NCBI RefSeq assembly: GCF_000142905.1
Contig: NW_013657660.1
Span: forward strand, 1 to 64,000
Direction: 5' to 3'
Length of the DNA stretch: 64,000 nt
Origin: Thecamonas trahens ATCC 50062
Lineage: Eukaryota; Protista; Apusomonadida
Made by a program: the position numbers and the translations under genes. The notes under the pieces were generated by a model. The model saw nothing but the letters and a program-made list of their open reading frames with translations. It was not told the DNA's origin and did no database searches. Below, one piece after another: positions 1 to 64,000 of this stretch; position 1 is the first letter of the stretch, and each line of letters begins with the position of its first letter.

Positions 1-10266: not shown

Positions 10267-11952
10267 TCACATGCGGAGCGTGCCTGTTGCCCAGAGCACC
10301 GACGCGATGCTGCCGACCACCCCGAGATGAAGGAGCATCCACGGCAGCCAAAGGGTCTCCAACCGCTGCGGCCCAGCTCCTCCTTCTGCATGCTCGGCAT
10401 CGAGCGCATCAAACGCTTCGAGCTCGGCGTCAATACCAGCGTCAGCGGCCGCAATGTCGTCGGCGCTCAGCCGAATCCATGTCCGGCTGTGAGTTGGCAA
10501 GACGTTGTGGTTGCCGTGCCAAAAGTTGTGCATGTCGACCTCGTTCTTGATGGCTGCCAGCCGCCCGCTTGGCCCACTCCGCCATCGAGCACCGGACTCG
10601 TCACCGTCGGTGTTGGCGTATCCTTGCGGTGCCTCCCGGTTGTATGCCACCGTTTCTGCATGCTGTGCAACGCGATGTGCCCAGGCTCGTGCAGCCCCAG
10701 AGAGCTTGTCGCTCTCGGCACTCTCCTCCCACGTCGCGATGCCGTGCATCTCCAGCCCAGCTGACCGCAGCGGCCATGCCGTCTCGCCGTCGGCGACTCG
10801 CGCCACTGCGCCACCAAGCGGCACGAGCTCGATCGACGCGGTGGCGCCAACCAAATATTGGGCTGCAGTGCTGGCCAGCTCGGCGAGACCAGTTGCAAAA
10901 GCGTCAGCGCTCGCCGTCACACAGCCTGTGTCGAGGAACGTCGACGCCGACCAACGGTAGTGCTTGCCGTGCGGGTTGCCGGCATCAAACATCGCGTTGA
11001 GCTCTCGCGGCGAGACCACCGTGTCAAGCGTCAGCTCGCCGCCGAGCTCGATCAGCGCACCAACATACCGCCCGAGACTCGCCGAGGCAAGCCCGCGAGC
11101 GGCCACGCCGTCGTCCATGCAGCCGATGGCAACGAGGACCACGCCCTGTGAGAGCACAAACGTGTATGGCACAACAGTGTCTGGCGCCGCCTCTGACGAG
11201 TGCGGGTCGACCCAGCCAGCAACAAGCCGAAGCACGCCCGCAAGCGACTCCATCGGCAGCGTAACCATGACGAGACCAGCCTTGCCCAGCTGCACCGTCG
11301 AAAATGCAAACTGGGTGACAATGCCAAAGTTGCCGCCGCCGCCTTGCAGCGCCCACAGCAGTTCGTCGCGAGGTATCTCCGGCTCGGTCTCGTCGCCGGT
11401 ATGCTCCAGCACGCCAAGGCCGACGACATCGCCACCGACGAGCACCATCTGCGCGCCCACGATAGCATCAGCGGTCAGTCCCGCGCGGCGTGCAAGCCAT
11501 CCAACACCGCCGCCCAATGCAAGACCACCCACTCCGGTGTGAGAGATGAGGCCAGCCGGAACGGTCACCCCATGCGGCTCCAACACACGATCAACATCCG
11601 CCCATGTAGCCCCGCCGCCGACAAGCACCGTGCCCGGCCCTGAACTTCCGATCTTCACATCCACCAGCTCGCGCAGATCAATACACACGCTTCCTTCGGC
11701 CACACACAGTCCGCGCACCGAGTGCCCGCCTCCGCGGACAGTCACTGCCACGCCCAGCGACCACAGCGCGCTGACCACCGCCGCCACCTCGTCTGCAGAC
11801 TGCGGCACCACCACGCACGCCGGCCTCACATCCACTGCCGCATTCCAAACTCGCCGGTAGCCATCATACTCGCTTCCATGTGCCGTCACCACCTTGCATC
11901 CCGTCTCATGTAGCTTCCGTAGCACTCTCTCCGCCAGCTCAGCCTCTGCCAT
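10267..11952 (-). CDS. FAD-linked oxidoreductase (FAD_binding_4 + BBE domain) with hydrophobic C-terminal tail
   Basis: RPACVVVP, VRGGGHS, TGVGGLALGGGVG, WALQGGGGNFGIVT, RLAAIKNEVDMHNFW. Confidence 0.9.
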   Translation of the reverse strand: MAEAELAERVLRKLHETGCKVVTAHGSEYDGYRRVWNAAVDVRPACVVVPQSADEVAAVVSALWSLGVAVTVRGGGHSVRGLCVAEGSVCIDLRELVDVKIGSSGPGTVLVGGGATWADVDRVLEPHGVTVPAGLISHTGVGGLALGGGVGWLARRAGLTADAIVGAQMVLVGGDVVGLGVLEHTGDETEPEIPRDELLWALQGGGGNFGIVTQFAFSTVQLGKAGLVMVTLPMESLAGVLRLVAGWVDPHSSEAAPDTVVPYTFVLSQGVVLVAIGCMDDGVAARGLASASLGRYVGALIELGGELTLDTVVSPRELNAMFDAGNPHGKHYRWSASTFLDTGCVTASADAFATGLAELASTAAQYLVGATASIELVPLGGAVARVADGETAWPLRSAGLEMHGIATWEESAESDKLSGAARAWAHRVAQHAETVAYNREAPQGYANTDGDESGARWRSGPSGRLAAIKNEVDMHNFWHGNHNVLPTHSRTWIRLSADDIAAADAGIDAELEAFDALDAEHAEGGAGPQRLETLWLPWMLLHLGVVGSIASVLWATGTLRM

Positions 11953-12295
11953 GCCGAACTCTGTCAGGTGTTGTCGGCTGGCAGGGCGCAGCGACCATGA
12001 CCCAGGAGCCGGTCCCCAAGCCCGTCACGTCCTCACGCCCACACACACACACACATACACACACACTCGACCTCAAACTCAACCACACACGCACATACGC
12101 ATATACATCACATCACACTGCGCTGCATGTCGGAACCAGGTACGGCCTCTCTCTCCTTCTCCTCACCGCTCGCTTTCCATACACTGCCGCTCAGACTCAC
12201 GCACAGGGCGTGGGAGAACAGACGGCGACCATGGACCGCCGCCGCTGCCGCCGCTGGCAGCCAAGGAGCAGAACCTACACTCGCGACTGGATGCT

Positions 12296-14674
12296 ATGGA
12301 AGCAGACATGGAGCACATCCTAGCTCTTGTTGAGGGCTCGGGAAAGCTTCCTGCTTCGCCTCCTCAGTCCAAGGCTGCTGACCCGCCTACCGTCACCGCG
12401 AATGATTCCGACGACGAGTTTGCTGCTGCCTTTGGCGAGGGCTTCTCGGACGACGACAGCAGCCAGAATGGCGACCAGGATGGCGACCAGGATGGCGACC
12501 AAAGTGGGGACCAAGGTGGCGACCAAGATGGCGACCAGGATAGCGACCAGGATGGCGACCAAGGTCGGGTCCAAGGTGGCGACCAAGATGGCGACCAGGA
12601 TAGCGACCAGGATGGCGACCAAGGTCGGGTCCAAGGTGGCGACCAAGATGGCGACCAGGATAGCGACAAAGGTGGCGACCAAGATGGTGAAGACGACCTA
12701 GGCAAGGTGTACAGCGACAACGACGTCGGCAATGTAGGCAGTGAAGACGACGAAGTGATCCGCATCGACGATCACAAGCCTGACCTTCCGTCTTCTCCCC
12801 ATCCTGTGGCTGACCCTCCTATTGAGGTCGGTGGTGACGACGATGACGATCTGTTTGAAGCTGCTTTTGGTGACGACTTTGACTCTGCTGTCGAGACAGG
12901 CTCCGCCCCCAACCCAGGCACCGGCCCGTCTGCAGACGCCAACGCCGACGCCGACACCGACGCCGATGCCGAAGCTGCCGGGGCAATGTTTGCCTCCGCG
13001 TTTGAAGCGTCGGTCGTTGACACCCCGACCCGCAAGATGCAGATCTCCATCGACCGCAAGCGTAGCAGCGAAAAGATGGACTCAATCCTGGCTTCGTTCG
13101 ACGAGGCCTTTCCCTCGCCCACACCCTCTATCCACGAGACCCAGGCCTGGCCAGCATCGCCTGTTGCCGGCGCCACTGAAGCCACTGGCAACGATGACGG
13201 CTTTGGTGCCAATGACGGCTTTGGCGCCGCCTTTGATGCCGCCTTTGACGACTTTGACCTCGATACCACACCCGACGCCAAGGGCAAGAAGGGCAAGGGC
13301 AAGAGCAAGAGCAAGCTGCAAAACACCGCATCGATTGACTCGCTGTTGCAGAACCTTGACGACGATGACGCTGCACATGACGACGACGACGACGGTCTCG
13401 ACGAGACTTGGGCGCCCGAGCGCGACGGCAGCGCCTCCTCTGATGGCGGCGACGTCATCGACGACGGCGTCGACCCGCTTGCCGCCCTCCTCTCCACCAT
13501 GGAAGACGACCGCGAACTTGATGCCGCCCTTGACAAGGGCAAGGACGAGGCCGACTCCGTATCTGGTCCAGACACGCCGGCGGCGGCCCAGCCGGAGCCG
13601 ATCTCGCTCGCCAGCACGCCACGCAGCGAGAAGACGGTGGTTAAGGTTCCTGCTGCGCTCATCGACGCCTATGCTCACATGCAGGACTCGGCGCGCAAGA
13701 CCATGGCCGCCGCCAAAGACCTCTACCTCCGCGACTTGGAGCGCTACGAGAAGCTTGGTGACCAGGTTCCGGCCATCAAGCTCATCAAGCCCAAGACGTA
13801 TGCACACCGACTGGCTCTGGCGCTGCGGTCGTGCGGCAAGTCGGCCCGGTTCGTGGCCAAGACCAAGGGCGCAGCCATCTCGCTCAAGTTTCTCGAGTCG
13901 GACAAGCGCCTCGGCAAGTTCAACGAGAACAACACCAAGCTTGTCCGTGTTGTCCGCCGCATGGTCGTCAAGGCTGCCGGCGACGAAACCTACGACCACA
14001 TGTCGCCCGCCCTCGACACCCTGGCCTCGGCCGTCGACGCTTACGCCACCACTGTCTCGGCCTTTATCGCCTCGGCCGGCGGCGCAACCGTCACCCCGAT
14101 GGACGCCACCACGGAAGCCCACACCCACGCCGTGGTCGACGTCGCCAACGCCTACACCTCCGTCCTCAACTCGGCCGAGCTCGCCTGGTCGCTCGACGAG
14201 TCCCATGTTGTGCCCAAGCTCCTCTCGCTCGCCGAGGCGCACGCCGGCGCCGCTCCCGGTGCCCCTGTTCCCCGGCTCCCGCACAACGCCGACGACGTCT
14301 CGTCATCTAACTCGGCCGACGCCAACGCCGATGCCGACGCCGGTAACGACGCCGCCGACGATCAGGACCCACAGGCCCAAGCCGGAAATGACGTCCCGCT
14401 CGAGACCCTGGCCTCGCCTAACACCCGCCGCCGTCGCCGACCCAAGTCGTCCCGTCACTCCCGCCCTCTGCGCCGTGACTCGGACGCCTACTCGGCCTCC
14501 GCCTCGTGCGACGACAACCCCAAGGCCGCCGCCGATCTTTCTGATGCCTCTTCTGTCGCCTCCTCCGTCTCGGCGGGCAACGCAGCTCCCAACACCACTT
14601 CCGCCAACACCGCTGCCGCCACCACTCCTGCTAGTGGCAGCAATGGCGGTGGTGGCTGCTGCATCATCCTCTGA
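12296..14674 (+). CDS. Acidic low-complexity protein with central helical domain and C-terminal CaaX (CCIIL); start uncertain
   Basis: Long ORF with coding codon bias; ends GGGGCCIIL*; the annotated ORF start (11894) overlaps the upstream gene, so the first plausible in-frame ATG was used. Confidence 0.7.
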   Translation: MEADMEHILALVEGSGKLPASPPQSKAADPPTVTANDSDDEFAAAFGEGFSDDDSSQNGDQDGDQDGDQSGDQGGDQDGDQDSDQDGDQGRVQGGDQDGDQDSDQDGDQGRVQGGDQDGDQDSDKGGDQDGEDDLGKVYSDNDVGNVGSEDDEVIRIDDHKPDLPSSPHPVADPPIEVGGDDDDDLFEAAFGDDFDSAVETGSAPNPGTGPSADANADADTDADAEAAGAMFASAFEASVVDTPTRKMQISIDRKRSSEKMDSILASFDEAFPSPTPSIHETQAWPASPVAGATEATGNDDGFGANDGFGAAFDAAFDDFDLDTTPDAKGKKGKGKSKSKLQNTASIDSLLQNLDDDDAAHDDDDDGLDETWAPERDGSASSDGGDVIDDGVDPLAALLSTMEDDRELDAALDKGKDEADSVSGPDTPAAAQPEPISLASTPRSEKTVVKVPAALIDAYAHMQDSARKTMAAAKDLYLRDLERYEKLGDQVPAIKLIKPKTYAHRLALALRSCGKSARFVAKTKGAAISLKFLESDKRLGKFNENNTKLVRVVRRMVVKAAGDETYDHMSPALDTLASAVDAYATTVSAFIASAGGATVTPMDATTEAHTHAVVDVANAYTSVLNSAELAWSLDESHVVPKLLSLAEAHAGAAPGAPVPRLPHNADDVSSSNSADANADADAGNDAADDQDPQAQAGNDVPLETLASPNTRRRRRPKSSRHSRPLRRDSDAYSASASCDDNPKAAADLSDASSVASSVSAGNAAPNTTSANTAAATTPASGSNGGGGCCIIL
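12469..12687 (+). repeat. Coding minisatellite, 12-bp unit (GGCGACCARGAT) with 60-bp higher-order repeat, encoding (DGDQ)n
   Basis: Lines 12541 and 12601 are identical 60-mers. Confidence 0.92.
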
Positions 14675-15000
14675 TCCTCACCTAAACTCCCGCCCAATCC
14701 CTCGCCCGCCCGCCACCGCCGGTCCGCCACCGCCGGTCTGCCCCTGCCGGTCCGCCCCCGCGCCCGCCGCAGACAAGCAGCCACCCCACCCCCCCCGCCA
14801 ACCACCTCCACCCCTGCCTCCCCCATCCGATTGATCTCAAAGCGGAATTTGTCGAACTTAAAATGGTCACTGATGGCATATATCCCCAGCCCTTTTCGTA
14901 GCGAGTATCTCGCCTAATTCCCTTTATAAATAACAACCTATTTCATACATAGTGTAGGGCGATTTACCTCATCTCATTTTTAGAATGGCTGTCTGCTCCT

Positions 15001-15100
15001 NNNNNNNNNNNNNNNNNNNNNNNNNNNNNNNNNNNNNNNNNNNNNNNNNNNNNNNNNNNNNNNNNNNNNNNNNNNNNNNNNNNNNNNNNNNNNNNNNNNN
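15001..15100. other. Assembly gap
   Basis: 100 N. Confidence 0.99.
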
Positions 15101-15157
15101 CCCACACCACACACACACACATACACATACACACACATACATATACACATATACACG

Positions 15158-15721
15158 ATGAGCATCCACGCCTCGTACGCCCCATCCCCGCCCCGTCCCT
15201 GCGGCCGTGGCAATGGCCGTCAGTTTGGCGCCACTTCCCCCCCTCCCGCCCCCCCTACCCCCCCCCCCCCCCTCCCCCTCTCGCCAACTCACCCACCCGC
15301 CGTACTATGACACAGACTCCTGGGCAAGCGGTACATGGCGACAATGTTGCACCTTGTGGCCATTCTGTGTGCGTTTTACTCGTTGCAAAACAATGTGCGG
15401 GCGGCGCTGCCGGTCAACTACAAGCAGTCCGAGTACAACAAGAAGATGGACGAGGCTATGATCTCGTGGGGTCTGGCCATGGCGTTTATTGCTGCAGAGC
15501 TGGTCCTCATGATTGCTGGCTTCTCGCTCTTCTACGCTCTCCTCGCTGTCTTTGATATCTTTGTCCACGTCGTCGGCACCATCACTGTTGTCTTCTTTAT
15601 TGCCAACGAGTGGCACGTCCACACCCTCTGGTACATCTTCATTCTCACCGTGCTCATCCCGCTGCTGGCAGAGCTCGCCGCTGTTCTCTCCATCGTCATC
15701 TTTCGTCGCCGTCCGTTCTAG
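15158..15721 (+). CDS. TMEM107: Ciliary transition-zone protein TMEM107; join(15158..15174,15316..15721)
   Basis: NVRAALP..SEY, GFSLF, WYIFIL..PLLAEL, C-terminal RRRPF; GTACGC..CAG intron 15175-15315 restores MSIHASLLGKRYMAT. Confidence 0.88.
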
Positions 15722-15728
15722 ACTTCGC

Positions 15729-17282
15729 TTAAACATCGGCCGCTGCTCCTGCCTCATACCCCGCGAGCGTGATCGAGACCGGAACGCTGCGGGCTACCGC
15801 GTTCTGGCTCAACACCGCCTCTACCTTGGCAGCCTGCGACTCATACTCGCCTGAGAGCAAGCTGATCCACTCGCTCGCCGCCGCCGCGTCGCCGGCGCTA
15901 ATCAGCCCAAGCACAAGCCCGACCCCACCAGCCAGCCGCTCGCCAAAAACGGCAGCGTCCCACGAGATCCACTTGCGCGATGCCGGCGCCCGAAGAATCT
16001 GCGCGTGCGCCACAACCACAACCTCGCTCGTTTCTTCGCCAGAGCTTGCCTTCTTGCTGTCTGGTGCCAGACCACTCACCACCGAGAGCGCCTGCACCCG
16101 GAACAGCCAGCCAAGGACGGCTGTGTGCGCCGCGGCGCTCGCTCCCGCGTCTCCGTCCGCAAGCAGCAGCCGCAGCGACCGCAGCGTGTTGATGACAAAG
16201 GTGGCGACGAGCGAGGCCCACCGGGTCCGCGGCGCATGCTGGCGTGCCACGTACAGGCCGAGCAGCAGGCCCTTCAGCTCTTCCAGCACCAGCGCCGACT
16301 CGCCGAGTGCGCCCTCGACAGACTCGAGCGAGTGCTCGTCTACAACCAGCACCGCCGGGCCGAGAGCGTACGCAACCTGCCGCGCCGCCACCAAGTACAC
16401 CAAGTCGTCGAGCTTTGGCTGCGGGAGTCCTGGCTCGGCAATCAGCGCCGCCAGCGGCGCTGCCACCCGTGCATGCACCGCCGCCGCCACATTGCCCAAA
16501 ACCAGCGCCACCGCGCCGCGCGTCGATCGCACCACGGCCTCGCATGGCAGGTTGAGCGCCAGCGGCGGCGGCGCTCTTGGATCGAGGCCGGCGAGCATGA
16601 CCACGTTGACCACACGGATGCAGACCTGCGGGAGTCGGAGCAGCGCCGCGCCAGCCTCCACGCCCGGCAGCTCGGCGTTGAGCGCTGACCAGCCGTCGAG
16701 AGCACCCACCACGATCCGAGTCGCTGCTGCATCGTACACGCCCGTGGCGCACAGCCATGCCGTCTTGCACACCCCGCCGCCCATCTCGGCCCTGGTCACG
16801 TACGGGCCGAGCGCGACAACCAGTGGTGCGCCAGCCGTCACTCCGCTCGCCATCCACTCCATCCACATCTCCTCCGAGACCCGGTAGTGGTTACTCAGCA
16901 GCGCGTCCGCACGCGCCTTGAGATACTCGCCCGCCAGACTGCCACCGCCCAGCGCCAGCTCGTGCGCCGCAGCCTTGACCGCCAGCGCCAGCGCCTCCAC
17001 CTCTTCCAGCGCAGCCTCGGGATACGGCACAGCCTCCAGCCGGCCATCGCCCGCCCTCGCCACCACCGTCACCGGCGACTCGAGCCCATGCCGCAGCCCA
17101 GCATCCGCCTCGGCCAGTGCTGCCTCCATCTCCGTCGTCTTCACCTCCATCTGCTTTTCCGCCACAGCCCGGTTCGCCGTCTCCATAACGTCCGCCACTC
17201 CCGCCAGTGCCTCTACCGTACGCCACTCGGCCTCGCTCAGTGCTCTCCGGTCTGCACGGACATGCACACACACCTCCGCCAT
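15729..17282 (-). CDS. Peptidase M49 (DPP III / NUDT3-type)-like protein, probably catalytically inactive
   Basis: YLKARADALLSNHY, ALGPY, ALNLP..RG..LVLGNV and LEELKG match the family; the HExxH position reads RQVAY. Confidence 0.75.
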   Translation of the reverse strand: MAEVCVHVRADRRALSEAEWRTVEALAGVADVMETANRAVAEKQMEVKTTEMEAALAEADAGLRHGLESPVTVVARAGDGRLEAVPYPEAALEEVEALALAVKAAAHELALGGGSLAGEYLKARADALLSNHYRVSEEMWMEWMASGVTAGAPLVVALGPYVTRAEMGGGVCKTAWLCATGVYDAAATRIVVGALDGWSALNAELPGVEAGAALLRLPQVCIRVVNVVMLAGLDPRAPPPLALNLPCEAVVRSTRGAVALVLGNVAAAVHARVAAPLAALIAEPGLPQPKLDDLVYLVAARQVAYALGPAVLVVDEHSLESVEGALGESALVLEELKGLLLGLYVARQHAPRTRWASLVATFVINTLRSLRLLLADGDAGASAAAHTAVLGWLFRVQALSVVSGLAPDSKKASSGEETSEVVVVAHAQILRAPASRKWISWDAAVFGERLAGGVGLVLGLISAGDAAAASEWISLLSGEYESQAAKVEAVLSQNAVARSVPVSITLAGYEAGAAADV

Positions 17283-17313
17283 CCCGCTCCGTCCGTGTCT
17301 CTACCCTCTCTCT

Positions 17314-17323
17314 GAGTCACGTG
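17314..17323 (-). promoter_or_regulatory. CACGTGACTC motif ~31 bp upstream of ATG 17282
   Basis: Exact repeat of the 10-mer at 9622 and 29206. Confidence 0.55.
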
Positions 17324-18045
17324 CCACAGCCCGCGCCCAAGCTCGGTCCGACTGGCTCTGCCTCCGCCTCGGCCTCGTTCGGCGTGCCTGCCGCCGCTGG
17401 TCCAACCGATCGCAACGATTATTGCTTGTGGCACGTTATCGATGACACCAAGACAACACACTTTGCCCTCGCCACCATGACAGCCTCTGATTCACCAAGT
17501 GATCTGTTGATGTGGTCCATGCCGTAGCTTGGGCCATGCCGCACTCGTTGTTGTCTGGTGTGGTGTGGTCATTGTGGCCGTGTATCGTCCAACTGGACTC
17601 ATCTGAAATCAAGCCAAACTCAACCCAAGTACATGATCAACGATTCTAATCAGGTCACCCTTTACCTCTGCGGTCTCAACCTATGATCGAGCTGCCTATT
17701 CTTACCGCAACTTCCCCCCTCCCCCCCCTACACACACATCTCCTCCTAATCCAACTCCATCTACCCCCTTTGTCATCCCTTCATCCGCCGACTTGATTAT
17801 TCCCTCCCTCTCCCCACCCCCCAAACTCAGTCATCGTTCACGATCCCACGACGGCCCCCCTCTCCCCCCCTCCCCCCCCCCTCTCTCCCGATCACCACCC
17901 CCGATGAACCCCCTTCCCCCACCGATCATCACTCCACAGCCTCCTCGCTTCAGCTCAATGTACGCCACCACGAGTCAGGGACATATGCTCTCGCCGGCAC
18001 ACTCAACTCAAAGTGAGCCGACAACTGGCGAGGTCAGCAGAAGCC

Positions 18046-19596
18046 ATGGTGAGACGGCGCAAGGTGAGCGAGGTCGAGTACCACGAGGAAGACGGCATGG
18101 GAAGGTTGGGCAAAGACAAAGATGAGGAGAAGCAGCTGGGAGGAGCAGACTCGCTGATGGAGGTGGTGGTGGGCGACGGGCGTGCTTTCTGGCTCCTTGT
18201 GCTCCTCTACGCGGCCCAAGGTGCGCCGCTGGGCATCACCATGGGCTCGCTCTCGTTTCTGCTGAAGAAGTCGTTTTCGTTCTCATCCATGGGGCTCTTC
18301 TCCATCGCCATGTATCCGTACTCGCTTAAGGTCCTCTGGGCTCCGCTGGTTGATGCCTTCTTTGTCCCGGTTTTCGGCCGCCGCAAGACATGGATCGTGC
18401 CCATGCAGACCATCTCCGGCTTGATCATGATCGCCCTCTCGTACTACACTCCGCTCATTGTCCTTGTCGACGGTCCGCATCCACACTCGGCCGATTCGCT
18501 GGCGTCGCTTCCACCGGGCGCAGCATCGATGACCACGCTTGTTGCTGTCTTCTTTGTCCTGGTCGTCGTCACCGCCACACAGGATATTGCCGTCGACGGT
18601 TGGGCGCTCACCCGCCTCGCGCCGCGCAACCGGTCGTACGCCTCGACCTGCCAGTCGATTGGGCTCAACATCGGGTTCTTTGTCTCGTTCACCGTCTTTC
18701 TCGCCCTCCACTCGCCAGAGTTCTGCAACGCGTACCTGCGCTCCTCGCTCACCGCCGATCCGCACTACGGGCTGTGGACCCTTTCGGGCTACCTGTTCTT
18801 TGTGGGCATGGCATACCTCGCCGTGACTGCGGTCCTGGTGCTCTTTGTCACCGAGGACGACGATCCCGAGGGCGCAGCCAGTGTCGGGGCCTCAGGCATG
18901 GCGGCAGCAATGGACATCTACCGGGTCTTCCTCGCCCTGGCCAAGTCGCGGAACTTCCTCCGCCTTGTCGCCGTTCTCCTCCTTGTCAAGATCGGCTTTG
19001 TGGCCGACGATGCCATCACCCCGCTCAAGCTCATGGAGGCAGGGTTCAAGACCGAGGACCTGGCTCTGGTCGCTGTCATCGCCTTTCCCTTCTCGATCGT
19101 CTTTGCCATGCTTGCCGGCCGATGGGCGTCGGGCCCGAATCCGTTCCGCCTCTTTGTGGTTGCCTGGCTCGTCCGCATTGGCTTGGTCTTTGTCGACGGT
19201 GCCGTCGTCGCCTACTATCCGCTTCTCTCCCAGCCCGACGGCTCGGCTGGCACTGCGCTCTACGTTCTGGTCGTACTCCTCTCGCTTGTCTCCTCGCTGG
19301 CGTCGTCGTTCATGTTTGTCGTCATGTGCGGCTGGTTTGCCCGCATCGCCGATCCGCGAGTTGGCGGCACCATCCTCACTGCCCTCAACACCCTCTCCAA
19401 CCTCGGCGGAACGTGGCCCAAGCCCATCGCCATGGCCGGCGTCGACATGCTCTCCATCCCGGGCTTGGTCGATGGCTACTACGTCGTCCTCTTTGGCTCT
19501 GCCCTCGCAGCCCTCGCAATCTTCTTTGCCTTTCTCCGCCCGCAGCTCTACTCGCTCTCTGCCCTCTCGCCCGACAGCTGGCGTGTCAATATGTAG
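18046..19596 (+). CDS. SLC33A1: Acetyl-CoA transporter 1 (MFS)
   Basis: LYAAQGAPLG, PYSLKVLWAPLVDA, GRRKTWIVP, ATQDIAVDGWALT, DPRVGGTILTALNTLSNLGGTWP. Confidence 0.93.
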   Translation: MVRRRKVSEVEYHEEDGMGRLGKDKDEEKQLGGADSLMEVVVGDGRAFWLLVLLYAAQGAPLGITMGSLSFLLKKSFSFSSMGLFSIAMYPYSLKVLWAPLVDAFFVPVFGRRKTWIVPMQTISGLIMIALSYYTPLIVLVDGPHPHSADSLASLPPGAASMTTLVAVFFVLVVVTATQDIAVDGWALTRLAPRNRSYASTCQSIGLNIGFFVSFTVFLALHSPEFCNAYLRSSLTADPHYGLWTLSGYLFFVGMAYLAVTAVLVLFVTEDDDPEGAASVGASGMAAAMDIYRVFLALAKSRNFLRLVAVLLLVKIGFVADDAITPLKLMEAGFKTEDLALVAVIAFPFSIVFAMLAGRWASGPNPFRLFVVAWLVRIGLVFVDGAVVAYYPLLSQPDGSAGTALYVLVVLLSLVSSLASSFMFVVMCGWFARIADPRVGGTILTALNTLSNLGGTWPKPIAMAGVDMLSIPGLVDGYYVVLFGSALAALAIFFAFLRPQLYSLSALSPDSWRVNM

Positions 19597-19700
19597 CCCG
19601 ATCAAGCCGCGATGCCATTACACCCCTCTCTCCACACCTGCTCTCCGCCGACCTCGGTGCTCTGCCGGGCCTGACCATCACCACTCGACTTGGCCTGGCC

Positions 19701-20816
19701 ATGGCCTCACTCGCCAACACGGCCCTCTTCACCGGGCTCGACCCGCTCAGCTGGACATACTTCCGGCTGCCTATAGCTAGCCTCTACACTGGGAGGAAGC
19801 AGGATGCAACCGCTGTCGGCGACGACGACCTGTGGAGCGTGAGCGTAGCTGGGCGGCTGGTCAAGGCTGCCGAGGTGACCGGCATGGTGGTTCAGGTTGC
19901 CCGCCGCGCCCGCCACACCCAGTACCTCATCGACGACGGAACAGGGTTGCTCCCGGTTGTGTGCTGGCTACCGGACGGTGTGGTCGATGCTGATGCCGAT
20001 CCAGATGCTCCGCGTGTGCTGGGCCTTGGCGAGAGTGTGGTGGCTCGCGGCCGGCTGAGCTCGTTCCGCGGCGATCTGCAGATGGTGGCAGACTCGGTGT
20101 ACGCGAGCTCTGATCCGCACGCAGAGGCCCTCTCGTGGCTGGTGGCGACGCAGCTCACTGTCGAGCGCTACACCAAGTCGTTTGAGCCGGCCCAGGTACT
20201 GGCCCCGGATCTCCTGGCGGCGGCGGCTGAGCTTGCATCGCGCCCGCCGCCGGCGCTCGGTCGTGAGATGGACCGGGAGCAGGGAGCTGTCGACGAGGGC
20301 GGCGAGGCCAGCGGCGACGAGCCGCCCCGCGATCCACAAGCGGTGTTTGCAGATGCTGTGCTAGGCGCTATTGCCGCGACCGGTACACGGTCGTACGCCG
20401 AGCTCCGCAGGCTGCCGGAGCTCAATGCGGCGGCTCAGGTTGCGCTGGCAGCGGTGCCGTCGACGGTCGAGGCGGCGACGCGGCTCAAGTCGCTGTTTGT
20501 GCGCACCTTGGCACGGCTCGTGAGCGACGGGCTCATCTTTCTCCAGGACGAGGATGCAGACGTGTACGAGGCTATCTCGGTGAGCCGCAACCTCGGGCCT
20601 GCGCTACTGGCGCTGGTGGCGGATGCGCGGAACCATGACGTGCGGCCGGGCGACGGCTCGGTGTCGGGCGTGACTGCATCTGCGCTGGTGAATCTTATTG
20701 CTGCCTCGCCGTCGTTCTGCAACGTGGCTCGGAGCAGAGTCTTTGACGCTATCGCGGTCCTTGTTGACGAGTCGTACATCTTTGAGTCTGCACCTCGTGT
20801 CTACGCCGCGCTGTAG
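19701..20816 (+). CDS. STN1: CST complex subunit STN1 (OB fold + winged helices)
   Basis: LFTGLDP, EVTGMVV, YLIDDGTGLLPVVCW, DPHAEALSW; the real ATG is 19701, within ORF 18390..20816. Confidence 0.82.
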   Translation: MASLANTALFTGLDPLSWTYFRLPIASLYTGRKQDATAVGDDDLWSVSVAGRLVKAAEVTGMVVQVARRARHTQYLIDDGTGLLPVVCWLPDGVVDADADPDAPRVLGLGESVVARGRLSSFRGDLQMVADSVYASSDPHAEALSWLVATQLTVERYTKSFEPAQVLAPDLLAAAAELASRPPPALGREMDREQGAVDEGGEASGDEPPRDPQAVFADAVLGAIAATGTRSYAELRRLPELNAAAQVALAAVPSTVEAATRLKSLFVRTLARLVSDGLIFLQDEDADVYEAISVSRNLGPALLALVADARNHDVRPGDGSVSGVTASALVNLIAASPSFCNVARSRVFDAIAVLVDESYIFESAPRVYAAL

Positions 20817-22973
20817 CTAGCGAGAGCGCTGCAGCCACTCGCTGTACTCTTCCAGCCAGAGCTCACCGTAGACCGCCTCTGCGGCGACAACTGCTCGATG
20901 GCCAAGCGGCAGCGGCGCGAGGCCGAGTCCGGGCCTGCCCGCCACAATGAGCTTGGCGAGATCGGCGTCACCAGAACTTGTGAACGTCACGACCCGGGCG
21001 AGGCTTTCGGCGTCGATCATGGTGCCCGAGGCGGCTGCGAGGAGCGAGTTGAACGATGCTCTCAGGCGGAGAAGGCTCATGACAGCGCGACGGCTGGTCG
21101 CTGCACACGGCAGCTCGGGTGGCGCGGGAGGAAGGAGTCCACCCGCCCAGTAGGTACGGGCGTCGGCCCACGCGACACGCAGCAGGACTCTCCAGAGCGC
21201 ATCGCTCGAACCGACCACCCGGGCGGTGGCTTTCGAGACCGAGGCCACTCGCAGCACGTCAGCAGGCGGCAGAAACGAGAGAAGGTAGCTTAGGACGGCA
21301 TCGGCGAGGTCGGAAAACGAGCTCAGCGGTTGCGGCGGGGCACATGTCGGGTGGGTGGGAGGGCGCGGGCGGCGGAGGAACGGATGACGGAGTGCTAGCC
21401 GCGGCGTGAGCCGCTTGAGCACATCGACTTCAAGAAGCGAAGCGACAAAGGCCTGCGCCACAGCGGTGCGTGGAAGCGGCCACGCCGGGCCGGAGAACGA
21501 GTAATTGCCTGTGGCGATCTGCGAGAACATGAGCCGCTTGGCGCCCGCAAACGGGACGTCGCCCGCAAGGCACCAATATGTCGTCACACCGAGCGACCAC
21601 ATATCGACGGGAAACGAGTAGCCGCGCAGATAGTCAGACGAGCTGCCGCGGCGGCGGGAGAGGACAGGTGCGGCCGGGCTCGCCGCTTGGCTCGAGTTGG
21701 ACGGAATACGGCGGAGGGCCAGCATCTCGGGCGCGGCGTACGCTGGTGTGCCGCACATGGTCATGAGCAAGTCTGCAGACGAACCGAGCTTGACCGCCAT
21801 GCCAAAGTCAGCCAGCTTGATGCGCCAGTGCGGTGAGCATGCAAAGACGAGCATGTTGGTGGCTTTGACGTCGCGGTGGATGATGCGCTTGGTGCGGAGA
21901 TAGCGAAGCGCCTCGACCATTTGCCCGACAACCACAGCGGTGTCGGCAAGCGGGAGGCGCTTGTCCGAGTAGCCCTTGACGACTGCGGCGAGCGAACCGA
22001 GCGGCGCAAGCTCGAGGACGACACAAAACGCGTCGCCGTCCGAGTAGGCATCAAGTACGTTCACAATGTGGGGACAGTCGAGCGCTGCGAGGAGCGTGTG
22101 CTCGAGCTCGATGTCGGGCGGCGGCAAGCCGGTCCGAACCGCGAGCGCCATGGTGGCGTCGTTGAACTTGGTCCGCGACGCAGCCTTGACAGCAACCGCC
22201 GCGCCATCACTCTGCCGCCGCGCCTCGTACACGACCGCAAACGCACCGGCACCGAGCTGGCGCCGCAGCTCGTACCGGGCCGATCCGACACTGGTGCTGG
22301 CGCTGCGAGCGTCGCAACTCTGGTGGCAGGAGAGGCGAACAACGACAACACCGCGCCCGGGAGCCGCGCCTGCGAGCAAAACGAGTGATTTCGGCCCGAT
22401 GACCACCGTCTCGTTCTTGGCCAGCCGTACAGAGTCGACGTATGTCCCATTCGACGATCCGAGGTCGGTGACAGAGACGACGCCCGTCGCCGGGTCGAGC
22501 TCGATGCGCGCGTGACGCCCCGACACCGTTGGCACTGCAGCCAGCGGAACTGAGCACCCGTTGGCGCGTCCAATAACACACGCTCCCTTGGCCTCCAGAT
22601 CCCACTCGATGGCGAGCTGCGAGCTCAACAGGAACCGGATGCAAGTCGGGCGCGCTTCTTTCTCACGGCTCTCCAGCTCGTCCTCGAGCGACTCTGCGAG
22701 CGACGACGCAACCGATGTGTGCGATGATGCTGGCACAATGGCAGGCTGCTGCTGCTGCTGCTGCTGCTGCTGTCGCTGCTGCCGCTGCTGGTCCTCATCG
22801 TCAGATCCAGCCGCAACCGGAGCAGAGACATGCCCCACATGGGTAGAGACACTCTCGCGAGGCTGACCACCGTGCTCAGGGTGCTTGCCGGAAGCCTCGG
22901 GTCGAGCTCGTGCCGCGAGCCGAGGACGAGTGAGAGCGACGAGACGGGCATTCTTTCTACGCATCCCATGCAT
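20817..22973 (-). CDS. FHA-domain Ser/Thr kinase (CHK2/CAMK-like) with C-terminal F-box; start uncertain
   Basis: FHA: IGR, VSGRHA, DLGSSNGTYV; kinase: LGAGAFA, VAVK, HRDVKATN, DFG, GTPAYAAPE; F-box: FSDLADAVLSYLLSFLPPADVLRVASVSK. Confidence 0.85.
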   Translation of the reverse strand: MHGMRRKNARLVALTRPRLAARARPEASGKHPEHGGQPRESVSTHVGHVSAPVAAGSDDEDQQRQQRQQQQQQQQQPAIVPASSHTSVASSLAESLEDELESREKEARPTCIRFLLSSQLAIEWDLEAKGACVIGRANGCSVPLAAVPTVSGRHARIELDPATGVVSVTDLGSSNGTYVDSVRLAKNETVVIGPKSLVLLAGAAPGRGVVVVRLSCHQSCDARSASTSVGSARYELRRQLGAGAFAVVYEARRQSDGAAVAVKAASRTKFNDATMALAVRTGLPPPDIELEHTLLAALDCPHIVNVLDAYSDGDAFCVVLELAPLGSLAAVVKGYSDKRLPLADTAVVVGQMVEALRYLRTKRIIHRDVKATNMLVFACSPHWRIKLADFGMAVKLGSSADLLMTMCGTPAYAAPEMLALRRIPSNSSQAASPAAPVLSRRRGSSSDYLRGYSFPVDMWSLGVTTYWCLAGDVPFAGAKRLMFSQIATGNYSFSGPAWPLPRTAVAQAFVASLLEVDVLKRLTPRLALRHPFLRRPRPPTHPTCAPPQPLSSFSDLADAVLSYLLSFLPPADVLRVASVSKATARVVGSSDALWRVLLRVAWADARTYWAGGLLPPAPPELPCAATSRRAVMSLLRLRASFNSLLAAASGTMIDAESLARVVTFTSSGDADLAKLIVAGRPGLGLAPLPLGHRAVVAAEAVYGELWLEEYSEWLQRSR

Positions 22974-23541
22974 GTTGTATGCCCCAGGAAGGGGATGGGG
23001 TTGAGGTTGGGGCAGGGGGGGGGGTGAGGTGGTGGTGGCCTGTAGTCGGTCTGCGGGGCGTGGCGCACAGGCGACACTCACACAGGTGGCCGGCCATCTA
23101 CACGCGCGCGTACCGCGAACAGCAAGCCTACTCCAATCCAAGCAGAGCTCGTACATGCCGTCCGTACTATTCCGCTCTGTCACAGCTGTAGATCGATAAC
23201 ATCTCTGTAGCCAACTTTCGCTAGCGATCAACGCTGACCTTGCTAGCCTCACTACCTCGTTGCCACCCACATCGACATGGCCAGCCGACCGATGGCAGAC
23301 AACATGCCGTATCTACTTGTCGCTCACAGAGAACAAACCGTAGGCCCACTCGCACTGCCAATCAACAGGCCATGGTCATCGGCAGCCTGGCCGGATCAGA
23401 GGTAGCGTCCGTCGCTGGCAGCAAAACGAGAAGGAGGAAGGCGGCGGGCGACAGGGCAAGCAAGGGCAAGCTCGGCAAGCTCGGCACGCTCGGCAAGCTC
23501 GGCAAGCACCCCACTCTCCAAGGCTACCAAGACAAACGAGG

Positions 23542-25518
23542 ATGTACCGACGGGATGGGATTGGGGCAGTTGCTGTGTGTGTGGCCATGGTGGTTGTGCT
23601 TGGAGTGGTGGGCCGAGGAGCTGCTAGCCCGAGCCTGACCAGCCTCCATGACGCCATGTACACCACTCTCTCGGGCTCTCCTTGTACTCGTCTTCTGACC
23701 ACCTTTGGGACCATTGGCTGTGGCTTTCCAGAGTCTGCAAAGGCTGGTCCGCTCTATCCGCTCACTTCTCAGAAAGAACTGGATGATCTTGCTGCTGCTG
23801 CCGTACCTCATCAAAAGTATGTCATGGTCATGGCGCCGCAGTTCTTCACCAGATCCGTCCTCGCTGCCCTCATTGACTCGCGCATCGTCGCTGGCGTGCT
23901 TGTTCTTCACGGCTCGCCGCCGGTCGATGGCTTTTCGCCCGAGCTCACCTGCCCGCTCGGTCGCATCTCGGCAAAGCTTTCGGGCGAGAGCGCCGCGCCC
24001 GAGTGCGTGGCGTGGAACCCGAGCGGCTCGGGCATGTCGCACCTGGCGTACAACTTTCCCATGTTTGCCCTCTCTGCTCAAGAGTCGGCGACGGTGCTGG
24101 CGCTGGCGCGCGACAACGCCGTCAACGGGTATGCTAGCTACCCGCGGCACGCTGCCGAGCCTAGCGCGTTTATGCAGGGATCCAAGGACACCGAGACCTG
24201 CCTCCGGCGCGGGTACTGCGATCCGGTCGGCGGCGCCTCGGTGTGGGCGACGACGGCACGAGTGGATCCAGCGGATGCACCGGCCCCGAGTGGCCGCTCG
24301 CGGCTTGTGCTCCTCACCACCGCCATGGACGCGACGGCGTTTTTCCACGACTCGGCCCGCGGCGCCGACAACGACGTGTCGGGCCTGGTGGCGCTGCTGA
24401 GCGCGGCTGCCACGCTGCACAACGTCTCGGCGCACTATCCGGGCTCGCTCACGGCCGAGTTTGTGTACGGCGCCTTTACCGCCGAGGCGTGGGGCTACTA
24501 CGGCTCGCGTACCTGGGCCCGCGACGTGGCACGCCCGTTCTACTGCGACAAGCCCGACGGAGCCGGGTGCGACCGGCCGTTTCAGTTTGACACCAGCTTC
24601 ACCAAACTGGACGCGGCCACGATTGCAGGCGTCCTCGACGTGCGGCAAGTCGGCTTTGCCTCGCCGGACGAGCCGCGGCGCGCGTTGTACGCGCACATCC
24701 AGTCAGGCGGCGCTTCTGGCGACGCGTCGGCGGCGCTGCGGACCGAGCTGGAGTCACTGAGCGAGAGTGACGACGCGCCGATCCTGGTCAGGGCCGGCTC
24801 GACGCCCGGCATTCCGGTCTCGACCTCGTTCCTTCCGCCGTCGTCCATTCTGGGCCTGGGCGAGGCTCTTCCTCCGGGCACACCCGCAGTGCACTTGACC
24901 CAGCACCGGGCCGAGTTTGTCAACCGCTACTACAACTCGATGTACGACACAGGCGCGGTGATTGACGAGGCGTACGTGTGCGAGGCGGCAAGCACGCTGG
25001 CACGGTCGGCGTTTGCGCTTGCGTCGGACGATGCTGTTCCGGCGTGGCTCTCCGCCAACTGCACCCTCGTCTCGCAGCTCTTGCACTGCCTCACGGCCGA
25101 CTTTGACTGCGAGCTTGTGCGCTCGGTCATTCCCGCCGCCGGCGCATCCGAGCCGTCGTACTACTCCTCGATCTTCCGCTTCTCGATGGTAACGCCGCTG
25201 GAGAAGTTTGTGCACGACCTCCTTGCCGCGCTCACCACCTTTCCGTCTGCCGACGATGCCGAGCGCCTGCTTCCGCACGCCTACTACCATCCAGCATTCT
25301 CGCCAGGCCTCGCCTTTGACTATAGCGACCTTGTGTGGAAGGTGACTGACTCGTCCGAGGCCAACTACGTCGAGTCGACCTGGATGGTCACCAACTTCCG
25401 CCTCTACAAGCAGGACTCGCCCGTTGTCGAGGGTCTTGTCCTCGCCCTCGGCCTAGTTATCACCAGCGTCGCCTTTGGCATCGTCTACTCCTTCCGGCGG
25501 CTGTTTTTGGATGCGTAA
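23542..25518 (+). CDS. NCSTN: Nicastrin (gamma-secretase subunit)
   Basis: Signal peptide, PCTRLL..IGC, TCLRRGYCDPVGG, AEAWGYYGS, YVESTW, C-terminal TM helix. Confidence 0.92.
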   Translation: MYRRDGIGAVAVCVAMVVVLGVVGRGAASPSLTSLHDAMYTTLSGSPCTRLLTTFGTIGCGFPESAKAGPLYPLTSQKELDDLAAAAVPHQKYVMVMAPQFFTRSVLAALIDSRIVAGVLVLHGSPPVDGFSPELTCPLGRISAKLSGESAAPECVAWNPSGSGMSHLAYNFPMFALSAQESATVLALARDNAVNGYASYPRHAAEPSAFMQGSKDTETCLRRGYCDPVGGASVWATTARVDPADAPAPSGRSRLVLLTTAMDATAFFHDSARGADNDVSGLVALLSAAATLHNVSAHYPGSLTAEFVYGAFTAEAWGYYGSRTWARDVARPFYCDKPDGAGCDRPFQFDTSFTKLDAATIAGVLDVRQVGFASPDEPRRALYAHIQSGGASGDASAALRTELESLSESDDAPILVRAGSTPGIPVSTSFLPPSSILGLGEALPPGTPAVHLTQHRAEFVNRYYNSMYDTGAVIDEAYVCEAASTLARSAFALASDDAVPAWLSANCTLVSQLLHCLTADFDCELVRSVIPAAGASEPSYYSSIFRFSMVTPLEKFVHDLLAALTTFPSADDAERLLPHAYYHPAFSPGLAFDYSDLVWKVTDSSEANYVESTWMVTNFRLYKQDSPVVEGLVLALGLVITSVAFGIVYSFRRLFLDA

Positions 25519-25624
25519 GCCAAGAATCGCTCCACAGTGTAAACACCCCGCCGCCCGCCGCCTGTCACCCACCGCCCACCGCCCCGCGTATCAAACCACT
25601 TGACGCTCAAGCCCCCCCTCAACT

Positions 25625-25924
25625 ATGGCAGCTTTTGGAGACGCACTCAACAACCTCGGCGACATGAAGGACAAGGTCGACGGCGCCGTGACCAAGGTTC
25701 TCGAGGTACGACCACCACCACCACCACCACGATTTACCATACCCCCCCTCCCCTCCCACCCCCCTCCTCCTTCCCCTCCTATGTAGAAGGGAGTGGCCTC
25801 CCAGGTCCGGAAGCTCCCCGGTGGCTCGCTCATTGCTGGCTCTGTCTCCAAGCAGGCCGTGGCCGGTGCCAAGAAGGACCCCAAGAAGGCAGCCAAGCTT
25901 GGGCGGATGCTCGCACGTGGGTGA
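25625..25924 (+). CDS. Small 72-aa Lys/Ala/Gly-rich protein; join(25625..25705,25787..25924)
   Basis: ATG, phase-0 GTACGA..TAG intron with C-rich interior, in-frame TGA; reads MAAFGDALNNLGDMKDKVDGAVTKVLE|KGVASQ..MLARG. Confidence 0.65.
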
Positions 25925-26135
25925 GGACCAAGACAACAATGAGGCACATACGCATCGACTGCACAGCTGATCGCACATGGTGCTTTGATGCTGGTGCTTT
26001 TGATTTGATGCTGGTGCACGAGCCCATCACCTCCTCCCGACTTGGTCTACACTTATCTAAATACCACTCCTCTGCGCCATGTGATGGGTGTGCACGCAAC
26101 AAACCGGTGAGGATGAGTTGGCTTGTTTACTCCCA

Positions 26136-29100
26136 CTAGGCCTGCACAACGCCGATCTTGCGCGCCACCGCGCCGCAGACCTCGCCAGCAACCTTGGCCT
26201 CGCCACACCGGAAGGTGAGCCGGTAGAGTCCGTGCTGGGCAGCGACCTCGACGCGGACGAGGACCGCGGCCTTGACTGCTGTCGAGCACCACATGGCGGC
26301 GGCGACGACGTTGGTCGGCGATGGGTCGACACCCTGAAGGATGCCAAAGTTGAGGGCGGTGAGGGCCTCGCTGACGGCGGCCGGGGACGCCGCCGCGCCG
26401 GCGTGCGGCTTCATGACCACCATCTTCTGTGCATCGGCCGCCACTGCATTCCACTGCCCGAGGAAGCCGGGCCCATCGAGCGGAAGCGGCGCGAGGAACT
26501 TGGACGGGAAGAGCGGGAGCATGAGGAAGAGGTTCTCGCCGTTGTACGCGACCTGGACCACCAGCGGCTTGCTGAACACTCCCGCGGTCTCGACGAGGAA
26601 GATCTGCGCAGCCTGCGATGCGCCAGCCGGCACGCTCGTCAGCGCTTCGGGCACCGACACGTTGAACGACTCGTGCTCGAGCGCGGTCGCCGCAAACGGG
26701 CTCATTGCGCTCCCGGTCAGGTTCATAAAGAAGAGCGTGACCCGCGCGAGGTTGTTCTTGAACTCGCCCTTGTACCCGACCTTGATGTCGGCGTCCTCAA
26801 ACAGGATGCCCACATTGGCAAACTTGAGCGCGCCCACAAAGTCTGGGTTGTCGATGACGAGCTCGCCACCAGTTGCCGCCTTGCCGGTAGCAGCCGGTGC
26901 CGGTGCCGGTGCCGTCGGCTCCGACATCAAGTCGAGCAGCGAGCCCGACGACGGCGGCGGCGCCGAGGTTACCGGAGCCGCGGCCGGCGTGGCCGCCGGC
27001 ACAGCCGCGCCTGCGGCGGCGCCGACCTGTGCGAGCACCGCGTCGAGGTCCTCTTCCTCGGCGGCGTGGGTCGGCCCGCGGTCGGTCTTACCGGCCTCCT
27101 CGAGCTTGCGGGCGTAGATGACCACCGCCGACTCGCGTTCGGGAAAGGCGGGCATGACCTCCCACACCACGTTGAGCAGCGGCTCCTGGGCGGTGGAGAG
27201 GACCATGTACTCGCACGCGCGCTGCTGGATGTCGGCGTCCATCGCCGACCGGTGCTGCTCAAGCACGGCCTCGACGCCGAGCTTGAGCTCCGGGAACAGG
27301 TTGACGAGCTTGGAGTATGCGGTGAGGAGTAGGGCCTTGGTCTTGGAACCAACCATCGAGAACTTGGAGTGCAGCAGGTTGAACATGAGCGTCGGCGACG
27401 AGCCCGGGGCGTCGGCAATAAAGTGTCCATACTCGCCGAGCACGTAGCCGGCAATCTTGACCGCCACCTCGTGCGCCGACGGCGAGCAGAGCTCGTCAAA
27501 GACCCGCTGCGCCGCGTACGGCTGCATGTCCTCGTTGTTGGTCACCACCTGCACCGCACGATACCAGATGTCGTCCGACACATGGTCGCGCCCGGCCGAG
27601 ATCAGCGTCAGCACCGTGTCAAAGTACCAGTTGGGATGCGGCGCGTACTTTTCCGCCAGAATGGCAATCTTGAGCACAAGCTCGTCCTTGATCTCAAACT
27701 CGGCCTCGTCGAGGTAGTCGAGGAGCTCGGTCACAATCTCCTCCGAGTTGGACGAGTCGCACATCGCAAACAGTAGGTCCATCGCCCGCCGCCGGATCGA
27801 GATGTCTGCATCGCGGAGCGACGACATGATCGTCTTCTGATGCCGCCGGATGAGCTCAATCGCGTCGTGGTTGGCCGCCGCAAGGTGCGCCATCTTGGCA
27901 AGTCCCAAGTACCGCGTGTTCGTCACCTTGGACGTCACAAACTTGCCCAGCAAGTTGGCGCACTGGATAATGAGCTCAGGCGCAATGTCGAGGTGGATCA
28001 CAAGGTCCATCGCCTCAAACAGTACGGCCTGGACCGCGTGCACGTGGTTTGGCCGCGCGTCTGTCTCTACACGCGAAAGAATCGCGCCCAGAACCTGTAC
28101 CAGCCGCGCCTGCATGTTGCGGTCTTCCGGCGCCGGATAGTACTGCAGCAGCCGCAGCAGTTTGACCTGCAGCCACGGCGCAGGCACGTCGTAGTAGTAG
28201 TACGCCGGCTTGGCCTCGCCCTGCAGCGCAAGCTTGTCCAGCAGCCAGACGCACTGCCGCACACACCCGGCGTACCCGTCCGGATCGTGCGAGACAAGTG
28301 AGGTGAGCAGCGAGAGCGCCCCGGTCGCCACCCCGAGGTGCCGCGCGTCGAGCAGCCGCGTCAGCGGCTCCGCAACCTCCGACGCAGACAGCATCTCCGG
28401 CCACGCCCGGAACAGCCGCAGCAGGCACAACGCCGCCTTCTTCTTCACCATCGGCGTCGTCTCTGGCGAGAACAGCAGCTCCTGCACCACCGGCGCGAGC
28501 GCCTCCGCCATTTCCTTGCCGCCGATGTTTGCCACCGCCGCCAGCGCCAGGCACGCCGACACGTCATGCGACGACGATTTGCCTGCAGTCAGCAGGTCGT
28601 TGCGGATCGAGTTGATGATGAGCCGCACCAGCTCGCCAGCAGGATCGATGGCCATGACCGCAAACAGATACCCCACTGTCTTCTCCGAGAACTTGCTCCC
28701 AGACAACAGATTGACCGCCTCAATGTGCCCAAAGTCGATGTCGTATCCAGCCTGCGAGATGAAGCAGAGCTTGAGCAGGTACTTTTTGAGCGAGTACGAG
28801 TCCAGCTTCTTCTTGCCTGCGTTGAGGAACTTTGTCCGGATCTTGTGCAGCTCAGCATCCACCCGCTTCTGCTCCTCCTCCTGGCTCTTGCCTACACTCT
28901 CCAGATGCACCACATCCACCATGAGACACGCGACATGCTTTCACATCCTACTGCCTCCCCACTGTCTACGTACACTTCACCCTCTCCCTTCCCCCCAGCC
29001 CCTTCTCCACCTCGGCTCCCTGCCCACCAAAAAAATGACCTGTCCGCCCACACCGCCACCGCTAGCTACCGCCCACACACCCACCGCCTTCCGCCACCCA

Positions 29101-29193
29101 CCGCCAACGCCTCAGCACCACCACCCCACCATGAAACCTACAGTTGCGGATGTCCGCAATGAATGTGGTGAGCCCACGCAGCTGCACTGCCAT
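26136..29193 (-). CDS. AP2A: AP-2 complex subunit alpha; join(29193..29142,28891..26136)
   Basis: Spliced N-terminus MAVQLRGLTTFIADIRNCKSQEEE; VPAPWLQVKLLRLLQYYP; IQQRACEY; VMPAFPERES; appendage domain. Confidence 0.96.
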
Positions 29194-29205
29194 GGCGTGT
29201 GAAGA

Positions 29206-29215
29206 GAGTCACGTG
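29206..29215 (-). promoter_or_regulatory. CACGTGACTC motif ~12 bp upstream of the AP2A ATG, in the AP2A/EPG5 divergent promoter
   Basis: Exact 10-mer repeat. Confidence 0.55.
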
Positions 29216-29731
29216 TCCCTCTGTTCGCTGGAAGGGCGGGCGGCGGTGGGGCGGCGGCTGGCGGCTGGTGGCTGACGGTCGACGACCGGCCGACGACTGG
29301 CCGATGACCATCCCCGCAAAGCTGAGTGCCCATCCGCTGGCCAATCAGCGGCAGTCACACGCAGGATCGCAACACCGTTACAAAGTCACAATAGAGCCAT
29401 CGTCCCCTTGTTGTCGGGCTTGTGTCATGCAGCTCTTGTCAAGCCGGCAACCAGCATGATTGCCTTCTCGGGATCCGAGAAGGAAGGGTGCCTCCTCACA
29501 CACACACACGTACGCGCACATACACACATACTCACATATATCAAAGCTTGATCCCCGCTAATCGCCATCCTCTCAAGATCCCCATGGCGCGATGCCAGCC
29601 ATGACTCAACCCTTCCAGACGACACACTTCTCACACCCGCACGTGCGACGGCTTCCACGGCCTACCCACACCAACATACCGCCACACTCATCTCCCACCA
29701 CCACTCTCTGCCTCACCACATCCTCCTGAGG

Positions 29732-32700
29732 ATGGCCACCCTACAACGCCCACGTCTGTCTCGTACCTCTACGCGTCCACCTGCTGCTGCCACCGACAAC
29801 GAGTCCGAGTACGAGTATGAGTACGAGTTTGCCGCCAACACTCAGGCCAACACTCAGCCCACTACCGCCAGCACCAATCCTCCCCCCATCGCCGCCACCG
29901 CTCCCAATGACGTCGATGACGAAGAAGCTGGGCCGTCTACCATCGCATCTGCTGAAGCTCCGCCTCCGTACTCGCCTGATGACCCTTTGATGGCCGATGA
30001 GCCTCCGGAACATATCGCGCCTCGATTCGAGGACATCTCCATCGGCACTGCCACCGCCGTTGCCTCTGCTCCGACTGCCGAGCTTGCGCCTCCCTACTCG
30101 GTTGATCCCGAGGGCCAGCACGTCCCACAAACGCCGATGCTGTATCCGGCGCTTGATGATCTTGCCCCGACTGCCGTCTACACCACCATTGTCGAGCCGC
30201 TGCCAGACTCGCCGACAGCCGCCACTGCCCGCCCGACGCAGACTCGCTTGTCTTTTCCTCTGTCACCGAGCAGCGTGCCTGGCTCCAGGCACAGAAGCAG
30301 GCTGACAAGGCGGCCATGGGCGAGCCGGCGCTGGTGACCGCCGCTGCCGCAGTCTCGGCATCAGCTGCCACGTCGGTTCTTCCACTCGAGGCCGCTGCAG
30401 GGCCGACGCTTGCCGAACTGCTGGACACTCCGCTTGCGCCGTACGTCTCGCCGTTTCTCGACGGCAGTCAGAACTCGCTCGCTCCGCTTCCCAGCCCGGA
30501 CCCTGACTTTGCCGCACTCGTCGACGAGTACTTTGCCGCCGCGCTCGCTGCTGAGGCCTCGTGGTCTGCCATCGAAGCATACAAGGCCGAGCTGCGGACC
30601 AAGGCCAATGCAGTGTGGACAACCTCGTCACTCACTGTCTCACCACAGGCTCGCTGCGGCGACGGCAAGCTTCTCACCACCTCGTTCACCTACGACCGCG
30701 CGGACTACTCGCACGAGGCCGCGTCGGCCGTCGCCACCGACTTGGCTGCCCTACGCGCCGAGTGGAGCACCTCGCTCAACCTGGCCATCTTCAAGCTCTC
30801 ACTCACCTCGATGCGCGTCGATGTGTGCGTCACCCGCGCCCTTGCTGCCGCCGCCGACCAGGCCGCCGTGCCTCCCCACTCCCCGCCGGCGCTCCTCGAC
30901 TCGTCGCCGCTCCCGCACGCCCTTCGCTCCCGCCTCCTCGCCATGCTCTCTGTTCTCTTCTCATACGAGCAAAAGGCGCTTGGCAAGGTCGGCACCTATA
31001 CCGCCCAGCTCTCGGACACCCTCCGGTCGTGGATCCTTGCCATCGGCGGTATGCTCCTTCGCGTCGGCGACGTCGGCATCCACTCGGCCCTCCTCGAGAT
31101 GCTGCTGCGATGCCGCGGAGTGGCAGACTGGGGTGTTGTCCTTCTGCAGTTTCCTCCGCTTCCATGGAACGACGCCATCCTCCACCACTTTGTGGCCACT
31201 CTCACCCGCCTCCTCAACCCGGTCGTCGCCGATGCCGAGGCCCGCCCTGTTCTCTCCGAGAGCGATTTTCTCGCTCTCCTCGAGCAGATGCCGTTTGGCA
31301 ACCTCTTCTGTCACCTCATGTTTGCCGCGCGCCACCTCGACTTTCCCTCGTACACCGAGCATGTCTTTGCACTCTCTACCTTTCTCCTCGACACCACCTG
31401 CTCCTCGCTCGCCGCCCTCGCCGAGTATCCCTCGCTCGGCGCCCGCCTCGGCGCCATCCTCGTCGCACTTGTCAAGTTCTGGGAAGTCTACTCGGTCGTC
31501 GCCGCGAGTTCGAGCCTTTGGTCGCCGCGGCTCACCTCGCACCTCGATCGTTTCTACCTCCTCACTCTCCACCGCGTCCTTGCCACACCCGGCTCGCGTG
31601 CCCGTCGCTTTCTCCCGCTCCTTCCGGCCGTCGAGCTTTCGCAGACCACCGCTTGGCACGCCTTTCTTGTCCTCTACCTCGAGCTTGATCCAAGTCACAT
31701 GAGCCTTGTCGCCAACATCTCGTCGCACGGCCAGTGGCTCGCCGCCTTAGATGCATACCCTGAGCTGCGCGCCACTTTTATGCGAAGCTTTGACACCGAG
31801 GACGAGCTCAACTCGTCACGCGCCGTCTTTACCCTCGCCGCCGTCGGCGCCCTTGCCAAGCGGCCCGACCACCCCGTTCTCACGTCCATCGTCGTCACCG
31901 AGCTCTTCCACGTTGCCTACCTTCACCCTCCCACCCGCGACGTCCTCCACAAGCCGGTCCGTGGCATTCTCAGCGAAATCGCTTTTGTTCACCCGCACAC
32001 CGTTCTCCCGTCTCTTCTAGCTGCCATCGCCACTCATCTCTCGGCGCTCGGGCCCATGGCGCTGAGCCTGGTCCGCGGCCTACCGCTTGGCGCCTGGTCC
32101 TCGTTTGACCTCTCGCATCTCGCGCATCTCGAGCCGTGGCTCCTCGACGCGCCCGTCGACTCGGTCCGCTTCCGTCTCGCAGCCGCCATTCTCGAGAACC
32201 TGCCCTGGGGCTTTGCTCGCGAGCCGGACACCCGCGTCCGTACTCCTATTCTCCCATTCGCGCTCCACCGAGCCGCCGGCCTCCTCGCGTTTCAGCTCTA
32301 CGCATCCCACGTCCTCACTTCGCGCTCCGGCCCACTCAAGTCAACCAAGGCATCGCGCGCTGCTGTCGAGGCCTTTGTTCTCCGATTCATCTCGTGCCTT
32401 GCTCTCTTTGTCGACACTGACATCGATCCCAGCCTACATTTTCTGGAGCCGTCGCTCACCCCGCGCCTCGAGTGGACCGGTGACATCAAGTCCAACGCCG
32501 ACGCGGCAGCCCCGATCCGGAACATGGCCCTCTTTCTCTTTACTGGCTCGGGCGCCTCGTCGGCCGCCTTTGCCAACGGCGGCCTCGAGTTTATCCATGC
32601 CGTTGCCAACGCCCACTATCCGGGCTCGGTCCTCCGCCTCCTCTTCACCGTCCTTCCCAGGTCGGCGTCAGCAGCTGGCCGCCGCACTCGCTCTCGCTCC

Positions 32701-35700
32701 TCTCGCTCATTCTCGACAAGATCCTGGCCTCCAGCATTGTCGACGACCCGTCTGCCGCAATCCTTCTCGCCCAGCACTGGCCGGTCCCGGTCGGCTTGCC
32801 GGACCGATGCCTCCCGGCCCACGTCACCCGTCTCCTTGCCGCTCTCTTGACTGCGCACGCCGTCGCTGGTGCCGGTGCGCCCGCCTCTGCTGACGCCCGT
32901 CTCCTGCCGCATGTCATCTTTCCGTTCTGGGCCGCCGTCCTCACACAGGCCCCCGACTGGTTTACTGCCGCCTCGCCTCGGCGCGCTCTGATGAACGTTC
33001 TCTCGCACGCCGCGCTCGTCATGGGCGTCTCGGACACGCTTGTCGGCGCCTACTCTGCTGCTACCGCGACTGTCAACGCCGCCGCGCCGTCCACCATGTC
33101 CAAAATCGGCTCGTTCTTCGGTGGCCTCATCGGCTCCGAGGCCAAGTCGCGCTCGCTACTCGCCACCAACGCCAACGCCACCCTCTCCAACGACATCCTC
33201 ACGCCGCACTCACTCGACGTCGACTGTCCTGCGCTCATATTTGATGTGCTCTACATCGAGACTCTCGCGTTCCTCGGGAAGCTCGACGAGCTCGGTGCCC
33301 AGCTGGTGGCCGCCGGGCCAGGCGCTGCCCATCGCGTCCTCAAGTCGGCCGGTTATTCACGTACCATGTGCACTCTACCTATCTACAAGTGGGCTGCCTA
33401 CGCTGTCGCGCTCCCGGTCGGCTCAACTCTCCATCCGCTTTTCCTTCACATGTTTTTTGCGCTCTACGCCGCCTCGTCCGGTGTCCATGATGCTGCCTTT
33501 GCTGGCTACGCCAACTACGGCGCGCTGTTCTTTGACGAGCTCTCGATCCCGGCTCCGTTTCTCAACCTCAAGACCCAGGTTGCTACCCTCCTTGTTGCAC
33601 TTGTCAACCACCACCAGACACTCGAGACACCGCTCGCGCCGCAGCTGGTCGAGATCTACACCGCAATGTCCGAATGGCTCGCCTCGCCGGCGCTTGCCTC
33701 ACTCTTTACCACCGCTGCTGCCAACACCGGAGGCACCCTCGACGCCCGCTTCCTCCCGGATCGGCTCGTCGCGCTTGTCCTGCGCTCTCCGCTCGTCGAC
33801 CGCTCGTATCTCTGGCGCGACCTTGTCGACCTGCAGGCTGGCTTTGTGAGTCTCGCCCGCGGCGCCTCGGTCTGGCTCCGCATCCATCCGCGGTGCTGGA
33901 CCGTGCCCGAGGCAGCGGTGGAGACGCCGCTCGAGCCGGTCGCTCGAGCCTTTGAGCGTGCCGACCCGCACCCGCGCGGCTTTGCTTTCTCGCCGTCGGT
34001 TAATCTCGGCGAGGTCCTTCTTGGTATCAACACCGCTAGAGTCGCCGAACCCGCGCCGCTGGCCGCCCGACCGGTTCTCGAGCCCGCGCCGCCGTCGGTC
34101 GACTCGATGCTGTACATGCTCAATCCGCTGGTGGCCCAGGCTCGGGCCCACTCGACCCGCGAGACAGACTATCTCCTGCTCGACGATGAGTATCTTCGCC
34201 TGCTCCCGCAGCTTTATGTCAACGAGCCGCGTGAGCGCCACGAGCTGAAGAGCTGTTCCGGCTCGGGCAAGAATGCCTGTCGACAACCAGTCCGCTTTGT
34301 GGTGCCCTACACCGAGCGGGTGATGCAGAACGGGGTCTCCGACTCGATCGTTCGCAACCGAACCCGCGTCAACGAGCTCATTGCTGCCTCTGGCACCGCG
34401 CCTGATACCTGCATCCAGGCCCTCCGAGTCCTGCTTGCGGTCGAGGAGCTTGTTGCCGCGTCAGCCGTCCAGACCAAGGTTGGATCTGCGCTTCTCGACG
34501 GGCTGCTTGCCCTCATCTCGCCGGACACGGTCCGCTATCCGCCGCTGGCCTACTACTTTGGCCTTGTGCTCTCCCGCCTCTCGCCGGCATTCTGGCGGGC
34601 AGATCCCGACGCGACAACTGGGCTGCTTGACACTGCGCTCCACGCACCGTACGCCATTCCGATTTACGCGCACGTCTTTGACCCCTACCGGGCGCCGCAC
34701 GCGCTCACAGCCATGCTGGACACCCTCTTTACCGCAGCGCGCACCCTCGGGTACGACGCCGTCTCTCCGCTCCTCGCTGCGTTCAACGGCGCGCCGAGGT
34801 GTGCGCCTCCGTACCAGCTCTTCCCACGCGAGCAGGGCGAAGGCATGCTGGTGCGGATCGTGGGCGAGGTTGACACTGTGCTGGGCGTCCAGGATCAGAT
34901 TGTCGGTCTTGAAGCGGCCGCCACGGCGCTTGTTGCTGTCTTTGAGTGGATCCTGACCGCGCATGGGCTCGCAGCCTCGGGCGACATTGTCCCGTTTGTC
35001 CTCCCGCAGCTGCTGGGCATTTCACCGCAGGGCGCCACGCGCCTTTTGGCCGCCCTGGCACAAGTACCGCTCCCGACCCATGCCACCGAGCTCGCGCGGA
35101 TCTTTGGTACCCTCACTGAGCACTTTTGGGCTGTCCGCAACTCGACCCGACTCTTCGACATCTACCACGAGCCGTACGTGGCTGCCCTGGGCCAGTTTGT
35201 GTCCGCGCTGGTAGCTGCAGCGGCGGCGGCAGCTGGCCCGGGAGTCGCCTCGGAGTATGCGGGTTTTACCGGTGCCAACGCCGCCCGCCCGCTGTTGGAT
35301 CTCTGGCACGGCGTTGCGGGACTCTGGCAGCCGTTCCTCTGCTCGATGCCTTCGCCCGACGACGCTGGTGCGCCAGCGCAACAGCCATTTGATCTCGCAG
35401 CTCATACTGGCGAGTGTCTGGCGGCAATGGAAGCGCTCCGGGGCTCTATCGACGCGCTCACCTCTCACGAGGCGTGTGCCGGTGAGCTGCTTGCCTCGGT
35501 CTTTGAGTGGTACGTCCGTGCGCTGGTTCCTTTCTCGGAACCTGGAACCCGGGTGCTCTTTGACGATGTTCTCGGCTCGCTGGCGTGGCGCCGATGGCAG
35601 CTCGACTCGGCAGGCCTTGCACGGCTTGTGAGCATGGTCACGCCCAACGCGGCCGGGCTCTTCCTCCGTGTCCTCCCGCAGGTTCTTCCACCGATCCTCA

Positions 35701-36992
35701 TGACCTCGCCAGCCATGCCAATCTCGACTGTGCGCGAGACGTCAGTCGCTCTGGCACTGGCTGTCCGGCACGCGCCGCTTCCGATTCCTCGCGACGCTGT
35801 CGCGCTGCTTGCATCGACCGCAGAGTGGCAAGAACTGCCACCAGAGGCGTACCGTATGATGGTCGATGCGGTGCCACTGGTTCTCGACGCCGCCATCGCG
35901 CCGCTGGTTGTCGATGCGCCGTCGGTGGAGACGAGCGTCACCTCCGAGGCGGGACGGATTTCGCTCATCCTCGGCCTGTGGCGGGTGCTCGCTCGTGAGT
36001 CGCCGGCCAAGCTAGCAGTGCTGAACGGGGCAGCCATGGCGGCTGTGCTCTCGGGGAGTGGTGTCGACACCGGCTTTAACTCGGCGCAGCACCCGAGCCT
36101 CGTGGGCGAGCTGCTGGGCCTTGTGGGCGCGCGCATTGACAGCGCATCGACCGACGACGTGCACGCGATGCTCAGCTCGCTGGTGGAGATGCACAACTTT
36201 GCGAGCCCCAACTGCGCAGACGAGCTGCTGCGGACCTTTGTCTCGTTTGCAAGCATGCATCCGTCGGCGGCATCAGCCATGGTGGCGGTGGCGTCGTCGC
36301 GACTGGCGTCGGTCGAAGCCATGGTCGGCCTGGTAGAGGCCTCACTCGCAGCTGCGGACGGAGCCGGGCACCAGATCCAGAGCCTCGCGTCGAATGTGCG
36401 CGTCCCCGAGCTTGCCGCGGATGCCTTTACTGCCGCGTGTGTCGCTGCGTGCGCAGGCTTCACTCTTGTCTGCGTGCTCGAGCAGCAGCGGAACAAGGCA
36501 CAGGCTGCCCACAACGGCTGCGAGTGGTTCCGGGCCATGACGGTAGAGGCTGGGAACGAACGCGCAGCAGTAGCGTTGGTCCTCAAGGTTCTCGAGCTCG
36601 CGCCTACGTTTGAGGTCGTGGCGGCCATCGGGAGCGCGCTCGCCGATGCAACCCGGGTCAAGCAGGGCCTCTTTGCGCGGATGGCCAAAAAGGTCGGCCT
36701 GCGGCGGAGTGACAAGGCGCCGGCGGCATGGTTCACGGCGCTCTCGCGCGGCTTTGGTCTCTGGACAGTCTTGCGGACCCGAAACGCCGCCGAGCCAGAT
36801 CTGGCCCGCGAGCTCAAGGACTTTCGCGAGCTCGGCCGCAAGAAAACATACGCCCACCTCAAGTTCGCTCTCGACTCGGTCATCGAGCTGGTCGAGGGCG
36901 ACGGCGAGGCCAGCCCGGAGGTAGGTGCGAGGGTGTGGCAGTCGATGCTCGCACTGGTCTGGAGCGCAAACGAGCCAGGTGCATCCACATAA
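29732..36992 (+). CDS. EPG5: Ectopic P granules protein 5 (autophagy tether), split by two single-base frameshifts (~30230, ~32657)
   Basis: W..V.PQARCGDG, LLRCRGVADW, LSESDFLALLEQMPF, LPIYKWA, YLRLLPQLYVN; the three ORFs join by one missing C in C runs. Confidence 0.85.
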
Positions 36993-37013
36993 AGCCTCAC
37001 ACTAGCCGTCTCA

Positions 37014-38144
37014 TCAAGACTCGAGCCAGTCGTCGCCCCATCGAGCTTTGCGGGCGTGGCGGTAGGCCGGCCGGCCGGACTTGCCCTTGGTGACCGTGAG
37101 GCGAGCAATGTCGCCGGTGGGCGCGCAGGTATCCATAATGACGTGCTTGCCGCGCTTGAGCGGAGGCGAGATAATCTTGGACCAAGAGGTAGAGGCCGTC
37201 GTGTCGGCGACCATCGTGGCATCAATCTCGGCCCCGGTCTTTGCAGCAATGAGGTACGAGAACTTTTCACGCGAGAACGAGGTTGCCGATGACTTGAGTG
37301 CGCGCTGGATCGGCGTGCGTTCGTAGGCGAGCGCAAAGTGGCACCACGACTTGGCATAGCGATCGTCGCGCTCGCTTGCAAGCGGACAGGCGCCCGAGTG
37401 TGGGCAAGGCGCAACCACCGAGCCGGAGCCGGAGGCGATGACGGTGTCGCGGACGGCCATGATTCTGGCGTAGCCTTGCGGCGTGCCGGGCTCGACCACC
37501 ACAAGCACCTTGCCAGCTGCAGCCCACAGTTGGTCAATAGTAGGCGCAAGTAGGTTGTCCGACGGAAGATCGCAGAGCACGTAAGACGCGAGCACAAGGT
37601 CGGCCGGGGTGGACGGGAGGGTGACCCTGGCCGAGATCCGGCTGTGCAGAGCGGCATCGTCGGGCAGAGTGGCGAGACCGGCGTCCATCATGTGCGGCGA
37701 GGGTTCTACCACCACCAGTCCCTCGTCCATGGCCTGCGGAAGGACCTGGTTGAGGGCCCAGGTCGAGGCGCATGAACCGGCGCCAAAGTCAATCGACGAC
37801 CGGACGTCGGCGAGGATGTCCGACGGCAGCTTGGTCACCATCTCATCCAGCACGCGCTCGGTGGCAGCATACACCGCAGGCGAGCGATGTGCCATGAAAG
37901 CTGTAGCCGCCAGTGCCGAATTGTAGCTCGGAGCCCCCGATGCCGCGTATGCCTTGGCACCAGCTTCCTTCAGATGTCCTGCTGCCACCGACTTGACCCT
38001 CTTGGCGATGGCCCGAGCCAGTCCCCTGGGCACCTTCCGCTGTCCGTCCGCCAACGCCGTCCTCCGTCCACCTGGTGCCGGGACGGTACTCGCCATGACC
38101 CGTCCAGTCCATGCCCGGGCCACAATCATCTGTCGCCGCAGCAT
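37014..38144 (-). CDS. METTL17: Mitochondrial small ribosomal subunit assembly factor / methyltransferase-like RSM22
   Basis: DFGAG, VVEPGTPQGY, VVAPCPHSGACP, CHF, EKFSY, KRGKHVIMDTC, YRHARKARWGD; MLRR presequence. Confidence 0.92.
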   Translation of the reverse strand: MLRRQMIVARAWTGRVMASTVPAPGGRRTALADGQRKVPRGLARAIAKRVKSVAAGHLKEAGAKAYAASGAPSYNSALAATAFMAHRSPAVYAATERVLDEMVTKLPSDILADVRSSIDFGAGSCASTWALNQVLPQAMDEGLVVVEPSPHMMDAGLATLPDDAALHSRISARVTLPSTPADLVLASYVLCDLPSDNLLAPTIDQLWAAAGKVLVVVEPGTPQGYARIMAVRDTVIASGSGSVVAPCPHSGACPLASERDDRYAKSWCHFALAYERTPIQRALKSSATSFSREKFSYLIAAKTGAEIDATMVADTTASTSWSKIISPPLKRGKHVIMDTCAPTGDIARLTVTKGKSGRPAYRHARKARWGDDWLES

Positions 38145-38303
38145 GGTGGCAAGTGCGAGTTGAGTGTGGTTCGTCGGCGGGGTGGGGGGCTGCTCGAAGA
38201 TGGATGGATGCTGCCAGACAGACACCGACGCATGGCCTCGACTCTGAAACGTCGGGGGTGGCCAGCATAAAAGCTCGTCAAGCTTTAAAGAGCTCCGCAA
38301 AGT

Positions 38304-41059
38304 TTACGCGTCCAGAGCGGCCAGCTCATCCTCGCCAAGCTCCAGATCCTCGCCCTCGTCAAGATCCGAGAGATCCGAGAGGTCGGAGAGGTCGTCGGCG
38401 GTGGTGAGGCCGGCGGCAAGATGGCGGAGCGAGAAGGGCGAGACCGGGTGGGCGGCATCAGCGACGACGCCATAGACCTCAAAGACGAGTGCATCATTGA
38501 GGACGGTGTCGATGACCTCGTCGGAGACCCGCATGCGGACGAGGCCCTGGAAGAGAGGGGCAGCGTCGGGCGCGGCTGCCGTCTCGCCACCGAGGAGCGG
38601 CGTGACGAGCGGCATGGCCGCGCCGGGGAGGGTGACTGAGACAAAGACGCCATCGAAAAGGCGAGCGGGGTGTCGTCGAGGGCGTGCACGGTGACTTTGA
38701 CGTCGACGACGTGCGCAGGCTGAAGCCAGAGCGACGGTTTGGCACGCGCGGCGTCCGAGAGCTGCGGCTCGATCGAGACTGTCAGCCGGCCACGGTAGTG
38801 GCCGTGCGGCGAGAGGACCGGCGTGGTGACGGCGCGAATGGAGCCGGCGCGCGAAAGCGCGAGCGGAATCACGTATGCCGAGCCGAGAAGTACATCGGTC
38901 TCGAGCGAGAACGGATCCGGGCCGCCGTTGTCGGCGAGGCCAAAAGCGCGATAGTTCTCCACTACTTCCATCATGTTGAACAGCCTTTCAGCAAAGGTGT
39001 CGGCATCGAGGAGCGCGACCGGGCCGGCGGCTGGGCCTGCCGGCCCGCACGCCTCACACTCGAGGTGTAGCTGGCGGACAAAGACGGCTGGCTCGTGGCG
39101 GCCAGCGGCGCCGCCGACCAGCGCAGGCTGGATGTGCGGCGCGTAGCGGACCGTCTTGCCGAGCGCCGCCGCTGCCGCGTTGGCCTCTGAGATGTCGGGC
39201 ATGAGTGCCACAAGCCCGGCCTCGAGCTTGTCAATGAGCGCGGCAGCATCGAGCTCGAGCTCGGCCGCGTCGCCGGCGCCGAGCTTGGACGACCGCGCCC
39301 CAGTCGCGTTCTCCTTCATGGCGAGCTGGTAGACCTTGAGCAGGGCAGTGCGGCCAAACGGAGCGGACGCGCCGTCCGCGTACACCAGAAAGTGGTTGTT
39401 GCCGATGACCAGGCGGTCGCCGTTGGCCAGCTTGGCGCCGGCGGCGGCGACCTCGACGCCGTTAACCCGCACGGGCGCCTGTGCATTGCCAGGCTGGCAG
39501 GTCACACTGCCATTTTCGGCCTCGGTCACGATGCGCATGTGGATCGGAGCAACAAGGATGCCGCCGAGGGTGTAGGTGGCCTCGGGCGACGAGCCAAAGG
39601 TCACGCCTGACGCAGCCGCCGATATGTCCAGCGCGTACTTGATGGACGCGTTGGCAAGATTGACCAGGTGGGGCTTTGAGGTGTCGACGTTGACGTCGAT
39701 GCCCGACACAGCGCGCAGGTCCGACTTGAGCTCGTCCATGGCGGCCTTGGACGAAGCCGAGGCTTCGGCCCGTCGGTCTGCAGCCGAGAGGCCGAGCGAG
39801 TCCATGAGCTGGGTCTGCTGCGCTAGCTGTGCCCGCAGCGCATCGAGTTCGGCGGCCATGGCCGCGTCCTCGGCCGGGGCAGCCGACGCGTCGCCGGCGC
39901 CGCCTGAGGCGACCAGCGCCTTGAGTCGGGCCACCTCCTCCTTGAGCTCGCGGATGACCTTGTCGTTGGGCGACTCGTTGATGACGGCCACGTTCTGGAT
40001 CTTACTGGCCCGGTTGGCGTAGCGCAGCGTCGAGAGAGTCTCCTTGTAGTTGTCGGCTGCCGGAGAGATAGCCGCCACCATGATGGTCTTGGCGTTTCCG
40101 CCAAGACTCTCCTGCAGGATGCGGGTGAGCGCCGAGTCGCGGTACGGCACAATGCGCTTCCGCCGGCGCTTGCCCTGCTCAGCCGGCATGCAGTTGTCGG
40201 CCAGCGCCTCGATGACGTTGCCGAGGGCGGTGAGCGACTGGTTGATGGCGGAGCCCTCCTTGAGGCGCTTCCCTGTCGCGCCGGTCTTGTTCTGCCGCTC
40301 GGAGCCGGCAAGGTCGATGAGGTTGATCTTGCTCGTCAGGTCAGATGCGGTCATGGTCGCCTGGTCCACTCGAGTCTGGGTGAGGTAGATGGTGAGGACC
40401 GAGTGCGAGCGCGACGAGGTGGCGTTCATGTTTGTCTGCGCCACCGTCCGCATGGTGTTGCCCAGCTCCATCAGAACTTCGACGTCCTCGTAAGAGGTCA
40501 CCGCCCGGCGCGAGAGGCCCTCGACGAAGATGCCGAGTTTGGGGCTCTCGCGGACCTTGAGGCTCGCCACTGCCTGCTTGGGGTTGAACAAGTCGCGGAT
40601 CTTCTCCATGTAGATCTCCAAGTACGAGACCTCGACCCGAAACGAGAGATCATCGACCTGATTGGCATCAATTCTGGCAAACAATTCGCGCAGACCTCTG
40701 GGAACGATACCAAGCTCCTCCCCGTAGCCGGACATCGAGTACGACTTGCCGGCGCCGGTCTGGCCGTAGGCAAAGACCGAGGTGTTGTAGCCAGCCCAAG
40801 CGGCCTCGAGATAGGCCTTGCCCAGATCATCAAACACTTTTTCCTGCGAAGCGTACGCCTCATCATGAGCATCCACAAACGAGTTGTATGCATAGTTGAA
40901 GGAGAACGAGTGCTGCTTCTCGCCATCCGTTGGGTCCGTCACCACCACCATGTGCTCCGTCGGCATGGTCACACACGCCGGTGACTCTAGCGCAAGCTCA
41001 CGCTCGTTAAACGGACGCATACGCACCGCAATCTGTACATTATCCCCTCCGCTACTCAT
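38304..41059 (-). CDS. Kinesin-3 family motor (motor + FHA + C-terminal domain); frameshift at ~38658
   Basis: AVRMRPFNERE, AYGQTGAGKSYSM, NATSSRSH, IDLAGSER, PHLVNL, LANGDRLVIGNNHF; continues into ORF 38304..38615. Confidence 0.92.
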
Positions 41060-41187
41060 AATACCCTCGTCTACTCTTCTGCCTCCAGCAAGTCGGAAGT
41101 GAGGTGGTCCAACGCCTCGCCCGTAGTTAGTGCGGCGGGTTGGCTGGTCGTCGTCGCTGCCCATCCGTCCGCCGCCACCCACGAGCC

Positions 41188-41352
41188 GCCGCCCATCCGC
41201 CAGCCATCGCGGGCCATCGCCCATCCGCCAGCCTTCGCGGGCCATCGCCCATCGCCAGCACCCGCCAGTTTCTGTCCATCTGCCGCCCATCCGCCAGCCA
41301 TCGCGGGCCATCGCCCATCCGCCAGCCATCGCGGGCCATCGCCCATCGCCAG
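41188..41352. repeat. ~28-bp minisatellite (cgcccatccgccagccatcgcgggccat) upstream of the kinesin gene
   Basis: Four near-identical units plus partial copies. Confidence 0.85.
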
Positions 41353-41764
41353 CACCCGTGAGCCGACAGTTAGCGGGTAGGACAAAGAGGACAGGATCGC
41401 GGGGATCACAGAGATCACATAGATCGCAGAGAGCGTGATGATCGCCAGGATCGCTACTGTAGACTCTCATCACATACATACATCCAGAGTAGGCCGTCAT
41501 CAACGAACAAGCGTATACTGCGATGATGCAAGCGTTGGATCCGGAGAGGGGGGGAGGCCCACATCACAAAGCCCGCGACTGAGGCTCAGACCATCCATCA
41601 GTCCCCAATCCCATGCCCGAGCCTACATGCATGCCCATATTCGATCCCGCGCCAGACCCACGATCCCTGCCATATCCTTCCAATTTCCTGCAGGTACTGG
41701 CTGCTTCCTCCCGCAGGTGCTGGCTCAAGCTCAGGCTCCAACACTCACTCGACTCGAGACCCAG

Positions 41765-42866
41765 ATGGCTGCCGAGCCGAGCTCGACGGTAGCCAGCATT
41801 GCTGCTGTGCCTTGGTGGCACTCTGTGGTGGCCGGTAACATGGGTGGCATTGTCGGTATGTGGTTCTGCTGTTGCCCATGCCATTGAGGGCTAGCACAGA
41901 GGAATGCGATGTGGGCAAGTGACTTGCTTTCTTTTTTTGAGGGGGAGGGTGGGGAGGTGGAGGGGGGGGGGGGGGGGGGGGGGGGGGCTGCGTCTCTCAC
42001 ATCCGATCTGGCGCGGTATGCTGCTGCGTTCGGCGACAGGACTCGCCATCTCGTTTCCACTTGATACGCTCAAGGTGCGAATGATGATGGAGCCAGACAA
42101 GTACGTGTCGTTGGGCGCGACTCTGCGATCAATGGTGGCTAGCGAAGGCCCGGCCTCGCTGTATCGCGGGCTGACGGCGCCAGTGGCGGGCTACGGCGTC
42201 ATCAATGCTGTGGCCTTTGGTTCTTTCGAGTGGGCAAAGTCTTGGCTGGACGAGGTGGTCGACGAGACACGTGCTGGCTCAATGGCTCAGGTTGTCATCC
42301 CGGCGGCGGCCTTTGCTGGCCTGGTCCAGTCGTTTGTTCGCGGGCCGGTCGAGCTTGCCAAGACGGTCCAGCAAGCGTGGCACAATCCCGGCAATGCGCG
42401 GGCACCGCCGTTCAAGTCGGCCTTTCACGGCATCGCCCATGTGGTGCGAAACGACGGTCCCAGCGCGCTCTTCCGTGGCCTGGGCGCCACCATCGCCCGT
42501 GAAGTCCCGCAGTATGCTATCTACTACCCGACGTACGCGCTGCTCAAACCGGCCCTCACCGACGCGCTGCCGAGCAAGTACGCACCGGTTGCAGTTGCTG
42601 CCGCCGGTGCGCTCGCAGGCTCAGCCCAGTGGGTCCCTACCATACCGGTCGATGTCATCAAGACCCGGATGCAGGGCGCGCCGGCCGGTACCTACACCTC
42701 GGTCGTGCACTGCGCACGCACGCTGTGGGCCGAGCAAGGCCTCGCCACGTTCTTCAAGGGCACGGCGCCGGCCCTCATCCGCGCCGCCCCGCTCCATGCA
42801 GGTGTCTTTCTCGGCTACGACACCACCATGAAACTGCTCGCCTCCACCAGCACCGCGAGCCAATGA
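41765..42866 (+). CDS. Mitochondrial carrier (SLC25, carnitine/basic amino-acid-like); join(41765..41855,42040..42866)
   Basis: Three Px[DE]xxK motifs (PLDTLK, PVELAK, PVDVIK); GTATGT..CAG intron containing poly-G. Confidence 0.92.
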
Positions 42867-42894
42867 CGCCGGTCCAGCCTGCGCGTTCTGCCCA

Positions 42895-44966
42895 TCACCG
42901 CCGCCGCCCGGCCCGCCCGGCCTTGGCCTTGGCCTTGGCCTTGGCCCGCCGCCGCTTGTGCTCGTTCCAAGCAAGAATAAACTTGTTGAGCAAGTCAACA
43001 ACCAGCAAGGCCTCGGCCAGCAGTGTCTGCGGCATGTTGGCGCTCTTCATCCGTGAGTAAAGACTCTGCATCGAGTCGCGGACGGCTGCAGCGTGAATTG
43101 ACGGCAGCCGCTTTGTCCCGAACAGTGGGTAGTACAGCCGCAGCTCACAGAGCTCGTTGTAGATCTCGCGTGAGGCCTCGTTGCGGAGTACGTTCTGGTA
43201 CGCGAGGTTAATCCGTGAGAGCACCTGCGTGGCCGACGCCTGCATCGCAGGATCGTCAAAGTTGTCCGGATGCAGCATCCGCGTCAGTTCGCGCCGCTGG
43301 GTTAGAATGAGCGACGATGGCGACTCGGCCGTCACGCCAAACAGTCCGTAGTAGTCGCCGTCGTCCACAAGCGCCATGAGCTCGGCGTGCCGCTCCGCCG
43401 GCACAAACTTGCGGTTCACCACCGTGCCGCTTGCCCACTGCTCGCGGCCGTAGGCCCGGCCAGGATCCGCTCCAGCAGCGCCTTGCGGTCCTCCGGCGAC
43501 GGCACTGTCCGCACAGGTGTCGGGCGCGCCGGCGGCTCGACCGAGCACAGCGAGTCGCCCGAGCCCGAGCCCGAGCTCGACTCGGTCTCGTACTCGTACT
43601 CGCCCGAGCCCGAGCCCGAACCCGAGTCTGACCCAGAGTCCGAGTCGGAGCCCGAGTCCGGGCTCGACTCGTGTCCAGCGCTGGTCTGGCCTGCAGCGCC
43701 CGGCGACGATGTCTTGCGGCCAGTGCCAAAGAGCGAAAACGGCGAGTCGCGAGCCGCTGTAGCACCTGGTGTCGGTGACGGCGTCGGCGCTGAGCTTGCC
43801 GCCGCGATCTTCTCCTTGGTTTTCGACGAGAAGAGCGAGAAGACCGAGTCGGATCCGGAGCCCGTCTTTTTCGATGATGGTGCTGTCGACGCAGCTGAGC
43901 TGGTGGACGATGCGGACGGAGAAGCCGCCCGCGGCGAGATCGCGCGTGGTGACGAGACTTGTGGCGTGCCGGACCCACTGGTGTTGGGCGGCGACGGAGC
44001 AGCCGGTTCGGGCCCCGCCGCCGCAGCCGGGGAATTCGTCGGATCCCGGAGCCGTCCGCGTTGAATCAGCCGCATGTACATGAGCTTGCCGTTGTCGCGG
44101 GCAGATGTGAGGGCGTCGGCAAACGAGACATCGCGCGACGAGGCCCAAGCACCGTAGAACGCGCGGTCGAGCTCACGGTCCGGCTCGTGCCCGTCGCAGT
44201 AGAGTACAAAGGCTGACGGGAGCTTGTTGGCCAGCCGCTTGGCGTGCGGAATGTTGAGCACAACGGCGAGAATCGATGAGACGTCAAAGAGCTCCGCCAG
44301 GTCGGCGTCGGGAACCAGCTTGGTCGCATACCGCTTGCCGTGCAGCGCAACCTTGTACCGCCCAGGCTTGGAAGCTGGGACATGCGGTGCCGAGAGATGA
44401 ACCACATGCGGACGAAACGACAGCAGCGTCGACTCTAGCGCGTCGGGCGTCGGCAGAGGCAGCACCATGTACTCGGGCGCAAGCGGCGACGAGCCCAGGG
44501 ATTCGCCGATCAGCATGCTCTCGACCTCGACGCCACCCAGCCCATGCTCCACAGGCGATGCGCCAACGTACAGGACTCTCAGCGGGCTCTCGCCGGCCAG
44601 ATCATACGGCGATGCGTCAACAAGGTGCAGACCCGGCAGAGTGGTGACGGGCGCATGAACGACGACTGCCTCAGGCGCGGTCTTGTCCAAGGCGCCGCCA
44701 TCCTCCGACGACGCTTGCTGTCTGCTTTCAGCATTATTCGATGGCACTGCCGTGGCAACCTCGTTCATGGCCTTGGCCACTTCTCGCAGCAGCTGGCGGC
44801 GAATGCCGAGCTTGTCCATCGCGAGCTCGTGCTTCAGGTCGTGGTCGGAGAGCGAGCCGAGGGTGGCCCCGTCGACAGCTTGCTCTCCAAAGGCCTCTGC
44901 ATACGGTGCAAAGCTCGGGTATGTCGAGAGCCATCCCTGTACCTGTTCTGTGCTCCACCCGTCCAT
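42895..44966 (-). CDS. SAM + CHAT-like (inactive) + Ser-rich linker + J-domain protein; frameshift at ~43458
   Basis: SAM: WSTEQVQGWL..VDGATLGSL..LGIRRQLL; CHAT-like: LRVLYVGASP, RPHVVHLS, AVVLN, RAFY; J: DYYGLFGV..LHPD..INLAYQNVL. Confidence 0.72.
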
Positions 44967-45031
44967 GCTGAGGGGGAGGTGGGGGGGGGGGAGGGGGGAG
45001 GGGGGGTACCTGCCGGTAGGTGGGTGGGGAG

Positions 45032-45303
45032 NNNNNNNNNNNNNNNNNNNNNNNNNNNNNNNNNNNNNNNNNNNNNNNNNNNNNNNNNNNNNNNNNNNNN
45101 NNNNNNNNNNNNNNNNNNNNNNNNNNNNNNNNNNNNNNNNNNNNNNNNNNNNNNNNNNNNNNNNNNNNNNNNNNNNNNNNNNNNNNNNNNNNNNNNNNNN
45201 NNNNNNNNNNNNNNNNNNNNNNNNNNNNNNNNNNNNNNNNNNNNNNNNNNNNNNNNNNNNNNNNNNNNNNNNNNNNNNNNNNNNNNNNNNNNNNNNNNNN
45301 NNN
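45032..45303. other. Assembly gap
   Basis: N run flanked by poly-G. Confidence 0.99.
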
Positions 45304-45449
45304 NGGGGGGGGAGGGGGTGGCGATGGTGCTGTGGAGCTTTGAAACTGTTCTGGGAGGGGAGATCGGAGTATGGGCGTGGTGATGGGGCGTGGTGGTGGG
45401 GCAGAGGGTGTTGGGAGTGGGCGTACGGGTTGCCAGGATTGAGGGGAGG

Positions 45450-46324
45450 TTACGACTCGTAGTCATCGACAAGTCGGCAGCCGTCGGGATACTCGTTCAG
45501 CGCCACAGACTTGAGAAAGCCAAAGATGAGGTTTGCAATGGTGATACCGCCGCCCTTGGTGTGGATAAACACCCATCGGACGGTTGGGAGCGGATCGCCG
45601 GCTGCACGGGCCTTGCATCCGGCCACAGCAGCGTCGCCAACATACTTGCGCGCAGCGCGGAGGCCGTGCATGCAGAGTCCAATCGCAAGCGCCAGCAGTA
45701 GGAGCTTCATCGCGCCGACGGCAAACGCCCACACCCGCGACCGGGCCAGGACTTCGCGCTCATAGCCAAGGCCGGCCGCTTGCTCCTCGGCAGCAACGAG
45801 GAGACCGCGGGTGATCGGCCCGGATATCGGCTTCCACAGCGGCACATGCTCGTCCTCGTCCGCAGCACCGTTACGCTTTCTCGCTGCCTTGGCCGCCCGA
45901 GCCGCCTCCTCAGCCGCCGCAGAGATCTCCATGGCCGTCTGGCCGTATCCATCGACCGCCATGATGCCGGCCAGAGATCCCCGGGCCGTCTCTTCCCGCA
46001 GCAGCGTCCGCACCACCGAAAGGCATTCGTCTTAGCCGCCACATGTAGTAAGCTCTCTCCAGCCCGATTCCTCCTCGCCAGATCTACACCATCTCTCCCC
46101 TGGATCAGATACGCCACGCACTTGTCGGCGCCGGCCGCCACCGCAGCCTCCACCACAGCCCACGACACGTCCGCAGGCGCCGGAGGTACAACCTCGCTCA
46201 ACTGCTTCACGTCGTTGTGCGCAATGCTCTCAGCGATCACTGCCTCGTCCATGCTCAAGAGAAGCGTGTCAGCTGCCCTTGCCTGCTGCCCTCGAGCCGC
46301 TCCTCGGCTTGTGGTGGCGTCCAT
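45450..46324 (-). CDS. Ankyrin-repeat protein with a TM segment; frameshift at ~46020; 3' end may continue toward the gap
   Basis: RNRAGESLLHVAAK..VVRTLL..DGYGQTAME; hydrophobic LLLLALAIGL. Confidence 0.6.
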
Positions 46325-46612
46325 GGCGGGCCAACCAACTCGACTCACCACGCTGCCGATCGCGGTGCCCGACACAGGCTCGGCGAGATGAAAAGGGACC
46401 GAGTTCGGCTGAAGAAAAGGAAGAAGAGCAAACGCGGACCTTTGGATTGCCCCCATGCCGGCCATGGCAATGGCTGCTTTGGCATCTAGTAGCCCGCCTG
46501 CCCATCATGCAGCCATCTGCCCGTGCTGCCGAGACACATTTGATACTGATGTGGCTGCTTGCGCCCAGTTCTCCACCCTCACCTCCGACATCATTGCACC
46601 ACGTCACCCACA

Positions 46613-46660
<48 letters not shown>
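46613..46660 (+). repeat. (CAT)16 microsatellite
   Basis: Perfect trinucleotide run in a divergent intergenic region. Confidence 0.97.
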
Positions 46661-46661
<1 letters not shown>

Positions 46662-46824
46662 TGTTCTTCCCCGATCAGAATGCCTGCATCCGGCTCGAGT
46701 CGAGCGGCAAATACTTCAATGAGTCGGTCGCGATGGGCAGCCGGCGACTCGCGCTCTGCTCACAGCCTCCACTCACACACTGTCCACTGGCTACCATTTA
46801 ACTCACACAACCACCACAACCACC

Positions 46825-48167
46825 AGTACGTGACCAAGCAGCCTGCCGTGCCATTTCCTCTACATACCATTATTCCCTCCCACCTGTCCTGCCTCCTTCT
46901 GCAGGTATGCTCGGGTGCGTCAACGCGCGCAGTCGCATCCCTTGGCTGTGACTCGGCTTCTGTTGTCATCAGTCTCTCTCTCTCTCTCGTTGCTGGCAGG
47001 TGGTGGAGCTGTAGACGTACGCGCCACGTGGAAGGCTGGCCGGTAGCACGTGGTTTGAATCGGGTGAGAAGGAAAAATTGTAGAGTCGGGCAAAAGCCGG
47101 GATGTCCCCTTTTTTGAGGCGTATGTGTGACTTACCGAGGGCCATCTTCAGTGTCGGCTACTACAAACAAGCGCGAGCTGGAGAACCCGGCCGAGTCGGG
47201 ATCACCGGTGAAGAAGGCCAAGGTCGGGTCGGACGGCCTGGTGGCGCTCAACAACCGGCATCTTGTGGCCAAGCAGGAGGAGGCTGCGGCGCGCGGCGAG
47301 GTGTTTGTGGACCATCTGTACCACCTTGGGCTCGACTCGTCAATGCCGCTGCAGGAGCAGTTTGGCAAGACGCGATTTGTGGTCATGGGCGGCTCGCCGG
47401 TGCGTGCGCTCGACGTGGCCCAGCTGGTGTACCAGTTCATGGGCGTGGCGGCGCCGCAGCCGATCGAGCCGTTTGGCAAGACCGAGCGGTACTCGATGTA
47501 CAACTGCCAGCTCGGCGAGGTCAATGTCCTCTCCATCTCGCACGGCATGGGCCAACCGTCGCTCTCTATCTGCCTCCACGAGATGGCCAAGCTGATGCAC
47601 TACGCCAAGGCCCGCAACGTGGCCTTTATCCGGGTCGGCACCTCGGGCGGCGTGGGCGTGGCGCCGGGCACGTGCGTGGTGGCCAAGTCGGCCGTCTCGG
47701 GCCTCCTCGAGCCGTTCTACTCGCTGGACATCCTCGGCAAGACCCACCAGTTCCCGGCCAACTTTGACAGCCAGCTCGCCGACGACATCCTGGCGTGCGC
47801 AGGCGACGACATTGCCGCCGTCGCCGGCATCACCTGCGGTACCGACTGCTTTTACGAGGGCCAGGGACGGCTCGACGGCATGGTCGCCGACTACTCGCGC
47901 GACGACAAGCTCGCCTTTCTGCAAAAGGCGCACGAGGCCGGCGTGACCAACTTTGAGATGGAGTCGACGTGCCTCGCAGCGCAGACCTCGCGCTGGGGCA
48001 TTTCCGCGGCCCTCGTGTGCACCACGCTCCTCAACCGCCTCGACGGCGACCAGGTCACCTCGACGCCCGAGCAGCTCAAGCAGTTCTCGCTCAACGCGCA
48101 GACCCTTGTCCTCCGCTACATCAAGAAGCAGCTCATTGCCGAGGGCCTGCTTCCTGCCGACGCGTAA
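46825..48167 (+). CDS. UPP: Uridine phosphorylase; ATG probably formed by splicing A(46825) to TG(47152)
   Basis: DHLYHLGL, FVVMGGS, SHGMGQPS, RVGTSGG, FYEGQGRLDG, NFEMES, LLNRLDGDQV. Confidence 0.93.
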
Positions 48168-48192
48168 ACCTTGCACCACACAGCCGCACACG

Positions 48193-49533
48193 CTACGACC
48201 GCCAGATCTTGAGCAGCCGATCTTTGGAGCCCGAGCAGACGAGGCCGCCGGTCGACGCCCAGTCGAGGGCGTAGATGGCGTCGGCGTGGCCGGCGAGGTC
48301 CTTGATCATCTTGCGCTTGGCGAGCGACCAGACCTTGACCGTGGCGTCGGCCGAGGCCGTGGCCAGCAGTCGCGAGTCGGCCGAGAAGCAGACCCGGTAG
48401 ACGGCGGCGACGTGGCCACGGAGGCCAAAGAGGAAGGCACCGGTCTTGCCGTCCCAGATCTTGACCGACTTGTCGAACGCGCACGAGGCCACGTACCGCC
48501 CGTCGGGCGAGAACGAGGCGTGCGAGATCGGCGCCTGATGACCAACCATCCGTGCCACGGGCTTCTTCTGCGAGAGCTGCCACATGATGCATGTGTGGTC
48601 GTCCGAGCCGGTCACATAGTGGTCGCCGTCGGGCGAGACAGTAATGACCGTCACCCGGTGCGCATGGCCGGAGAGCGTCCCGCGGAGCTTGCCGTCGTCC
48701 GGCGAGTGCAGCCGGACAAGCTTGTCGTGCGCGCCCGAGACGAGCCGGTCGCCGATCCATGCCACCTGCGCGATGGTCTTGGTGCAGCCCGAGATCCGCC
48801 GCTGGATGCGCTTGAGCACAGTGTCCCATAGAATAATCGAAGTGTCCTTGGACGACGAGGCCAGCAGGCCAGGCGTCGTCGGGTGCCACGCGAGGTCGGT
48901 CACCCACTTCTTGTGGCCCTTGAGCACACCGAGCGAGTCGCCGGTCGGCGACCACAGCCGGACAGTGCCATCCATCGACGCCGATGCCAGTGTCTCGCCG
49001 TCCGGCGACCATGCAACTCGAAGGACCCATCCGGTGTGGCCCTTGAGCGTCTTGACCGGCAGCACCGTGAGCGCGTTCCAGATGCGGACCGTGTTGTCAC
49101 CAGACGCCGACGCCACCGTCTGCCCATCCGGTGAGAACGAGACGTCCAGCACCGCCTCAGTGTGGCCGGGCATCGTTCCCGCGCACCGCGAGACGGCACG
49201 GACCTTGAAGGCCGCCAGCGGGCGGTAGACAATGGTGATGCCGGTCTCCCGCGAGAGGCCGCCCACGTCCAAGGCCTCGCCCACCGTCCCAGTCACATCG
49301 ACAGCAGCAGGCGCATCATCCAGCAGAGCACTCGACGGAGTGGTGGGGGTAATCTCGGGCTTGTTGGCCGAGACCGAAAAGGCAAAGGTGTCAGCATCGT
49401 CATTCTCCATCAGCTCGTTCAGCAAGAGCTGCAACTGCTCCGACGTCAGCTCCTCTGGCAAGTCCAACTGCGGTCCGGTGCTCTCACCAGACTCACTCAC
49501 AAACTGCGCAAGTACATTCCTTCCAGACGACAT
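48193..49533 (-). CDS. NLE1: Notchless / Rsa4 (NLE domain + WD40), 60S biogenesis factor
   Basis: LAQFVSESGESTG..LQLLLN, VYRPLAAFKVRAVSRC..GH, WD repeats, SGSKDRLLKIWR. Confidence 0.9.
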   Translation of the reverse strand: MSSGRNVLAQFVSESGESTGPQLDLPEELTSEQLQLLLNELMENDDADTFAFSVSANKPEITPTTPSSALLDDAPAAVDVTGTVGEALDVGGLSRETGITIVYRPLAAFKVRAVSRCAGTMPGHTEAVLDVSFSPDGQTVASASGDNTVRIWNALTVLPVKTLKGHTGWVLRVAWSPDGETLASASMDGTVRLWSPTGDSLGVLKGHKKWVTDLAWHPTTPGLLASSSKDTSIILWDTVLKRIQRRISGCTKTIAQVAWIGDRLVSGAHDKLVRLHSPDDGKLRGTLSGHAHRVTVITVSPDGDHYVTGSDDHTCIMWQLSQKKPVARMVGHQAPISHASFSPDGRYVASCAFDKSVKIWDGKTGAFLFGLRGHVAAVYRVCFSADSRLLATASADATVKVWSLAKRKMIKDLAGHADAIYALDWASTGGLVCSGSKDRLLKIWRS

Positions 49534-49582
49534 CTTGAAGAGACTAAGGCGGGGAGTGGGGATGGGAATGGGGGGGGGGGGG

Positions 49583-49682
49583 NNNNNNNNNNNNNNNNNN
49601 NNNNNNNNNNNNNNNNNNNNNNNNNNNNNNNNNNNNNNNNNNNNNNNNNNNNNNNNNNNNNNNNNNNNNNNNNNNNNNNNNN
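49583..49682. other. Assembly gap
   Basis: 100 N. Confidence 0.99.
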
Positions 49683-50006
49683 GTGTTTGAGGGGGGAGGG
49701 AGGGAGGATTGCAGAGGATGTATGGAAGGACTTCCAAAGCCATTTGCGTTGGTGGTGGTGGTGGGTTGGTGGTGGGCCGGTGGCCGCCGGGCCGGGGACG
49801 ATGGCGTCAATGCCACCCGCCTTTGTTTTTTTGTGTTGGATGGCGGATGGATTGTTCATTTGGTGACCATGGGGCGTGAATGGAGTCGTGCATACATTTG
49901 GCGAGGGGGGGGGGGGGGGGGAGGGGGGGGGAGAGGAGGAGATGGGGTACCTCTCTCTCTCTCTCTGTCTCTCTCTCTTGGGACTGAGGGGAGGAAGAAG
50001 GGCAGG

Positions 50007-51272
50007 ATGGGGATTACGCCGAATGTTGTACGGTTGTCTGTGGCCAAGAAGGGAACCAGGCGAGGAAGAGGCCGTGGTGGCGGTGGTGGTGGTGGGCGGA
50101 GGATTCATGCTGGTGCGGCTGTCAAGCCATTGCTTCCTGGTGCTGATTCCGATGGTACAGGGTCTGGGTCAGGGTCTGGGTCAGGGTCTTGGTCTGGGTC
50201 ACGGTCAGGGTTTGGGTCAGGAGCATCGAGCGAGGCTCGTGATGAGGTCAAGATGAAGGATGATGTGGTTATTGTCAACTTGGACAGCGACAGCGACTCG
50301 AATGAGAGCAGCTGCTCGAGCCAGGTCATCGTGGCTGCCAAGGCGGCAAAGACTTCTGGGAAGTCGCCTGGCCGCGACAGCAACAGCAGGGGCGAGGGCA
50401 CGGTCAAGGGCGAGGGAAAGAGCAACAGCGAGACTGTGGTGACATCAAACAAGAGTGATGTCATGTCGGACGCGACTGGCGTCGACCGGGGCGTCACGGG
50501 CGTGATCCCTAGCAAGGGCAGCGCCGAAGCCGATGTCGTGGCCATGGACGAGGGCGAGGCGTGTAAGGAGGACACGCTTGTGGCGAGAAAGATAACGATC
50601 CGGTGCCGCCGCCGTCGGAAGAAGGCCGCGACGGTGGCTGTCAATGGCGGCGCCGACAACGGGTCGGGCGGCTCGAACGTGGTTGCAATGGACGAGGGGA
50701 GCAACGGGTCCAAGGCCGACGCCAAAGCGCCTGCTGGCCCACGTCTCAACGCCGATGGGTTGCCCGAGTACTCGTGGCCGGAGAACAATGTCATCAAGCT
50801 GTCGATTGGTGACAAGCCGTGGATGAGCCGCGGCCGCAAGAAGGAGAAGCCGCTCGAGGGCCTGCCCGGGACCATCGAAGGGACGATTGTGGAGAACAAC
50901 GTCATGTTTGCCACCAAGGATTGCAACCACCAGCTTCCCGAGTACATGTTTCAGGCGATGCGCGGGCGCGAGTGCTTTATCGGTTTGGAGCACACCCGTC
51001 ATGGCTGGATATGTGTTGATACCGAGAAGACGCTGCAACGGATCGACCTGTGGGAGGCGCGCGACTCTGAGTCGACCGACTCGGGCGACGACATCCTAAC
51101 CCGCAACAACCGCCCGCGGGCCAAGTGTTTCCCGAACCGCCACCGGGTCCGCACCCCGCTGCCGCTGCCGGTCGTCGCCAAACCGAGGCGGTCCAAGAAA
51201 AAGGCGGTCCGCAAGAAGAAGGCGGCGACCAAGAAGCAGAACAAGACTGTGGCCGCCAAGCGCTCGTCGTAG
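50007..51272 (+). CDS. Hypothetical protein: disordered N-terminus, small globular domain, Lys-rich (NLS-like) tail; start uncertain
   Basis: Long ORF with coding bias in the 3' half; no family recognised. Confidence 0.55.
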   Translation: MGITPNVVRLSVAKKGTRRGRGRGGGGGGGRRIHAGAAVKPLLPGADSDGTGSGSGSGSGSWSGSRSGFGSGASSEARDEVKMKDDVVIVNLDSDSDSNESSCSSQVIVAAKAAKTSGKSPGRDSNSRGEGTVKGEGKSNSETVVTSNKSDVMSDATGVDRGVTGVIPSKGSAEADVVAMDEGEACKEDTLVARKITIRCRRRRKKAATVAVNGGADNGSGGSNVVAMDEGSNGSKADAKAPAGPRLNADGLPEYSWPENNVIKLSIGDKPWMSRGRKKEKPLEGLPGTIEGTIVENNVMFATKDCNHQLPEYMFQAMRGRECFIGLEHTRHGWICVDTEKTLQRIDLWEARDSESTDSGDDILTRNNRPRAKCFPNRHRVRTPLPLPVVAKPRRSKKKAVRKKKAATKKQNKTVAAKRSS

Positions 51273-51312
51273 GATGCGGCCGCCACGCGGTCGTGGTGGG
51301 CGAGAGCCTGCT

Positions 51313-52560
51313 TCAGAGTCCGTCGAGCTCATCGAGCTCGTCGAGCTCATCCGAGGTGCCCAGTTCGTCACCGGCGCCGATGGCAAAGACGCCGCCGCCG
51401 AGCGAGCAGTCCGACTCGGTGCTTTCTCCGGCGAGCTGGCCGTAGCCGGCCGGTGCGGTTGTTGCCTCATCGCTGGTGTTCTCGAGGTAGGTGAACCAAA
51501 CCACACCCGAGAAGGCCAGGCAGATGCCGATGACCTTGAGCACGGTGACCGACTCGCCGAGGAAGACGAGCGAGAAGACGATGATGACCACGTCTTTGAG
51601 CACGCCGGTCACCGAGTAAATAATCGACGACGAGGAGGCGATCCAGGCGTAGCGGCCAAAGTTAGAGAGGACAGCGAGCGCCGATGAGCCGATGACAATG
51701 AGAAAGACCTGGCCACCCGAGTAGTCGGGGTGGTGGTGAGCGCCGTCGCCGCGCGACTCGGGCGAGAGCAGGATCGGCCCGTCGGTGACTAGCCAGACGG
51801 CGAAGAGGAGGACAAACGCGGCGGGGCCGGTCGACGGGTACAGCTGCCGCGGATCGATGGGCGAGTGCAGCGTGGCGTTCTCAATGAGAGCGGTGCGGAT
51901 GGCCGAGAGAATGGTGGCGGAGATGGCAAGGAAGAAGCCGCGCCAAACAAAGGCCAGCTCGCCGAGCGAGGCGAGGATGATGCCGCCCGAGATGAGGAAA
52001 ATGATGGCCACCAGCGATGGAGTGGCCTTTTGAGTTCCCACAGCCATGGTAATAAACAGAACCCACATCGGACCCGTAGCCTTGACCACCTGCAGAAAGT
52101 CGACCTCCAAGTCTTCAAACGACAAGTTGTTGCACGCCACGTTGCCCCAGTACGCCAGACCGAGCGGGAGGATGTTGCGAAGCCAGAGCAGAGGCGGAAA
52201 GGGGTGCCAGGCCATAGCAGTCTTTGCCGACATCCAGAACCTTGTCAGGGAAGCGTACAGGGATGAACTTTGCCACGCACCTTCCGCAAGCCCTTCTCCA
52301 TCCCCATTCCCAATTTCGCCTCGGTCCTCGCCTGCAGAGTCGCTCTGAGCGTGCGCCAGTGGCACTGCGCCCGAGAGCGGGAACATCCAGCCGAGGAGCA
52401 ACGAGGTGACACAGGTGGCGGCAAGGTGGATGATGGTGAGGGTTACGGGGTAGTTGAACACATGCGCCTTGACAAACATCCACTCGTTGAGGAAGACAGT
52501 GCCGAGCGAGCCAATCGCCCAGCCGAGAAAGGCCAGGAATCGCCTCGCCGCCGGGGACAT
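51313..52560 (-). CDS. Triose-phosphate / nucleotide-sugar transporter family (SLC35)
   Basis: FNYPVTLTIIH, NNLSF, QVVKATGP, GVLKDVVIIVFSLVFLGE; ~10 TM helices. Confidence 0.9.
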   Translation of the reverse strand: MSPAARRFLAFLGWAIGSLGTVFLNEWMFVKAHVFNYPVTLTIIHLAATCVTSLLLGWMFPLSGAVPLAHAQSDSAGEDRGEIGNGDGEGLAEGAWQSSSLYASLTRFWMSAKTAMAWHPFPPLLWLRNILPLGLAYWGNVACNNLSFEDLEVDFLQVVKATGPMWVLFITMAVGTQKATPSLVAIIFLISGGIILASLGELAFVWRGFFLAISATILSAIRTALIENATLHSPIDPRQLYPSTGPAAFVLLFAVWLVTDGPILLSPESRGDGAHHHPDYSGGQVFLIVIGSSALAVLSNFGRYAWIASSSSIIYSVTGVLKDVVIIVFSLVFLGESVTVLKVIGICLAFSGVVWFTYLENTSDEATTAPAGYGQLAGESTESDCSLGGGVFAIGAGDELGTSDELDELDELDGL

Positions 52561-52653
52561 CAGCAGGTGAGCGGGAGACGAGTGCTGTCGTCTGCCAATG
52601 CCACGTGTACGATGGCCTGCTCATCGGGGGGCAGGGAGGTGGGGGGGGGGGGT

Positions 52654-52969
52654 NNNNNNNNNNNNNNNNNNNNNNNNNNNNNNNNNNNNNNNNNNNNNNN
52701 NNNNNNNNNNNNNNNNNNNNNNNNNNNNNNNNNNNNNNNNNNNNNNNNNNNNNNNNNNNNNNNNNNNNNNNNNNNNNNNNNNNNNNNNNNNNNNNNNNNN
52801 NNNNNNNNNNNNNNNNNNNNNNNNNNNNNNNNNNNNNNNNNNNNNNNNNNNNNNNNNNNNNNNNNNNNNNNNNNNNNNNNNNNNNNNNNNNNNNNNNNNN
52901 NNNNNNNNNNNNNNNNNNNNNNNNNNNNNNNNNNNNNNNNNNNNNNNNNNNNNNNNNNNNNNNNNNNNN
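52654..52969. other. Assembly gap
   Basis: N run. Confidence 0.99.
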
Positions 52970-53171
52970 GCTGATCACACAGCCTCTATCACCGTCACAT
53001 CCATCCCCCCATCCCCCCCCCCCCCCCCCCCCTCCATCCTGGCCAGCTGCCATTTCCGCGTTCCGGTCACTCCGTCCACCCGTGCCCCCCCCCCCCACCC
53101 CACCCACCCCCTCCCACCTCCCACCTCCCACGGCTACACCCGACTGCAGGACCAACGACAGTGCCTTCACC

Positions 53172-54398
53172 ATGGATGCCATGCTTGCACTTGTGACGGT
53201 GTATGCGTGCCTGATTGCCATTGTCATGTACATTATGCTGTGCGGACAGACGTCGTCATTGCCGCCGCTCCGAGCAGCACACCAGTTCCTCACCTCGGGC
53301 CTGTGGCGGATTGTGGGCAAGGGAATGAGGATGGTGTGTGGTGACGGCGTTGATCGGAGTCTTCACTATCTCTTTGCTACCAATCATCGACTTCTCTCTC
53401 TCTTCTATTTGGCCCTCGTTTGGGGTGGTGTCGCCATCTTTGTCCTCTACACCCTCCCTTGGATCCCGAATCCCATCGCTCCTGCCTATCACCTCTACTT
53501 GATTCCGCTGGCAATTGTCCTCCCCAACTACTGCTTCTACAAGGCTGCTCATACTCCTCCGGGCATCGTCGACAAGGACAATGCGCAACCGCTGACTTCT
53601 CGCTATCCTTACGATGGCATCATCTTTGCCCAGAAGTACTGCTCCACCTGCAAGATCACCCGCCCGGCAAGGACAAAGCACTGCTCGCTCTGCGGTGTCT
53701 GTGTCCTCCGCTTTGATCACCACTGCGCGTGGATCAACAACTGTGTCGGAGAGCAGAACCACCGCTGGTTCCTTGCCTTCCTCGCCTCCACCTCGGTCCT
53801 CTGTGCCTACGGCGCTTACCTCTGCACCCTTGTCCTCCTCTACATCATCGAGATGGAGGAGCTCTTCTCGCGCTACGTCCGTGGACCGAGCGGCGAGGCC
53901 ATCCCAGTCTCGTGGGGCGTTGTCTTCAAGTACATGCTCGTCTTCCACGCGCCCATCATCGGCGTCGGCGTCTTTATGGCCGTCATCTCGCTCACCCTCT
54001 ACTGCTTCTTCCTCTACCACCTCTACCTGATCGCCCGCGGAACGACCACCGCCGAGACGTTCAAGTGGTCCGACGCCCGCTCTGACATCGGCTATTGGCG
54101 CTGGCGCCAGAGCGAGATCCGCGCCGACCCGGACCGCCTCGCCGCCGCAAAGGCCCACGCCGCCAACAACCCGGCCCGCGACCTCACCGATGTGCCCGAG
54201 AACGAGCTCACCGACGCAGACATCCTCGCCATGGACCTGCCCAAGTCGCTGGTCAACATCTACAACCGCGGCCTCGCCGCAAACTTTGCCGAGATCATGT
54301 GGCCCAAGTCAATGGTTGCCGCCGAGATCATCACCGAAGCCCAGTCCTCAGCGCGTCCGCGGCCCAAGGGTGTCAAGGGCAAGAAGAAGCGCCGCTGA
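53172..54398 (+). CDS. DHHC palmitoyltransferase (ZDHHC4/Swf1-like)
   Basis: [50 protein letters not shown]. Confidence 0.93.
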
Positions 54399-54444
54399 AC
54401 ACCGGCTGTCGAGCCGCACAGCGGGGACGCTCTGCCAGCCTACG

Positions 54445-54918
54445 CTACCGGCTCCCGAGCCGCCGATTAAACGCCACCACGCGGTGCTCGACCAGATCCG
54501 GGCCGAGATCCAGGGCCACCCGCCGAAGAGCCTTTGCCTCCATCCACGCCACGAGATCGGCGCCAAACCGAGCATACACATGCTGCCGTCCACCCGCCCG
54601 ATGCTTGTGGGCCAGAGTCTTGACACACGACGTCCTCATGATAAACTCCATCCGCTTGGCCAGCGGTCTCGCCACGCATCGGCTGGCCACCCTCCCTCCG
54701 CTCGCCGCCGCCGCCGCCGTCCGAGCACCGGCCAGAGCGCCATTGTATGAGCCCACAATGACATAGTCAGACGCATTGGTCCACCCGACCTTGGCCACTC
54801 CGTTCCCTCCCTCGTCGCAGAAACCATGCGCCACAAGAGCGGCAAGAACATCACCGCTCACGCCGCTCAGCTCGCGCCCGCTTCCGCTCGCCAGCACCGC
54901 TCGCACCGCCCGCAGCAT
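54445..54918 (-). CDS. Standalone group II intron maturase domain-X-like protein with putative mitochondrial presequence (157 aa)
   Basis: LVAHGFCD..TNASDYVIVGSYNGALAG..MEFIMRTSCVKTLAHKHR..VYARFG resembles domain X (cf. LtrA YNSELRG..YLMEYSCLKTIASKHK); begins MLRAVRAVLAS. Confidence 0.72.
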   Translation of the reverse strand: MLRAVRAVLASGSGRELSGVSGDVLAALVAHGFCDEGGNGVAKVGWTNASDYVIVGSYNGALAGARTAAAAASGGRVASRCVARPLAKRMEFIMRTSCVKTLAHKHRAGGRQHVYARFGADLVAWMEAKALRRVALDLGPDLVEHRVVAFNRRLGSR

Positions 54919-55271
54919 GGATTGGCTCAATCGCAGTCGAGTGCCGCCTGCCACCGCTGCCGCTGCCGCCACCACCTTCTAACCCTTAGAGGTACGGTCG
55001 TTCGGACGCGTTGATGTGCGCATCTCGTGGTGAACAACGCGATGATGCTTGACTTCCAGATCACAAGCTTCATGGTAAGCGATCGCGGCCGCGGACCCTT
55101 TGTGCCGCGTGCGGCGTCCATCTCTGCATCGCCGACTGTGTTCTGTTGTGGCAGCCATGAACACATTGTACTACTCTTTTACAACAATTCGTGGACGTTG
55201 CGACGTCTGTGGAGCGTCGCGGAACGCGGCTTGCGCGATGGGCAGATTTGTCCATTGCGTACCGTAAAGGG

Positions 55272-57465
55272 TTAAGAAAACAGCGGATCAGCGACCTCGG
55301 TGTCGAACAGGCCTGGCCCGTCGTCAAAGGCTGAGGCAAGCATGTCGTCAGCGGCGGTGGGCGCGACAGGCTCGGCGGCTGCTCCGCCCGCACCGGCGTC
55401 AAACAGTCCGCCGCCAGCATCGGGGAAGAGCGAGTCGTCCATAAAGTCGCCGCCAGCAGCAGCAGCACTGCTGCCTCCGGCGCCGGCCGATGCACCACTT
55501 CCGGCGGCGCCGGCGCCGTCAAACATCCACGCGTCCGAGCCGGCTGCCTTCGCACCGCCGCCCTTGGCCGACGACGCTCCGTCGCCTGAGACGGCGGCAG
55601 CCGAGACGGTTGTGCCAAACAGGTCGTCGCCTTTTTTGGACGACTTGCGCCGCCGCCGCTTCTTTCTCTTCTTGGATCCAGCATCCGACACAGCCCCTGC
55701 GTCGGTGGGGGCTGGTTCGGGGGCAGGCGCCGGGGCCGCCGCCGGTGCCGGTGCCGGTGCCGACGCTGATGCCGATGCCGACGCTGGTGCTGGTGACGGT
55801 GCCGGTGCCGGTGCCGCCTCCGGTGTCGGTGCCGGTGCCGCAGGCTCTACCTTCTGCTTGCGGGCCGGCCGCGCACGGGCCGACGCCAATGCGGCGGCAA
55901 CCGATGACTGCAGGTCGGCCGCCGGCGCTGCCGCGGGAGCTGCGGCAGGCGCTGCGGCAGGCGCTGCGGCAGGCGCCGCGGCCGGCGTCTCGGCTACGGC
56001 CGCGGCATTCGGGTTCTTCCGCCACGATGAAGCCTTCCACTTACCGGACGCCTGGGCGGCGTTGGCCTTGTCCCGCCACGAAGAGCCCTTGGTGAGCTTC
56101 GGCTTGGCCGACGGCTCCTCCTTGGGCACCAGGACCGGGTCGGGCGTCCACTTGGAGCCAGCAGGCGTCGACTTGACCACCGGCGCCTCGGCCTTCTTGT
56201 CGCCGATGGCGGCGGCGACCTTGGCCTCGCGGGCCTTGCGCTCCGCCTCCTCGCGCTCGGCCTGACGCGCCTTCTCCTCCTGCAGCCGCTGCTCCCACGG
56301 GCGGATCTTCTTGGGCGCCGGTGTGCCCGACGTCGCGCTCGCCGGCGAGCCTGGCGCAGCCTCCTCGGTCGCAGGTTCTGCGGTCGGCGTCCACTTTTTG
56401 AACGTTCGCTTCGGCGGCGGTGCAGCCTCGCGCTTGGCCCCGTCGTCGGCCCCGTGCATGGCCTCCCAGCGAGACCCGATCGAGACGCCGCCGCCGCGTG
56501 GCGGCTGGGCCGAAGCAGGCGCCGCAGCAGCAGGCACAGCAGCAGGCGCCGCGCCGGCTCCAGGCTCGACCCCATGCACATTGAGCGCATGCATCAGCTG
56601 CACAAACGTCACCCGCCCGGCCTCGTCCTCCTCCACCGCCTCGGCCACCGCCGCAATCTCGGCGTCGCTCAGGCCAAACTCGCATGCCGCCACAACGCCG
56701 GCCACGCGCTCGCCCGGAATCGCGCCCTCAAACTCGGTGTCGGCCTCGTCAAACTTGGCCTTGGCCGTCTTCTTCTGCTCAGTCGCCAGCGGCTCACGCG
56801 GCGGCTTGCTGGCGTCGGCCTCGCCCGACGGTGGTGACTCTCCGGAGCCGGCGCTCGAGCCCGAGCACGAGCCCGAGCCCGACGATGAGGACGACGACGA
56901 CTTGTTCTTCTTCTTGCCCTTCTTGACCTTCTTGCCCTTCTTGCCCTTCTTGGCCTTGCTCTTGGCCTTGCTCTTGGCCTTCTTGCCCTTGCCCTTGCTC
57001 TTCTTGGCCTGACGCGCGGCAGTGGCGGCGGCAGCCTTGGACGCGCGGGCCGGCGGCGGCGGCGGAAGGTCGTCGTCCGAGGCCATGAGACCGGTCTCCC
57101 CGCGGGCAAGCGCCCGCCGGCGGGCGGCAGACATACGCTCCTTCTTGCGCGCGAGGCGGCGGTTCGCTCGCTTGGTCTCCTCCGACTCGGACGACTCGGA
57201 ACCGTCACGAAGGGCCTTGGAGCGGGCGGCCTCGGTCTCGAGGAGCACCGCCTCGAGCGAGCGCTTGGCCGCAGCCCGCTGCTCGGCACGGTACGTCAGG
57301 TCCTGCGCAAGGTCCGAGTCGCCCGACGACGCCGACGACTTGCTCGCGCCAGACTCGCCGTCATCTGACCCGTCTGAGTTGAGGAGCATCGAAAGCTTGG
57401 CGAGCCGCGACGCGGTCTTGGCGCGCGCCACCTCCGAGTCGCCCGACGATGACGAGCCGCTGCGG

Positions 57466-57505
<40 letters not shown>

Positions 57506-59295
57506 TGGCCTTGACGCGACTTCCGCCGCGGCGTGACTTGCTGGCGCGGGCCGAGCGGATGCCGGCACGGTTTCGCCGCGGGACAGGCTCTGAGGCGACC
57601 GTGAGGTGCGAGACTGGCGCGGCGCGGGAGCGCGGCGCGGAAGCACCATCGCCGAGTAGACCCATGGCCGCGGCAAACGAGGCGCCCTCCACAGGCTGGG
57701 TGCCAGGTGCCGGGGCGACGGGCGCCGGTGCACTCGCGGCCTTGCCGTGCTTGTTGGGCAGGAGCGACTCGCGGAGCGAGGCGAGCGAGCCGAGGTAGTC
57801 GGACGGCGACGAGAGGCCAAGGCCAGCACCCGGGCCGAGGGTGACGGTGGTGGCGGCCGTGGCGGCGGGTGCAGAGCCCGCGGGCGCGGCCTTGGGCGGC
57901 GCCGGCGCCGCGAGCGACGACTCAAGGGCCGAGGCGCGGAGCGGAATGAGCTCGTGGTGTGGGTTAGACGCGTCGGGGTCCTCGCGGGCCGCCTGCTGCT
58001 TGAGGGCGTTGATAGCCATGATGACCGCACGCTTGTGGCCGGGCTTGGGAATGTTGAGCGCCTCGATGTCGTCGGCGGTGAGGGTGGGGAGGACCGGGAG
58101 GGTGTCAAAGCCGACAGCGGCAAAGTTGGGGAAGTAGTTCTCGATGCCGTGGTGAGCGAGCCAGGCCGAGACATCGGCGTGGTGGGTCTCGGAGCTCTTG
58201 GCCTCGGGGTTCACCGCGTGGGCAGCGCCGTTCTTGGTCTCGGATGCGGCGCGCATCTCCCCCTTGTACTCGTCGACAAGCTTGACAACGCGGCGGAAGA
58301 CTAGCTGCTCGAGCTGGGCCTCGAGCGTTGAGACCGAGTCCTCGATCTTTGCGTCCATCTCCTCGTGGACCGCAGCCGTCTGGGCGCCGAGGGTAGTGGA
58401 GAGCGAGACTGCAAGGCGGTCCTCCACTGACGACACCTCGAGGTCGTTAAACCAGGCCACAAAAGCGTCATGCTTCAGCCGCTGGCCAGCCGCCATCGAC
58501 TCGGCGCGCTTGACCGACGTCTCCAGCTCAGCGTGATCGCGGTTGAGCTCATCTAGGTTGTCAGCGAGTCCCTCGAGCTTGCTGGTCGTTGTCCGGTGGA
58601 GGTCTTGAAACTGCGTGTCGAGCTGGCCAAGCAGCGACTCGTTGGCATCGGTCACGTCCTGTAGTCGTACAACACCATGGTCATGCGAGATCGACACGTT
58701 TGTTGGCGAGGTGGCGGCAGCGCAGCGGTAGCCGTTACCAGAGACGAGCCAAACAGCCGAGCCAAATCAGTCCGACCAACACAGTCCGGGCCATGTATAC
58801 ACGACCACAACACCCATGTCCATACAGGGATTCCGTGTCCAAAACACGTTCCACGGCGAGATCGACATGGTTGTTGGCGAGGTGGCGGCAGTGCAAAAAA
58901 AGTGCGCACAGGCGCGACAGCGGCACGAGACAGCGAGGGCGAGGGCGAGAGAGAGAAAGGGGGAAGGGGAAGAGGTGAGTGAGCGGATTGGGAGAGGGGA
59001 GGAGGGGATGGGTATGTAGAAGGTATGGTGAATGAGTACGTACAGAGACATTCTTCAGAACAGACTTGTTCCAGTCAACGACGGCCTTGAGCTTGTCCTC
59101 CAGGTCCCGCTTCATGGAGACAATGCCCGGCTTGAGGGTGTTCTGGACCCACTCTACCAGTTTGGTATTCTTGGCACGCTCTTCATCCACAACCTGACGA
59201 AGTCGAACAATCTCTTCCTGAAGTGCTTGTTCATACTCAGTTCCCTTGGTTTGCTTCGCCCGTCGACGTGAACGCCGTGTGCTGCCCTCGGACAT
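55272..59295 (-). CDS. Coiled-coil + SAM + EF-hand-like low-complexity protein; join(59295..59044,58658..55272)
   Basis: Phase-0 GTACGT..CAG intron; SAM: VSAWLAHHGIENYFPNF..IPKPGHKRAVI; degenerate EF pair FDEADTEFEGAI / EEDEAGRVTFVQL. Confidence 0.78.
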
Positions 59296-59777
59296 CGCAC
59301 AAGCCAAGAGAGTCGCGTGGTCCGTCGCCCAACCGGTCCCCGCGTGACTCGCCCGTCCACCGACCGACCGCCCCACCGCCCCCCCTACCCCCCCCTCCGC
59401 CCGCCCCCCCTCTCCACCCCCTTCTCCACCCCCTCCTCCCAACAACAGCAACTGCCAACACGTTTACCGCTACCACATCAATCGTCACGTCACTGCCTCG
59501 TTCTTGTTGCATCGTCGATCCGCAACTGCTAGTCTGATCGCACTGCTACGGATCGTTCCAGTACAGCCGATGAGCAGCCGATGAGCAGCCAAAGCACAGA
59601 CACAAGCCCAAACACAAGCCCAAACACAAGCCCAAACACAAGCACAGTCCCGCTACCCAAAGCTCATCCATCGTCAGTCATTCCCGACCATAGCATCGGA
59701 AGACGCGCGGCGCACGAGCAAAGCAGCTGCGCCGATCAATCGTAATCACAATATGTTACCTGGGGGGGGGGGAGCCA

Positions 59778-60380
59778 TCACTGGCTAGCACGCGGCTTCT
59801 CCGGCTCCATGTACGGGATCCACGACCGGATGGTGGCGTCCATGGCCACTGTTACGGCAGTGTCGATGGGATGGATGATGAGTGGGATGGAGAGGAGGCC
59901 GCAGACCGTCGGCGCCCACCGCCACAGGCCGCCTGTCCGACCCATCCGCTTTGTCGCCCACCCGACACTTGCCACAATGCGATTGATGACCAGGCCCGGA
60001 ATGGCCACCGACGCTGCTCCCTGCCAAATCACCACGTCGGCCATCTGCGCCGTCGTCATCGCCGTCCGTTCCGTCTCGCTGCACTTGCCCTTCATCACCG
60101 CATGCTTGGCCGATCCCTTGGACACCGCCTCAGCAGCAATGTACAGCCCGGCTACACGCCCTTCACCATAAGTACCACCCCATTCGCCAAGTACCACCCC
60201 ATTCGCCCTCACCCCGACCATCTCCTCCCCCATCAGCCCCAGATCGTACGTACCCACCCCATAAGTAGTATTGACCAGAGACCGGGCAATGATAGGCCTC
60301 AGCGACTCGCCGAGCTCATTGGCGTAGCCGAGGAACCGCACAGGCGTATCCCGAAACAAATCCTTCTCCTCGCACGCCAT
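59778..60380 (-). CDS. MTFP1: Mitochondrial fission process protein 1 (MTP18); intron 60253..60152
   Basis: DLFRDTPVRFLGYANELGES, WQGAASVAIPGLVINR, IPLIIHPID. Confidence 0.93.
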   Translation of the reverse strand: MACEEKDLFRDTPVRFLGYANELGESLRPIIARSLVNTTYGVGTYDLGLMGEEMVGVRANGVVLGEWGGTYGEGRVAGLYIAAEAVSKGSAKHAVMKGKCSETERTAMTTAQMADVVIWQGAASVAIPGLVINRIVASVGWATKRMGRTGGLWRWAPTVCGLLSIPLIIHPIDTAVTVAMDATIRSWIPYMEPEKPRASQ

Positions 60381-60793
60381 CCACCTGCCCTAACTCTCGT
60401 TCCAGCGACGTGTGTTTCTCTTTCCCCCCCCCCCATCTTCACCCCCCCCCTACCTCCCTTGACAGCCCACACCGTTGTCGCCGGTGCCGCGCTCTCGATC
60501 CCGGTCCCGATCCGGATCCTGATCCCCCTCATCCCCTCCCCCCCCTGGCCAACCCCCTCAGCCCCATCCGATCACCGCTTCCCATCCCCTATCCCCGTCA
60601 CCCCCAACTCTGCTCCCCCCACCCACTCCCCCCGTTTCCCTCGACCTGATCCTGATCCTGATCCTGATCTTGATCCTAATCCCATCCCCCCCACCCGAAC
60701 CCCTTCCCCTCGCATCCGCATCGCCAACCTCCCCCCACCCCCTCCCACCCCTCCCCTCCATCAACCCCATCTCCACTCAATACCACCCCATCC

Positions 60794-61570
60794 NNNNNNN
60801 NNNNNNNNNNNNNNNNNNNNNNNNNNNNNNNNNNNNNNNNNNNNNNNNNNNNNNNNNNNNNNNNNNNNNNNNNNNNNNNNNNNNNNNNNNNNNNNNNNNN
60901 NNNNNNNNNNNNNNNNNNNNNNNNNNNNNNNNNNNNNNNNNNNNNNNNNNNNNNNNNNNNNNNNNNNNNNNNNNNNNNNNNNNNNNNNNNNNNNNNNNNN
61001 NNNNNNNNNNNNNNNNNNNNNNNNNNNNNNNNNNNNNNNNNNNNNNNNNNNNNNNNNNNNNNNNNNNNNNNNNNNNNNNNNNNNNNNNNNNNNNNNNNNN
61101 NNNNNNNNNNNNNNNNNNNNNNNNNNNNNNNNNNNNNNNNNNNNNNNNNNNNNNNNNNNNNNNNNNNNNNNNNNNNNNNNNNNNNNNNNNNNNNNNNNNN
61201 NNNNNNNNNNNNNNNNNNNNNNNNNNNNNNNNNNNNNNNNNNNNNNNNNNNNNNNNNNNNNNNNNNNNNNNNNNNNNNNNNNNNNNNNNNNNNNNNNNNN
61301 NNNNNNNNNNNNNNNNNNNNNNNNNNNNNNNNNNNNNNNNNNNNNNNNNNNNNNNNNNNNNNNNNNNNNNNNNNNNNNNNNNNNNNNNNNNNNNNNNNNN
61401 NNNNNNNNNNNNNNNNNNNNNNNNNNNNNNNNNNNNNNNNNNNNNNNNNNNNNNNNNNNNNNNNNNNNNNNNNNNNNNNNNNNNNNNNNNNNNNNNNNNN
61501 NNNNNNNNNNNNNNNNNNNNNNNNNNNNNNNNNNNNNNNNNNNNNNNNNNNNNNNNNNNNNNNNNNNNNN
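60794..61570. other. Assembly gap
   Basis: N run flanked by C-rich tracts. Confidence 0.99.
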
Positions 61571-61733
61571 CACTACACCCCACTCCCCCCCCCACCACGC
61601 ACACACACACACACATACCACCTCCCCCTCCCCCCGATCCATCCCCCAAACCCCCAACCCCCAACCCCCAACCCCCCGGCCCCTCCCGCCATCATCCCTC
61701 TCTAACCTCGGCACACTCCTCGCTGGCAGAGCC

Positions 61734-64000
61734 ATGAACACGGCCCACCGTGTACTCCCGCTGGACAAAGTGGAGAAGAATGCTCTGCGAGCAGCCGTAG
61801 TTGCTCCTCACATCGAGTCTTTCAACCACTTTATCAACACCGCCATCCCTGCCATGGTCAAGGATATTCAACCTGTACGTCATACCCTCCTCCCGTCTTG
61901 TACAGCCCCTCGTTGCACGACGCCTTGCTGGCCTGGCCGGATGCGGCTGGATGGCTCATTTGATCAGATCCAACCGCACGCCCTTTTCCCCTTCCTCCCC
62001 CCCTAGCATGAGCATGGCGCTACCTTCGGCATGCAGAGACTCACTGACATGTGTATATACTATGTCTCCAGATGTACGTGGAGGCCGAGTCGCCGGCGCA
62101 GCAGTCTGTTAAGCTCTGGATCTCTTCGTTCTCGGTGGGCAAGCCCGTCGAGTCGGCGTCGGGCGTGGCCAACCCCACCGCGCTCCTCCCCTCGGCCTGC
62201 CGTGAGCGGAACATGAGCTACTCAGCGCCGATGCATGTGCGGATTATGCGGTCGGTCGATGGTGGCCCACCCATGGAGACAGCCCACGAGGTCGGGCTCC
62301 TCCCCATCATGGTCCAGTCGGACAAGTGCCATCTCAAGGAGATGTCGCCGAAGGAGCTGGTGGCCGTCGGCGAGGAGGCCTCCGAGGCCGGTGGCTACTT
62401 TATCGTCAACGGACGTGAAAAGATCCTCCGCATGCTCATCATGCCGCGCCGGCACTACCCGACCGCCATCATCCGGCCGTCGTTTGCCAAGCGCGGGCCG
62501 CAGTACTCGCAGTACGCCGTTTCGCTCCGCTCGGTCCGGCCCGACTGCTCCTCGGTCACCAACAACGTGCACTACCTTAACAACGGACACGTCAACTTCC
62601 GCTTCCTCCTCCGCAAGCGCGAATACTTTGTGCCGGTCGCTGTCCTCCTCCGCGCCCTCATGCCCACCACCGACCGCGAGATGTTTGAGCGCCTCGCCCA
62701 GGGCAACTTTGACAACACCTACCTTGTCTCGCGCCTCGAGATCCTCCTCTGCCAGGGCCAGAAGTTTGCCCTCTACACGCAGGAACAGGCCCTGGCATTC
62801 CTCGGCTCGCGCTTCCGCCCCATGCTCTACCACCCGCGCGCCTGGACCGACGCCGAGGTTGGCCGCGCCCTCATCCGCGACTACGTCTTTATCCACCTTG
62901 GCGACGACCTCCGCGCCAAGTACGATCTCACCATCTCCATGGTCCAGAAGCTCTACGCCCTTGTCCAGGGCCACATCCAGCCGGACTCGTCCGACGCTGC
63001 CAACAACCAGGAGATCCTCGTCGTCGGCCACCTCTTTGGCGCCATGCTCCGCGAGCTCCTCGAGAAGCAGCTTGGCGTCATCAAGCTCGGCATCCTCCGC
63101 GCCTACCGCCGCGGCGACTCCACCACCGACGTCGAGAACGCCATCTGGTTCTCGCGCCTCATGGCGCGCTCCACCATGGACATTGGCAAGCGCTTTGCCT
63201 ACCTCATGGCCACTGGCAACCTCAAGTCCGACTCGGGCCTCAACATGGGTCAGGTTGTCGGCTACACCATCATGGCTGAGAAGCTCAACGTGCTTCGCTT
63301 CCTCGCCCACTTCCGCTGCGTCCACCGTGGTGCCTTTTTCTCCGAGATGAAGACCACCTCAGTCCGTAAGCTTCTCCCCGAGAACTACGGCTTCCTCTGC
63401 CCTGTCCACACTCCTGATGGTGCTCCGTGTGGTCTCCTCAACCACCTGGCCGCCAAGGCCCGCGTCGTCTCCACCGAGCCGCCGCCGGCCCGCCTCCTCC
63501 CGGTCCTCGCCAGCCTCGGCGTCCGCATGGTCACCGACCCGGGCGTTGCCCCGCTCGACCACGTCCCGGTCTTCCTCGAGGGCCGCATCGTGGGCTCGGT
63601 CGCCGTTGAACACGCCGCCATCGTCGCCGACCAGCTCCGCCACTTTAAGGTCCATGGCAAGTTCCACGTTCCGGCCACTCTCGAGATTGCGTACGTCGCC
63701 TCGGAGCTCCCGGTCCACCTCGTCCGGAGCAAGGCCGCCCAGGCGCCGGCTCTGCCCGCCGCGCACGGCTCCTCGTCATCCGAGTCGGACGACGACGCCG
63801 CCGCGCCGCCGGCCGGCAAGGACGCCGCCCGCAACGTCACCCTCCCGCCCGGCCAGTTCCCGGGCATCTACCTCTTCTCCGGGCCCGGTCGCCTCATGCG
63901 CCCGGTGACCAACCTCCGCGAGGGCAAGCAGGAGCTCATCGGCTCGTTTGAGCAGCTCTACCTCCACGTCGCCTGCCTCCCCGACGACATCCTTCCGGGC
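61734..64000 (+). CDS. POLR1B: RNA polymerase I second-largest subunit, runs off the window; join(61734..61874,62072..>64000)
   Basis: PHIESFN, PSACRER..SY, GGYFIVNGREK, AEKLN.LRFLAHFRCVHRGAFF, TTSVRKLLPE, CPVHTPDGAPCGLLNHL, FPGIYLF. Confidence 0.95.

Follow-up and report, generated by a model that had tools for sequence, protein, structure and literature searches.

So far, plants are the only lineage in which nuclear maturases derived from group II intron-encoded proteins (IEPs) have been described. These proteins retain the reverse transcriptase (RT) domain, and, inert fragments aside, nuclear genomes otherwise exclude group II introns (2015 review, PMC4424553). One of the plant proteins, nMAT1, serves an intron of nad1 that is spliced in trans (reference list of PMC4424553). 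The unspliced intron is bound by its IEP via both the RT domain and the thumb, also called domain X (PMC4424553); a thumb alone may not suffice for this task. The ORF in the cox2 intron of Diphylleia codes for a maturase domain without RT (PMC4779616), which makes X-only maturases plausible as working units. The thumb also survives inside Prp8. Apusomonads, the sister lineage of Opisthokonta (animals and fungi), include Thecamonas trahens. In this species, nad3 of the mitochondrial genome (NC_026452) is split into two separate parts, and a group II-like structure flanks one of these (Kamikawa et al. 2016, PMC4779616). Here we describe a nuclear gene of T. trahens that codes for little more than domain X. 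The literature searched (Thecamonas with maturase; nuclear maturases in protists) contains no description of it. What is new is the reading, as the protein itself is already public as a predicted protein with a Pfam tag.

The window, i.e. the whole stretch of 64,000 nucleotides analysed here, opens at a telomere and is part of a nuclear contig in a 28.7-Mb assembly of 131 contigs. Positions 1-120 consist of (CCCTAA)n telomere repeats followed by short caaccctagctgatgcctc-type repeats, and a Ty3/gypsy-type pol ORF (L004; protease, RT, RNase H, integrase) is located on the minus strand at ~6942-10253, about 7-10 kb from the telomere. A first-pass annotation, made without database searches, had claimed an ORF of 157 aa at 54445-54918. 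It is present, on the minus strand, and so are the strings quoted from it, namely MLRAVRAVLASGSGRELS at the protein start, HGFCDE, SDYVIVGSYNGALAG and FIMRTSCVKTLAHKH. The length is counted from the first ATG; the open frame continues up to a GTG at 54975, and a stop just upstream of this GTG closes it. The coding sequence is collinear with its three short homologues and needs no intron. The gene occupies a 0.9-kb gap between two others. A convergent DHHC palmitoyltransferase gene (PF01529, E 3e-36) has its stop 46 bp downstream, and a gene for a SAM-domain protein of 1141 aa on the same strand has its stop at 55272, 353 bp upstream. "Among housekeeping genes", as the annotation had put it, is a loosely correct description of these neighbours. 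A run of N at ~52650-52960, possibly an assembly gap, lies within a long ORF reaching into the DHHC domain, and the 5′ part of the DHHC gene model is therefore uncertain. The base composition of the domain X gene is host-like, as had been claimed (GC 0.665 and GC3 0.73; neighbouring genes, GC3 0.78-0.81). The space that separates the domain X gene from the SAM-domain stop upstream holds a dispersed repeat of ~211 bp (55065-55276). The repeat has at least 40 scored copies genome-wide (95 candidates; 79-93% identity) and piles up with variants in the sequencing runs of T. trahens itself. No Rfam match was found for this repeat, which might be a MITE- or SINE-like element. The features of the locus are listed in Table 1.

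Table 1. Features of the T. trahens domain X locus (window coordinates).
Feature	Position	Strand	Basis
Stand-alone domain X protein, complete CDS (157 codons + stop)	54445..54918	-	ORF list, sequence, PF01348 44.6 bits
Presequence-like N-terminus, residues 1-15 (MLRAVRAVLASGSGR)	54874..54918	-	Heuristic count, motif scan
Domain X / thumb core, residues 20-127	54538..54861	-	Contains S-C-x-K-T-L-A-H-K-H-R block
Ala-rich stretch, residues 61-88 (ALAGARTAAAAASGGRVASRCVARPLAK)	54655..54738	-	Alignments; in place of G-x2-NYY
Upstream intergenic region to stop of SAM-domain gene	54919..55271	-	ORF map, minus-strand sequence, repeat copies

Profile, profile-profile and structure comparisons show that the encoded protein is a true domain X. 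The Intron_maturas2 profile (PF01348), which the first-pass annotation had proposed as a check of this identity, matched with an E-value of 1.9e-11 and 44.6 bits at a cut-off of 20.8. The match is limited to profile positions 69-107 of 140 (39 residues). The three homologues scored 42.7-53.4 bits over positions 12-108, so that all four members are above the cut-off. A search of NCBIfam with the T. trahens protein gave no match. When the alignment of the four-member short family (A2) was compared by hhalign with that of seven longer maturases (A3; an RT domain is on record for six of them), residues 20-127 aligned to residues 413-514 of P0006 with a probability of 99.15% and an E-value of 3.8e-19. 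In P0006, this is the stretch directly after the RT domain. AlphaFold, run on a shallow alignment, gave a model with a pLDDT of 74 and a pTM of 0.71. The best match of this model in the PDB as found by Foldseek was LtrA, with a probability of 0.99 and an rmsd of 2.4 Å over 91 columns but an E-value of only 0.31; the comparison recovered the helical thumb fold of solved intron-encoded proteins. By sequence, the profile of the four-member family matched LtrA 423-473 (E 0.016), and the ESM Atlas returned maturase clusters both by features (0.95) and by structure (TM 0.63). A ketosteroid dehydrogenase retrieved by a single-sequence search of PDB sequences (E 0.17) was dismissed as a chance match.

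The best-conserved block of the short family is S-C-x-K-T-L-A-H-K-H-R, which is common to true maturases. In T. trahens it reads SCVKTLAHKHR (residues 97-107), and S97, T101, L102 and H106 are invariant in all nine aligned sequences. A second conserved thumb motif, G-x2-NYY (GINNYY and GLINYY in RT-bearing relatives), is replaced in each of the four short proteins. The counterparts are AGARTAAA in T. trahens (in longer form AGARTAAAAAS), EEYLNARG, RDCREICV and RDCRELFA. The earlier claim that an Ala-rich stretch takes the place of this motif thus held. Relative to the orthologues, the Ala-rich stretch of T. trahens contains an insertion of 8 residues, and the lowest pLDDT inside domain X, a value of 60, falls on the block 71-80. 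It is mere speculation that the loss of G-x2-NYY and the variable Ala-rich stretch reflect a lost packing surface against the RT palm and fingers.

The gene is stand-alone and nuclear. Domain X begins at about residue 20 of the protein, Pfam detects no RVT_1 in the ORF, and in the whole 28.7-Mb assembly the domain X gene is the single match to PF01348. No GIIM domain was found across the genome, no group II-type RT anywhere in the 28.7 Mb, no match to group II domain V/VI RNA (RF00029) in the nuclear assembly and no Rfam match at E <= 1 within 54300-55400. COX1 (PF00115) was not found in the assembly either, showing that the mtDNA is not part of it. The claims of a free-standing nuclear gene without RT domain and without recognisable intron RNA context are thus upheld by the gene map and these searches. 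As to a separate gene for an RT partner, the genome contains seven RVT_1 matches, of which five belong to Ty3-like LTR elements and one to telomerase (TERT). The seventh (L008) is weak, below threshold and without any other domain. This candidate was rejected.

A referee may object that RT exons were overlooked and that the ORF merely represents one exon of a longer gene for RT plus X, as in the plant nMATs. In favour of this, the nuclear maturases of plants retain the RT domain (PMC4424553). However, the 353 bp upstream are mostly taken up by the dispersed repeat and end at the SAM-domain gene, leaving no room for an RT-coding exon, and the genome offers no group II-type RT that could have been missed elsewhere. 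Moreover, the transcript of a homologue from another apusomonad codes for a complete protein of 236 aa without RT, and environmental ORFs of the family have their own ML start after an in-frame stop. We consider a missed RT exon very unlikely.

The family is small. A HMMER search of 1.8 billion representatives returned eight proteins at E <= 0.001, three of which are short and clearly closer than the others. No plant protein is among the eight, suggesting a transfer independent of plants, although no tree including the nMATs supports this. The first short homologue is a marine orthologue (P0002/P0010/P0011; 61-65% identity) present on five marine-metagenome contigs (L009-L013), Tara included. 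Its context is nuclear-type; the neighbours are rhomboid and ankyrin genes instead of the DHHC and SAM-domain genes, so that synteny gives no support. The second (P0003, 236 aa) stems from another apusomonad, Manchomonas bermudensis, in whose EukProt transcriptome TransDecoder calls it a "complete" ORF; it has no RT. The third (P0004, 220 aa) comes from a sequencing run. A word-indexed search, whether with the single protein or with the family profile, recovered the identical four clusters and no others, and a scan of JGI metagenomes yielded no further family members. The nearest relatives found that do carry an RT are ORFs of plastid introns, with atp and psbC-type genes next to them. Searching with the X region of P0006 retrieved no more than four proteins.

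Phylogenetic analysis of the X region groups the four short proteins on a single branch (support 100/97), within which T. trahens pairs with the marine sequence (98/95). A long stem branch (0.88) separates the short family from intron-borne maturases. The maturase panel is too small to name a donor lineage, the source intron is unresolved, and the tree demonstrates only that the four short proteins belong together. Two of the at least four lineages, Thecamonas trahens and Manchomonas bermudensis, can be placed in apusomonads, and the claim of a non-plant lineage held accordingly.

That the protein has been conserved in its short form in four or more lineages bears directly on a second alternative, according to which the ORF is a decaying NUMT-like fragment or a dead intron ORF that is functionless and open merely by chance. 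Three points speak for it. GC-rich genomes yield many long spurious ORFs, and several of them overlap this very locus; the Pfam match in T. trahens spans just 39 residues; and there is little direct evidence that T. trahens transcribes the ORF. The ORFs are intact, however, in all four lineages although these differ by up to ~60% in protein sequence. The T. trahens gene and its marine orthologue are identical at 0.67, 0.69 and 0.35 of first, second and third codon positions, respectively (chi-square p 2e-10). We report these values instead of the dN/dS that the first-pass annotation had suggested because dS is saturated (dN is 0.40) and no ratio can be computed. Saturated third positions together with conserved first and second positions are the signature of long purifying selection on the domain X frame. 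Furthermore, the Manchomonas homologue is present in a transcriptome, the T. trahens gene has a host-like composition and no flanking mtDNA or intron RNA, and the environmental copies differ in length only by in-frame indels of 9 nt. Decay is thus very unlikely, and there is little doubt that the domain X gene is a real stand-alone gene.

The 9-nt indel of the environmental contigs L009-L013 sits in a (GCAGGTGTT)n repeat within the presequence-like region. A GTT/GTG microsatellite just upstream varies as well.

The thin evidence for transcription in T. trahens consists of short Logan contigs from two RNA libraries. They cover 54527-54692 and 54719-54932 with 0 and 1 differences to the locus, and the one ending at 54932 extends 14 nt upstream of the ATG. 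Contaminating DNA is a possible source of both. Runs X3 and X4 appear to be genomic DNA, given a contig that spans both the end of the DHHC gene and the domain X ORF. Runs X1 and X2, deposited as "subsurface" and "marine" metatranscriptomes, contain short contigs identical or near-identical to the locus (53600-56000 examined), which might reflect either the presence of T. trahens or cross-contamination.

The N-terminus fits a mitochondrial presequence, as far as simple heuristics can tell. Residues 1-15 of the T. trahens protein contain three Arg and no acidic residue, and an R-x-L-S motif of the R-3 type follows (R15-E-L-S). All four short proteins start with ML, and those of T. trahens and the marine orthologue with MLR. 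The acid-free N-terminal stretch bearing Arg or Lys measures 15-39 residues over the four members (23-39 in the three homologues), and R-x-(L/V)-(S/A), again R-3-like, occurs within the first 21 residues of three of the four. Residues 1-18 of the T. trahens model have a pLDDT below 50. The leader of T. trahens is short (~15-17 residues), and ~140 residues would remain after import. In the environmental copies, the first in-frame ATG is that of MLRVGIAG. It lies upstream of the start called in the database and after an in-frame stop, indicating that the database start codon was probably placed too far downstream. This assessment rests on simple rules, i.e. residue counts and a motif scan, and not on a trained targeting predictor. 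There are no localisation data, and import is inferred.

The remaining claims of the first-pass annotation can be judged against this background. A mitochondrial-type presequence is supported in all four members, by heuristic counts and motifs only. Domestication, as opposed to a relic, is supported by four intact lineages in one clade and by the saturated third codon positions. A decaying NUMT or intron fragment, which it had named as one of the findings that would refute it, is contradicted by the conservation pattern. The expression check it had proposed returned the two short RNA-library contigs at the locus, possibly DNA carry-over. Its central proposal, a trans-acting mitochondrial splicing factor, remains an inference with respect to localisation, RNA binding and splicing alike.

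On balance we favour the view that the locus is a functional nuclear gene that arose from an organellar group II intron protein, retained only the thumb and provides an imported splicing helper, even though the margin over other readings is modest and import, RNA binding and splicing are all inferred. The proposed sequence of events is as follows. A gene for an organellar group II intron-encoded protein would have become nuclear and been cut down to the thumb. After synthesis in the cytosol, the protein would enter the mitochondrion by means of its N-terminal presequence. There it may bind a maturase-less and probably fragmented group II intron RNA, and the bound thumb would stabilise the catalytic fold of the intron and thereby promote splicing in trans, like the thumb of LtrA and the plant nMATs. 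As a target, the split nad3 of T. trahens mtDNA is the best candidate, although neither the intron nor its class has been confirmed here. The splicing role is inferred from the best-conserved residues being those common to working maturases, from the way in which IEPs bind RNA, and from the group II-like structure at the split nad3.

The most serious competitor is exaptation, i.e. the thumb was kept as an RNA-binding protein for a job other than splicing, for instance in the mitoribosome, in RNA stability or in another compartment. In support of this, the RT part, which normally contributes to RNA binding, has been lost, and none of the four members retains the NYY motif. The long stem branch towards the intron-borne maturases suggests a changed constraint, and the strongly basic charge of the T. 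trahens protein (K+R 23 vs D+E 11) fits generic RNA binding. On the other hand, the best-conserved block is common to the short family and true maturases, the mtDNA of T. trahens reportedly contains a candidate orphan group II intron (PMC4779616), and the literature searched holds no precedent for another role. Exaptation is possible and cannot be excluded.

Going beyond the imported splicing helper, a bolder reading holds that the thumb was transferred to the nucleus in apusomonads independently of plants, stripped of its RT and imported to splice a fragmented, maturase-less nad3 intron in trans. We regard this version as tentative, with the balance tipping slightly against it. If true, it would offer a present-day case, in a lineage close to animals and fungi, of an IEP becoming a minimal diffusible splicing factor, a step that has been postulated on the way from group II introns to the spliceosome.

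A conserved RT-less version in apusomonads would show that maturases were domesticated more than once and would point to the thumb as a unit on which selection can act by itself. An imported protein of ~140 residues would allow asking for the minimal protein contribution to the folding of a group II ribozyme. The loose published remark that nad3 of T. trahens may be trans-spliced via a split group II intron gains a candidate protein partner and thereby becomes testable. Finally, the gene may serve as a natural model for the step from a cis-acting intron-encoded maturase to a trans-acting general splicing factor, which has been invoked for the origin of the spliceosome.

Comparison with known systems places the protein as follows. 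LtrA, the IEP of Ll.LtrB from Lactococcus lactis (PDB 5g2x, 8h2h), is a 599-aa RT-X-D-En protein that is encoded inside its intron and also serves mobility. In contrast, the T. trahens protein has no RT, D, En or intron, and the CNYY segment of LtrA aligns to a non-conserved stretch of the short family. MatK, encoded in the plastid trnK intron, resembles the T. trahens protein in being a degenerate maturase that has kept domain X and serves several introns (PMC4424553); it was also retrieved as a structural neighbour in the ESM Atlas (TM 0.62). Nevertheless, it is organelle-encoded within an intron and measures ~500 aa, and RT motifs 5-7 can still be aligned in it.

X-only ORFs of organelles, such as those of the Diphylleia rotans cox2 intron (PMC4779616) and the plastid protein P0014 on contig L014, share the maturase domain without RT. 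They differ in being located on AT-rich organelle DNA within or beside introns and in having no import leader, and P0015, from the plastid cluster of P0014, falls outside the nuclear clade in the tree. L014 is a plastid-like metagenome contig of 97.8 kb, on which an X-only ORF of 130 aa without RT (L014:10001-10393), an organelle-encoded counterpart of the minimal architecture, adjoins a psbA fragment, transketolase-type pieces and ycf4.

The plant proteins nMAT1-4 (nMat-1a/1b/2a/2b) also belong to the closest described systems; their genes are likewise nuclear and go back to the IEP of a group II intron. They are imported and act in trans on maturase-less mitochondrial introns, nMAT1 for instance on nad1 intron 1 (PMC4424553), a parallel that is inferred for T. 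trahens. The plant nMATs have retained the RT and some of them also D/En, whereas the T. trahens protein consists of X only and belongs to an apusomonad. In summary, the T. trahens protein is of the same kind, a nuclear intron-derived maturase whose import is inferred, and its novelty lies in the other lineage and in the reduction to the thumb.
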